A stretch of 64,000 bases of DNA from a virus, in the UHGV virus genome UHGV-0109738; one strand, 5' to 3'. The notes beneath the pieces were generated by a model, which had not been told where the DNA came from, did not search any database, and saw nothing but the letters and a program-made list of their open reading frames with translations. Positions 1 to 64,000 of the stretch are shown one piece after another. The number at the start of each line of letters is the position of its first letter. The first letter of the stretch is position 1. A program made the position numbers and the translations under genes.

Positions 1-17541: not shown

Positions 17542-19337
17542 TCCACAACCTCCCCAAGCTGCGCATCTGTTAGCTCTTTATGCCAGAGACGAAAATTCCT
17601 CACATGCCCAAATAAATGGCGTAATCCTGCTGTAGTTTGTCCACCAATGCGAATGGTTGCTGTACTCCGGATATATTCCCATTTGGTTTTAGTTTCGCTG
17701 CTTAACTTACCGTTACTGACTACACATGTGGACCGTTCGGACTTTACCCGCATACCAATAAGCATTTTTTCCAGCCCGGCATTTTCATTTATTCGTCGGT
17801 CTGAACCACCTATATCACAATACGGAAAACCGTCGTACCCACCTGATGAACCAAACCCCATTACGATCCCCGCATCTGCCTGATGCCGGTATGTGTCAAA
17901 AACACGCGGCGCTGCATTTGGCGTTTTATACCAGTTCTTATGTACCTCACAAAGAACCGTAAAAGGAAGATTATAAAGATTATTCTTAATCGGAACTGTA
18001 ACCATATCGCTTGCCCGCGTTACCGGTGCCGTCCCCGTAACAATAAAAGATGATGCGCCTGTACCAGCCTCAATCTGTGGAGTGGTTACATCGAGATAAT
18101 CCCCTGATGCAACCATCTGCCCTGTATCCGGAGAATACTGGACAAAACCACCAACCGTATTTTCTGTTGTATCTGCTTTTAATGTAGCCTCAAAAAATAT
18201 CCAGCCAGTTGCATCATCCTTAACAGACCTTGCTGTAACACGGCTTGTCTGACCTGTCTTGCTAATTATGCGGGTGGTAAGGTTCAGGTTTGCTGCTCCT
18301 ATTGATGTCCTTACCTCCCCATCATAATGTTCAAATAAAATACGAACGGCGATATTATCAACTTCACTTTTTACCCGACAGGATATAGTTACATGCTTTT
18401 CGTCCCCTGAAGTATCAACCCCTCCGGCACTCGAATACAGTCCGGTAATGGTATGCGCTTTACTTGTACCAACAATCGAATCCTGTACGACAAACCGGCC
18501 ATAATTAAACCCAAAACTATCTGTGCCTGTTTCTGTAACGTCCAGTGAAGTTGACTTATTCCACTTCGAAGGGTCTGTACTGTTTATTAACAGGTTTGTG
18601 CGCGTCCCCTCAATCAGTAATCCTTCGCGTTCAAAACGTGGCTCATTAATACCAGCCACAGTTAAAACACCTGATTTGTTAATGTAAGTAGCAGTGCTTG
18701 CGCGTGAGAAAGAAACAACTTTATCTGATGATATTGTTTTTTCTTCCCCATTAATGGTTACTTTTTTAGTACCAGGGCCGTAGCCCGTGATCATATCGAG
18801 AGAATCGTTAAACGGTATCCATACGTCCGGCAGCGGTTGCAAAACATACGCGTAAGGCTGTGCGGTCTGATTGGCGTATTCGTGGGCTTCGTCTCTGTAT
18901 GTCTTAGCTGAATCGGCTGCGCTTGTCGCTGTTGTTGCAGCGTTGGTTGCAGTGGTAGCTGATTGTGATGCTAATTTTGAGGCTGAAATCACATCTTTGT
19001 TGTCGCTAAAAAATTCAACTGCGTCCGCTATTTCTGATTCTTTGCCCTGATAGTAACGCAGTGTTTCGGCGACATCCTGAGCAAGACCATCCACAGAGAT
19101 CGAATCTGAAAGCAGGATGCTAAATTTAGTTCCAGCCGGAATAGCCGGACTTGCCGCAGGAGTTACCGACAAACTTGTTGCGCTTTTTACCTTTGTGATT
19201 GAAAAAATCTGCACCGGATCGCTAATGGCAATAAGAGTGCAACCCACTCTGATCAGAGATAATGCGGCGTTGAATTCAGTCCCTGCCCCGGTAACTGTGT
19301 TTCCGCTAACAGCTATAGTGCCTGTTGTGTAAATCAT
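17538..19337 (-). CDS. Side tail fibre / receptor-binding protein
   Basis: 599 aa; conserved fibre-type N-terminus (MIYTTGTIAVSGNTVTGAGTEFN), Ala/Thr/Ser-rich shaft, distinct C-terminal domain; immediately downstream of the J-like gene. Confidence 0.7.
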   Translation of the reverse strand: MIYTTGTIAVSGNTVTGAGTEFNAALSLIRVGCTLIAISDPVQIFSITKVKSATSLSVTPAASPAIPAGTKFSILLSDSISVDGLAQDVAETLRYYQGKESEIADAVEFFSDNKDVISASKLASQSATTATNAATTATSAADSAKTYRDEAHEYANQTAQPYAYVLQPLPDVWIPFNDSLDMITGYGPGTKKVTINGEEKTISSDKVVSFSRASTATYINKSGVLTVAGINEPRFEREGLLIEGTRTNLLINSTDPSKWNKSTSLDVTETGTDSFGFNYGRFVVQDSIVGTSKAHTITGLYSSAGGVDTSGDEKHVTISCRVKSEVDNIAVRILFEHYDGEVRTSIGAANLNLTTRIISKTGQTSRVTARSVKDDATGWIFFEATLKADTTENTVGGFVQYSPDTGQMVASGDYLDVTTPQIEAGTGASSFIVTGTAPVTRASDMVTVPIKNNLYNLPFTVLCEVHKNWYKTPNAAPRVFDTYRHQADAGIVMGFGSSGGYDGFPYCDIGGSDRRINENAGLEKMLIGMRVKSERSTCVVSNGKLSSETKTKWEYIRSTATIRIGGQTTAGLRHLFGHVRNFRLWHKELTDAQLGEVVE

Positions 19338-19534
19338 CGCAATAACTCCGTTTTGTTAATTAACTAAACAATTCTACCATTTTGTGATCTGTGTTACACT
19401 TTGGGCTTATACATAATGTATTTTTTGATCTATATCAACATACGAAATGATAGCTTCTGCGGTGATTTGCTCATCGGATGGGTGGATCATCACGAACAAC
19501 AAATGACAGTAAAACAAACAGTAAGGTGAATACA

Positions 19535-19780
19535 ATGAAAAAACTAATTGTTGCTTGCATCTTATCAGCTCTGTCTTTTGGTGCTTTTGCTTCTGTAAAT
19601 TCGACAGATAAGAGTGATGCTGGCACTGCTCAATATGGTGATACTGGCCTTGATAACCAACGTTCGAGTTATTTCAATACTGACTCATGGAAAGAAAAAC
19701 AACTACAAGGTAAAATTATTGACAGTGAATGTAATTTACCTATCCATTTTTCTGGTGTAAATGATGGGTGTAAAAAATAA
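19535..19780 (+). CDS. Small secreted protein (moron)
   Basis: ATG with AAGGTG RBS; signal peptide MKKLIVACILSALSFGAFA; opposite strand to the tail genes; followed by a terminator. Confidence 0.5.
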   Translation: MKKLIVACILSALSFGAFASVNSTDKSDAGTAQYGDTGLDNQRSSYFNTDSWKEKQLQGKIIDSECNLPIHFSGVNDGCKK

Positions 19781-19792
19781 AAACAATGCATA

Positions 19793-19820
19793 AAAAAACG
19801 GGGCTTATGCCCCGTTTTTT
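19793..19820. terminator. Bidirectional rho-independent terminator
   Basis: aaaaaa-cggggc-ttat-gccccg-tttttt: A-run and T-run flank a perfect GC stem. Confidence 0.65.
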
Positions 19821-22800
19821 ATGCTGTCGTTGATGTTCTAAATGATCCGGTGCCTCTTGCTACTATCATTGTTGGAGAATACAACGCGGTACAATATGCG
19901 TATCCTTCAGATGATGATGTTTGAGGACAATATATTTTCCCGATAATATCTGATGCTTTTAAACCAGAAAAAGCGCATTGCACTGTTAATGTGCATCCAC
20001 CATAAGGCACGTAATATGAAATTGTTTTGTTTTTATCTCCGCAACTAAACGTTACGTTATAAGTGGATCTATATTCACCAGACATTAATGAAATAGTCGC
20101 CATAAGCATAACTGATTTCGTCAATGCATTATCCGTGCTGTCTTTATATGTGATGGTTGCGCTATAACTTCCGTTATGCCCAAGCACTCGATCTGGACCA
20201 ACCCCCATGTTAGCAACGTCACCGACAAATGACTTTGCCTCTACTGTACCTTTAAACTTCCCGCTTGTGGCCTGAATCTCACCAGTGAATTTACCAGATG
20301 TTGCGTACACCGTACCGCGTACAGTGACGTTGTTGAACTCCGCATTGCCGTTTTTATTTAGCATCCAGCCAGCCGAACCAGCTTTATAGTTGGTTGACTG
20401 AATTTGCTGCGCAATCTTCGCGGTAGTGATTGATGCGTCTCTGATCCACGCATCACGGATGTAGCAAGCACCGTTAGTAACATAGAACGGGGTCTGATAG
20501 GAGCCACCTGCCGCAGTCATAAGCACGAAACGGTCAACGAGGAAAATACACTGCGATTGAACGTTAGTCCCGCTACCAGTAAGGCCGAGCGACATTCCTG
20601 TAGCGTATTTCATACCGTTTTTATCAGTGGCAATCTTAATTGAATATGACGCATCAACGTTACCTTTGAAGTCAGTCAGTGCTTTTGATGTCGTTTCTAT
20701 CGCCGTTGTGTTTCCGTTAATAGTTACTTTCAACTGGTCGATTCTGGTTGACAATGCCTCGTCTGCCGTTGCCATAGCCTGTGACCATTCCGTGATGCTT
20801 GAGTTTACATCGTCGAAAGATGCCGAGATCTGGCCAAATTTTTCCGCGCTTGATGTTTCATGCGTAGAAAGTGCAGTTGACACTTCGGATACTTTCGAAT
20901 TAATCGTACTGGTAAGCGATGAGTTAAGGCTGCTGATTGCGTCAGTGCGTGCATTCTTCTCATCTGCGATCGCTTTATCCATCCTGGTTACGTTGCTTGT
21001 CACCTTGCTATCGAGCGTGGAAATTGACGCATTAACCCCGCTAATAGCTTCTGCGCGTGCGCTCGCCTCATCTGCGATTGCTTTATCAAGACGGGAAACG
21101 CTCGCGTCGGTCTTGCTTTCAAGACTACTGACGCTGGCGTTAACGTTGCTAATAGCTTCTGCGCGTGCGCTCGCCTCATCTGCGATTGCTGTGTCTACCC
21201 TTGCTATTTCCGCTTTTGTTTTTCTTTGTCCTTTCCTGTATTTCGCCTCAATAACAGTGCTCATCTTGCTTTGCGCCATTGAGTTATTAATAAGCGCCAG
21301 AGATGCGTTTTGCAGACCTGCTTTCGCCTGAACTATCTCGTCGCTGTTTTTATCAACCTCACTTTTAACGCTGCCAAGCGACGCGCTGATACCTGATATC
21401 GCCTGAGCGCGTGTGCTTGATTCGTCAGCGATAGCTTGATCAAGACGGCTAACACTGGCATTTGTGTTATTTTCAAGCGTTGTTAAATCAGCTTTAACCA
21501 CTGTTATTGCGTCGCTTCTTGCCTGCGTTTCATCTGATATTGCCTTATCGAGGCGCTTAACACTGGCGTCAGTTTTCTTGTCAAGCGTTGAGATACTTGC
21601 GTTCACGTCGCTGATAGCCTGAGTACGCGCACTTGTTTCGTCTGCAATTGCCCGATCAAGACGGTTTACGCTGGCGTCAGTTTTCTTGTCAAGATTGCTT
21701 ATTGAGGCATTTACACCGTTAATAGCTTCAGCGCGAGCGCTGGCCTCGTCAGCTACTGCGCGTTGCACATTAGAGATCTGACCTTTAAGGTTTGTGTCCA
21801 TCACATTCATTTCTGCCGTGATGGTTTCCAGTGATTCCGCTGTCGCTTTTTTCTCTTCAGCGATAACGTTGTCAATGCGGTCAATTTCCGCTTTCGTCTC
21901 TGTCCTGCCTTTCTTGTACTGAGCGGTAAGAGTTACGCGAGTGTTAGTCTGTGCAAGCGAGTTATTAATAAGAGCAAGTGAGGCGTTTTGCAGACTTGCT
22001 TTTGCTTGCGCTAGTTCGCTGCCAACTTTTTCGCTAGACACCTCTAGCGAGTCGATTCTCGACTCATGCTGTCCAATATCATCGGCGTTTTCCTTAACCT
22101 TTTTATAAAGATCTTCCGTTTCTTTTTTAAGTGTGTCCGTGTCAGCTTTTATTGATCCCGTTTCTATGGTTAGGTTGTCAGTTTCAGTCCTTAAATCGTC
22201 AGTTATATTGGTCAGATTATCAGTTGCAGTTTTGAGGTTGTCAGTAGCAGTTTTAAGGTCATTCGTAGCGCTTTCGATAAGATCAGTGCGGTCGCCTAGA
22301 TCTTTAATGTCACCAACCATTTCTTTAAATTGTTTGGAATTCATTACGTCTTTGGTGACGTAATCGGTAATTTCGTCAAAGTTTTCTGTTGGCTTACCTG
22401 ACGCTTCCACAAAGTCAGACACACCAAAAGCGTTACGCGTGCGCACATAAACGTAATATATGTGACCTGTATTCATGCCGCCAAACGTCCACTGATGACC
22501 ACGCCCCGTATATTGTGCTTTAGTGGTTACTGATGCCGGGTCGGTGATCTGTGTTTCACCTGAGTAATAAAACTCGTAACTGGTATCAGTGGTAAGCGTT
22601 GTTCTGCTGATCGGATACACTGTTGCCTGGAATACACCAGGAACCCAATTAACGCCAATCGGGGCTGCTGGTGCACCAATAACCAGATCAACTATACTCT
22701 CAGCGCCCTTCATGCCAGTATCATTACGACCGCGAATGCCTAATGAGTAGGTTCCTGAATCAATGCCATAAAAATCATAACTGTAATTCGTAGTTTCGTA

Positions 22801-24789
22801 GCTTTTAACCACAGCGCCGTCGGCGTTATACACGCGAATCTCAAAGGTCAGGCGACGCGTTGTCGTCTGTGTTTCCCATGTTGCGCGACATTGAACCGTT
22901 TCAGATCCAACGTTTAACACCTTCAGATTTTCAATGTTCGGCACGCGGAAGTGATTAAGCGTGTCGTTATTGATCTCGAAGATTGCGCCATTATCGACTA
23001 CGGCCTGCTTATGTGGATCATGCTGTGCGGCCTCGATGGTGTATACGCTGTTATTTTCTGTTTCTGCTACGCTGGTGATTCGACATAAAACGGGTTTTGC
23101 TGCGTTGGTTGATACAGCAAAAACAGTACCGTTACGAATCCATGCCGGGGCGGATGCAAGGGTAATTTTGTTTCCGCTAACTCCAGTGATCTGGTGTTTT
23201 TTAAACTTGCCATCGCTATCAAGCAGGCTGATCGTATCTCCAGCGGAGATATATTTGGCATCAACCTTGTCTACAGTTATTACTTTGCCATTGTTCGCAA
23301 CGATGCGACCGCCTAAGCGAGCGCCTGCGCGGTTATTGTCCAGGATTTCGATAATATCACCTGGCGTAAAGTGAATCGCGTCACGGGCCATTTTAAACGT
23401 GAATTTTGACGGCTCGCGTTTTGCTGTTTCTATCAGCCATTTGCCAGCGCGGTACGCTTGCCCGCGTGACGTGCAACCGAAAGCCTCTAGCGTGGTTTCG
23501 TTATAACCATCGCGGGCGATCAGTTCATCGTCTGCCACGTATTCTTTTGATTGCTCCCAGCCGTTTTCCGGGTCAGTCCATGACACAATCACGGCGTTGT
23601 AAGATTCTGCGCGGGCAATACTTGAACGAGTAAACGCGCCATCAACTACGTTTGCATTTGTAATGGTGGCGATTGGATCTTGTGGCGCATCAATCATCAC
23701 GGTAAGGCGCTGCCCGTCCCATAATGCAATACCACGGAACATGCCTGCAATATTATCCAGTAAGTCGCGTGCGCTAATTTGTTCCGTGATGTAAGCATTA
23801 AGCGTCATGCGAGGTTCAAAGCCGCCGTAACCATCGCTAACCAACTGATCGCAGTATTGGGAAAGCGTATATAATGCGCCATCGTCAACATCAATGTAAC
23901 CAGCGTGGCGAGCAAGTCCGAAACGTTCATTTTTAACCAGATACCGGAAAAGCCATGCAGGGTTATTGGTGTACGCTTTTTTAAATCCACCAAGCCATAA
24001 ACCGGAATACGTGCGCGTTTCAGGGTTATAGTTGTCCGGCACATCAACAATCAGTCCGCGCAGATGATAAGTGCGGGCAGGAGTATCAGTATACTGGTCA
24101 TGGTCAATTACCGCGCCAGCTACAGCGGTATGAGGGTAAGACAGGTTATCGTCGATTATCTCGCTGTAACTGCTCCACCGCGTATCATTACGAAGAAGAT
24201 CGCTTTTGCTGTCTGGCGTTACGCGACGAACGCGAATATCAAACGGCTTTTCATCCGGTGCGTTGATAACGTGAGCTTCCAGGTATTCACCACTCTGTTT
24301 ACCAGGCCCGATCGTAATGTCTTTAACCAGCGACCACGTCGATGATGATGATGGCTTAACATCAACCATTAACATGACTGACGTGTTATATTGATTGCCC
24401 TTATCATCTGACTGAACTAGAGCATCAACGCCAACATTCAATCTAACGCGGGTGACGTTTGGGTCTGAAACGGTCCTGATTATTGGCGTATCGTGAGTTA
24501 CCTTCGCATTGACAATAACAGTTGATTCAATGGCGTTAAAACCGTTAATCGGTGATTGGTCAGCTGTGCCATTGCGCCACGCTATACTTACCCCAGGGAT
24601 TGACGTATTTCCGTTGGCGTCAGTAACAGGCGTGTCATTAAGCATCACATCATTTAATGGCGCTTTCTGGTTTACCGGGCCGTATATCGGCCCCTCGCTG
24701 AGAATGTCTAAAACACGATAAAACTGTTTATGATACAGGTTATCGTTCAATAAATGTGGTGTTTTGGCTTTGCCGCCGCCGCTACTCAT
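19819..24789 (-). CDS. Host specificity protein J-like central tail fibre, extended (1656 aa)
   Basis: N-terminal ~900 aa have gpJ-like organisation; followed by tandem coiled-coil repeats (D.SV.RLDKAIADE.SAR..AIS.VNASIS.LD) and a C-terminal receptor-binding region. Confidence 0.85.
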   Translation of the reverse strand: MSSGGGKAKTPHLLNDNLYHKQFYRVLDILSEGPIYGPVNQKAPLNDVMLNDTPVTDANGNTSIPGVSIAWRNGTADQSPINGFNAIESTVIVNAKVTHDTPIIRTVSDPNVTRVRLNVGVDALVQSDDKGNQYNTSVMLMVDVKPSSSSTWSLVKDITIGPGKQSGEYLEAHVINAPDEKPFDIRVRRVTPDSKSDLLRNDTRWSSYSEIIDDNLSYPHTAVAGAVIDHDQYTDTPARTYHLRGLIVDVPDNYNPETRTYSGLWLGGFKKAYTNNPAWLFRYLVKNERFGLARHAGYIDVDDGALYTLSQYCDQLVSDGYGGFEPRMTLNAYITEQISARDLLDNIAGMFRGIALWDGQRLTVMIDAPQDPIATITNANVVDGAFTRSSIARAESYNAVIVSWTDPENGWEQSKEYVADDELIARDGYNETTLEAFGCTSRGQAYRAGKWLIETAKREPSKFTFKMARDAIHFTPGDIIEILDNNRAGARLGGRIVANNGKVITVDKVDAKYISAGDTISLLDSDGKFKKHQITGVSGNKITLASAPAWIRNGTVFAVSTNAAKPVLCRITSVAETENNSVYTIEAAQHDPHKQAVVDNGAIFEINNDTLNHFRVPNIENLKVLNVGSETVQCRATWETQTTTRRLTFEIRVYNADGAVVKSYETTNYSYDFYGIDSGTYSLGIRGRNDTGMKGAESIVDLVIGAPAAPIGVNWVPGVFQATVYPISRTTLTTDTSYEFYYSGETQITDPASVTTKAQYTGRGHQWTFGGMNTGHIYYVYVRTRNAFGVSDFVEASGKPTENFDEITDYVTKDVMNSKQFKEMVGDIKDLGDRTDLIESATNDLKTATDNLKTATDNLTNITDDLRTETDNLTIETGSIKADTDTLKKETEDLYKKVKENADDIGQHESRIDSLEVSSEKVGSELAQAKASLQNASLALINNSLAQTNTRVTLTAQYKKGRTETKAEIDRIDNVIAEEKKATAESLETITAEMNVMDTNLKGQISNVQRAVADEASARAEAINGVNASISNLDKKTDASVNRLDRAIADETSARTQAISDVNASISTLDKKTDASVKRLDKAISDETQARSDAITVVKADLTTLENNTNASVSRLDQAIADESSTRAQAISGISASLGSVKSEVDKNSDEIVQAKAGLQNASLALINNSMAQSKMSTVIEAKYRKGQRKTKAEIARVDTAIADEASARAEAISNVNASVSSLESKTDASVSRLDKAIADEASARAEAISGVNASISTLDSKVTSNVTRMDKAIADEKNARTDAISSLNSSLTSTINSKVSEVSTALSTHETSSAEKFGQISASFDDVNSSITEWSQAMATADEALSTRIDQLKVTINGNTTAIETTSKALTDFKGNVDASYSIKIATDKNGMKYATGMSLGLTGSGTNVQSQCIFLVDRFVLMTAAGGSYQTPFYVTNGACYIRDAWIRDASITTAKIAQQIQSTNYKAGSAGWMLNKNGNAEFNNVTVRGTVYATSGKFTGEIQATSGKFKGTVEAKSFVGDVANMGVGPDRVLGHNGSYSATITYKDSTDNALTKSVMLMATISLMSGEYRSTYNVTFSCGDKNKTISYYVPYGGCTLTVQCAFSGLKASDIIGKIYCPQTSSSEGYAYCTALYSPTMIVARGTGSFRTSTTA
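20930..21780. repeat. Tandem ~99-bp coding repeats inside the J-like gene
   Basis: Near-identical blocks such as gcttctgcgcgtgcgctcgcctcatctgcgattgc recur at ~99-bp spacing (e.g. around 21057 and 21156), with diverged copies up to ~21780. Confidence 0.6.
22140..22300. repeat. Short-period coding repeats inside the J-like gene
   Basis: Repeating ~21-bp units (gttgtcagt..cagtt..) encoding TDNLKTATDNLKTATDNLTNITDDLRTETDNLT. Confidence 0.5.
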
Positions 24790-24802
24790 GGTTTTTCTCC
24801 TG

Positions 24803-25333
24803 TTAACTTACAACGTCTAATGCATCTCTGTTGTTGCTTGTGTCTATGCCTAACGATCCGACGTTTGAACCTATTTTCATTTCACCCAACAGGATTGGCA
24901 CTGGTCTACCCTGGCCTACCTTGTTTTCAACGCTGGTGTAGGTGTTGTTCGTTATGGTGTTATCTTGTGCGCTTTCTGCTGACGTCTTTATCTTCAGGTT
25001 GCGAGACATAAAGATCGAGAACGCAACGCTAACCACTGAAACACCAATCAAGATCCAACCCACAACACCAATCCCCGCAATACCACCTTCAACTACTGGA
25101 GCAATAATGATGGTTGTTCCGTCAGGGTATTTACTGTTAACCGCTGCTGGCGCGGTCTTTTCGTCATAATCTTTTCCGGCAATTCGTAAGCGCAAAGGTG
25201 TATTTAAAAAAGCCTTCTTGAACTCCTGATCCTGCGCGGTCAATAGGCTAAGTCCTTGCGCTGGCGTATCAACGTTTAAACACACTTTGCCGTAATATCT
25301 TCGAAGATTGCCCGTAAATCTAAATTTGAGCAT
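24803..25333 (-). CDS. Tail assembly protein I
   Basis: 176 aa; C-terminal GQGRPVPILLGEMKIGSN motif and hydrophobic segment typical of lambda gpI. Confidence 0.75.
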   Translation of the reverse strand: MLKFRFTGNLRRYYGKVCLNVDTPAQGLSLLTAQDQEFKKAFLNTPLRLRIAGKDYDEKTAPAAVNSKYPDGTTIIIAPVVEGGIAGIGVVGWILIGVSVVSVAFSIFMSRNLKIKTSAESAQDNTITNNTYTSVENKVGQGRPVPILLGEMKIGSNVGSLGIDTSNNRDALDVVS

Positions 25334-26007
25334 TTGTCAGATCTCCATATTGAATGCGTTTGTCGAACATACGCGGGCCGCATTTGCTCGCGGCGGCTTA
25401 GCAGTCCGGCATTGTCATGATGCAAAACAGTGTTATCGCCCAGGAAAATCATCGCGTGGCATGGGTCAGCACCTTTAAACGGCTGGCGGATAATCACGTC
25501 ACCAGGCTGAATGCTTTGCGCATCAACCATGAAAAACCCGTTCAATGGCAGGTTTTTTATGTACAGGTTTTCCCCACGCAGCCACCACCCATCGTGGCGC
25601 TCAAAGTCAGGTAGATCCACGCCGCAAAGGTGATAGGCGTCACGGAAAAGCGAGTAGCAGTCTGTTTTCCCGTGCTCAAATTTACGGCCTAACAGGTGCG
25701 CTACCGGGAGAAACTTTCTCACCCTGCCACCTGAACATAAAAACCACGGCAGGCCGGAAATAACATGCTGTTGTCGATCCCGTGCCGACAATACCAGGGT
25801 ATCATCGGTGTGGGAGTGGAAAACTGCTGTTATAACGCCTAATTCGTCAGCTTTGATATAATCGTCAGGCGAGATTTTAAAGCTGTTGTGCGGCGTTTCA
25901 GACACGTTTAAGCACGGGTAAAAATAATCGTTATCTATCACCAGGCCGCAAACTTCCTCACGCGGGTGTGCTGCTGCATAGCGAATCATTTTATCTTCAA
26001 GCGCCAT
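25276..26007 (-). CDS. Tail tip protein K (MPN/JAB plus NlpC/P60 domains)
   Basis: Start at MALEDK (3 nt after the gpL stop). HSH motif (AVFHSHTDD) and Cys/His NlpC/P60-like residues. Confidence 0.75.
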   Translation of the reverse strand: MALEDKMIRYAAAHPREEVCGLVIDNDYFYPCLNVSETPHNSFKISPDDYIKADELGVITAVFHSHTDDTLVLSARDRQQHVISGLPWFLCSGGRVRKFLPVAHLLGRKFEHGKTDCYSLFRDAYHLCGVDLPDFERHDGWWLRGENLYIKNLPLNGFFMVDAQSIQPGDVIIRQPFKGADPCHAMIFLGDNTVLHHDNAGLLSRREQMRPAYVRQTHSIWRSDKCSNLDLRAIFEDITAKCV

Positions 26008-26009
26008 AA

Positions 26010-26714
26010 TCAACCCACCTTGCTTGATCCTGGGAAACATGAAATTGGTAACGGATTCGGGCGCGGAAAACGCAAACGGCAACCGCTTAGGCGGTGGCTG
26101 CATTTATCCAGCTTTGGATCGCTTGTCGATTCGTCTTTGTCAGTAGCTACAGGGCCGCCACTATATCCGCAACCGTCGCCGCGATATTGCCACTGGCAAA
26201 CGTCAGCGAGGATTGTGCGCCCAGGGATAACCGCTTTATCAGCATCAATTGGCGTTGACAGTTCATATTGCACCTGGTCCGCTGTTTCTTCGCTCATCGC
26301 TTCAACGACGTAAAAAGACACAGCCTCAATAGATGGATCTGCATCTGGATTGCCGTTGGGGAAGTTAACGGCGTCCAGGTATTTTACTTCCACCTGGCGG
26401 CGAGTAACCTTCATTCCTCGCAGGTCGTTGAAATCGTTATTCATCCCGGTGATTAGCCCGCCAATGTTGGCTACTACCATTTGGGGGCGTGAGTAAACGC
26501 CTTCGTTTTTCATTTCGAAGCCAGTTGCCTCGATCGGGTAGCTGTTGTAAGCCAAGCCCTTCCAGATAACCTGGCCGTAATAGCCATTCGCGCCGGAATG
26601 GAAGCGGATAACCTCGCCACCCAGGGGCGTAAGGTCCAGCTCAAATAAGTCAATGACCGCGCCGACTCCGGCATCGACGGAATCAATAATCATCTCTCTC
26701 GGAATATTGCGCAT
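26010..26714 (-). CDS. Minor tail protein L
   Basis: 234 aa with C-terminal cysteine cluster (CQWQYRGDGCGYSGG..CSHRLSGC) as in lambda gpL. Confidence 0.8.
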   Translation of the reverse strand: MRNIPREMIIDSVDAGVGAVIDLFELDLTPLGGEVIRFHSGANGYYGQVIWKGLAYNSYPIEATGFEMKNEGVYSRPQMVVANIGGLITGMNNDFNDLRGMKVTRRQVEVKYLDAVNFPNGNPDADPSIEAVSFYVVEAMSEETADQVQYELSTPIDADKAVIPGRTILADVCQWQYRGDGCGYSGGPVATDKDESTSDPKLDKCSHRLSGCRLRFPRPNPLPISCFPGSSKVG

Positions 26715-26805
26715 TTTCTCACCTTGTCATTTTGTGATCTGCGTCACGCTAAATCATACCAAAATGGATTGATCGAGGTTTTTACAATATGTATATTTTA
26801 CTCAA

Positions 26806-27012
26806 ATGAAGGGGAAGTTAACAAAATGGCACAAAGGGCGCGGGATGAACGATAAACTATGGAGACTGACCTTATTTGTGAGTAATGGGCGTGATATCGA
26901 GGCTGAATTCGATAACCCTAGCGACGCCTTAGAAACGTCCATTTACCTATCAGAAAAAGATGATCGCGTCCTGGGCTACCGGATTAAACCGATTAAAAGC
27001 GGGGATCAGTAA
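26806..27012 (+). CDS. Hypothetical protein (moron cassette)
   Basis: Small plus-strand ORF (likely starts at ATG 26845) between minus-strand tail genes L and M. Confidence 0.3.
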   Translation: MKGKLTKWHKGRGMNDKLWRLTLFVSNGRDIEAEFDNPSDALETSIYLSEKDDRVLGYRIKPIKSGDQ

Positions 27013-27013
27013 A

Positions 27014-27364
27014 ATGCAAAAATACCGTCTAGATGTATGGATGGCAGGCAGTAAAGATTGGGAAGGTTACGGATTATATGACAGTTACGAAATGGCAGTC
27101 GAGGAAGGAGAAAAACTTGTTCGCTTCTTCGGGCGCGCCAGGGAATTCAAAATAACTCAGGTACAAATAGATGAGAAGGTGGAAGATATGAACCCGAAAG
27201 ATATTAACTTTAACGTCAATGTTAATTTTGCTGACTCTATGGATCAGTCTTGCCCTGGTGAAATACACGCAAAGGGTTTCCCGGCTGATGATCCTGATGC
27301 AAAACGCGAATACGAAAAAGCGGCAAAAGATTTCTGTATCGACAATTTAAGTTGCTTTGATTAA
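27014..27364 (+). CDS. Hypothetical protein (moron cassette)
   Basis: Start at MQKYRL, 2 nt after the previous stop. Confidence 0.35.
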   Translation: MQKYRLDVWMAGSKDWEGYGLYDSYEMAVEEGEKLVRFFGRAREFKITQVQIDEKVEDMNPKDINFNVNVNFADSMDQSCPGEIHAKGFPADDPDAKREYEKAAKDFCIDNLSCFD

Positions 27365-27369
27365 AAATT

Positions 27370-27855
27370 ATGAAATGGTACAACATCTTTACTTATAATG
27401 AAGGGAAATTATTCTGGAAGATACCAACAAGCGGTAGAATTACCAACGGCAAGGAAGCCGGAAGTTTGCACAACGGGTATATTGTTATCTGTGTGCAAAA
27501 TAAAAAGTATAAGGCACACAACATAATTTGGGAAATGCACAACGGCCCGATCCCAGAAGGGTATGTGATTGACCATATAAACCATATAAGGAGTGATAAC
27601 AGAATATAAAATCTAAGAATGATAACAAAACAAGAAAACATGAAAAATATGCCGTTATCCAGAAGGAATAAGAGCGGGTGCATTGGCGTATGGTGGAATG
27701 AAGCGAATAAAAAATGGATTGTAAGAGTGATGATTAGTGGGGTGTATCGGCATATAGGGTGTTTTAATAGCTACCTTGATGCGTGTAACGCCTCAAAAGA
27801 AGCGCACGAAATCGGAGGGTACTATAAAGAACATGGCGCGGCGCAATCACAGTGA
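27370..27855 (+). pseudogene. HNH-AP2 homing-endonuclease-like gene interrupted by in-frame TAA
   Basis: 27370-27609 and 27619-27855 are in the same frame, separated by TAA at 27610-27612 exactly where the HNH motif DNR-E-NLR expects Glu (reads DNRI*NLR). Downstream half has an AP2-type motif (GCIGVWWNEANKKWIVRV..HIGCFNSYLDACNA). Confidence 0.6.
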
Positions 27856-28081
27856 TTATGTATACACGTTGAAACAGGCCGCCCGCCTTATCGGTTATCA
27901 TGAACACGAATTTATTGATTTGCTGATTGAGCGCGGGATACTGTACCAGGTCTGCTTAACGCTGTACCCTAAAGCGAAATACCTACAGGAAAAGTTATTT
28001 ATCATCATGACGGATGAAAACCAGGTTAATCACTCATTCGTCACTGATAAGGGATTGACATATTTGAAGGGGGCGTTATGA
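27833..28081 (+). CDS. Hypothetical protein (possible KilA-C/antirepressor-like C-terminal motif)
   Basis: Start at MARRNHSDYVY; C-terminal FVTDKGLTYL resembles KilA-C-type motifs. Confidence 0.3.
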   Translation: MARRNHSDYVYTLKQAARLIGYHEHEFIDLLIERGILYQVCLTLYPKAKYLQEKLFIIMTDENQVNHSFVTDKGLTYLKGAL

Positions 28082-28156
28082 GATGTGCGAACATTACGTT
28101 CTGGAAATGATCATTATCATTATTGGATTGTCATGCATTCTGCTATCGACACTATA

Positions 28157-28184
28157 AACCCCGCCGTGGCGGGGTGTTTTTTTT
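28157..28184 (+). terminator. Rho-independent terminator of the plus-strand moron cassette
   Basis: aaccccgcc-gtg-gcggggt followed by tttttttt. Confidence 0.6.
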
Positions 28185-28365
28185 AATCGTAGGATAGAAA
28201 TGCTACTTCTTTGCCATCCCAAGTCGTACAGCCGATATATCCATCACCCATATCATGAAGATACCACGTCTCGCCATTATCAGCCCGGACAGTAAGATCA
28301 TTAATTTCATAGTCGGCGAACAATGTAAAAGCGCCAGTGCGCTCCACTACACAAAAATAAGGCAT
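28183..28365 (-). CDS. Small hypothetical protein (60 aa)
   Basis: Short ORF just downstream of gene M on the same strand. Confidence 0.3.
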   Translation of the reverse strand: MPYFCVVERTGAFTLFADYEINDLTVRADNGETWYLHDMGDGYIGCTTWDGKEVAFLSYD

Positions 28366-28376
28366 ATCCCCTCCCT

Positions 28377-28730
28377 CTAATTAATAACTTGCTCAAATGT
28401 TGCATTTAGCGTGTATAGCGGACCGTCTTTAGTCATGCTCCAGCTACGGCAAACAAAAAGCCTTTGCACGTTATCCATCGACGGCGACCAGTAAAAAGCC
28501 TCGACAGCGCCACGCGCCCTCAAGAATGCTTCCGCCTGGATCGCTACATTCCCACCATCGCCGCATCCTGCACTACTGCCTTTAAAAACCAGGGTGTAAC
28601 TATCAAGTAATGTGTTAATCCCTTTCGCCTGGCGTTGTTCATACCCATCACCAAGTTTAATGACAGATACGTTTGGTTCCCTGGTCACGCTGTAGCTTCT
28701 TTGCGGCGTCCATCTGAACACTTCCGGCAT
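28377..28730 (-). CDS. Minor tail protein M
   Basis: 117 aa at the gpM position between tape measure and gpL; typical size. Confidence 0.7.
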   Translation of the reverse strand: MPEVFRWTPQRSYSVTREPNVSVIKLGDGYEQRQAKGINTLLDSYTLVFKGSSAGCGDGGNVAIQAEAFLRARGAVEAFYWSPSMDNVQRLFVCRSWSMTKDGPLYTLNATFEQVIN

Positions 28731-28897
28731 AAAACCCCCACAAGTTACATTTTGTATATATCTTTACGCGCTTCTACGCGAAAAATGAGATCTTTGTCAC
28801 AATGATTATAGCTAGTTTACAAAATGGCTTCACGTAGCATGCAACAAGATGTATATAGAAAGCAAGAAGAAAGCAGTACCAACGAAGGAGGCCCAAA

Positions 28898-29053
28898 ATG
28901 AAACGCTATGTAGTAGTAATGCTAAATAACGCATTCGAACAAGTGGAAATAGCAATCGTTAAGGGTTTCGACGACGCATTCAAATACGGTCAATTCATGA
29001 TGAATGCGAAAGAAGATGAATACCGGGACTTCTTCCTGAAGGCACTTAACTAA
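28898..29053 (+). CDS. Small hypothetical protein (51 aa), first gene of a three-gene plus-strand cassette
   Basis: GAAGGAGG RBS upstream of ATG 28898. Confidence 0.3.
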   Translation: MKRYVVVMLNNAFEQVEIAIVKGFDDAFKYGQFMMNAKEDEYRDFFLKALN

Positions 29054-29070
29054 GGATGATGGGGTGAGTT

Positions 29071-29325
29071 ATGAAACTGGTAGCGATTGACAAAAACCTG
29101 AAAGCACAGAAAAACGCGCCGGAACGTGTAGTTAAAAAAGCAAGGGAGCTTTTGAACGCGTTTTTAAACAAGGATGTGTCGCCCAAAAAATTAAAAGACG
29201 GTTACGGCTACGCCTTCCGCGCCAATTTAGACTGGCGAGTCTATAGCCAGGATCTGAAGGAGTGGGTGATTGTTGAACATCATAAATTTAATGAATTATC
29301 TGGCGTGCGCGGTTGCCATAAGTGA
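29071..29325 (+). CDS. Hypothetical protein (84 aa; faint RelE/ParE-like C-terminal pattern)
   Basis: C-terminus LKDGYGYAFRANLDWRVYSQDLKEWVIVEHHKF loosely resembles the RelE-type ..G.YRLRVGDYRVIY...VV.V..VGHR pattern; weak. Confidence 0.3.
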   Translation: MKLVAIDKNLKAQKNAPERVVKKARELLNAFLNKDVSPKKLKDGYGYAFRANLDWRVYSQDLKEWVIVEHHKFNELSGVRGCHK

Positions 29326-29435
29326 GTCGGGATATGAAGGACGATAAATTCACCTGGCGTGAGATCTGGAACATCTGGTTAGTGATGTCCAGTAGGAGTT
29401 ACATCGCACGTAACGGCAGACTGTAGGAGAAAAAA

Positions 29436-29618
29436 GTGATTATTGAAGAAACAAAACGTTGTTATGGTGTCCGGTTAGATCTTGAAAATGATGTATTGTG
29501 GATAACCGAACTTATGGGGACTGACACCATCGTGATTGACAAGTCGCAGGCTGTACAGCTTATTGCTGGACTACAAAAGTTTGTTGATGGTGAGTTTAAA
29601 AACGAAGAGGTAGACTAA
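29436..29618 (+). CDS. Small hypothetical protein (60 aa)
   Basis: Third ORF of the cassette; followed by hairpin ggccact-ata-agtggcc and a T-rich tract. Confidence 0.3.
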   Translation: MIIEETKRCYGVRLDLENDVLWITELMGTDTIVIDKSQAVQLIAGLQKFVDGEFKNEEVD

Positions 29619-29647
29619 GAAAAAGGCCACTATAAGTGGCCTTAGTG

Positions 29648-31990
29648 TTATTTGCGGCGCGGTTGCAACATTCCGCCCGGTCTTTGAGATTCCCTTGTTA
29701 TCATCTTCATAGCTACACGTTCCATTGTCTGTTCAAGTCTGCGGCTGTCTTCGTCGCTGAATCCGTTCGTTGTCTGAATGCTGATACTGACAGGCATACT
29801 AATACCGCCACCGCCGCCAATATCACGGCCCGGAATAACTCTGCCGTTCTCGCCAGGAATCATATATTGATTCCCGTTAGGCGTCTGGAATAGCTCCGTC
29901 CTGTTGTTTTCCCCGACACGGTACAAGTTGCCACCAATGACGCTACCACCATTAAAGCGCCTGCCACCGAAGATGGATGTTGCCAGAGACATGATCGCAG
30001 TGAGTGCCGCAGAGCCAGCCGCCGCCCAGCTACCGCCAGTTGATGCTGCTGTTGCCGCCGCTGCCGGGGCCGCTGCCGCAGCGATGCTACCCTGAGCGGC
30101 TACCGCACTTGCCGTTGTGCTGGCCTGCGTTGCCTTGCTTTGTGTCTCCATCATGATTTGATCTGCTATCCAGTTGGCGGCTATGTCAGAAAGCCTGTTG
30201 CCGATGTTCCCTAGTATATTGCTCCCTAAGTTAGCAAAAACATCGCTCAATGATTGAGTGCCGTTAAGCAGGCCAACAAGCGCATTGCTCATGCCACCTT
30301 TAAGGCCATTAACGCAATCACCGATAAGGCCGTTAGTGTCGCTTTGCGCCTGCCACTGCTCCCATTTCAGATCGCGGATCTGCTGCTCATAGGCTAACAA
30401 TTCCTGTTTCTGTTGTGCTTCTGTAGCGCCCAGGTCGATAAGCATTTGCTTACGGACGGCCCATTCATTTTGTGCCTGCTGGATGGGGTCAACCTCGCCT
30501 TTTAGCTGGTCCATCGGGCTAACTATTTGCGACCATTTATCACGCAGTTCATCTACCGGGATCTGCGCTAATTCTTCTTTCAGTTCCTTGCCGATCCCTT
30601 TTTGCGCGGCGCGGTACTCAAGGAGCGTGATTTTACCCTGGGCAAATGCAGCATCAATGGCCTTGCCGTTCTCCAACGCTTTGCGCATGGCGGCGGCGTC
30701 TTTGTTGTACTGATCAGAAACGCTTATACCTTTGTCACCAAGCCGATCAGCTTCCGATTTCTTCTCTTTTTTCTGTTTTTTCGGCTTGTCTACTGGCTTG
30801 TCGAATCCGGTAATCGCTCCGTCATTGGCAGCATTCTGTTCATTTTTCCTTGCTTCTTCTGTAGCCTGGATTGCTGCGGTCAGATCATCCTGTAGTTGCA
30901 TGACCTTGCCAACGGTCTTCCCGTATTTCTTCTCGTAGTTGCTGTTATATTCGTCGGTTTGCTCTCCTACTACCTCCTTCACCCATTTATAGCCATCCAT
31001 TAGCGCCTTGATTGGCGTCACCATTGCGATGATCTTCTCTGCCACCTCTCCAGCCTTAACAGCCACATCATCAAACATGTCGATAAATTCGCTACCAGCC
31101 GTTTTGAGTGTGTCGAAGCAGGTTTTAGCGAATTTAGCGCCATCGCCAAGCCCTTTAACGCCTTTCGTGATCAAGTCGATAGCTGAAACAACGCCATCTG
31201 ACACGCCAAAAAGATCATCCAACTGCTCAACAAGGCCCATAATTTCTACTTTAAGCTCATTGATAGCCATGCCGGATGTGCGCGGCAACTGAGCAAACTT
31301 ATCGTTTGTTTCCTGCGTAGCCGCCTGTATTGCGTTAACCATCCTTTCAGCCGTGATCTTGCCGTCCAGCATTTCGGCGCGGAACTGGCCCATTGATAAT
31401 CCCATATGGCGGGCCATTGTTTGTACGATGGTCGGCGTGTTTTCAAGCAGGCTGTTAAATTCTTCGGCACGAAGAACACCGCCGTCGATAGACTGACGGA
31501 ATTGACGCATTGAGTTAGACATCTGTTCCGCTGACGCGCCGCCTAATGCACCCATTTTCTGAATAGTGCCAACCAGGTTAAGCAATTGCCCTTCCGTAGC
31601 GGAGGTGTTTTTTAGTGAGATAGCCAGGCCTTGCCATAATTCGCCAGTATCTTTCAGGCTCTGCCCCGTCTCCCTGGATATTTCTTTCAGACCATCAAAA
31701 ACCCGCCCGGCAGATTCCGCGTCGCCTGTAAGCATTTTGATTTTGACGCGTAGCATTTTGGCCTGCTCTGCCATTTCCATAAACTGTCTAACGGCCTCGG
31801 CAGCAATTAGCAGATGGATAACCCTGGTCAGTGCTTTGATTGATGTTTTCAGTGTGTTTACCTGGCGATCGGCCTGTTTAGCACCGCGCTCTATACGGTC
31901 AAAGGCCTGGTCTGCCTGTCGTTGTGCTACAAGAAGTTGTCCTGTTTTTGCGTCAACTTCGTAATAAATTGTGCCTACACTGGTAGCCAT
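29648..31990 (-). CDS. Tail tape measure protein
   Basis: 780 aa, highly helical with Ala/Gly-rich segments; located between tail chaperone and gpM homologues. Confidence 0.85.
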   Translation of the reverse strand: MATSVGTIYYEVDAKTGQLLVAQRQADQAFDRIERGAKQADRQVNTLKTSIKALTRVIHLLIAAEAVRQFMEMAEQAKMLRVKIKMLTGDAESAGRVFDGLKEISRETGQSLKDTGELWQGLAISLKNTSATEGQLLNLVGTIQKMGALGGASAEQMSNSMRQFRQSIDGGVLRAEEFNSLLENTPTIVQTMARHMGLSMGQFRAEMLDGKITAERMVNAIQAATQETNDKFAQLPRTSGMAINELKVEIMGLVEQLDDLFGVSDGVVSAIDLITKGVKGLGDGAKFAKTCFDTLKTAGSEFIDMFDDVAVKAGEVAEKIIAMVTPIKALMDGYKWVKEVVGEQTDEYNSNYEKKYGKTVGKVMQLQDDLTAAIQATEEARKNEQNAANDGAITGFDKPVDKPKKQKKEKKSEADRLGDKGISVSDQYNKDAAAMRKALENGKAIDAAFAQGKITLLEYRAAQKGIGKELKEELAQIPVDELRDKWSQIVSPMDQLKGEVDPIQQAQNEWAVRKQMLIDLGATEAQQKQELLAYEQQIRDLKWEQWQAQSDTNGLIGDCVNGLKGGMSNALVGLLNGTQSLSDVFANLGSNILGNIGNRLSDIAANWIADQIMMETQSKATQASTTASAVAAQGSIAAAAAPAAAATAASTGGSWAAAGSAALTAIMSLATSIFGGRRFNGGSVIGGNLYRVGENNRTELFQTPNGNQYMIPGENGRVIPGRDIGGGGGISMPVSISIQTTNGFSDEDSRRLEQTMERVAMKMITRESQRPGGMLQPRRK

Positions 31991-32141
31991 GATTTAACCT
32001 CATGCAAAATGTGATCTATGCATCTATTTTATACAAAATGTCTTTATTTTAACGATACCGTTTTGTATAGATGATGTAGAGAAAGATAGAAGAGATGCAG
32101 GAAGGCCGGATGTCCCGGAGGAAGTGAAAGAGGATAAGAAA

Positions 32142-32225
32142 ATGAGAAACGTAAACTACCGTCCCAACGAATATGAACGCTATGCGGACCTTATCGAAGA
32201 AATGTTAAAAGCACTTAAAAAATAA
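32142..32225 (+). CDS. Mini-ORF (27 aa)
   Basis: GAGGATAAG RBS-like sequence; MRNVNYRPNEYERYADLIEEMLKALKK; directly upstream of the secreted-protein gene. Confidence 0.25.
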   Translation: MRNVNYRPNEYERYADLIEEMLKALKK

Positions 32226-32293
32226 ACAATATGCGTGTATAACTAAGTTAAAGGAAGCATTTAGCAAATCAGAATAATTACAGGGGGTTGATT

Positions 32294-32713
32294 ATGAAAC
32301 GGTTAGCAAAAATGGTGCTTGCTGTGATTGCTGCACTAGCATTTAACGCTAACGCTAACGCTAACGAGGCCATAAACATTAACTGTGAAGAAGTGGCAAA
32401 CCATGTAGCCGCATATCACGACATGATCAAAAAAGAACCAGCCGCACCCACAATTCTTTTTAAGGCAATTGATAAAAATTTTGAAGGTAAACCAGTTTAT
32501 GCTCGTTGGTTTAATTATGGCCTTGTAAACGAGGCTGCTGTAGGCGTAGTCTTTGAAAACAACAGCGAAATAAAAAACAGGATAGCTAACGAGTGTAAAG
32601 CAAATAAAGTTGCTTTCGCTGAAAGAATTTTTAATAAAGGCGGCGCTGGTGCAAAAAATCACGCAATTGTCGATTTAGGTAACGGTTTTATTGATATTGT
32701 TAGAATCAAATAA
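32294..32713 (+). CDS. Secreted protein of unknown function (moron)
   Basis: AGGGGG RBS; signal peptide MKRLAKMVLAVIAALAFNANA with tandem aacgct x3 (NANANA); terminator follows. Confidence 0.5.
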   Translation: MKRLAKMVLAVIAALAFNANANANEAININCEEVANHVAAYHDMIKKEPAAPTILFKAIDKNFEGKPVYARWFNYGLVNEAAVGVVFENNSEIKNRIANECKANKVAFAERIFNKGGAGAKNHAIVDLGNGFIDIVRIK

Positions 32714-32720
32714 GACAAAC

Positions 32721-32742
32721 GCCCGGATCTACCGGGCTTTTT
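32721..32742 (+). terminator. Rho-independent terminator
   Basis: gcccgg-atctac-cgggc followed by tttttc. Confidence 0.6.
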
Positions 32743-33415
32743 CTTGCTTGCGATTTTCCATTCTTTTTAGCGCCTTTTTAGCAGCCTCCATTTGCTCGTC
32801 ATAAGCACGTTTATTTATGTGAACATTTGGTCTACTTCTTTCATTTCTTTCGTCTGGCGGCGTTTTAGCGCGCACTGCGGCCCTGTATCCGGTCATTGTC
32901 ATGTTCCACGCTTCTGATTCAGATAATCCCAGATGAGCAACGGCAGAATAAACGAAATCAAGTACATCAAATGTCGGCTTGTATTCACCTTCCCGGATCT
33001 CGCTTGTATTTTCTTCCGGCCCGTCACCGATTAAACCGTGGTACATGCAGTGTTGCGCCAGCGTAATAACATCATCAACTGGCATTATTCCGGGCTTTAA
33101 CCTTAATTTGCCCGAAGGAGTAAACCAGCATTCGCCCAATAACGGGCCTGTTTCGTCGTCTGAGCAACATTTCAGGATGTGCATTGACGTTTGCACTATC
33201 CCACCATAACACCGCGCCATAATGCGATTGCGGAGGTCTGGATCTGTAGGTAATCGTGAAGGGTATTTGCTACCGTGGATGGTTGCGAAATATTCCACAA
33301 GCTCCCTGTCATTACCGATTTTAGCCATCGCAGCGAAACACGGGTTAAATTCATAGCGCTTACCGTTCACCATAGCCACAAATTGTCCGGTACGAACATG
33401 AATCATAGTCTTCAC
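32729..33415 (-). CDS. Tail assembly chaperone (G/GT-like)
   Basis: Position between major tail protein and tape measure; 228 aa with basic C-terminal tail; no obvious slippery site found by eye. Confidence 0.45.
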   Translation of the reverse strand: MKTMIHVRTGQFVAMVNGKRYEFNPCFAAMAKIGNDRELVEYFATIHGSKYPSRLPTDPDLRNRIMARCYGGIVQTSMHILKCCSDDETGPLLGECWFTPSGKLRLKPGIMPVDDVITLAQHCMYHGLIGDGPEENTSEIREGEYKPTFDVLDFVYSAVAHLGLSESEAWNMTMTGYRAAVRAKTPPDERNERSRPNVHINKRAYDEQMEAAKKALKRMENRKQEKAR

Positions 33416-33451
33416 CCTAAAAGAAAGGGGGCTAAATAGCCCCCTTATTGT

Positions 33452-33928
33452 TTACGCAGCAACCGGATCGGTTACAGTTACCTGGCCAGCGCTTTCGCAC
33501 TCGATAGACCAGGTCGTCACATCATCATACGGAGCCTCTTCTTTGAAGGAGGTGCAAAGGAATGGCCCCTCGGTTACATCGGTGGCACTGACAATTTTCA
33601 GCCACACATATGGTTGATTTCCGGTAGCAGTGCCCGGAGACATTACATGCCGTTTTAGTGCTTTCTGGTTGTATGTATCATCGCTACGTGAAACACCATC
33701 ACCAGAGAAGCTCACTGATTTATAAGTAACCAGCGACTCTTTGGTATAGTCGGCGGATTTATCAGCGGTAGCGTCTGCGGATTCCCATTCTACGGAAAGC
33801 GTTTTGCCGCGCATCATACCTAACGGCTTGTAGCCACCCTCTTCCGGTTTCGCGCTGGGACAAGCAATGGCATAGAACACGGCAACATCACGCCCGGTAA
33901 ACGCACCGGATTTACAGGTTTCGGACAT
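33452..33928 (-). CDS. Major tail protein
   Basis: 158 aa; immediately upstream of the chaperone and tape measure, the conserved tail-module order. Confidence 0.6.
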   Translation of the reverse strand: MSETCKSGAFTGRDVAVFYAIACPSAKPEEGGYKPLGMMRGKTLSVEWESADATADKSADYTKESLVTYKSVSFSGDGVSRSDDTYNQKALKRHVMSPGTATGNQPYVWLKIVSATDVTEGPFLCTSFKEEAPYDDVTTWSIECESAGQVTVTDPVAA

Positions 33929-33941
33929 ATTGGTTTACCTC

Positions 33942-34328
33942 TTATCTGGATATGATGGATTGAAAAGCTACGGTAAAAATAAAGCGCCCTTCTCTTGTCT
34001 GCATCGCAGGAATAGCGCCAACTGGCTTCATGTGTGTAATTTTATCAGTTTTATATTCTGTTAACATACTTTGACGGATGGCATCGGCCAGGTCTTCCAC
34101 TTCACAGATATTTGCATCATTACGCGCTGAAATAACCAGGATGCGAAAATAATCACGGGTTATTGCTTCTTCACCAGCCGCGCCGCCGTTTTGCTGGATA
34201 ACAATGTATCGGTCGTTATTCGAATTGGATTTTTCATTCCAGAAACGGGCCTGCAAAATATAGCCTTTATCGTACCCGTGGGATTTAATCCAATCCCTTA
34301 TTTCGTCGTATACTTCGCTGCGTTTCAT
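33942..34328 (-). CDS. Tail component (tail terminator/completion-like)
   Basis: 128 aa; ATGA-type overlap with upstream gene; position between head-tail joining genes and the major tail protein. Confidence 0.4.
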   Translation of the reverse strand: MKRSEVYDEIRDWIKSHGYDKGYILQARFWNEKSNSNNDRYIVIQQNGGAAGEEAITRDYFRILVISARNDANICEVEDLADAIRQSMLTEYKTDKITHMKPVGAIPAMQTREGRFIFTVAFQSIISR

Positions 34329-34789
34329 GTTTTGTAACCTTCTACAATCTCTTTATAAATATCGTCGGCGTTGTTTGGATCTTCGAATGCCTTGCGCAAG
34401 AATTCCGGCTCCGCGTTTGGGTCCCAATATTTACCTTTGCCAGTACCGCCGCCGAACTCAATTACCTGTTTCGGCCCGAAATCTGAAAGGTTATTTGTTT
34501 TCCCGAAATGTTCACGCGGCTGGCCTTTTAATGTGCCTGGCATATTGTGCACCCATTCAGCGTAACGGGCTGTATATCCCAGCCGTAACTGCATACCCTC
34601 CGCCGTGTTACCTATATATTGAAATTGGCTGTTAATTAAAAAACCCGTATCAACCGGTGTCATGTTTGCCGCAAAGCCACCAGCCAGCATACCGACGCGC
34701 CATAAAACTTCGTGCGTCTTTTTATCGGTGATTTCCTTTAGCTCCTGCTTTAATCTCTCACGGACGCGTTTAACTCCCCTGATAGGCAT
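34325..34789 (-). CDS. Head-tail joining protein (HK97 gp10-family-like)
   Basis: 154 aa; motifs TGFLINS...YARYAEWVH; position in morphogenesis module. Confidence 0.45.
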   Translation of the reverse strand: MPIRGVKRVRERLKQELKEITDKKTHEVLWRVGMLAGGFAANMTPVDTGFLINSQFQYIGNTAEGMQLRLGYTARYAEWVHNMPGTLKGQPREHFGKTNNLSDFGPKQVIEFGGGTGKGKYWDPNAEPEFLRKAFEDPNNADDIYKEIVEGYKT

Positions 34790-34791
34790 GA

Positions 34792-35160
34792 TTAACCCCC
34801 TGTCACGATCTTATAATCCGGCGTATCGTTAAACATGCTCATATCCCATTCAACGATCCCGGTAATAATGTTGGCTCCTGCCGCCATCGGGTCGGTAATA
34901 TTGGTGGTGTCACCAGTGGCAATCATCCAGCCGTTTTCCGGGCGCTGTACTGGCTGCATATTATGAAGCAGTTCGGTAAATACGGTTATTGTATTGCTAA
35001 CCTCATTACCGTTTGTGTCTGTTGCAGTGCCGTCGGTGCGCTCCCATGCGCAGTTAATCAGGTATGGTGCGCCGTATACGTCGGCGTTTGTCCAGTCGTC
35101 ATGCGTTACGGGGTAGATGGTGGCTAATGCCTTGTAACTGAATCGCGCAATCTTACTCAT
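34792..35160 (-). CDS. Head-tail adaptor / head closure protein (putative)
   Basis: 122 aa; position downstream of connector gene. Confidence 0.35.
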   Translation of the reverse strand: MSKIARFSYKALATIYPVTHDDWTNADVYGAPYLINCAWERTDGTATDTNGNEVSNTITVFTELLHNMQPVQRPENGWMIATGDTTNITDPMAAGANIITGIVEWDMSMFNDTPDYKIVTGG

Positions 35161-35344
35161 AGCCGTAACTCCAGCTAATGACCTTTGGATGAGTTTTCGC
35201 CACGCGCGGGCAAAGAATTACCCATAAGCCAGCATCATTGAGGTAGGCCGCCACCTGGCGTCCGCTATCCGTTTTAACCCACACGCGGGTAAATGGTTTC
35301 GGCAATACTGGATTTGGTAATGTCAGGTCGTTCCACATTGTCAC
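35153..35344 (-). CDS. Small hypothetical protein (63 aa)
   Basis: Overlaps neighbours by a few nt in the structural operon. Confidence 0.3.
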   Translation of the reverse strand: MTMWNDLTLPNPVLPKPFTRVWVKTDSGRQVAAYLNDAGLWVILCPRVAKTHPKVISWSYGYE

Positions 35345-35727
35345 ACCCTCCTGCTCTTACCAATCCACAGCCCGGCGTGCGCGGTGTTTTCTGGATCTGG
35401 TGGAATTAGTTCGGCTGTACAATGGTGTTTGTCCAGTGAGTAAAGCAACGAATAGGCCGCCTTCCATCGCTTATTAAAATCGACATAGCGGTATGACTGA
35501 CTCGCACCGTTCGGCCCAGTCTGCGAGGAAACGTATTTATCAGCCTGGCTTAGTCCTAACAGGCCAATCAGATAAAGCTGAATCAATGTTGCAGTGGAGG
35601 CCGGATAGTTGGCATCAAGGCATTCATTAACGCTATTTGCCTGCTCCACCAGCAAAGATAAGATAACGTCTGGCAGGTCAATACCCTGGCTTTCAATATA
35701 TTCCCGCGCCTGTTCTGTAGTGACCAT
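35341..35727 (-). CDS. Head-tail connector (gp6-like) protein
   Basis: Start at MVTTEQ; helical, with LIQLYLIGLLGL motif typical of gp6-like connector proteins. Confidence 0.45.
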   Translation of the reverse strand: MVTTEQAREYIESQGIDLPDVILSLLVEQANSVNECLDANYPASTATLIQLYLIGLLGLSQADKYVSSQTGPNGASQSYRYVDFNKRWKAAYSLLYSLDKHHCTAELIPPDPENTAHAGLWIGKSRRV

Positions 35728-35792
35728 TTTGTTTTCTCCACATACAAAAAAATCCCCGGCATCGCGCCGGGGAGTTACAGGAAACATATCAA

Positions 35793-36857
35793 TCAGGTAT
35801 TGCTGCCGTAGACCACACCTGAACGACCTTTCATATCACAGGTGATCTGAAGACCCTCAGCAGACATAATGCGGAAGTTGTAGTTATCGGTCGGCATCAT
35901 GCGCGGTAACGGAACTACGCCAGTGGTCATGCCAATCAGCGGGGTGATGACGCCGCGACTACGCTGATAAGCGATAAATTCGTTGTCAGTCAGCGCATAG
36001 GTCTGGCGAATATCATCAACCGGGACAAACGGCTTGATAACATCCAGTACACTACCAACAATTACGCCATTAACGATGTGTGGGCGTGCCAGGTTAGCCA
36101 TGATTTCTGGCGATACCCACATTACATCGTATTTAGCTACGAAGTTGGCGCGGGCCAGTTTCCCGAACTCACCAGTGGTAAAGAATTCAATAATCTTATC
36201 GAAAGTCGCGGTGGTCAGGTCGATTTTAGCGACAGTTTTCAGTTTAAGTTGCTGGGTGTTTTTGTGGTTTTTAAGACCCATTGCTTTATGACCATCAACC
36301 ACGATGCGATCGTTACCATTCAGGTAGAACTGGACGCGTGCTTTGTTGAATTTTTTCAGTTTAAGGCGCTGGCTGTCTAATGCAAGGTCGATGCCTACAG
36401 TATTTAAGCCCTGAGCTAAACGCCAGTTAACACCGTAACCCGCTGCGAACATCGGGATCGGGTCGCCATCGCTGCCGTATTCGGTGTGATCAAAGCCGTG
36501 TGGCGCTTGACCATCCATAGACATCACAACTTCATCATCGATGTCACCGGATACGTTGTACATTTTCAGCGTTTTACCGATTGGCAGTACGGTTTGCACA
36601 CCCATCAGGTCGTTTACGATCTCAATACCGATTTCTTCGGTGTTCAGTTCGATAATCTGGTTATCGATTTCTTTCCAGAATTCTTTTGCGAAGCCGCCGA
36701 CGGCGTTACAGGTCAACATTTCAGCGGTCATATTTGCCTGATTTGCAGCAATCATGGCGTTGTGCTGCTCGTTGAAGATATTGCGTTGCGCCCACAGTTC
36801 TTTCCAATGGCCCTGCATACGGGCGTTGGTGGCAAGGTTTTCTTTTGTAAAGTACAT
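35793..36857 (-). CDS. Major capsid protein (putative)
   Basis: 354 aa; size and position (after scaffold/decoration-like genes, before connector). Confidence 0.6.
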   Translation of the reverse strand: MYFTKENLATNARMQGHWKELWAQRNIFNEQHNAMIAANQANMTAEMLTCNAVGGFAKEFWKEIDNQIIELNTEEIGIEIVNDLMGVQTVLPIGKTLKMYNVSGDIDDEVVMSMDGQAPHGFDHTEYGSDGDPIPMFAAGYGVNWRLAQGLNTVGIDLALDSQRLKLKKFNKARVQFYLNGNDRIVVDGHKAMGLKNHKNTQQLKLKTVAKIDLTTATFDKIIEFFTTGEFGKLARANFVAKYDVMWVSPEIMANLARPHIVNGVIVGSVLDVIKPFVPVDDIRQTYALTDNEFIAYQRSRGVITPLIGMTTGVVPLPRMMPTDNYNFRIMSAEGLQITCDMKGRSGVVYGSNT

Positions 36858-36874
36858 GTTTTTCCCCTTTTAAA

Positions 36875-37303
36875 TTAAGCAACGCGAACGCGGATAAAAT
36901 CTTCCGCCTCCAGGGTTACGTCTTCCTGGCAGTATGCGATGATCGGATCTGGCGCTGCCTGTTCACTTGGCGCAACAAACAGTTTCACCCCGTCGGCTGC
37001 GAGAGCAATAGCTGCACCCTTAACATAAGCGGCTGCAGGAACAAGGAGAGCAAACTCTCGGCCCTGTTCCACATAATCAGCAACAACAGTTTCATTTGCA
37101 GCGATTGCATCAGTAATGGTTTTGCCTTCGTGGAATGCCGGGTTGACGATGTACAACTGAGCTGCACCGACATCAGCACTGGTTGCTTTTGCAAACTTAC
37201 CTCCGTCCAGTTTTACCAGTTCACCTGGTTTTACTGCGACCTTAGCAGTGTAGGTTTCGGTAATGGATTTACCATCAATATTTACACGACGAAAACGAGA
37301 CAT
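36875..37303 (-). CDS. Head decoration / minor head protein (putative)
   Basis: 142 aa Ala-rich protein immediately upstream of the capsid gene. Confidence 0.4.
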   Translation of the reverse strand: MSRFRRVNIDGKSITETYTAKVAVKPGELVKLDGGKFAKATSADVGAAQLYIVNPAFHEGKTITDAIAANETVVADYVEQGREFALLVPAAAYVKGAAIALAADGVKLFVAPSEQAAPDPIIAYCQEDVTLEAEDFIRVRVA

Positions 37304-37317
37304 TGTATTCCCTCCAG

Positions 37318-38622
37318 TTAGAAATAAGTGTTAAAGTCAGGGACTTCGCCTTTTTTGTCTTCACTTGCTGTGTTGGCGGCTAGCGGAGTTGCTTTACCCA
37401 GGGATTTAAACATTGCCTCTAATGCTTCACCGCTTAATGCGTTAGCAACAATTTCGCCGTGAACTTTTGCTACTGCGGCGCGTTTTTCTGCTACTTCTTT
37501 ATTTGCGTTTGCTGCAATTTCTTCTTTAATTGCTTTCTGGTTGGTCTGTAATTCTTCTTGGTTGGTCTGCAATTCTTCTACGCTTGCCTGTACTGGTTTT
37601 AATGCCTCTGCTACTGCATTAGCGATATTGGCGGCTAAGCCTTCGTTAATTTCTTTTACCAGTTCGGCGCGTTCTTCTTTTGTCAAAGGCATGGGATCGT
37701 CCTCCGATTTATTGGCCTTAATTTTTTCATTCAGGGAGAAAAGATTAGAAAGGTGTTCAGCGAACTGAGCAAACCATGATTTACTTTCCTCGTTGGTTGC
37801 AAGCTCGCCATTATTGAGAATAATTTTATCAGCCTGTTTTTCGTAGTTGTATCTTTCCGCACAGTTTTCATTAGTGGCGATCGTCACCTCTCTATCAGTG
37901 AAGTCCACCACGTATACGTAATCAGCGTCAGGGAACATTTCCCGCGCGGCAGCGGTTAACTGCTTTTCAAGTGTGCGATAGCTATTTTCTTTCATTGCCA
38001 CCGCCATTAACGGCTTCGCCTGGTCGGTATTAACCATTAAGCCTACGCCCTGTTCCGGCGAAGCGGCTGGCGGCTCATGCAGCAAGATAGCGTCATGGTC
38101 GATCGACATGATTTTCACTACATGGTCAGCACCCTGGGCTTTCATTTTTTCGGTGGCTGGCATACGCTGGCGATATACAGCGACGGACGACCAGATAGGA
38201 TCTTTGCTTTCTCCTTTCTCCAGTGCTTCCAGTCGGGCTAATAATTCGCGGCCCTGGCTTGAATGGCTGGCGGTTTCCACATCCACCCATTTTTCCACAT
38301 AAACACGGTTGCCGCGTAACTCAACGTTTCTGTTCCACGCACCACAAAAACCCGTGTTTAATCCTTCCGGGCTAAATGCTGAAACAAATTTACCGTCAAC
38401 GGTAGGATGGCCCAGCGGGGCAAGCGTACCCTCCAGTGACTGGTAATTAGCGATAATTTCAGCTTCCGGGTAATATTCACGATTCATAACGATATTGAAT
38501 GGCAGCGTATATGATGGCACAACAATGTGCTCGCGTCCGTTATAAGTTTCCCGGCGTATGGTATTAGCGGTTAATTTGGTATTAACCTGAATCAGTTCTT
38601 TACTCACGGTTTTTACTCCCAA
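37318..38622 (-). CDS. Prohead scaffold/protease-like protein
   Basis: 434 aa; C-terminal half is coiled-coil with tandem ELQTNQEELQTNQ; position between head-morphogenesis and capsid genes. Confidence 0.4.
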   Translation of the reverse strand: MGVKTVSKELIQVNTKLTANTIRRETYNGREHIVVPSYTLPFNIVMNREYYPEAEIIANYQSLEGTLAPLGHPTVDGKFVSAFSPEGLNTGFCGAWNRNVELRGNRVYVEKWVDVETASHSSQGRELLARLEALEKGESKDPIWSSVAVYRQRMPATEKMKAQGADHVVKIMSIDHDAILLHEPPAASPEQGVGLMVNTDQAKPLMAVAMKENSYRTLEKQLTAAAREMFPDADYVYVVDFTDREVTIATNENCAERYNYEKQADKIILNNGELATNEESKSWFAQFAEHLSNLFSLNEKIKANKSEDDPMPLTKEERAELVKEINEGLAANIANAVAEALKPVQASVEELQTNQEELQTNQKAIKEEIAANANKEVAEKRAAVAKVHGEIVANALSGEALEAMFKSLGKATPLAANTASEDKKGEVPDFNTYF

Positions 38623-39557
38623 TCTTCGCCATATTTAGCGTGCGCAACTTTATAGTTTTCTTGCGCCCGATCTAATATTCGTTCGTTTAATATGTTACCG
38701 TCTTCGTCAACTAATACGGTAATCGTGCTACATTTGCAGTTAATTGAATTAGGGGATCTACTCCACCATTCGCGCTGCTCATCTATGGTGTATGTTTTAC
38801 CGTGCCGCTGCGCGTGCGATAGCCTGGTAGTCGGTGATAATGCCGAAATGTGCATTTGCATAGTGCGCAGATTAAATTCTTCTGTCGCCGCTTCTGCCTC
38901 ATCCATACGCGCTGTGCGTAACGCTGTGCATATTTCAGTTCGAGCAATACGTTTACACCTGTATAGCGGTAATTGCGTCTCCTGATTCAATGTGCGCGCT
39001 ATTTCCAGTGGGTTTAAACCACGGGCCATGCCTTCAGTTAGTCGGCGGGCCATATCCTTTTTGATCTGTGCTGTCAGCCCGCGCATTTCCTCAAATACAC
39101 GGGTACGGACAAGGGCAAGGCGTGTGCGGTAAGTTGTGCTGGATAGCACGACAGACACATCAGGATAGGCGCTTGAGTACGTGACAGACTGGTTAGCGAG
39201 GTTGGCATATTCCTGTGCCGTGCCGCGCTGATAAGCCACCTTCACGTAATTCTGCCAAAACCAAAAACTTTCCGGGTCGGTTAGCTCGAATATCTCATCA
39301 ATCATGTCGCTGGCGTCCTCCAGCATGTCATGCAGTTCATCCATGTAAATCTGAAAGGTGTATTTCTTATTAACAGCCAGGCTATATTGTATTCTGTCAA
39401 GTATGGCGAGATATGGATCGGCTATTTTGTTCAGGCAGGATTTGAAACGCTTAATAGCGCCAGACCTTAACTTCCCTGTCATGGTCGGGTCTTCGGTGTT
39501 AGATGGCATTATCGCGGCTGGAGGTATTCGCCTGATTATTTTCTTCACCTTCATCAT
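38613..39557 (-). CDS. Head morphogenesis protein (Mu F-like)
   Basis: Motif ..RIARTEICTALRTARM.. resembles Mu F/SPP1 gp7 family; follows the portal gene. Confidence 0.65.
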   Translation of the reverse strand: MMKVKKIIRRIPPAAIMPSNTEDPTMTGKLRSGAIKRFKSCLNKIADPYLAILDRIQYSLAVNKKYTFQIYMDELHDMLEDASDMIDEIFELTDPESFWFWQNYVKVAYQRGTAQEYANLANQSVTYSSAYPDVSVVLSSTTYRTRLALVRTRVFEEMRGLTAQIKKDMARRLTEGMARGLNPLEIARTLNQETQLPLYRCKRIARTEICTALRTARMDEAEAATEEFNLRTMQMHISALSPTTRLSHAQRHGKTYTIDEQREWWSRSPNSINCKCSTITVLVDEDGNILNERILDRAQENYKVAHAKYGEDWE

Positions 39558-40893
39558 CGTTTTCCTCGTCTTCCAGTTCTACTTCATTAGCCGGGCCATC
39601 GTATCCGGCAGCTTCACGGATCTCGTCACCGCTGAATATTTCCTCACCAGTAGCGAGACATGCATGATTGATTTGTGCCATTTTGTATGCCGCGTCGAGT
39701 AGCTCAGCTTTTGTCATGGCGTTAAGGTCGTCCCACAGCACAGATACGTCTACTGGCATACTGATAAGGCGGAGATCTGCCATCTTGCGGAATAGTTCCT
39801 CAAGCTCGCCTCCTATTTCCTCCCGGCGGGTCATACAGCGGTTATTGAAGTAGCGGAGGTCTTCGGTTGATGCACGCTCACCCTGCTGATTCCCAACCAG
39901 GATACGCGTTGGAATGTCGATGCCAGCGGCGGCGGTTTGCAGGTTGACGTCATAGGTAGCGGACGGATCGGCTACGGCAGTAACCAGCGGGCTAACGGTA
40001 GCTCCCTGCAATGCCATCATCACATCATTACCTTTATTTATATCCTCTGCCGCTTCATTGAATTTTTCGCGTAGCTCTGTAACGTCGCAACCGTATGTTG
40101 CAGCCAGGGAACGGAAATCAATCTCTTTATCGAACGAGATAGCCAGTTGACGTGCTGCGTTTTTCAGGAATGATTCACCGCTGCCGCCTTCCACTTTCTC
40201 CAGTGAAACGAATGCGTTATAGGACGGTTCAAGGAAAGCGATGGCATCATCAGAATAATCACCGAAGATAAATATGCGATCTGGATGTATCTTTCTTGCT
40301 ATGGTCTTACTGTTAATGCGCTCCTTGTATTCCCACCATGTAGGCAGGCCATAGTTTTCTTTATCCGGGTTTTCTTCGAAGTCCTTCGGTGTAAGAGCAC
40401 CAGCCCATACGGGGGTAAATTTGGCAATGCCTACGCCTTTTGTTACTGGCTGATCCCACGGCTTGTTATCCCTGACGTGAATTAACAGTCCAGCATAACG
40501 ACCGATGAGGCGGCGGCGATCGCATTCAGCAATTACGCGCCAGAATCTATTGTCGAATCGTTTTTTGATTTCTCTTTCCCACGAAGTTTCCTTTTCCGCT
40601 TTCTCGTCTTCCGTACCTTCAATCAGCGTTGGCCTGGTGCGCCAGCACGTAGTAATGATCTTCTCAATAGCACCGTGAGCGATACCACCGCGACGATACA
40701 GTTTGTATAAATCGGCATAGGTGATTTCTTCTTTAAATCCGTATTCACTCCACGCAGCATCACGTTTGGCATCTATCCCCATAGTGAACGGATGTGCCGC
40801 TGCATAGCGGGCAAAGGCCGCCTGGCGTTGAGACAAGGCAGCATTAACCGCCAATTCTAAATTGGATGGCATAATGTTTACTCCTGAATACAT
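39499..40893 (-). CDS. Portal protein
   Basis: 464 aa, acidic C-terminal tail (ELEDEENDDEGEEN), immediately downstream of terminase large subunit. Confidence 0.7.
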   Translation of the reverse strand: MYSGVNIMPSNLELAVNAALSQRQAAFARYAAAHPFTMGIDAKRDAAWSEYGFKEEITYADLYKLYRRGGIAHGAIEKIITTCWRTRPTLIEGTEDEKAEKETSWEREIKKRFDNRFWRVIAECDRRRLIGRYAGLLIHVRDNKPWDQPVTKGVGIAKFTPVWAGALTPKDFEENPDKENYGLPTWWEYKERINSKTIARKIHPDRIFIFGDYSDDAIAFLEPSYNAFVSLEKVEGGSGESFLKNAARQLAISFDKEIDFRSLAATYGCDVTELREKFNEAAEDINKGNDVMMALQGATVSPLVTAVADPSATYDVNLQTAAAGIDIPTRILVGNQQGERASTEDLRYFNNRCMTRREEIGGELEELFRKMADLRLISMPVDVSVLWDDLNAMTKAELLDAAYKMAQINHACLATGEEIFSGDEIREAAGYDGPANEVELEDEENDDEGEENNQANTSSRDNAI

Positions 40894-41020
40894 GTTTACG
40901 CGTTGCTACGCGAAAAATAGAAAAATTCGTGAGGGATTGTGAGGCAGATTTTGTGTAGCTAATTGAGAATTATTATTGTTCATCTTCGAAAATTTTTCGA
41001 AGTTGATAATAATCAATAAC

Positions 41021-42505
41021 TTAAAACCCTCGCAGGCGCTTAGGTAACATAAGGCCCATTGCCTGTGGCTGGCTTAGTTCGGTGATACCCCATACCATTG
41101 CGTCCATACGGTCAGGGGATTTTTTGGCGGTAGCTGGCACGTATTCCATCATTTGATTTTCCAGCGTATATAGCTCACCAGTGTGTGCCACCCTTCCTTG
41201 TGCATACAGTGCTGATATTGGTTCGGCGCGGGCGAATTTACCTTTGCTTGCGTGCACCTTAACAATGCGGCCTTTGAATCCTGCATTGCGTAGCGTGGCC
41301 TCTGCCATGTCACCGCCCTGGTTGGTTTCGATAACTATCGCGTCAGCTTCATGGATGTCATAAGCGTTCATTGCTGCTTGCGCCCAGTCGTTAGGCGACA
41401 TGCGGCCTGAATAGTCACCGTCTACTGAATACTGTGCGTACTTGCCGCCACCATAAGCGGAACACGCCATGATCCCCGTTTCGTCTGACTCATCAGATGA
41501 TGTTGTCGCAGGGTCAATAGCTATCACAGTGCGGATTTTCTCCTGCGTTATCTGCATCCGGTGCGCGGCGGTAATCATCGCCTCTGTCCACAACGCACCC
41601 TCTTCGTCGAATTTACGCGGGCGCTGCATGTACTGGGCCTCAAATGACCGTCTGTGTGCCTTCAGTCCAGCTTCATGGGCGTCATTGTGCTTTTTAGGCC
41701 ATAGCCAGCCATCTGGCAGGTTATGAGGAATGGGGATAGCGAACTCGTTTTCAGGATACAAATCCCGGTAGTCAACGCTGTTGTCGATTTTCACTGGCAG
41801 GTTCAAGTGATACCACTTTTCACCGCTTCCACCGCGTAGCAGGTAGCCGGACAAATCATCGTAGTGGATGCGCTGCATGATGACGATGACAGGCGTTGTT
41901 TGCACCGCCAGACGTGAAGCAAGCGTGTCGTTGTAGTTGGTGTTTACCTGCTTTCTCACCACGTCAGAGTAAGCGTCAGCGGGTTTTAATGGGTCGTCGA
42001 TGATTAACGCGCCATTAAATCCTGGCTCCATATACCCCGCACGGAACCCTGTAACCTGGCCAAGCGATGACGTTGCATACACGCCGCCACCGTATTCAGT
42101 CCACCACATTGATTTTGAGTTTGCATCGTTGCGGATCCTCATGGGCCACATTGCCTGATATTCAGGCGTACAGATCATGTTTCTTACGGTCGAGGAATTG
42201 AGTAACGCCAGGTTGTTGGAATAGGAGACATGAAGGAATCGTGTGCGGGGATTTATTGCGAGTGACCGCGCCATCATGTTGATAGTTGCGATCATGGTTT
42301 TGCCGTACCCTGGAGGGATGTTAATGATGAGTCGGGTTATCTCACCATTGACAACGCGTTGCAGTGCGTCGCGGATAGCTAAGTGATGGCCTGAGATTAA
42401 CATCTTCGTTCCGTTCGCTTGCTTATAGAAGTAGCGATTGAAAAACAGGCCATCGTTTTCACATTTGGACTGAATAACTCGTTCTTTGATTGTCAGCATA
42501 ATCAC
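41021..42505 (-). CDS. Terminase large subunit
   Basis: 494 aa; Walker A-like IPPGYGKT, Walker B-like LIIDDP, C-terminal nuclease-type acidic residues. Confidence 0.85.
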   Translation of the reverse strand: MIMLTIKERVIQSKCENDGLFFNRYFYKQANGTKMLISGHHLAIRDALQRVVNGEITRLIINIPPGYGKTMIATINMMARSLAINPRTRFLHVSYSNNLALLNSSTVRNMICTPEYQAMWPMRIRNDANSKSMWWTEYGGGVYATSSLGQVTGFRAGYMEPGFNGALIIDDPLKPADAYSDVVRKQVNTNYNDTLASRLAVQTTPVIVIMQRIHYDDLSGYLLRGGSGEKWYHLNLPVKIDNSVDYRDLYPENEFAIPIPHNLPDGWLWPKKHNDAHEAGLKAHRRSFEAQYMQRPRKFDEEGALWTEAMITAAHRMQITQEKIRTVIAIDPATTSSDESDETGIMACSAYGGGKYAQYSVDGDYSGRMSPNDWAQAAMNAYDIHEADAIVIETNQGGDMAEATLRNAGFKGRIVKVHASKGKFARAEPISALYAQGRVAHTGELYTLENQMMEYVPATAKKSPDRMDAMVWGITELSQPQAMGLMLPKRLRGF

Positions 42506-42987
42506 ACCTCATCTTCTACTTCCTGAACGATGCGGGCGATCTCTTCTTTTGTGACTTCTACCTGTACTGGTGCTTCTTCCCTGTTGCCTACGATTTCCTG
42601 CGTAACGCGTTCGCCATACTTACGCGGTTGCAGTTTTGCCAATAGCCATTTACGGGTTTCAATCATCAATTGATGGCGGCGGCATTGGTCTTTATCGGTG
42701 TTCTCCGCTGCGTCCGCTATGTCGATAATCTCATCAGCCAATACCTCAAAACCGATCTCTTTCGCGCGTATGTACATGTCCGAGAACTCTGGCACGTCTC
42801 TGAACCATTTAAGGATTGTTGAACGCGCAGGCATATCAGGCATCTTCGAAATCTTGTTAATACTTTGACCGTCCGCCACCAGCTCACAGATCTCTAATGC
42901 CTTTTCTTCGGTATAACCATGCGGACGGCCCACCTTTTTAGCTGCTGGCTTTTTATCGTCAGCTTTTGCCTTTTTAGTGCGGGCCAT
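42502..42987 (-). CDS. Terminase small subunit
   Basis: 161 aa, basic N-terminus with HTH-like segment; 4-nt overlap with large subunit. Confidence 0.6.
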   Translation of the reverse strand: MARTKKAKADDKKPAAKKVGRPHGYTEEKALEICELVADGQSINKISKMPDMPARSTILKWFRDVPEFSDMYIRAKEIGFEVLADEIIDIADAAENTDKDQCRRHQLMIETRKWLLAKLQPRKYGERVTQEIVGNREEAPVQVEVTKEEIARIVQEVEDEV

Positions 42988-43152
42988 ATTTCACCTCTCA
43001 AAACCATTTGCACAGAATATATAAACACGCAATTAATGTTGCGCAGTATGTTACCGTTTCCAGAAAGTCGAATAGCTCTTTCATTGATACCATCCACTTT
43101 ATTTGACTTGCTTAATTTAGGAAGCGCATAAAATGCGCGTCCAAGCCATAAC

Positions 43153-43221
43153 CTATTGAGTCAGTGCGGTCATGGTAAGAACAATCGCAACAATCAGGAA
43201 AAAGAAATCAAGCCATTTCAT
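43153..43221 (-). CDS. Mini-ORF a (22 aa, single TM): MKWLDFFFLIVAIVLTMTALTQ
   Basis: AGGGGG RBS 7 nt upstream of ATG. Confidence 0.4.
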   Translation of the reverse strand: MKWLDFFFLIVAIVLTMTALTQ

Positions 43222-43238
43222 TTTTAACCCCCTGCGAT

Positions 43239-43310
43239 TCAGTTGACACTTAAAAGCACCGCAACGATGACAATCACTATAATCATGCAAAAGAAGTCTG
43301 CTTCCCTCAT
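43239..43310 (-). CDS. Mini-ORF b (23 aa, single TM): MREADFFCMIIVIVIVAVLLSVN
   Basis: ATGA overlap with mini-ORF c; GAGGG RBS. Confidence 0.4.
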   Translation of the reverse strand: MREADFFCMIIVIVIVAVLLSVN

Positions 43311-43387
43311 CTTTTAAACCCTCGATAAAAATCAACGGCAATAACTGTAATAACAGCCACCAGCAATAGCATTTCGTATGCGTTCAT
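43307..43387 (-). CDS. Mini-ORF c (26 aa, single TM): MNAYEMLLLVAVITVIAVDFYRGFKR
   Basis: ATGA start/stop overlap with mini-ORF d. Confidence 0.4.
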   Translation of the reverse strand: MNAYEMLLLVAVITVIAVDFYRGFKR

Positions 43388-43482
43388 TTGATACTACCCA
43401 TAACAAGGCCGATGATTATGATTATGGCGACAACGCCTAGCATCATTCCGCACATAATCGCCAGTAATTCGAATATATCCAT
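43384..43482 (-). CDS. Mini-ORF d (32 aa, single TM): MDIFELLAIMCGMMLGVVAIIIIIGLVMGSIK
   Basis: AGGTGA RBS 4 nt upstream of ATG. Confidence 0.4.
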   Translation of the reverse strand: MDIFELLAIMCGMMLGVVAIIIIIGLVMGSIK

Positions 43483-43575
43483 GCCGTCACCTATACAACA
43501 TTCTTCCACCAGAAATAGATAATGACGGCTACACCGACCACCAGATGAGATCGTAAATATTCATGGTGAACACCT

Positions 43576-43650
43576 TCAGCTTTCAATGAATATCATGATC
43601 GCCAGCCATACAGCGACGCATAAAGAAAGGATAACGAGTGGGTCAATCAT
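43576..43650 (-). CDS. Mini-ORF e (24 aa, single TM): MIDPLVILSLCVAVWLAIMIFIES
   Basis: GAGGGG RBS; start overlaps the end of mini-ORF f. Confidence 0.4.
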   Translation of the reverse strand: MIDPLVILSLCVAVWLAIMIFIES

Positions 43651-43759
43651 CTTGCCCCTCCACCCAGCGCTTGATCTTTGCGTTTATTAGTGCAACTGCA
43701 ATAAAACCCACCAGATATACAGAAATGCCGATCAATCCGGCAATGATATAATCATCCAT
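43643..43759 (-). CDS. Mini-ORF f (38 aa, single TM): MDDYIIAGLIGISVYLVGFIAVALINAKIKRWVEGQDD
   Basis: GGTGA RBS 8 nt upstream; 4-nt gap after mini-ORF g. Confidence 0.4.
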   Translation of the reverse strand: MDDYIIAGLIGISVYLVGFIAVALINAKIKRWVEGQDD

Positions 43760-43763
43760 AACA

Positions 43764-43832
43764 TTATTCACCAACCAGTAATATTACAGCGGCAGCCATT
43801 CCGATAAACAAACCCAACAGAAAAGTAACCAT
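43764..43832 (-). CDS. Mini-ORF g (22 aa, single TM): MVTFLLGLFIGMAAAVILLVGE
   Basis: GGGGGTGA RBS; ATG 3 nt after stop of gene 43835-44419. Confidence 0.4.
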   Translation of the reverse strand: MVTFLLGLFIGMAAAVILLVGE

Positions 43833-43834
43833 AA

Positions 43835-44419
43835 TCACCCCCGTTTAAAGCTCATTACACGCGGTACAAGCGCTTCTTTTGCTTTAGGCTTACGTTTGCC
43901 TTTCTTCGCTGGTTTTTTCTCTTCTTTCGGCTCCTCTGCCTGTTCAACTGCCTGTTCTGCTGCATCAGTCGCCTTTTCCGCCTGGTCTAATGCCTGCTCT
44001 ACGACTTCAGCCGCCTGCATTGCTGCAACCTGTGCTTCGTTTGATTCTGCCAGGATTGGGAAGAATGCGTCAAAGATGCGGCCTACCATGTAAGCATATG
44101 TCTCGTTTGCTGGGTGAGTTGGATCAGTGGTCGCCACGACGCCTACATCACTTAAAACGTGGAATGTAGTGTGTGCGCATTCATGTACCAGCGTTCCTAA
44201 CTCATTATCGAATACTGCGATCACGTAGAAGTTACCGCCTTTCTCACCCGTGCAGGTTAATGTCAGGCCGCCTGCCAGTTCGAAATCAGGTTCGATCGGA
44301 ATCCCTGCCTTCTCGCAAAATTCATAAAACATGTCGCGGGTCGGGCAGAAGAAAACAGTTGTATGCTCAAAGAGCGGAACTTTGAATTGAGGCAACTTGA
44401 TGCCTTTAGCCTTAGCCAT
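43835..44419 (-). CDS. Hypothetical protein with HExxH metallopeptidase-like motif
   Basis: 194 aa; LVHECAHTTFH motif; Ala/Glu-rich linker and lysine-rich C-terminal tail; between Rz and the mini-ORF array. Confidence 0.45.
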   Translation of the reverse strand: MAKAKGIKLPQFKVPLFEHTTVFFCPTRDMFYEFCEKAGIPIEPDFELAGGLTLTCTGEKGGNFYVIAVFDNELGTLVHECAHTTFHVLSDVGVVATTDPTHPANETYAYMVGRIFDAFFPILAESNEAQVAAMQAAEVVEQALDQAEKATDAAEQAVEQAEEPKEEKKPAKKGKRKPKAKEALVPRVMSFKRG

Positions 44420-44698
44420 CAGAATATTCCTCTATCCTGAAAAATATAACCCCCGCAAAACTGGACACCGCAGGGAGTGAAAACAGCTATAAAACACTAA
44501 AAACGGCGCTGCATGAGTACCGTTTTCAGAATTTTATAAAACTGGATAATGGCGCTTTCTTCTACCCAGGTAGCGCCCTACCTGTTAATGAGGTTGTTTA
44601 CCAGGTATTACGTGTTTTTGACTATTCCGCCGTCGCTCGCGGGAAGGATTGGCCCGGTTATGGCTGGCTGGCAGAAACGGCGACACGTCCACGCGCTG

Positions 44699-45169
44699 TT
44701 ATTCTTTGCGTAAGCACTGCGTTTTGATGTAGTCCTGTAACCCAGTGATCTGAGCGTCTTTCGTTTTTAGTTGTTCTCTGAGGGATAGATAAGCTGATTC
44801 AGCGTCGGGAGTGAGTCTACAGGTGGCTCCATCAATGGCGCTGGCGGATCCGGTGGGGTCAGACACTCGCACGGGCGTTGCGTTGACGCGCAGCCGGATA
44901 GTGCCGTTATCAATACCAGTGCGCAGATCGGCAATGTCAGATCTGATAGCTTTAATTTCATCGTGATACCTCTTATCAAGTTTTGACAGTTCGGCGTTTC
45001 GCTCCTTCATCTGCTGAATAGTATTACTTGCTGTTTTTAGTGCGCCCTGCGTAGTAGTTAGCTCGCTTTGCATTGTGTTTATCACTGACTGGCAATGACT
45101 GAGCGCGGCAACAAGGCCAACAACAATACAAACAACAACGGCGATGATTAACGTCTTCACCTTGTCCAT
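44699..45169 (-). CDS. Spanin, inner-membrane subunit (Rz-like)
   Basis: 156 aa, N-terminal TM then coiled-coil; follows endolysin; contains an embedded +1-frame lipoprotein gene. Confidence 0.7.
44767..44961 (-). CDS. Spanin, outer-membrane lipoprotein subunit (Rz1-like), embedded in Rz
   Basis: [24 protein letters not shown] lipobox followed by Pro-rich sequence; entirely within Rz in another frame. Confidence 0.65.
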   Translation of the reverse strand: MKLKLSDLTLPICALVLITALSGCASTQRPCECLTPPDPPAPLMEPPVDSLPTLNQLIYPSENN

Positions 45170-45648
45170 GTTTCACCCCATTCGCAAACGGCATATTCAA
45201 CCTCGCGGCGGTTAACCAGGCCTTGCCACTTCTTACCGCCAGCGTATACCCAGCGTTTAAGCTGTGCGCACGCTTCTGATTTCTTGCCGTCATTGAGTAG
45301 CTTCAATAAGGTTGATGTTTTGAAATTGGTAGCGCCTACGTTATAGGCGAATGAATAAAGTGCTGCGCGGGTAAAATCTGATATTTCGACTTTAATATAG
45401 GGATCGATCGCTTTTGCGGTCTTGTGTAGATCTTTATTTAACAAAGCATCGCATTCTGATTGCGTGTAAGTCTTGCCAAGCATGATGTCTTTTCCCGTAT
45501 GACCGTGGCAAACAGTCCATACACCAACAACATCACGATAAGGATTGTAATCAACTCCCTCTAATGGCTTAATCATCACCGCCGCAATAGCGATCGCCCC
45601 ACCAGCCGCCGCCGCAACAATCTTGTTTTTCAGCGATTGGCTAATCAT
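45157..45648 (-). CDS. SAR endolysin (phage lysozyme with signal-anchor-release domain)
   Basis: Start at [10 protein letters not shown]; Gly/Ala-rich weakly hydrophobic N-terminus then [28 protein letters not shown] (E-x8-D-x5-T catalytic triad pattern as in phage 21 R). Confidence 0.85.
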
Positions 45649-45649
45649 G

Positions 45650-45850
45650 TTACTTATTCCCCATTCGCGCGTCGTGTTCCTCTTGCGCTCGCTTGTTCTC
45701 CTGTGATTTGAAGTAATAGTTAACGGCAAATGTGCCTACGGTTGATAAGATACCCACAAAGACGGCAATATCATTGATGGTTATCGCGCCGAAAAAAGCA
45801 GTTACGGCCCCAGTCACATACGCGCACGCCTCCCGTATTCTGTCGAACAT
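45650..45850 (-). CDS. Holin (pinholin-like, two TM segments)
   Basis: 66 aa, two hydrophobic segments and charged C-terminus; immediately upstream of the SAR endolysin. Confidence 0.6.
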
Positions 45851-46306
45851 AGATTTTCCTCCAACAAAGCAAAAACCCGGCGCGGGGCCGGGTAGTTATA
45901 GTTTCGCATTGTTAGAGAATATTTTAATCTGTTTGTTTACGACCTACAAATACGGCGTTACGGCTTTCTATATATCAGGCCATTATCAAGCAATGTTTGC
46001 ATATGCCACCGATCCATGTCGCTTAATTCCCAATAAGGAACATCATCAGGTCTTATCATCACCGATTCACCTCTAACCAAATAGGCGATGTTAAATACCT
46101 TATGTAAATAGATGCCATCTTCGATCTCGTTCATAGGTCGCTAACCTTAAACAGTATGCCTTTATCAACGCCACGCTTAATGTCTTCCCTTGTTGTTTTG
46201 AAGAACGGCTCATATTCCCCACCATCGAAGCTGATTGTTACAGTATCGCCGCCCACTATGTAAAAAACGTTCTCCATCAGGTTTACACCATAGATACCGT
46301 CTTCAA

Positions 46307-46501
46307 TCATTTCTTGCGCTCCTTAATAGCTCGCTTGATCTGCACTACCGTAGCATCGAAGAAAGCGAGAAACATCACTACAGGCCATAAAGGAATCTCA
46401 AGGCCACCACGATCGAGATCGTTATATTTGATGAAACAAGACATCAGGATAGCGCCAGCGATATAAAGGAGAAATACAGCAAAGATAAGACATTCAATCA
46501 T
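46307..46501 (-). CDS. Small membrane protein (64 aa)
   Basis: Two hydrophobic helices. Confidence 0.3.
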   Translation of the reverse strand: MIECLIFAVFLLYIAGAILMSCFIKYNDLDRGGLEIPLWPVVMFLAFFDATVVQIKRAIKERKK

Positions 46502-46636
46502 CCTCTTTCTCCCCGCCTAAATGTTGATATATTTTTTCAGCATTTTCCCCGCGCTCAAAACAATAATGCTCAAACATGCGCCAGTGTTCACTAAGAAACA
46601 TAACAATAAACTTGTTTACGTATTCGTCATCCATCG

Positions 46637-46948
46637 TTAATCATCCTCTTCATCGTCTTCTTGTTCAGCTAGGAAATCATCGACAGAACAGTAAGTAACT
46701 GGCGGGATATATTCGAAGTCATCCGTATCAAGATCGAGCGTCCTGCTGTCGCCGTCGTCGTCAATCGTATTCATTCCTAACTCACCGAAAGGGCCGTACC
46801 CAATGTGGCCCAGGTATTCGCAACCAATCGCAAACCCAGGGTATTCGCCTTTACACCGGATTTTGTAAAGTTTATTTGATGCGCTCAATTTCCGACCCTC
46901 CACTTTCTGCTTCAGTGATTTTGTATTCTGCCGCCAGTTCAGCGCCAA
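46637..46948 (-). CDS. Hypothetical protein with poly-acidic C-terminus
   Basis: Ends ..DDFLAEQEDDEEDD; N-terminal extent uncertain because it overlaps the next candidate. Confidence 0.3.
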   Translation of the reverse strand: MALNWRQNTKSLKQKVEGRKLSASNKLYKIRCKGEYPGFAIGCEYLGHIGYGPFGELGMNTIDDDGDSRTLDLDTDDFEYIPPVTYCSVDDFLAEQEDDEEDD

Positions 46949-47195
46949 GCAATTCCACTTCCATATTAGCGATACCCTGGAACATCAGATAGGCAAAAAC
47001 TAGGCTTTTAATTCTATCCGGGTCTTCAAGATGGTCTGCATTAAAAGGCGGTTCCGATACGTGGAAGCATTTAACATGCGCATCGTCTTCAGTGGCTACA
47101 CGGAAACATGCGCCAGGTTACCCGGCGAATTCCCCCAATCTTTCTTCGTTCGGTAAAGTACCACGGAAAACTTTAACGCTGATAAATTTAGTCAT
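46911..47195 (-). pseudogene. Small gene with strong RBS and an in-frame TAA after codon 25
   Basis: AAGGAG RBS 8 nt upstream of ATG 47195; frame reads MTKFISVKVFRGTLPNEERLGEFAG-TAA-PGACFRVATEDDAHVKCFHVSEPPFNADHLEDPDRIKSL.. and stays open to 46911. Confidence 0.25.
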
Positions 47196-47198
47196 TGT

Positions 47199-47480
47199 TT
47201 ATTCTCCTTCGTAAAGAGTTGCCACCAGTTCGGCATCTGTTAGCGTGTTATAATCTGTATAAAACCCGCAACGCATAAGTGAAGAAAGGCCAGCCACTTT
47301 GCACCACATAGGGGTCGATTCGCTCAAATATTCATTCTCCCTTTTTTCGCTGTATTCCAGTTCATAAAACCGACTATTGTTAACACCCTCAATTACACGG
47401 CTGTATGTGCCATCAAGCCTACTAACTCCGCGCCATAGTCTGATCACAACCATAATTTCTACTCCGTTTGATGGGGCCAT
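47199..47480 (-). CDS. Hypothetical protein (93 aa)
   Basis: Co-directional early-region ORF. Confidence 0.3.
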   Translation of the reverse strand: MAPSNGVEIMVVIRLWRGVSRLDGTYSRVIEGVNNSRFYELEYSEKRENEYLSESTPMWCKVAGLSSLMRCGFYTDYNTLTDAELVATLYEGE

Positions 47481-47642
47481 TCGGCCCCGTGTTTATTCTT
47501 CTTCTCCTCCTCTAAATCCTAAGCACTCCGCGTATTCGTCAATGCTTAATGCTTCTTCACCTGGTGCCAATACTTCAAAGTAGCGGGCGTATAGTTCGAA
47601 AACCCAGGCCGGATATTTAGCGTTAGCGTTCATGGTTCCCCC

Positions 47643-47921
47643 TTATGCCATGCGTGCAAATTCAAGTGATTTGCATTCGTAGTCTTCCTCTGCCTGTTCG
47701 ATGACTGCCATCATCATTTCGTTTGCGTTGTTGAATGCGTTGCTTTGTGCGAACTTGTCGGCTCCACCTTCTTCTTCGAACTCCGCGTTGTTTGCTGCAA
47801 TGTAGTGATATTCGATGTTGTTCAGGTAAGGGCTTGCAGCGTGTGCTGGGTCTTCTTTCTCCACCATCTCCCAAAATGCGTTTAAGCGAGATTCGACTTC
47901 TTTGTTAATCCAGCGTTTCAT
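47643..47921 (-). CDS. Hypothetical acidic protein (92 aa)
   Basis: Co-directional early-region ORF. Confidence 0.3.
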   Translation of the reverse strand: MKRWINKEVESRLNAFWEMVEKEDPAHAASPYLNNIEYHYIAANNAEFEEEGGADKFAQSNAFNNANEMMMAVIEQAEEDYECKSLEFARMA

Positions 47922-48019
47922 TTTTCTACCCTCCGCATCGTTCTCTCTTCAGCTTCTTTATAACAAAATGGCACTGCCGAAACAATGCCATTTCGTAAAC
48001 CTTGTGATACAGATCACAT

Positions 48020-48244
48020 TTACGTTTCTTCCGTAAAAGTAACCTTCATCGCCCCATCCGAACTACGGACAACATAACGACCAATACCGCCTAGCGGCCC
48101 TGCATACCATAAGTGACCGTAAGTGTCAGTTACGACGATAAACGGAAATTTAGGAGACAATCCCATCGGTTTTTCAGCCGTATACTGTGCGCCTTCTTCA
48201 AAACAGCCTAATTTCGATTCGTTACACGTTAAAATCATTTTCAT
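48020..48244 (-). CDS. Small protein, paralogue family member 1
   Basis: Shares F-x-x-G-x-(I/Q)Y ... (I/V)(T/I)D ... G/E-(L/I)W pattern with the three genes upstream. Confidence 0.4.
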   Translation of the reverse strand: MKMILTCNESKLGCFEEGAQYTAEKPMGLSPKFPFIVVTDTYGHLWYAGPLGGIGRYVVRSSDGAMKVTFTEET

Positions 48245-48480
48245 ACCCCTACATACGAAAACGCAGCAAAAGCACCACCACCAGCACGCGCATAAACAAG
48301 TGCCGTGCCATACCCCATCTTATAAAATCGCCATAACTGACCCTGGTCGTCAGTAATGGCATGAATATATTCCTGATCCTTTGCGTCAACCAATGCCGCG
48401 TCAACCTCGTAGATCTTGCCATTCTTAAAAAACGCGCTGCATCGTGAGTATGTGCACTGGTATCTATGTTTCCGATTCAT
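48241..48480 (-). CDS. Small protein, paralogue family member 2
   Basis: FKNGKIYEV..AITDDQGQLWRFY; ATGA overlap with member 1. Confidence 0.4.
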   Translation of the reverse strand: MNRKHRYQCTYSRCSAFFKNGKIYEVDAALVDAKDQEYIHAITDDQGQLWRFYKMGYGTALVYARAGGGAFAAFSYVGV

Positions 48481-48490
48481 AGCACCTCAC

Positions 48491-48784
48491 TTATTCCGGT
48501 TTACTGCCTTCGCGGGCGCAAAACTCCGCGATCTCACGGAAATCATGCACTATGCGATAAATATACAAACCAGCGGCGTTATTGATATGGCTAACATAAG
48601 CGAAATAAACTTTATCATCATCGCCAGTTATCGCCATTGCACCATCACCGCCCGGTGCGCCGTGGAGTTGAACGCCGCAATAGATCTTCCCTTCTTCAAA
48701 AATATTGCGGTCGCGCGTCTGCAATACCTCAAAATATAAATGTTTCATTGTTGCCCCTTTAATAACGTTCAAAGCTGGCAGCAA
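48491..48784 (-). CDS. Small protein, paralogue family member 3
   Basis: FEEGKIYCGV..AITGDDDKVYFAY; likely starts at internal MKHLYF. Confidence 0.4.
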   Translation of the reverse strand: MLPALNVIKGATMKHLYFEVLQTRDRNIFEEGKIYCGVQLHGAPGGDGAMAITGDDDKVYFAYVSHINNAAGLYIYRIVHDFREIAEFCAREGSKPE

Positions 48785-48971
48785 AACCTACACCGGATAT
48801 TTCACCGCCTTCATAGCTCGGCCTGAATACCCATATTTCGTCATGATTATCAATCAAGGCAAGGCAATTACTCATTGTGTGTGCTTCATTGCCATAAACG
48901 ATGTGAACGTCATAAATACTCCCAATCGTGAAAACACTGTCATTGCTTGAGTATGAGCATTTAACTTGCAT
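48759..48971 (-). CDS. Small protein, paralogue family member 4
   Basis: FTIGSIYDV..ALIDNHDEIWVFR. Confidence 0.4.
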   Translation of the reverse strand: MQVKCSYSSNDSVFTIGSIYDVHIVYGNEAHTMSNCLALIDNHDEIWVFRPSYEGGEISGVGFAASFERY

Positions 48972-49216
48972 CAGAAAACCCCTTTATAATCGACCGTGTA
49001 TTTTGCTATCAGATTCCAGTCGCAGTAATTAAGCATGTTGCGAGGCTGCCAGCCTTTCATCCCGACCGCCCGCCGCGCAGCGTGACGGCGATAATCATCG
49101 TTATAGTCAGCTATGCACCACGGCTGGAGAACAAACATATAATTTGCTTCATTAACCAGGATAGCCACCAGCTTTCCTGTTGCCTTGTCTTTTGCCCTGA
49201 AATAATTCACTTTCAT
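48971..49216 (-). CDS. Hypothetical protein (81 aa)
   Basis: Co-directional ORF with start/stop overlap. Confidence 0.3.
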   Translation of the reverse strand: MKVNYFRAKDKATGKLVAILVNEANYMFVLQPWCIADYNDDYRRHAARRAVGMKGWQPRNMLNYCDWNLIAKYTVDYKGVF

Positions 49217-49428
49217 TTTAACACCTCGTCGATCAACATTTCTTCTTCCAGGTTAGCCGGACGTTTACGAAATATCCCGGCAAAAACCAGATCTTCGAGT
49301 AGGTCTTTACGCTTAAATAACCACTCTTTCATTATCACCCCGTCGTTGCTGCGATATACGACGCCGCTTTTCAGAAAATAAAAAGTGCGGCTATTGGTCT
49401 GTAGGTAGAGATCTTCGTAAACGTCCAT
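49213..49428 (-). CDS. Hypothetical protein (71 aa)
   Basis: Co-directional ORF with start/stop overlap. Confidence 0.3.
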   Translation of the reverse strand: MDVYEDLYLQTNSRTFYFLKSGVVYRSNDGVIMKEWLFKRKDLLEDLVFAGIFRKRPANLEEEMLIDEVLK

Positions 49429-49432
49429 ACCG

Positions 49433-49660
49433 TTAATCCTCTACAATCTCAAGCCCGCGCCCCTTGTCCCCGACGAAATCGCCCAAGCTGAACGTATACG
49501 ACCACGCCGGATTGATGTAATGGTCATCAGCACCAGCGGCAATGAGATCAGCACCATTAATCATGCAAGTAATATCATCGCTATGAACGACATTAACGAC
49601 CTTACCAACAACCTGTTTCAATGACTGGTATCCGTGATCGTGCAAGAATTTAACTTTCAT
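49433..49660 (-). CDS. Hypothetical protein (75 aa)
   Basis: Co-directional ORF; faint similarity to the 48020-48971 family. Confidence 0.3.
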   Translation of the reverse strand: MKVKFLHDHGYQSLKQVVGKVVNVVHSDDITCMINGADLIAAGADDHYINPAWSYTFSLGDFVGDKGRGLEIVED

Positions 49661-49890
49661 TCGTCTGCCTCCCAGTGGTCTATGCTGATTAAAAAGTCCC
49701 GGATAGCGTGTCGTTCGTCGCGCGTTGGCTTGCGCTTACGGTAAATCTTAAAGTCAAACCATTCTTTTTCTTGTTCGAAATCCAGGTTGTAAGCAAGCAC
49801 CTCAATATATCCACATTCGTGATACTGGTACGCCACGCCAGCACGAACAAAAAAGCGGGTTTTATCCCGCTTGTGTTCATAGATACGCAT
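49657..49890 (-). CDS. Hypothetical protein (77 aa)
   Basis: Co-directional ORF, 4-nt overlap. Confidence 0.3.
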   Translation of the reverse strand: MRIYEHKRDKTRFFVRAGVAYQYHECGYIEVLAYNLDFEQEKEWFDFKIYRKRKPTRDERHAIRDFLISIDHWEADE

Positions 49891-49900
49891 ATTTGCCCCA

Positions 49901-50131
49901 CTATGCAGTCGTGTAACTATCTACCAGCTTTTCATCCTTCATTCTGGCAAGCTGGGAGATATTCATCGTGTAGCCTTCATCAGAGAAAAGCCACTCCGCA
50001 GCCTTGCGACGAAAAGCTATATCATCATGGTTGCGCGTCCATGTAGCGATCACCACGCGCTTTCCATCAGTGGCAAACATGGTTAATTCGTTATCAACAA
50101 CGTCGATAGCCTGCCAGATTTTTAGTTCCAT
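49901..50131 (-). CDS. Hypothetical protein (76 aa)
   Basis: Co-directional ORF. Confidence 0.3.
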   Translation of the reverse strand: MELKIWQAIDVVDNELTMFATDGKRVVIATWTRNHDDIAFRRKAAEWLFSDEGYTMNISQLARMKDEKLVDSYTTA

Positions 50132-50487
50132 GATTTATCACCGTAGATCTTGAATAGTTCACACGCTTTCTGATCTTCAAATATATTCATATGCAGGTCA
50201 CGCAGACGGCGCATTGTTCGGAATCGCGGTCTAAACTCCTGGCTCCGTTTAATGTATTTGCCGCCAATTGAATAAATATGCCCGTATGAATACCATCTAT
50301 TCCCTACCCATATTTCATATTCTTTGCCTTCGTAATTGAATTTTATCGTTAGCTCGTCCACTTCAACTATTGACCATTTATCAATGATGTCATTAAGCAT
50401 TTCGTCCCATTCTTTCAGGAATGGATGCTGATAAAAACCGAAAAGCGTATTTGCAGCGTGGCAAAGGTAATCAATGATTATTTGCAT
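50122..50487 (-). CDS. Hypothetical protein (121 aa)
   Basis: Co-directional ORF. Confidence 0.3.
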   Translation of the reverse strand: MQIIIDYLCHAANTLFGFYQHPFLKEWDEMLNDIIDKWSIVEVDELTIKFNYEGKEYEIWVGNRWYSYGHIYSIGGKYIKRSQEFRPRFRTMRRLRDLHMNIFEDQKACELFKIYGDKSWN

Positions 50488-50707
50488 ATTTCCACCTTCT
50501 CAATATGTAGTAAATGTTATCGTAAGCTATATTATCCGCATCTTCCTGTGTTATATGTCTGGCATCAAAAAAGAAATCAGCGTCGTGCCATACATGAAAA
50601 AGAAGTCGCGCGAATTGTCTGCGGCGGCGCTTACTGCGTGATAGTTCGTTAAATTCTATTAACGCTTTATCATATGCTCTTATCATGCGCTTACGGTTAC
50701 TTTTCAT
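50471..50707 (-). CDS. Small basic protein, tandem paralogue A
   Basis: MKSNRKRMIRAYDKALIEFNELSRSKRRRRQFARL.., aligns with the next gene. Confidence 0.4.
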   Translation of the reverse strand: MKSNRKRMIRAYDKALIEFNELSRSKRRRRQFARLLFHVWHDADFFFDARHITQEDADNIAYDNIYYILRRWKYANNH

Positions 50708-50711
50708 ATTG

Positions 50712-50912
50712 TCACCACATCATATAGTAAACGTTATCATCTGCTAATTCGTCTGCGTCTCTTTGGCAGTCGATTGTCGCATCATCTTCGTGCCATTCTT
50801 TAGCAAATAAACGCGCCCATTTACGACGCTCACGTTTATTGTGCCGCAGGTCACTAAAAACCATTAAAGCCTTGTCGTAAGCTCTTACCAGGCGTTTCAT
50901 TCTACTTTTCAT
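50712..50912 (-). CDS. Small basic protein, tandem paralogue B
   Basis: MKSRMKRLVRAYDKALMVFSDLRHNKRERRKWARL.., clear paralogue of 50471-50707. Confidence 0.4.
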   Translation of the reverse strand: MKSRMKRLVRAYDKALMVFSDLRHNKRERRKWARLFAKEWHEDDATIDCQRDADELADDNVYYMMW

Positions 50913-51118
50913 TTTTCACCCTTCCTTAATTCCTTAATTTCAATATTGCGTAACCGGACGTCGCACGGCGTTTCAGATTTACCAGTAAGCGCCAGCGTCA
51001 GGTTTTCAGGTGTCGTGTAAAGAATTATCTCTTTACCAGTGCTAAATTTAATTTCTATGCGGATCTCGTTTTCATCACCGCACAATACGCGGCTAATTGA
51101 CAGGCCAGCTTTTTTCAT
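50909..51118 (-). CDS. Hypothetical protein (69 aa)
   Basis: Co-directional ORF, 4-nt overlap. Confidence 0.3.
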   Translation of the reverse strand: MKKAGLSISRVLCGDENEIRIEIKFSTGKEIILYTTPENLTLALTGKSETPCDVRLRNIEIKELRKGEK

Positions 51119-51131
51119 TGCTCAACAAACC

Positions 51132-51443
51132 TTAAAATCTGTATTGCCAGTAAATATCACACTTTATTGCGAATACCTTCACCGGATCAGGGCCGAATAG
51201 TGGATGTTGAATCAACTTGATTTCGTACCCCATGTAAGGCAATACGATAATCCGGTCTTTCTCATCATCCGATGGATAACCCCATTTAATGATTAATCTT
51301 GTGTACTCCCGCCCCTCCAGGCGTTTACGCCAGTATTCATTGTAAAGCCGGTATTCTTCCACCTTCTTTCCCGCCCGGATGGCGTGGAAGTATTCACCTT
51401 TTAAATTCAAATGTAAGTGTTTATTTGCCATCGCTATGATCAT
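51132..51443 (-). CDS. Hypothetical protein (103 aa)
   Basis: Co-directional ORF. Confidence 0.3.
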   Translation of the reverse strand: MIIAMANKHLHLNLKGEYFHAIRAGKKVEEYRLYNEYWRKRLEGREYTRLIIKWGYPSDDEKDRIIVLPYMGYEIKLIQHPLFGPDPVKVFAIKCDIYWQYRF

Positions 51444-51690
51444 GTAAACAGTCGTTATAGCCTTCGATGTATCCGGTTAATCCTGTGTTACTTACTGACC
51501 AATCAGCCGAACGGCGCTTGATGGCCTTGTCCATAGTCATCTCGTCACCTGGCCCGCCTGGCTCGATGTATTTTCTTAAATCCCTTACTATCCACGCCCT
51601 TAATTGTTGCGTATCACTGCACACACGCGCCGTTAATGTCAGATTATTAACCAGCTTTGCGAATAGATGTTCTTTTAATTTAGGCTTCAT
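51421..51690 (-). CDS. Hypothetical protein (89 aa)
   Basis: Co-directional ORF. Confidence 0.3.
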   Translation of the reverse strand: MKPKLKEHLFAKLVNNLTLTARVCSDTQQLRAWIVRDLRKYIEPGGPGDEMTMDKAIKRRSADWSVSNTGLTGYIEGYNDCLHDHSDGK

Positions 51691-51880
51691 CCTTCACCTC
51701 GCGACGATAGATTTCTACTGGCTTAACCGGAATAGCGTTAAAATCACCTTCATCCAGTGCGGCAATAAACGTTAGCGCCAACCGTGCTTCAACACCGCTT
51801 AAATACTTGCACCATGCCTCACCGTTATAATCTTTAAAAAGAATAATCACTTTTTTCATGTTTATCTCTTGTTGTTTCAT
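51680..51880 (-). CDS. Hypothetical protein (66 aa)
   Basis: Co-directional ORF. Confidence 0.3.
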   Translation of the reverse strand: MKQQEINMKKVIILFKDYNGEAWCKYLSGVEARLALTFIAALDEGDFNAIPVKPVEIYRREVKDEA

Positions 51881-52602
51881 TATTCACCCCGTGTCACTCG
51901 TTTAATTTCGTTATCAGCCCGCGCCTCTTCTTTGAACAATTCAGTAATGGCGTCTTCATAGAAAGCACGGTATTTCTTCCACCACGTTGATCGGCTTACC
52001 GGAAATACAAGCTGATTAACCGCACGCCGGACAAGATCTACAGGGAAACGCGAGTACCCGCGCCCGCCGCAATGCTGGCACGTTTTGAACGCTGGCATTT
52101 CCGCTGCTTCACTGGCTGCTTTATCCGGTATCTCGCCGCGCCCTTTGCATCGTTTACAATGATTGCGAACTTTTCCATGCCCCTTGCATTTTTTGCAAAG
52201 GTGTTTTTCTCCGTAGTCGTCAAACGTAAATTTATATCCGCCGCAATCCATACAAGTTTTTTCTGTCGCGGCACTCTGGCAGTAATCCCGAAACGCGAAA
52301 ACGGCAACAAGAATAATAAGATCATTGCGTTTGTCCTCGTCCAACTCCATGACGTATTCGTAATCTTTTGCCATAGCTCTTAAACGCTCTGTAAGCAAAA
52401 CTACGGCCCTGTGTTTTTCGGCTTGCGATAATTCCATCTTCCCTAAAAAAGCGCTATAACCAAGCTCTACGCGCGATTGCGCCATACCTGCTGCGGTTAG
52501 TGCATCAGTAGTATTAAGCGAGTCTGGGGACGTGCCCCGGCTTTCATCTGACAAACGCGGTGATTTTGGGAGGTGGAATTTAAGAATAGATTCCAAATTC
52601 AT
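51880..52602 (-). CDS. DnaJ-type zinc-finger protein (possible late-gene antiterminator Q-like regulator)
   Basis: Four CxxCxGxG repeats (CMDCGGYKF, CKKCKGHGKV, CKRCKGRGEI, CQHCGGRGY); downstream of the nin-like genes; assignment as Q is positional inference only. Confidence 0.3.
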   Translation of the reverse strand: MNLESILKFHLPKSPRLSDESRGTSPDSLNTTDALTAAGMAQSRVELGYSAFLGKMELSQAEKHRAVVLLTERLRAMAKDYEYVMELDEDKRNDLIILVAVFAFRDYCQSAATEKTCMDCGGYKFTFDDYGEKHLCKKCKGHGKVRNHCKRCKGRGEIPDKAASEAAEMPAFKTCQHCGGRGYSRFPVDLVRRAVNQLVFPVSRSTWWKKYRAFYEDAITELFKEEARADNEIKRVTRGE

Positions 52603-52784
52603 TATTTACCCCCGTAACGTGCAACCAGTCTTTTGCGATCAGATATTGATTGCACTAGCTTTCTTTCAAACTCTTTCAATGCAAGCAATTCGCGCATATG
52701 AAAAGCCTGGATTTGTCGGACTGTAGCTAAATCATGCTCATCGCGCTGAATATCTATTTGCAGATCTTTAACTTCGTTTTTCAT
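52602..52784 (-). CDS. Small hypothetical protein (60 aa)
   Basis: Coiled-coil-like; 4-nt overlaps both sides. Confidence 0.3.
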   Translation of the reverse strand: MKNEVKDLQIDIQRDEHDLATVRQIQAFHMRELLALKEFERKLVQSISDRKRLVARYGGK

Positions 52785-53188
52785 TGCTCACCCCACATAT
52801 TAGTCGCGTATTCGTCAATATCCGGTAGTAGGTCGCCGCGTTCGCGGATCTTAATAAACAAGCGTCCGCCTTTTACCTTCCGGCAGCGGACAATTTTTAT
52901 TGAGTCAATTTGTCCATCATCTTTCCAAAATCCGGCATAAGTAAGGCTGTCAAATAGGCATTTAGGGATATTATCAAGATCCCTGGTCCGGTTATCAGGC
53001 GGCGCGGCATAAATGGCGATTGCCAGTCGGCAAGACAGGTTAATGTCTAGATTTAATAATTCGATGATGTCTTTTACTTGTTCCCGGTATTCCTTCCCCA
53101 CTTCGCTGATATAGTGAAAACCCCGTGAATGTCGGTAATAGCGGTTATTCGATGGCGGGTAAGGCAGGCTAAAAGTATATTCATTCAT
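52781..53188 (-). CDS. rusA: Holliday junction resolvase RusA
   Basis: 135 aa; characteristic RusA length and motifs, in a nin-like region next to NinG. Confidence 0.8.
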   Translation of the reverse strand: MNEYTFSLPYPPSNNRYYRHSRGFHYISEVGKEYREQVKDIIELLNLDINLSCRLAIAIYAAPPDNRTRDLDNIPKCLFDSLTYAGFWKDDGQIDSIKIVRCRKVKGGRLFIKIRERGDLLPDIDEYATNMWGEQ

Positions 53189-53790
53189 GCTGCCTTTCTC
53201 CTTAAGGCGTCCAATTTAGCCTGATAGACTTTTATGATCTCCTTGCATTCTTCGATCGCCCATTTATGAGTTTCGTTGTTGTTCTCCAGCGCTTCCACCC
53301 TGGCAAGGCCAATTTTCCTAATCAGCGCTGGGCGATATGCTTCTATGTTGCCATCTAATGTCTGGTTGCAGTGCCTGCATTGTTTGTGGCAATTATCCTC
53401 GTTAAAACGAAGGTGCCCGGCGGCGGCAACCGTTCTATAGTGTCCGGCATCTGCTCCGCATTGTTCGTAATAGTAAGTCCCGCATGATATGCACGGCTGA
53501 CCCGCGTCACGTTCGCGGATATAGGCATTAAATACCGCTTGTGCCTGCTTCAACCAATAACTACGCGGATTTAACTGCTTCCGCTTCCGGTTGCGTTCTT
53601 CCCGCTGGCTATCACGGCGTTTCTTCCGTTCCATAGCCTTCATAGCCTTCTCACGGTCGCGGCATAGCTGATCAAACTTCAGCTCTTCCAGACACTCATC
53701 ACTGCACCACGTTTGATTGTGATATTTAGGCTCAAAAAAAACGCCGCAGCACTTGCAACGGCGTCTTATTGGTTTTTTAGGGTTCTGCAT
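53185..53790 (-). CDS. ninG: NinG/Rap-family recombination protein
   Basis: Start at MQNPKKPIRRRCKCCG; Cys-rich N-terminus and basic central region typical of NinG. Confidence 0.7.
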   Translation of the reverse strand: MQNPKKPIRRRCKCCGVFFEPKYHNQTWCSDECLEELKFDQLCRDREKAMKAMERKKRRDSQREERNRKRKQLNPRSYWLKQAQAVFNAYIRERDAGQPCISCGTYYYEQCGADAGHYRTVAAAGHLRFNEDNCHKQCRHCNQTLDGNIEAYRPALIRKIGLARVEALENNNETHKWAIEECKEIIKVYQAKLDALRRKAA

Positions 53791-53804
53791 AAAAACCACC
53801 CCTA

Positions 53805-54044
53805 TTATTTTTGATTCTCTGTTTCGTTCAGCCTTTCGGCGTGTCCGGCCCTTAGCCAATGATCTAAGCATTCGTTGCACTCGTTACAGCCTCCTTTCTT
53901 TGTGCTGCATACATTGCACATTGCACGCATGACGCTTTCTCGTTCATAGTCGTCATGCCATTGGTAATTATCAAAAGACATAATGCTCCCTCCCTTTAAG
54001 GTGATTTCTACGCATTTCAGCGCTGCCGGATTTTTAAAGAGCAT
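53805..54044 (-). CDS. Small Cys-rich protein (79 aa)
   Basis: CNVCSTKKGGCNECNECLDHW zinc-binding-like cluster. Confidence 0.3.
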   Translation of the reverse strand: MLFKNPAALKCVEITLKGGSIMSFDNYQWHDDYERESVMRAMCNVCSTKKGGCNECNECLDHWLRAGHAERLNETENQK

Positions 54045-54140
54045 TTCGTTTGCTTGAAGTATACAAAATGGATACGCCAGAACAAGGTGAATGGCGCCAT
54101 TATGTGATCCACATCACGCAATGGCGCCATTTTGTAAATT

Positions 54141-54905
54141 TCAGTCCGGTAAAACGCGGTTAAGCGTAGTACGATTGATGGCCCGGTCGTTAGCCAGGAA
54201 TACAGCACGGGCAAAGCCGCGCGGCGTTAGTGAGCGGATCATCTTAGTGCGTTTCGACTTTCCTCCTAACTTCGCGTGCTGTTTGCTGTCTTCCCATTCA
54301 TCCGGCATAGGTACAGGCCGGAATAGCGGCTGCTTAAATCCATTCCCGCACCAGATACAAGTTTTCTTCGTGTATGCGTCGCGGTCGGCGATGTATTCCG
54401 GGAAAGCAGGATGTTTGTCGTCTTCCGGCAGGTAGCCACCGTAAGCGCACGGATTGAAGATAAAATCCGGCTTACGCCATAACGTTGACAGTGCGCCCAC
54501 CGGATTTTCCACCATCCACGGGACGTGATACATGTCAGCCAGCGTTTCTACCAGTTTTGCGTTATATGCCGCCTTCACCTGGAAGTCAGGATCTTTTTCA
54601 CGCTTGCTGGCAAACCAACGAGCGTCGGACACGGCTAGATGGTCGCATGGCGGGAAGGCCAGAATAATGTCAGGATCTGGATAAACAGACAAATCAGGGG
54701 AGAACATCACCAGGAAATGGCTGTCAATCCATACGTTAACGTATTCAATATTCGGATGAATGATTTTTACGCCTTCATAGTCGCCGTGGTTAGCGCCGTC
54801 ATAGTTGAAGCAATAACACTTATAGCCAGCGTCAGCCCAATCTTTAACGGCGTACCCGCTGCCGTCGTACAACGACCACACCACCCAATTTTTAAGCCCG
54901 CTCAT
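54141..54905 (-). CDS. DNA (cytosine-5) methyltransferase-like protein (short form)
   Basis: Motifs FPPCDHLA (PC, motif IV-like) and MVENPVGAL (ENV, motif VI-like); only 254 aa, so assignment is tentative. Confidence 0.4.
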   Translation of the reverse strand: MSGLKNWVVWSLYDGSGYAVKDWADAGYKCYCFNYDGANHGDYEGVKIIHPNIEYVNVWIDSHFLVMFSPDLSVYPDPDIILAFPPCDHLAVSDARWFASKREKDPDFQVKAAYNAKLVETLADMYHVPWMVENPVGALSTLWRKPDFIFNPCAYGGYLPEDDKHPAFPEYIADRDAYTKKTCIWCGNGFKQPLFRPVPMPDEWEDSKQHAKLGGKSKRTKMIRSLTPRGFARAVFLANDRAINRTTLNRVLPD

Positions 54906-55447
54906 TTTCTGCCCTCAAACGTAAAATAGCGGCGCATGATGATAGTGATCACCGTTACCGCTGCCATTTTTGAGATGAATTGAATAGCTGATATTTCCGG
55001 TATAAATGCCATAAACGATAGCGTGGGAAAAATTAACGCATCGCCGATAGCTGAAGCTATATTTGCAGGCCAGCGTTTCGAATCGAAATCACCAGGTAAA
55101 ACACGGTAAACGCCGCCAGAAATAAGCGCACAGGAAACAACCGCAACGAATGACGCGATCGCCACCATTCCTGCATCATAGTTTATCAGCACCGTAATTG
55201 CGCCAGCGGCGGCGCATGTTGTAGCCGACCATTTCAGGCCGCCGTCATATAACAAGAAGTCACGGATCATCATATTGACACACACTGCGGCTACCGTGGT
55301 GATCGGAATTACCCACGGGCCACAGTGGTTAACAATAAGATTGATGATCACGAAAACGGCGACATAAACGCAGGCTAATAACCTGTCAATTGTCACCCTT
55401 TTCATTTGGATCGTACCTCTTATCACGAATAGCTTCAGCTCTATCAA
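54902..55447 (-). CDS. Polytopic membrane protein
   Basis: Five or six hydrophobic helices. Confidence 0.4.
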   Translation of the reverse strand: MIELKLFVIRGTIQMKRVTIDRLLACVYVAVFVIINLIVNHCGPWVIPITTVAAVCVNMMIRDFLLYDGGLKWSATTCAAAGAITVLINYDAGMVAIASFVAVVSCALISGGVYRVLPGDFDSKRWPANIASAIGDALIFPTLSFMAFIPEISAIQFISKMAAVTVITIIMRRYFTFEGRK

Positions 55448-55685
55448 ACTTCAAATCAAGTCGAGTTGAAATGCAACCACATTGAGGGTTAAGCATAGAA
55501 GGCGGCAATCCCTTACAACTGGTTATAGCTTCATCTTTTATTAATCCACCATTCAGCGGCATATCAAAAACAGCCTGTTTCTTTCTTTGTTCTTCCTCAC
55601 GTTCCGTTAATATTTGCTCAGCTTTTAGCGCGTTATAGCTAATTAAATCAATTAGTGTGTCTGTCGGATCGCTGTTATTGCTCAA
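55386..55685 (-). CDS. Hypothetical protein (99 aa)
   Basis: Co-directional ORF. Confidence 0.3.
   Translation of the reverse strand: MSNNSDPTDTLIDLISYNALKAEQILTEREEEQRKKQAVFDMPLNGGLIKDEAITSCKGLPPSMLNPQCGCISTRLDLKFDRAEAIRDKRYDPNEKGDN

Positions 55686-64000: not shown

What the first reader, a model, noticed from the sequence alone, without database searches (positions are those of the whole stretch)
26800..28190. Plus-strand moron cassette inside the tail operon, including an HNH-AP2 endonuclease broken by a single in-frame TAA
Between minus-strand tail genes L and M lies a four-gene plus-strand cassette with its own terminator. One member is an HNH homing endonuclease fused to an AP2 DNA-binding domain in which the conserved Glu codon of the DNR-E-NLR motif is replaced by TAA (27610-27612): either a recently inactivated homing endonuclease or a read-through-dependent gene.
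Basis: partly seen in the sequence, partly recalled or inferred. Interest (0 to 1): 0.45.

Follow-up and report, generated by a model that had tools for sequence, protein, structure and literature searches.

The report
Recently broken HNH-AP2 homing endonuclease gene
A selfish "homing endonuclease" gene sitting in the tail region of an E. coli prophage has been switched off by a single G-to-T change that creates a stop codon; this is the ordinary decay such genes undergo, not an unusual way of decoding.

Summary
A plus-strand cassette lies between minus-strand tail genes L and M: g1, g2, an HNH-AP2 gene and a KilAC-domain gene, followed by a terminator.

The window is an E. coli chromosome carrying an mEp021-like (mEpimmI group) prophage. 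Public assemblies settle the interpretation.
- An intact 161-aa allele sits in the same slot on at least 24 contigs. Its DNA differs from the window gene by one base, G at 27607 (GAA, Glu80).
- Two of those contigs share the window's left arm at 99-100% identity.
- The TAA allele occurs in at least 9 independent assemblies, all one phage clone, so it is not a sequencing error.
- All other homologues are single uninterrupted ORFs of about 160 aa. dN/dS between diverged alleles is 0.11.
- The window has no tRNA gene.

The truncated product loses the second strand and helix of the catalytic finger (invariant Asn90) and the whole AP2 domain.

The gene plus about 25-170 nt of flank is nearly identical across at least four backgrounds whose flanks are 57-95% identical. 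It is absent from other relatives. This fits a recently mobile homing endonuclease gene now decaying in one lineage. It is an ordinary member of a known kind, of low interest.

The parts
26010..26714 (-). Minor tail protein L gene (234 aa), left neighbour of the cassette
   Evidence: ORF. The identical protein on L013/L014 carries PF05100 Phage_tail_L. Relatives annotate it as 'phage minor tail protein L'.
26845..27012 (+). Cassette gene g1 (55 aa; alternative start 26806 gives 68 aa), function unknown
   Evidence: ORF. phrog_29559, unknown function, E = 5e-11. The orthologue in E. coli MLI107 is annotated as 'transporter', 55 aa.
27016..27364 (+). Cassette gene g2 (116 aa), function unknown. 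Its last ~25-90 nt belong to the near-identity tract that travels with the HNH gene.
   Evidence: ORF. phrog_38567, E = 9e-48. Difference positions.
27370..27855 (+). HNH-AP2 free-standing homing endonuclease gene, here a pseudogene (161 codons with one in-frame TAA at codon 80)
   Evidence: Translation. HNH_3 E = 9.9e-24. phrog_99 HNH endonuclease E = 1e-59. Intact alleles P0001/P0043 sit at the same slot. Profile and fold matches to I-HmuI and AP2 domains.
27607..27609 (+). Ochre stop TAA replacing GAA (Glu80) of the DNRIENLR motif. G to T at 27607 is the only difference from the P0043-type intact gene.
   Evidence: Glu in 29 of 33 homologues.
27370..27609 (+). Translated remnant (79 aa). 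It keeps Asp68-His69 and Asn77 but lacks the second strand and helix of the beta-beta-alpha-metal finger (invariant Asn90) and the AP2 domain.
   Evidence: This exact product is in NCBI as WP_350200066.1.
27619..27855 (+). Downstream remnant ORF (78 aa from an ATG 9 nt after the TAA) holding the AP2-type domain. No evidence that it is expressed.
   Evidence: ORF. The exact sequence is not in the protein collection and was not called as a gene on any TAA contig.
27275..27954 (.). Island of near-identity (HNH gene plus short flanks) shared with contigs whose surrounding sequence is only 57-95% identical. Looks like a co-conversion tract.
27833..28081 (+). KilAC-domain (antirepressor C-terminal domain) gene, 82 aa. 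Its first 23 nt overlap the end of the HNH frame. Its Shine-Dalgarno GGAGGG (27814-27819) lies inside the HNH gene.
   Evidence: PF03374 ANT E = 7e-7. phrog_5689. Sequence. Annotated as a KilAC-domain or putative antirepressor protein in most annotated relatives.
28158..28183 (+). Intrinsic-terminator-like hairpin (7 bp, 6 G-C) plus T8 that closes the cassette
   Evidence: mEp021 is annotated with a terminator at the equivalent place.
28183..28365 (-). 60-aa minus-strand ORF between the cassette and M (unknown function)
   Evidence: phrog_3249 E = 2e-16. Present in relatives.
28377..28730 (-). Minor tail protein M gene (117 aa), right neighbour
   Evidence: PF05939 Phage_min_tail on identical contigs.

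Best explanation
The ORF at 27370-27855 is a free-standing homing endonuclease gene of the HNH-AP2 class. It has an N-terminal I-HmuI-like HNH_3 nuclease and a C-terminal AP2-type DNA-binding domain. It sits in the short intergenic slot between g2 and the KilAC gene, within the opposite-strand accessory cassette of the tail module of an mEp021-like (mEpimmI group) E. coli prophage.

Inferred mechanism for the intact form: the enzyme cuts HEG-less phage genomes near this slot during co-infection. Repair from the HEG-carrying genome then copies the gene together with about 25-170 nt of flank.

In the window's phage clone, one G-to-T transversion at 27607 turned Glu80 (GAA) into an ochre stop. 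The 79-aa product lacks the metal-binding half of the catalytic finger and all of the DNA-binding domain. The gene is therefore dead in this lineage. This is the degeneration stage of the usual homing-endonuclease life cycle, and it happened very recently: no second lesion is present, and the clone is otherwise identical to intact relatives in the left arm.

Shown: the lesion, its reality, the intact ancestor, the presence/absence polymorphism and the identity island.

Inferred: nuclease activity, the homing mechanism and loss of function.
For: 1. Lesion. There is a single in-frame TAA.

2. Intact ancestor. Alleles P0043 and P0001 are at the same slot. P0043-type DNA (L025-L033) differs from the window gene only at 27607; L031 has one further change. 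P0001-type DNA differs at 27607 and 27838.

3. Same background. L025 and L026 are 99.9-100% identical to the window in J, I, K and L, and 99-99.7% in g1 and g2, yet carry GAA.

4. Not an error. The TAA allele is in at least 9 independent assemblies from NCBI, JGI, ENA and Logan. All are ~100% identical to the window over more than 12 kb.

5. Family. HNH_3 E = 9.9e-24. The profile hits I-HmuI 1u3e at E = 3.5e-10 and AP2 domains of WRI1 and TEM1. AP2 Pfam hits occur in 21 of 33 homologues. The AlphaFold model has pLDDT 93.8, and Foldseek's top hits are I-HmuI and AP2 domains.

6. The stop removes essential parts. D68, H69, N77 and N90 are invariant in 33 homologues, and N90 and the AP2 domain lie after codon 80.

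7. The full-length ORF is selected. dN/dS = 0.11 between alleles 12% apart at the DNA level. All 41 other homologues are single ORFs.

8. Mobility signature.
- The gene is absent from E. coli MLI107 and phage MagusPhagus, where g2 and KilAC abut.
- The slot holds a different small gene in FAH and mEp021.
- The gene plus short flanks (27275 or 27344 to 27954) is at least 99.6% identical in at least 4 backgrounds whose neighbouring sequence is 57-95% identical.
- Its G+C is 34-38%, against 48-53% for the tail genes.

9. Precedent. HNH-AP2 homing endonuclease genes, and a split and inactivated one, are described in PMC10448857, which cites Magnani et al. 2004.
Against: No biochemical evidence exists for this protein family member: cleavage, target site and homing are all inferred.

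The identity island could arise from ordinary mosaic recombination around a hitch-hiking gene rather than from endonuclease-driven conversion.

The TAA clone is widespread (at least 9 samples) and has accumulated no further lesion. That fits recency, but also fits a truncated allele that is tolerated or even favoured, for example by relieving nuclease toxicity in the lysogen.

The exact-sequence look-ups used to count alleles are biased towards the sequences asked for, so allele frequencies are only rough.
Confidence: 0.9

Rival explanations
1. The TAA is a sequencing or assembly error, and the real sequence is GAA.
For: It is a single-base difference from a common intact allele.
Against: The same T is present in at least 9 independently generated assemblies from different projects and pipelines. 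These include an NCBI E. coli assembly, a 54,309-bp JGI/IMG-VR viral contig, ENA contigs and Logan contigs. NCBI also holds the 79-aa product under three accessions.
Confidence: 0.01
2. The gene depends on stop-codon read-through or suppression. A full-length endonuclease is made at a low, regulated level by decoding UAA.
For: The frame stays open on both sides of a single stop, with no second lesion. A toxic nuclease could plausibly benefit from very low expression (inference).
Against: - The stop is confined to one clone.
- The ancestor and all 41 other homologues have a sense codon there, Glu in 29 of 33.
- No tRNA gene of any kind is in the 64-kb window.
- No Rfam element or recoding signal was found nearby.
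- UAA is read by both release factors and is generally the least leaky stop in E. coli (established knowledge).
Confidence: 0.03
3. The split is functional. After termination at 27607-27609, ribosomes re-initiate at ATG 27619 and make a stand-alone 78-aa AP2 DNA-binding protein. This could be a regulator, or a protector of the homing site. The 79-aa N-terminal piece might also have a role.
For: - An ATG lies 9 nt after the stop in the same frame.
- The downstream ORF contains the complete AP2-type fold, residues 107-149 of the model.
- The clone is widespread with no further decay.
- Domestication of HEG DNA-binding domains has precedent, for example CapR and plant AP2 factors (PMC10448857).
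Against: - No recognisable Shine-Dalgarno precedes 27619; only AAGA is adjacent.
- No gene caller called the ORF on any contig, and the exact 78-aa sequence is absent from a 15-billion-protein collection.
- No diverged homologue has such a split, so nothing shows selection for it.
- Lack of further decay is expected anyway, given near-zero divergence within the clone.
Confidence: 0.06

Closest known systems
HNH-AP2 homing endonucleases (Magnani, Sjolander & Hake 2004, as cited in PMC10448857; 'IPA-HNH' HEGs of ICP1-like phages in PMC10448857)
   Same: N-terminal HNH nuclease plus C-terminal AP2 DNA-binding domain in a small (~160 aa) free-standing phage gene. Presence/absence polymorphism between related phages. 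It sits at a boundary of sequence exchange. An inactivated, split copy has precedent in ICP1 gp115-gp116.
   Different: The HNH part here is a canonical Pfam HNH_3 (E = 1e-23), unlike the divergent ICP1 domains, which PMC10448857 describes as too divergent for the HNH-3 Pfam profile. The host is a temperate mEp021-like coliphage, and the site is an accessory cassette in the tail module. Inactivation is by a nonsense codon, not a frameshift. No member this close has been characterised biochemically.
I-HmuI (Bacillus phage SPO1 HNH homing endonuclease, PDB 1U3E)
   Same: It is the best solved relative by sequence profile (E = 3.5e-10 over the N-terminal sheet and HNH motif) and by fold (Foldseek top hit, probability 1.0). 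It has the same N-terminal beta-sheet and beta-beta-alpha-metal arrangement.
   Different: I-HmuI is intron-encoded and a nickase, with a helix-turn-helix C-terminal domain (recalled, not tested here). The protein here is free-standing and intergenic with an AP2-type C-terminal domain. Sequence identity is only about 19%.
Opposite-strand accessory cassettes of mEpimmI phages (mEp021 genes 71-74; PMC11893012)
   Same: Same position (between L and M), same orientation, same terminator, and orthologous g2 and KilAC genes.
   Different: mEp021 has an unrelated 75-aa gene (mEp021_72) in the slot where the window has the HNH gene, and it carries an HNH gene elsewhere, next to tail assembly gene I. 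A term search of the paper's main text found no occurrence of 'HNH' or 'moron' and only one passing mention of a KilAC-like antirepressor.
Phage morons (term from the lambdoid-phage literature; recalled, not looked up here)
   Same: Extra genes between conserved structural genes, with their own terminator and lower G+C (41-44% against ~50%).
   Different: The cassette is on the opposite strand and is conserved across the whole phage group. A promoter is not demonstrated. Only the HNH gene is a recent insertion, and it is a selfish element rather than a host-benefit gene.

Membership tests
HNH_3 / His-Me finger homing endonuclease (I-HmuI-like) | Beta-beta-alpha-metal motif with catalytic His, structural Asn and metal-ligand Asn in one polypeptide | tested here: not met
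   The reconstructed ORF has the motif: HNH_3 E = 9.9e-24, and H69, N77 and N90 are invariant. The product actually encoded stops at residue 79, so it lacks strand 82-86, helix 87-92 and N90. The gene is a member by descent, but the encoded protein is not a complete HNH domain.
HNH_3 / His-Me finger homing endonuclease (I-HmuI-like) | Homology to characterised homing endonucleases | tested here: met
   The family profile hits 1u3e I-HmuI at E = 3.5e-10. Foldseek's top hit is 1u3e at probability 1.0. phrog_99 'HNH endonuclease' E = 1e-59.
HNH_3 / His-Me finger homing endonuclease (I-HmuI-like) | Site-specific DNA cleavage of the HEG-less allele | not testable with these tools
   This needs purified intact protein (P0043) and HEG-less junction DNA.
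Homing endonuclease gene (mobile selfish element) | Presence/absence polymorphism at one precise site among related genomes | tested here: met
   The gene is absent from MLI107 and MagusPhagus, where g2 and KilAC are adjacent, and the slot holds another gene in FAH and mEp021. It is present at the identical site on more than 40 contigs.
Homing endonuclease gene (mobile selfish element) | Near-identical copies with short co-converted flanks in otherwise divergent backgrounds | tested here: met
   Identity is at least 99.6% over 27275 or 27344 to 27954, against 57-95% outside that tract, in the L004, L006, L030 and L031 types of background. Ordinary mosaic recombination is not excluded.
HNH-AP2 HEG class | C-terminal AP2-type DNA-binding domain (three-stranded sheet packed on one helix) | tested here: met
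   21 of 33 homologues hit PF00847, best E = 8e-8. The profile hits WRI1 at 3.1e-7 and TEM1 at 3.3e-4. The model has strands 107-110, 115-122 and 125-132 plus helix 135-149. It matches 1gcc (TM 0.63 on the target, rmsd 2.0) and 7et5 (rmsd 1.5). The window sequence alone does not reach the Pfam threshold.
Programmed stop-codon read-through / recoding | The stop is conserved at the same position in diverged homologues | tested here: not met
   The stop is present only in one clone. 33 of 33 aligned homologues and all near-identical intact copies have a sense codon there.
Programmed stop-codon read-through / recoding | A cognate suppressor tRNA or recoding RNA signal | tested here: not met
   No tRNA in the 64-kb window. 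No Rfam match above threshold in 26500-29800. The rest of the host genome could not be examined.
Moron | Own terminator | tested here: met
   Hairpin plus T8 at 28158-28183. A terminator is annotated at the equivalent place in mEp021.
Moron | Own promoter and expression independent of the surrounding operon | tested here: inconclusive
   One 9/12 sigma-70-like site lies at 26769-26797, but such sites are no more frequent than in shuffled sequence (10 found against 7.6 +/- 3.0). Expression cannot be tested here.
Moron | Absent from closely related phages (recent add-on) | tested here: not met
   The cassette (g1/g2/KilAC) is present in mEp021, MagusPhagus and the two annotated E. coli prophages inspected, and its flanks match in the other mEp phages and 35 E. 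coli genomes. Only the HNH gene is variably present.

The most novel reading that the evidence does not exclude
The nonsense allele may not be simple decay but an early step in domestication. Ribosomes terminating at 27607-27609 would re-initiate at ATG 27619 and produce a nuclease-free 78-aa AP2 DNA-binding protein. That protein would occupy the element's own recognition sequence. One candidate is the G+C-rich decamer GCCGCCCGCC at 27878-27887, which is unique in the window and lies in the conserved 5' part of the KilAC gene. The protein could then modulate KilAC expression, or shield the prophage from cleavage by intact copies on superinfecting relatives. This would be a small-scale parallel to the proposed origin of AP2 transcription factors from HNH-AP2 endonucleases.
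Probability: 0.05. Interest if true: 0.6.

Novelty: new member of a known kind. Interest (0 to 1): 0.15.

Why it matters
It matters little beyond annotation. The two ORFs at 27370-27609 and 27619-27855 should be annotated as one pseudogene of an HNH-AP2 homing endonuclease, not as a recoded gene.

The locus is nevertheless a tidy natural series for anyone studying homing endonuclease dynamics in temperate coliphages. In one phage group and at one site it offers:
- empty sites;
- a slot filled by other genes;
- intact copies in several backgrounds, with short co-conversion-like tracts;
- a one-step nonsense derivative that has spread to many samples;
- a possible independent frameshift derivative.

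The intact allele (P0043) would be an easy candidate for defining the target of an AP2-guided HNH nuclease.

Tried and rejected
- **Suppressor tRNA.** ARAGORN found no tRNA or tmRNA in the window.
- **RNA elements.** An Rfam scan of 26500-29800 at E <= 1 gave only sub-threshold chance hits to snoRNA and sRNA models. There is no group I/II intron or recoding element, so the gene is free-standing rather than intron-borne.
- **Close DNA copies in curated collections.** No copy of the HNH gene above ~76% identity was found in 5,426 complete RefSeq E. coli genomes or 50,697 phage records. Only the flanks matched.
- **Pattern scan of GTDB species representatives.** No match.
- **Paralogues in the window.** tblastn found only this one HNH_3 copy.
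- **Terminase-associated HNH, as in HK97-like packaging.** Rejected. The gene is far from the terminase genes, is absent from viable relatives such as MagusPhagus and mEp021, and has the HNH_3-AP2 architecture.
- **The GCCGCCCGCC box as target.** It is unique in the window, but it was chosen post hoc and 9 of 100 shuffles also give at least one match. It is kept only as a lead.
- **mEpimmI paper.** The main text contains no occurrence of 'HNH' or 'moron', so it does not appear to discuss this element.
Full report
**What is there.**

The window starts in E. coli chromosome. Bases 1-7000 are 100% identical to several complete E. coli genomes, across the tcpC region. It then runs into a prophage of the mEp021-like 'mEpimmI' group. 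The far end is 92-93% identical to prophages in 35 complete E. coli genomes. The cassette flanks match phages mEp021, mEp013, mEp515 and MagusPhagus.

The tail genes J, I, K and L (19819-26714) and M and H (28377-31990) are on the minus strand. L and M are confirmed by PF05100 and PF05939 on contigs 100% identical to the window.

Between L and M lie these plus-strand ORFs:
- g1 (26845-27012)
- g2 (27016-27364)
- the HNH frame (27370-27855)
- a KilAC-domain gene (27833-28081; PF03374, E = 7e-7)

They are closed by a hairpin plus T8 at 28158-28183. A 60-aa minus-strand ORF (28183-28365) separates the terminator from M.

g1, g2, the KilAC gene and the 60-aa ORF all belong to PHROG families of unknown function. 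G+C is 41-44% in the cassette and 34-38% in the HNH gene, against 48-53% in the tail genes.

**The stop codon.**

Translation of 27370-27858 gives 79 residues, one stop, then 81 more residues in the same frame.

With the stop read as Glu, the protein hits Pfam HNH_3 at E = 9.9e-24 and phrog_99 'HNH endonuclease' at 1e-59.

In an alignment of 33 homologues, D68, H69, N77 and N90 are invariant. Position 80 is Glu in 29.

An AlphaFold model of the intact allele (pLDDT 93.8) has these elements:
- the catalytic His on strand 65-69
- the second strand at 82-86
- the metal-ligand helix at 87-92
- a three-strand-plus-helix domain at 107-149

Foldseek's best solved matches are I-HmuI (1u3e) and AP2 domains (7et5, 1gcc, 3igm). 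A sequence profile of the family finds the same structures: 1u3e at E = 3.5e-10, WRI1 at 3.1e-7 and TEM1 at 3.3e-4. 21 of 33 homologues hit Pfam AP2.

So 'HNH-AP2' is correct at family level, although the window sequence alone does not reach the AP2 threshold. The stop cuts the catalytic finger in half and removes the whole DNA-binding domain.

**Is the stop real, and how old is it?**

A database search found a 161-aa E. coli protein 99% identical to the reconstructed ORF (P0001). All other homologues are 49% identical or less, and most are single ORFs of about 145-245 aa.

- P0001 is encoded at exactly the same slot, between g2 and the KilAC gene and between L and M, on 13 contigs. Its DNA differs from the window gene at two positions: G at 27607 and T at 27838.
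- An exact look-up of the hypothetical ancestor (Glu80 with the window's Ala157) found it as P0043. It is recorded on 29 contigs in the cluster table and in 43 index blocks, including a complete chromosome.
- All nine retrieved loci (L025-L033) differ from the window gene only by G at 27607. L031 has one further change.
- L025 and L026 share the window's left arm: J, I, K and L at 99.9-100%, g1 and g2 at 99-99.7%. The intact allele therefore exists on essentially the same phage background.

The exact 79-aa product is found on 10 contigs from independent NCBI, JGI, ENA and Logan samples. Two pattern scans with N at the variable base recovered only T alleles: an IMG/VR viral contig of 54,309 bp and an ENA contig. 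All of these are ~100% identical to the window over every segment compared.

The TAA is therefore real. It is inherited within one phage clone that has spread to many samples, and it is one mutational step from a common intact allele.

No tRNA gene is present in the window. No RNA family match was found nearby.

dN/dS between two alleles that differ at 57 of 483 nt is 0.11. The full-length single ORF has thus been under purifying selection.

**Evidence that the gene is, or very recently was, mobile.**

- In E. coli MLI107 and phage MagusPhagus, g2 and the KilAC gene are adjacent.
- The alignment shows a clean insertion of about 465 nt. It starts 5 nt after the g2 stop and runs into the KilAC start. 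A replacement Shine-Dalgarno for KilAC lies inside the insert.
- In E. coli FAH and in mEp021, an unrelated ~75-aa gene fills the same slot.
- Across at least four backgrounds (the L004, L006, L030 and L031 types), the g1/g2 5' region is 57-70% identical to the window and the L gene 87-89%.
- In those same backgrounds, the HNH gene with about 25-95 nt of left flank and about 120 nt of right flank is at least 99.6% identical.

This looks like a homing endonuclease gene with co-conversion tracts. It also matches the published observation that nuclease genes sit at boundaries of genetic exchange between phages (PMC10448857). Ordinary mosaic recombination cannot be formally excluded.

**Interpretation.**

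The best explanation (confidence 0.9) is a free-standing HNH-AP2 homing endonuclease gene recently inactivated by a nonsense mutation in one prophage clone.

- Read-through (0.03) has no support.
- A functional split with re-initiation at ATG 27619, making a stand-alone AP2 protein (0.06), is not excluded, but nothing speaks for it.
- A sequencing error is excluded.

The 'moron' label is only loosely apt. The opposite-strand cassette and its terminator are conserved throughout the phage group, a promoter is not shown, and only the HNH gene is a variable add-on.

**Comparison with known systems, and novelty.**

HNH-AP2 homing endonucleases are an established class (Magnani et al. 2004, as cited in PMC10448857). 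A split, inactivated example, ICP1 gp115-gp116, has been described. Decay of homing endonuclease genes after they have spread is generally regarded as part of their normal life cycle (my own knowledge, not looked up here).

Both the intact protein and the 79-aa fragment are already in NCBI, annotated as HNH endonucleases. A term search of the mEpimmI paper's main text found no mention of 'HNH'.

This is a new, uncharacterised member of a known kind. Interest is low (0.15).

Noticed in passing
window 28898-29618 (+), between M and H: There is a second opposite-strand cassette of three small ORFs (51, 84 and 60 aa) between tail genes M and H, closed by a hairpin at 29623-29643. The 84-aa protein (29071-29325) hits the Pfam ParE_like toxin domain (E = 3e-8). 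The 51-aa ORF directly upstream could be its partner. The cassette is conserved in relatives with variable content.
   Followed up: partly
L006 7209-7754; L023 (mEp021) 4619-5095 and 1-122: The tail-module cassettes of this phage group collect other nuclease-like or variable genes. L006 has a 181-aa T5orf172/CapR/DUF723-type gene in the M-H cassette. mEp021 has a zinc-ribbon gene there and a separate 'putative HNH endonuclease' (mEp021_78) next to tail assembly gene I. The distant DNA search matched five places in E. coli E21845/O/A, the best under an annotated HNH gene.
   Followed up: no
L024 4001-4485 (Logan ERR12340293 contig, 59,751 bp): A more divergent allele of the same HNH gene (87.7% nt identity) sits at the same slot. 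It is split into 117-aa and 41-aa ORFs by a 1-nt deletion in an A5 run. This may be an independent inactivation, but it rests on one assembly and sits in a homopolymer, so it may be a sequencing error.
   Followed up: partly
L002 3180-3413 (E. coli FAH); L023 2717-2944 (mEp021_72): The g2-KilAC intergenic slot is a variable site. In some relatives it holds an unrelated ~75-aa hypothetical gene instead of the HNH gene, and in others it is empty.
   Followed up: partly
L004/L025-type loci 6721-6924, equivalent to window 28082-28182: Most intact-allele contigs carry an extra 67-aa plus-strand ORF after the KilAC gene, in place of the window's terminator region (about 285 nt of extra sequence). 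The right end of the cassette is therefore also variable.
   Followed up: no
window 27878-27887: The G+C-rich decamer GCCGCCCGCC contains the GCCGCC core of plant GCC boxes bound by AP2/ERF domains. It occurs once in the 64-kb window, 45 nt into the KilAC gene, in a stretch invariant among HEG+ and HEG- relatives. It is a possible recognition element for the AP2 domain, but it was picked post hoc and 9 of 100 shuffles give at least one match.
   Followed up: partly
window 17560-18500 vs L022 (OBJQ01000540.1): A metagenome contig of the same TAA clone is identical to the window over about 12.9 kb, except for 64 of 66 differences clustered at 17.5-18.5 kb (the 599-aa ORF downstream of J, probably a tail-fibre gene). 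This looks like a localised recombination patch.
   Followed up: no
window 1-7000: The left end of the window is E. coli chromosome, 100% identical to O2:H1 strain HM670 and others. It carries tcpC (NAD+ hydrolase TcpC), a macro-domain gene and a ComEA-family gene. About 181 of 5,426 complete genomes have this segment at >= 99% identity, but none of them carries this exact prophage.
   Followed up: no

Follow-up and report, generated by a model that had tools for sequence, protein, structure and literature searches.

A C-terminally extended member of a predicted phage zincin family between the lysis and terminase genes of a temperate coliphage

Between its spanin genes and a run of very small open reading frames (ORFs), the viral genome UHGV-0109738 (a stretch of 64,000 nucleotides, here called the window) carries a gene for a 194-aa protein with a zinc-metallopeptidase-like HExxH motif. 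This arrangement raises the question whether the protein is a protease at all and, if so, whether it processes or regulates the peptides encoded immediately downstream, as the original prediction proposed, or is directed at something else. The gene turns out to be a C-terminally extended new member of an already catalogued, uncharacterised phage zincin family, and nothing about it is categorically new. The practical outcome for the window is mostly corrective, in that the model of a protease plus its peptide array is left without support.

The gene and its neighbourhood

The coding sequence is complete (194 aa plus a TGA stop) and occupies 43835..44419 on the minus strand, a strand that the original prediction had left unstated. 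A Shine-Dalgarno-like GAGGA lies 8 nt 5' of its ATG (44428..44432, minus strand). The protein belongs to phrog_1365 and is the orthologue of mEp021_49 (AXN54168), which carries the annotation 'hypothetical protein'. Read along the minus strand, a holin (45650-45850), an endolysin (45157-45729) and Rz/Rz1 (44699-45169 and 44767-44979) are followed by a spacer of 280 nt (the 44420-44700 region), the zincin gene and the mini-ORF array, 3' of which lie the genes for the small terminase (42502-42987) and the large terminase (41021-42505), so that both flanks are as first described. Over the zincin region, the window shares ~90% nucleotide identity with the temperate mEpimmI coliphages mEp021, mEp044, mEp010, mEp554, mEp515 and mEp013 and with MagusPhagus, and by its sequence it is assigned to a temperate coliphage of the mEpimmI group.

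When compared with six mEp relatives, codons 1-125 show dN/dS values of 0.02-0.08 (dS 0.47-0.82, dN 0.010-0.066), and the C-terminal part is under weaker constraint (dN/dS 0.07-0.33). The ORF is real, and strong purifying selection acts on its catalytic domain. A 36-aa Arg/Lys-rich ORF in another frame (43855-43965) was rejected as a shadow of the Lys-rich tail codons, and an Rfam scan of 42500-46500 returned nothing relevant.

Folding of the minus-strand spacer RNA (44420-44700, z = -2.2) yields two terminator-like hairpins with U-rich stretches behind them, one at 44500-44526 and the other at 44450-44478, and the predicted fold has the ribosome-binding site GAGGA paired with the last stem. 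Terminators are annotated at the equivalent sites of mEp021 (TERM_6) and mEp013 (T11), a Q-like antiterminator gene is present upstream in the relatives, and a scan for sigma-70 promoters remained at background level. The zincin gene is probably expressed with the late genes, by Q-dependent read-through of both hairpins.

The N-terminus of the endolysin is rich in Gly/Ala and weakly hydrophobic, as is typical of SAR endolysins, and the holin is a 66-aa protein with two TM segments; the lysis genes of the relatives match Phage_holin_2_3 and Phage_lysozyme. These features suggest a pinholin/SAR lysis system in the window phage. The zincin protein has no signal peptide and should therefore be made in the cytoplasm. 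The holes formed by pinholins would not pass a cytoplasmic protein to the periplasm before lysis, and action in the periplasm by way of holin holes was accordingly rejected, an argument that draws on the SAR-type endolysin together with the small two-TM holin.

Catalytic residues, predicted fold and family

The HECAH motif of the original prediction is present at residues 79-83 (H79, E80, C81, A82 and H83; 44171..44185, minus strand), in the first core helix. Roughly 0.5 HExxH motifs are expected by chance in a 64-kb window (analyst's estimate), so that a lone HExxH could be explained by chance alone, and the motif gains its significance because comparison of the homologues shows it to be conserved. 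Specifically, H79, E80, H83 and E106 are the sole invariant columns of a 69-sequence alignment whose members are 23-65% identical to the query. P15, G51 and Y110 are at least 90% conserved in the same alignment, the Cys of HECAH is variable (C/A/V/L among homologues), and conservation of H87 and H102 is confined to the coliphage subgroup. Of 148 cluster representatives, 145 retain HExxH; two of the exceptions are fragments that carry frameshifts, and the third is a spurious repeat protein.

E106 (44102..44104, minus strand) belongs to an N-E-T-x-x-Y motif that opens the second core helix and is the predicted third zinc ligand. As it stands 22 residues past H83 and is invariant in its N-E context, the signature reads HExxH-x22-(N)E, which we take to be the gluzincin arrangement of the M1, M3 and M4 families. 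Zincins have a conserved HExxH within an alpha-helix, and residues 79-83 fall inside model helix 74-91; gluzincins have a third-ligand Glu ~18-25 residues past the second His, in the next helix, which is where E106 is found. In its sequence signature, the window protein thereby agrees with the definition that covers thermolysin (M4), aminopeptidase (M1) and oligopeptidase (M3).

AlphaFold2, run on the 69-sequence alignment, produced a confident model (pLDDT 93.7, pTM 0.87) that shows a zincin topology, with strands at 11-13, 21-25, 51-57 and 63-69 and helices at 28-38, 74-91 (containing HExxH) and 104-129, the last of these being opened by N105-E106. Motif and model together delimit a predicted minimal zincin catalytic domain of the gluzincin type at aa 1-125 (44045..44419, minus strand). 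Its elements agree with the minimal MPTase core described by Iyer et al. 2017 (PMC5512222), which consists of a three-stranded sheet, an N-terminal helix, the HExxH helix and the Glu helix. The best solved structural neighbour is an M3 gluzincin, at a weak match, and a Foldseek search against the PDB returned no match; searches of PDB sequences with the single protein and with a profile gave nothing significant, and only M35 and myroilysin came up, at E ~1, by their likeness in the motif. A search of predicted viral structures (BFVD) gave 25 matches with E<1e-3. Each of these is an uncharacterised protein of 100-215 aa from a phage, and labels such as SprT-like or metalloprotease appear on a few weaker matches of lower rank. 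As judged from these models, the fold is common in phages. The assignment to the zincin fold owes most to motif and topology, and not to a strong structural match.

The original prediction had read the protein as metallopeptidase-like and had named a missing peptidase fold, together with His and Glu residues that vary among homologues, as grounds for giving that reading up. The data point the other way: the model has a zincin topology, and the two His, the Glu between them and the downstream Glu are the only residues that never vary. We infer that the protein is very probably a zincin metallopeptidase that would bind zinc and cleave protein, with H79, H83 and E106 predicted to hold the metal and E80 to serve as general base. 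If active, it would rank with the smallest proteases of the zincin type, its core being ~120 aa long.

The family itself has been catalogued before. The window protein matches phrog_1365 with E=4.3e-31 (aa 1-131 against profile positions 3-124 of 127), a group whose annotated function is 'unknown' and which is also matched by Orf129, U1G gp90, RSJ2 ORF43 and phCDa gp24. A word-indexed protein search found 122 close relatives, nearly all of them in E. coli prophages, one of which (P0118) is named 'PolyVal Metallopeptidase superfamily domain' in nr. Repeating the protein search with a profile gave the same E. coli set again and brought in no distant relatives with a Pfam annotation. An exhaustive phmmer search with aa 1-130 against 1.84 billion cluster representatives yielded 159 proteins at E<=1e-3, almost all of 105-140 aa, and the family is strictly small and single-domain, with every representative at or below 190 aa. 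It shares its ~120-aa domain and the HExxH...NE signature with HkcC of HK620 and P22 (the P22 protein also has HECAH) and with Orf129 of L, ST64T and epsilon34. Compared with typical members, which end past the Glu helix, the window protein has an extra ~70 aa that form a stalk and a polybasic tail. Scans with Pfam, NCBIfam and PADLOC placed no family above threshold on the window protein, and neither Pfam scans nor literature searches turned up a Pfam model or a functional assignment for the family. Specifically, the literature searched on hkcC/Orf129 and on phage zincin anti-defence proteases contained no functional study and no functional assignment for HkcC, Orf129 or mEp021_49, and no entry for the zincin gene was found in the supplements of the mEpimmI paper.

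Genome contexts of the homologues and the preferred reading

The places in which homologues occur, taken from tblastn searches against phage genomes and from annotated regions, differ widely. In ST64T, L and epsilon34, lysis gene 15 and then a DUF2560 gene precede Orf129, which is followed by a 134-aa ORF, which matches a head-decoration family, and then by terS. In HK620, HkcC comes after ejection gene 16 and hkcB, at whose position P22 has sieA. The Autographiviridae RSJ2, Anchaing and Axy09 carry the gene directly 3' of lysozyme or Rz genes. U1G and phCDa, which are N4-like, have it within a cluster that diverges from the terminase end, presumably the early end by the known layout of N4 genomes, and in a metagenomic temperate phage it lies in an early recombination/antirepressor region (ERF/SSB/Rha-ANT). 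The phage of the outgroup P0121, whose zincin is 58% identical, has the order holin, lysozyme, Rz, ASCH, zincin, TerS. No partner gene conserved across the examined contexts was found, and the differences between lineages follow the pattern of a mobile accessory gene, as opposed to that of a core lysis or assembly gene.

Further copies were seen in P22 and in P22-like phages. P22 (BK000583) contains an intact 125-aa HkcC homologue with HECAH and NETYCYL at 2989-3366 on the plus strand, which is missing from the reference annotation; its neighbours on either side are sieA and orf59a, and it overlaps both the sieA promoter and, on the opposite strand, the long sieA reading frame. The P22-like phages ST-32, ST160, UAB_Phi20 and SE1Spa (matches H15, H24, H29 and H31) each have two diverged mini-zincin paralogues, one of the Orf129 type past the lysis genes and one of the HkcC type past gene 16 and sieA.

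The explanation that we favour, by a modest preference, is that of a stand-alone and catalytically competent minimal zinc metallopeptidase that acts as an accessory effector in the cytoplasm and with which the mini-ORF array merely shares an operon. In this mechanism, the gene would be transcribed late, 3' of the holin, the SAR-type endolysin and Rz/Rz1 and 5' of the terminase, and its cytoplasmic product would cut a protein of the host or of a competing element, as opposed to serving morphogenesis or peptide maturation. The direction of the effector and the kind of substrate that this implies are a tentative proposal, one that we hold with somewhat less than even confidence. Conservation of the catalytic core, the behaviour of an accessory gene and early expression in N4-like phages make the protein a reasonable candidate for a protease of host takeover or anti-defence. 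The family is carried by the model phages P22 and HK620 and by common prophages of gut coliphages, with hundreds of E. coli sequences in the homologue clusters. A wider and more speculative proposal, which as a whole we consider doubtful, is that phrog_1365 comprises unrecognised, widespread stand-alone 'mini-gluzincin' effectors that would cut a specific defence or housekeeping protein of the host in P22, HK620, N4-like, T7-like and mEpimmI phages. Under this proposal, a coiled-coil stalk and a polybasic tail would anchor the mEpimmI version to DNA or to the inner membrane, and it would possibly act alongside the co-translated mini-peptides.

C-terminal extension, lysis genes and mini-ORFs

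The extension consists of the two parts that had been noticed at the outset. An Ala/Glu-rich helical stalk (~aa 126-165; 43925..44044, minus strand) is continuous with the Glu helix in the full-length model (pLDDT 77), whose last helix runs through residues 104-161 (pLDDT 71-91). The tail described as poly-lysine is a Lys/Arg-rich stretch (~aa 166-194; 43838..43924, minus strand) that is predicted to be disordered (pLDDT <50) and ends in ...KGKRKPKAKEALVPRVMSFKRG. Stalk and Lys-rich tail are seen in the coliphage lineage and in closely related proteins only, and typical family members stop at 105-140 aa. In alignment A1, the length of the stalk differs among relatives by a 14-aa (two-heptad) indel, and a cassette replacement is also seen; since Tandem Repeats Finder detected no repeat within the gene, the indel does not reflect a simple tandem repeat at the DNA level. 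The stalk is possibly a coiled coil or a means of oligomerisation, and a weak Alanine_zipper match (E=0.019) bears on the latter. Within the tail, K172, K175, R176, K177, K179, K181, E182, P186 and V188 are invariant in alignment A1 and the terminal KGKRKPKAKEALVPRVMSFKRG is nearly so, and a related tail, VPRIARYKRG, is present in the outgroup P0121. The proteins of mEp013 and of the P0113 type bear a different basic tail. From its composition, the tail would most plausibly tether or concentrate the enzyme on a polyanionic surface, be it DNA or the inner membrane. Stalk and tail would both be additions of the coliphage lineage.

This extension opens the alternative of a nucleic-acid-tethered protease in the manner of SprT/SPRTN or of a solo PolyVal domain, in which the tail would bind phage DNA and the enzyme would cut DNA-bound proteins, and in which packaging or injection might occur. 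The resemblance of the tail to histone H1 (KKPAKKGKRKPKAK) is in keeping with it, as are the abutment of the gene on the terminase in the outgroup, the PolyVal name given to P0118 and the Cys-rich add-ons of two family members, P0135 and P0151. SprT-like proteins, including SPRTN and Wss1, likewise have a zincin core of small size, to which a nucleic-acid-binding appendage, basic or Zn-binding, is added in some cases, and SprT-like Pfam matches occur below threshold in 14 of the 69 members (best E 0.009), none of them on the window protein. The third ligand of the SprT-like proteins is a His (HExxHx5H), whereas that of the window protein is predicted to be Glu. SprT-like membership (PF10263), which the original prediction had put forward as one possible fold, was rejected, as position 89 is an unconserved Leu, a Zn ribbon is missing and hhalign against E. 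coli SprT/YggI gave a probability of 4%.

The polyvalent-protein MPTase domains share the minimal core, the phage origin and the proximity to late genes with the window protein, and they are reported to be found as solo proteins close to the late genes of phages as well (PMC5512222). However, phrog_1365 members are never embedded in a large multidomain protein and lack the additional His and Asp by which that study characterises its common phage clade. Membership in MPTase-PolyVal was rejected for these small solo proteins, which have no Pfam match to the family and of which only P0118 bears the name, from a third party. Most family members, moreover, are without any basic tail. Mass spectrometry has been used to map the virion proteins of mEp021, and neither the annotated ones nor those discussed include gp49; its label is 'hypothetical', not 'virion structural protein', which is a weak argument against packaging and also counted against PolyVal membership. 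On balance, a DNA-tethered protease appears unlikely. Of the two add-ons, that of P0135 is C-terminal and contains ...CPVCSCE... in place of the basic tail, and that of P0151 is N-terminal and contains ...CTCPTGNGSLRWPCPVH...; from their sequences, both may be zinc knuckles.

A role as a lysis accessory, in which a late protease would cut a host or phage protein in the cytoplasm or facing it at the inner membrane and thereby time or complete lysis, is suggested by position, as the gene lies directly past the lysis cassette in five unrelated lineages (mEpimmI, the P22-like ST64T/L, RSJ2, Anchaing and Axy09). The cationic tail is also like that of some lysis proteins, and it gives a weak match to a holin family (phrog_608, E=0.025). 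Yet the regions past lysis genes and at genome ends are hot spots for accessory genes, which we count against this role, and other members lie in early regions (in the N4-like phages and in the temperate recombination region) or past ejection genes. Together with the missing signal peptide and a lysis system that would bar access to the periplasm before lysis, this makes a part in lysis distinctly unlikely.

The proposal that had given the locus its interest, namely that the protease matures, degrades or regulates the hydrophobic mini-peptides encoded just downstream, fares worse. Between the zincin gene and terS lie eight hydrophobic ORFs of 22-38 aa (42998-43832, minus strand), and six of the window's 22 hydrophobic mini-ORFs on that strand fall within this 740-bp stretch. 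The first encodes the 22-aa peptide MVTFLLGLFIGMAAAVILLVGE (43764..43832, minus strand), and its ATG follows the zincin stop after 2 nt (TGA TT ATG), not the 3 nt first reported. The 2-nt junction recurs in five of seven relatives, even where the first cassette differs, and the remaining two have a gap of 1 nt (the P0118 contig) or an interposed HNH gene (mEp013). Its spacing suggests translational coupling of the zincin and the first mini-ORF, and its conservation is taken to show tight co-expression in the mEpimmI lineage. The polybasic tail could, in addition, bring the enzyme to the membrane in which the peptides would sit.

Set against this closeness is the distribution of the array, which among the contexts examined is limited to mEpimmI phages. 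Hydrophobic mini-ORFs are absent 3' of the homologues in six other contexts (ST64T, P22, HK620, U1G, phCDa and the metagenomic contig), and in the nearest outgroup, P0121, which has the same basic tail, only 3 nt separate the zincin gene from TerS and the array is missing. Within the mEpimmI phages, cassettes such as MIDPLIILSACVAVWLAIMIFIES and MKWLDFFFLIVAIVLTMTALTQ recur in mEp021, mEp044, mEp010, mEp554, mEp013, MagusPhagus and a metagenomic relative, and the copy number of the array ranges from 5 to 12 while the protease is constant. The mini-peptides are, furthermore, almost entirely one hydrophobic helix with few residues outside it, and therefore offer no obvious leader to remove. We conclude from the comparison of gene orders that the array is a lineage-specific insertion between zincin and terS, co-expressed and not demonstrably a substrate. 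The zincin is in all likelihood independent of the mini-ORFs, and a processing or regulatory link between them is very improbable. A peptide-modifying enzyme of the RiPP type was likewise rejected: the match to the HExxH hydroxylase model (TIGR04267, aKG-HExxH) reaches 12.6 bits against a cut-off of 40 and is confined to the HExxH helix, and the linkage to peptide genes is restricted to one phage lineage.

Equally remote is a regulatory protease of the ImmA/IrrE kind (Peptidase_M78, PF06114), the second fold offered by the original prediction, which would cleave a prophage or host repressor. One of the 69 members matches M78, at E=0.099, and that membership was rejected; the neighbours in the window are Rz/Rz1 and mini-ORFs, with no adjacent Xre-type HTH repressor gene there or in most other contexts. 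In contrast to ImmA/IrrE, the window protein is without a paired HTH repressor gene, and its predicted fold includes a four-stranded sheet. HK620 retains hkcC without mnt and ant, and the family extends to strictly lytic N4-like and T7-like phages. That the HExxH is incidental and the protein a non-catalytic one, for instance structural or an adaptor, is the least credible reading, since the chance origin open to a single motif and the weak similarity to solved peptidases are outweighed by the retention of precisely the four predicted metal and catalytic residues across the family.

HNH genes were seen at two of these loci. In mEp013 (L014), an HNH endonuclease gene (1430-1915) lies directly 3' of the zincin gene, with a 14-nt overlap, and its insertion coincides with a swapped C-terminal tail of the zincin, ...KEPPKVEKYIVAWRSRYAMG; tails of the ...KEPPKVEKYIVAWRSRYAMG type are also found in P0113, a cluster with 108 members from E. 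coli. The phage contig of P0118 (L007) carries an HNH_3 gene (4752-5273) between its lysozyme and Rz genes and, at 10491-12398, encodes a MuF-like head protein with an intein-splicing domain.

What the first reader, a model, noticed from the sequence alone, without database searches (positions are those of the whole stretch)
48020..48971. Tandem array of four paralogous small genes
Four consecutive overlapping genes (70-85 aa) share a F-x-x-G-x-IY ... ITD ... LW pattern, indicating serial duplication and diversification. Diversifying tandem families in phage early regions are typical of anti-defence or host-takeover proteins.
Basis: seen in the sequence. Interest (0 to 1): 0.5.

Follow-up and report, generated by a model that had tools for sequence, protein, structure and literature searches.

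The report
Tandem Gp54-like small phage genes
Four neighbouring small genes of an E. coli prophage are old, diverged copies of one gene, and two of them are predicted to fold like Gp54 of phage Bas11, the only solved protein with this rare fold, whose own role for the phage is unknown.

Summary
Window 48020-48971 (minus strand) carries four tightly packed genes of 70-85 aa, each with a ribosome-binding site. A shared composite motif occurs in these four ORFs and in no other of the window's 291 ORFs. Pairwise similarity is significant only for g2-g4. Profiles place g1 and g3 in the same family more weakly. Among orthologues all four are under purifying selection (dN/dS 0.04-0.32).

The window is a prophage of the mEpimmI (mEp021-like) coliphage group. 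The array lies between the Q-like antiterminator gene and the lysis genes and ends at an intrinsic terminator. It is a cassette of 0-5 copies drawn from at least 8 sequence types, with recombinant chimeras, and was found only in E. coli phages of this group.

An anti-defence or host-binding role remains a plausible inference and is untested. Gene-wide "diversifying selection" is not supported.

The parts
48759..48971 (-). g4: first gene of the array in transcription order, 70 aa, family member (phrog_31142-like)
   Evidence: ORF. phrog_31142 E 8e-5. z 6.9 against g2. dN/dS 0.07-0.32. Called as a gene by PGAP in near-identical prophages.
48491..48748 (-). g3: 85 aa, the most divergent member; its C-terminal third differs from the others
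48241..48480 (-). g2: 79 aa, the hub of the family and the most conserved among orthologues
48020..48244 (-). g1: last gene of the array, 74 aa (72 aa if it starts at the ATG at 48238)
   Evidence: ORF. hhalign against the core family E 5.5e-5 over 68 columns. dN/dS mostly 0.06-0.21. Orthologues are called from MILTC... by PGAP.
47963..47996 (-). Intrinsic terminator-like hairpin about 25 nt after the g1 stop codon, followed by UUUUGUUAU
   Evidence: Inverted repeat I2. RNA fold with a 15-bp stem in the centroid structure, z -3.7, 0/200 shuffles as stable. An ARNold-predicted terminator is annotated directly downstream of the array's last gene in mEp044 and mEp554, and in the corresponding region of mEp010.

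Best explanation
The region is a tandem cassette of four anciently duplicated accessory genes of an mEpimmI (mEp021-like) temperate coliphage.

Shown by tools:
- The four genes are coding and under purifying selection.
- They belong to one sequence family. g2 and g4 join firmly; g1 and g3 join through profiles only.
- The cassette varies between related phages from 0 to 5 copies. The promoter-distal g2-g1 end is mostly constant and the promoter-proximal end is variable.
- g2 and g3 are predicted to fold as six-stranded beta-barrels that superpose on Gp54 of phage Bas11 and on no other solved structure with comparable scores.

Inferred:
- The genes are co-transcribed with the long operon that runs through the Q-like gene, because no gap is large enough for a promoter. 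Transcription ends or pauses at the hairpin after g1 unless it is antiterminated.
- The products are soluble cytoplasmic proteins. This rests on their negative hydropathy averages and mixed pI of 4.6-9.0; signal peptides and membrane segments were not predicted with a dedicated tool.
- Each probably acts as a small protein-binding module. It would grip a host partner by beta-sheet augmentation, using the long beta1-beta2 loop that ends in the invariant F-x-x-G motif, as Gp54 grips the CapRelSJ46 antitoxin domain.
- Several diverged copies would give the phage a set of binders with different specificities. The most likely targets are host defence or host-physiology proteins. These same proteins are also candidate triggers for defence sensors.
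For: Genes and paralogy.

Purifying selection.

PGAP calls these genes in the prophages examined, and the whole array is present in 9 of 5426 complete E. coli genomes.

Phage group and position between the Q-like gene and the holin; PMC11893012 places flexible genes of this group mainly in its variable regions.

Copy-number and type variation. Chimeras between types (P0051, P0053).

Properties of Gp54 (66 aa, rare six-stranded barrel, non-essential, binds CapRelSJ46 through beta2-beta5 and a refolded beta1-beta2 loop; G24D is an escape mutation): PMC11578894.

The invariant F18 and G21 of the family fall on F21 and G24 of Gp54 in the (non-significant) profile alignment.

Physical properties.
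Against: There are no functional data for this family or for any phage role of Gp54.

Sequence similarity to the Gp54 family is undetectable: hhalign E at least 0.08 and no PF25180 hit. The shared fold could therefore be convergence in a very small domain.

g1 was not modelled.

The g3 model used an alignment that contains the other paralogues, so it is not independent of the g2 model.

The promoter scan found no more sites than expected by chance, so transcription timing is unknown.

Gene-wide positive selection, which is often seen in arms-race genes, is absent.
Confidence: 0.55

Rival explanations
1. The proteins are expressed from the resident prophage and protect the lysogen, as lysogenic-conversion or superinfection-exclusion 'moron' genes. 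They would not serve lytic growth.
For: The cassette is flexible, bounded by a terminator and lies in a variable region of a temperate phage. mEpimmI phages are known to carry exclusion functions such as Lpp (PMC11893012).
Against: There is no room for a dedicated promoter: g4 abuts the upstream gene. No promoter-like site lies upstream of the array on the minus strand, and such sites are no more frequent than in shuffled sequence. The hydropathy averages are negative, unlike typical exclusion lipoproteins. There is no hit in PADLOC defence models.
Confidence: 0.1
2. They are small SH3/Sm-like nucleic-acid-binding or regulatory proteins that tune phage transcription or translation around the Q-dependent switch.
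Against: Most members are acidic or neutral (pI 4.6-6.0; only g2 is basic). The cassette is absent from mEp021 itself and its copy number varies, which does not fit a core regulatory role. No nucleic-acid-binding family matches.
Confidence: 0.08
3. They are minor virion-associated or assembly proteins.
For: The mEp021 homologue of the gene two positions upstream (window 49213-49428) is annotated 'virion structural protein' in GenBank. The mEpimmI paper mapped mEp021 virion proteins by mass spectrometry.
Against: mEp021, the phage whose virion was analysed, lacks the array entirely. The genes lie outside the morphogenesis module. Copy number varies between otherwise similar virions.
Confidence: 0.05
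4. The resemblance among the four is partly chance. Only g2 and g4 are true paralogues, and g1 and g3 are unrelated small genes that happen to share a short motif.
For: The g1-g3, g1-g4 and g3-g4 pairwise scores are not significant. g1 and g3 do not hit phrog_31142. The profile E-values for g1 and g3 are modest.
Against: All g1 and g3 orthologues rank directly after the family members in the profile search. The g1 alignment to the core is full-length, 68 columns. g3 is independently matched to the same rare fold, with 59 residues aligned at 1.7 A. In-register natural chimeras join g1 to other types (P0051, P0053). The composite motif is unique to these four ORFs in the window.
Confidence: 0.07

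Closest known systems
Gp54 of Escherichia phage Bas11 (PDB 9AXB; Pfam PF25180 'Phage antiviral trigger protein Gp54'; phrog_7421)
   Different: There is no detectable sequence similarity. Gp54 comes from a virulent T1-like Drexlerviridae phage and is a single copy; its neighbour gene bas11_0053 shows no resemblance to it by eye. The family here sits in temperate mEpimmI phages as tandem arrays of 0-5 copies. Whether any member activates CapRelSJ46 is unknown, and even close Gp54 homologues do not (PMC11578894).
phrog_31142 and weakly linked PHROG families of unknown function (phrog_4927, 3523, 11067, 2684)
   Same: g2 and g4 match phrog_31142 (E 6e-7 and 8e-5). The g5 type of related phages is a full-length member (E 2.9e-45). 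The same C...F-x-x-G-x-x-Y...D-x-x-G-x-W module recurs five times in one 438-aa protein of a 34% GC phage-like contig (P0065), which matches phrog_3523, phrog_4927 and phrog_11067.
   Different: g1 and g3 do not match any PHROG. All these families are unannotated, so membership gives no function.
Accessory small-gene blocks of lambdoid phages (the nin region; the moron-bearing stretch between Q and the lysis genes)
   Same: The block is densely packed, made of non-essential small ORFs, and varies between related phages. It lies next to the NinG, RusA and Q-type genes and upstream of the holin. The comparison with lambda rests on general knowledge of lambda genome organisation.
   Different: Here about 25 small genes follow the Q-like gene without a visible promoter gap. 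The phage group is non-lambdoid (PMC11893012). A multi-copy paralogous cassette is not a described feature of the lambda nin region.
SH3-like small beta-barrels

Membership tests
Pfam PF25180 (Gp54, phage antiviral trigger protein) | Sequence match to the family HMM above the gathering score (27 bits) | tested here: not met
   None of g1-g4, g5, g6 or g7 gives a PF25180 hit at E up to 1-10, while Gp54 itself scores 116 bits. Profile-profile E is at least 0.08.
Pfam PF25180 (Gp54, phage antiviral trigger protein) | Six-stranded beta-barrel with a prominent beta1-beta2 loop (PDB 9AXB) | tested here: met
Pfam PF25180 (Gp54, phage antiviral trigger protein) | Direct binding and activation of CapRelSJ46 | not testable with these tools
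   This needs co-expression toxicity or binding assays. Close Gp54 homologues from other phages already fail this test (PMC11578894), so it does not hold across the family.
phrog_31142 (unknown function) | Significant match to the PHROG profile | tested here: inconclusive
   g2 E 6e-7 and g4 E 8e-5 meet it. g1 and g3 give no hit. They join only through a custom profile and hhalign.
Tandem paralogous gene array (serial duplication) | Adjacent, same-strand genes that are homologous to one another | tested here: met
   Residual in-register DNA similarity remains at the motif positions (repeats D2 and D4).
Known anti-defence proteins | Homology to a characterised inhibitor, or experimental inhibition of a defence system | not tested
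   No dedicated anti-defence library was available. Pfam, NCBIfam, PHROGs and PDB sequence searches return no annotated relative. PADLOC, which holds defence proteins and not anti-defence proteins, gives no hit.
Genes under diversifying (positive) selection | dN/dS above 1 among orthologues | tested here: not met
   Pairwise Nei-Gojobori dN/dS is about 0.04-0.32 for every pair with a computable ratio. Site-wise tests were not possible with so few, short sequences. Replacements cluster in segments.

The most novel reading that the evidence does not exclude
The cassette is a modular, recombining repertoire of Gp54-fold proteins. Each copy would neutralise or decoy a different host immune sensor, for example CapRel-type fused toxin-antitoxins or other sensors with zinc-finger-like domains. 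The Gp54 fold would then define a widespread superfamily of phage counter-defence binders, undetectable by sequence, that host sensors have in turn learned to recognise.
Probability: 0.2. Interest if true: 0.75.

Novelty: new variant of a known kind. Interest (0 to 1): 0.42.

Why it matters
Gp54 of Bas11 is the only characterised protein with this fold. It is known only as something a bacterial immune protein detects, and what it does for the phage is an open question.

A second family with the same predicted fold, unrelated to Gp54 by sequence, gives independent material for that question. It comes with natural variants: 0-5 copies, at least 8 types, and chimeras. Several source phages are isolated coliphages with K-12 or plain E. 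coli hosts (mEp010, mEp013, mEp044, mEp554, MagusPhagus).

The family also supplies candidate triggers or inhibitors to screen against E. coli defence systems.

If nothing comes of that, the finding is an ordinary example of the paralogous small-gene clusters common in phage accessory regions.

Tried and rejected
1. Word-indexed protein searches with g2 and with the family alignment returned only E. coli prophage proteins. tblastn of g2 and g4 against 50,697 phage records found only mEpimmI phages, plus chance hits at E of 5 or more.

2. The exhaustive profile search of 1.84 billion representatives added large repeat proteins (P0059-P0062, P0066, P0067). These match only 20-40 residues around the 'vvTDxxGxLW' hairpin, repeated many times. 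I reject them as compositional or motif matches. Only P0065, which contains five complete modules, is accepted as a distant relative.

3. Tests for sequence homology to Gp54 were all negative: single sequence against the profile, a profile of 17 Gp54 homologues against every subgroup, the Pfam model and a PDB sequence search.

4. A pattern search of IMG/VR with the whole alignment failed because no stretch was conserved enough. The g2-only search worked.

5. The promoter scan found fewer sites than shuffled sequence gives, so no promoter is claimed.

6. A fifth copy at 46637-46948 was considered. It shares F-x-x-G-x-x-Y ... IDDDGD, but the scores are marginal, so it is not counted.

7. Literature searches for protein accessions, the PHROG and the Pfam identifiers found nothing.

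Full report
**Observation check**

Four minus-strand ORFs fill 48020-48971:
- g4: 48759-48971, 70 aa.
- g3: 48491-48748, 85 aa from the ATG.
- g2: 48241-48480, 79 aa.
- g1: 48020-48244, 74 aa. The second ATG at 48238 is the better-spaced start and is the one used for orthologues.

Each start has a GGGG/GAGG Shine-Dalgarno-like motif upstream (read). The genes are tightly packed and do not truly overlap: 10-nt spacers separate g4/g3 and g3/g2.

A four-way alignment has invariant F, G and Y in an F-x-x-G-x-x-Y motif, followed by a hydrophobic-T/I-D...G...W/Y segment. A regular expression for the composite motif, written after seeing the four sequences, matches exactly these four of 291 ORFs of at least 50 aa in all six frames.

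Against 2000 shuffles, g2-g4 is clearly significant (z 6.9). g1-g2 (z 4.2) and g2-g3 (z 3.4) are marginal, and the other three pairs are not significant.

A profile built from g2, g4 and three further types found in related phages ranks every g3 and g1 orthologue directly below its own members (E 0.001-0.04 among 234 ORFs). hhalign gives g1 vs core E 5.5e-5 over 68 columns and g3 vs core E 2.3e-4 over 44 columns.

g2 and g4 both hit phrog_31142. Short in-register DNA repeats remain at the motif positions (D2 and D4).

The four genes are therefore paralogues. g2 is the hub, and g1 and g3 are the most diverged.

**Are they genes?**

PGAP annotates genes under the array in near-identical E. coli prophages, although g2 or g4 is left uncalled in a few records. 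Nei-Gojobori dN/dS among orthologues is about 0.04-0.32 for every pair with a computable ratio, with dS up to about 2.6. This is clear purifying selection and argues against gene-wide diversifying selection.

Within a type, replacements cluster in segments:
- g4: residues 29-52.
- g3: residues 52-62.
- g1: the C-terminal half, in the 'g1b' allele.

This pattern looks like allele or segment exchange.

**Context**

The window is a prophage of the mEpimmI (mEp021-like) group of temperate, Nus-dependent, non-lambdoid coliphages (PMC11893012).

On the minus strand the order is NinG, RusA, the Q-like antiterminator (51880-52602), about 25 small genes, then holin, endolysin and Rz, followed by large ORFs placed like the annotated terminase genes of mEp021.

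The array abuts its upstream neighbour (they share 1 nt at 48971), so it has no promoter of its own. A hairpin with a 15-bp stem followed by UUUUGUUAU lies about 25 nt after the g1 stop (47996-47963; z -3.7). Predicted terminators are annotated directly downstream of the array's last gene in mEp044 and mEp554, and in the corresponding region of mEp010.

A strong terminator lies 12 nt before the holin ribosome-binding site (45893-45875). Promoter-like sites are no more frequent than in shuffled sequence.

My inference is that the block is read as an extension of the right operon, antiterminated by the N-like protein Gp17. The nutR2 site lies upstream of this block. That would make the array delayed-early. 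Late expression is not excluded.

**Distribution and dynamics**

Sequence searches found the family only in E. coli (pro)phages of this group, apart from the distant relatives described under 'Wider relatives' below. The whole array is present in 9 of 5426 complete E. coli genomes, and parts of it in 19. Twenty-three IMG/VR viral contigs carry g2, most of them about 47-57 kb and the rest shorter fragments.

mEp021 itself has no copy. Other relatives have 1-5 copies, always at the same place and in a fixed relative order. The promoter-distal end is nearly always g2 followed by g1 or its g1b allele. The promoter-proximal end varies among g4-g3, g5, g6 and further types only 37-46% identical to g5. 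Among the 23 IMG/VR loci there are 11 different architectures.

A seventh type sits upstream of the Q-like gene in mEp044.

Database proteins include in-register chimeras: P0051 joins the N-terminal half of g5 to the C-terminal part of g1b, and P0053 joins the N-terminus of g6 to the body of g1. Deletion fusions to downstream genes also occur.

**Structure**

AlphaFold2 was run without templates, on alignments of family members only.
- g2: pLDDT 84, pTM 0.72, six strands.
- g3: pLDDT 78, six strands in the same order.

According to PMC11578894, Gp54 of Bas11:
- is a 66-aa protein;
- is non-essential and of unknown function;
- directly binds and activates the fused toxin-antitoxin CapRelSJ46, using beta2-beta5 and a refolded beta1-beta2 loop;
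- escapes detection through the mutation G24D.

By sequence the two families are unrelated as far as can be measured: no PF25180 hit and hhalign E at least 0.08 against a profile of 17 Gp54 homologues. However, the family's invariant F18 and G21 fall on F21 and G24 of Gp54, at the end of the long beta1-beta2 loop, in that non-significant alignment.

Foldseek against predicted viral structures returns dozens of uncharacterised small proteins of enterobacterial phages with TM-scores of 0.6-0.8. Several of these names I recognise from memory as T1-like phages. The fold therefore seems widespread and unannotated.

**Wider relatives**

P0065 is a 438-aa protein on a 34% GC phage-like contig, lying among small genes between primase-type genes. 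It consists of five fused copies of the same module (library-wide E 2.6e-4).

Bas11 itself encodes a 121-aa protein (bas11_0048, phrog_2684) that weakly matches the family profile.

These links suggest a diffuse superfamily: phrog_31142, 4927, 3523, 11067 and 2684.

**Mechanism**

The following are shown:
- the genes are real;
- they are paralogous;
- the cassette varies in copy number and type;
- the predicted fold is Gp54-like;
- hydropathy averages are negative and pI is mixed, 4.6-9.0.

The following is inferred. Each product is probably a small binding module that grips a host protein by beta-sheet augmentation through its beta1-beta2 loop. The set of diverged copies would give several specificities, and the likeliest targets are defence or other host proteins. 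I put about 0.55 on this overall picture and only about 0.2-0.3 on anti-defence specifically.

The rivals are each unlikely but not excluded:
- protection of the lysogen by prophage-expressed genes;
- regulation through nucleic-acid binding;
- virion association;
- partial chance resemblance among the four.

**Verdict**

The phenomenon, a paralogous small-gene array in a phage accessory region, is ordinary.

The new element is the predicted structural link to the Gp54 fold, in a family unrelated to Gp54 by sequence, organised as a recombining multi-copy cassette. I rate it a new variant of a known kind, with interest of about 0.4.

Noticed in passing
window 50-808 (+) and 1586-2422 (+): A TIR-domain protein (PF13676, E 3.6e-18) and a ThsA Macro-domain protein (PF20016, E 3.3e-64) lie about 0.8 kb apart. 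This looks like a Thoeris-type anti-phage defence pair at the left end of the window, beyond the large phage-like ORFs.
   Followed up: partly
window 46637-46948 (-): This gene (phrog_25234) carries F-x-x-G-x-x-Y ... IDDDGD, resembling the N-terminal half of the family, followed by a very acidic tail. The scores are marginal (7.5 bits; hhalign E 0.0015). A database chimera (P0050) joins the N-terminal half of g6 to this gene's C-terminal half exactly at the MDD(D)G motif. It may be a degenerate fifth relative.
   Followed up: partly
window 49213-49428 (-); L006 4716-4964 (mEp021_41): The mEp021 homologue of this small gene, two genes upstream of the array, is annotated 'virion structural protein' in GenBank. 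The mEpimmI paper mapped mEp021 virion proteins by mass spectrometry. This is unexpected for a gene lying between the Q-like gene and the lysis cassette.
   Followed up: no
window 45875-45893 (-) and 45982-46009 (-): A strong intrinsic terminator (7-bp GC-rich stem followed by a T run) lies 12 nt before the holin ribosome-binding site. A weak promoter-like site lies about 90 nt upstream of it. The layout recalls the lambda pR'-tR' arrangement and is a candidate late promoter and Q target. The mEpimmI paper reports a terminator t5 as experimentally demonstrated, but I did not confirm that it is this one.
   Followed up: partly
window 51880-52602 (-): The Q-like 'antitermination protein' contains four CxxCxG-type zinc-finger repeats (read from the translation). 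These match DnaJ zinc-finger models only weakly (E 5.5e-6). It is directly followed by an overlapping small gene, so there is no room for a promoter immediately after it.
   Followed up: no
L014 2795-4111 (+) (IMG/Logan contig SRR28250973_3107): A 438-aa protein is made of five fused copies of the same module. An upstream 158-aa gene carries another copy. Both are on a 34% GC phage-like contig. The module therefore exists both as separate tandem genes and as intragenic tandem repeats.
   Followed up: partly
L008 12579-12944 (-) (Bas11 gene bas11_0048): Bas11, the phage that encodes Gp54, also has a 121-aa protein (phrog_2684) that weakly matches the window family profile (E 0.003 among the ORFs of two loci). 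This may correspond to the 120-135-aa T1-like phage proteins found by Foldseek.
   Followed up: partly
window 12848-13741 (-): A DUF6387 protein (E 3.1e-51) lies in the stretch between the defence-like genes and the large phage-like ORFs. Its function is unknown.
   Followed up: no
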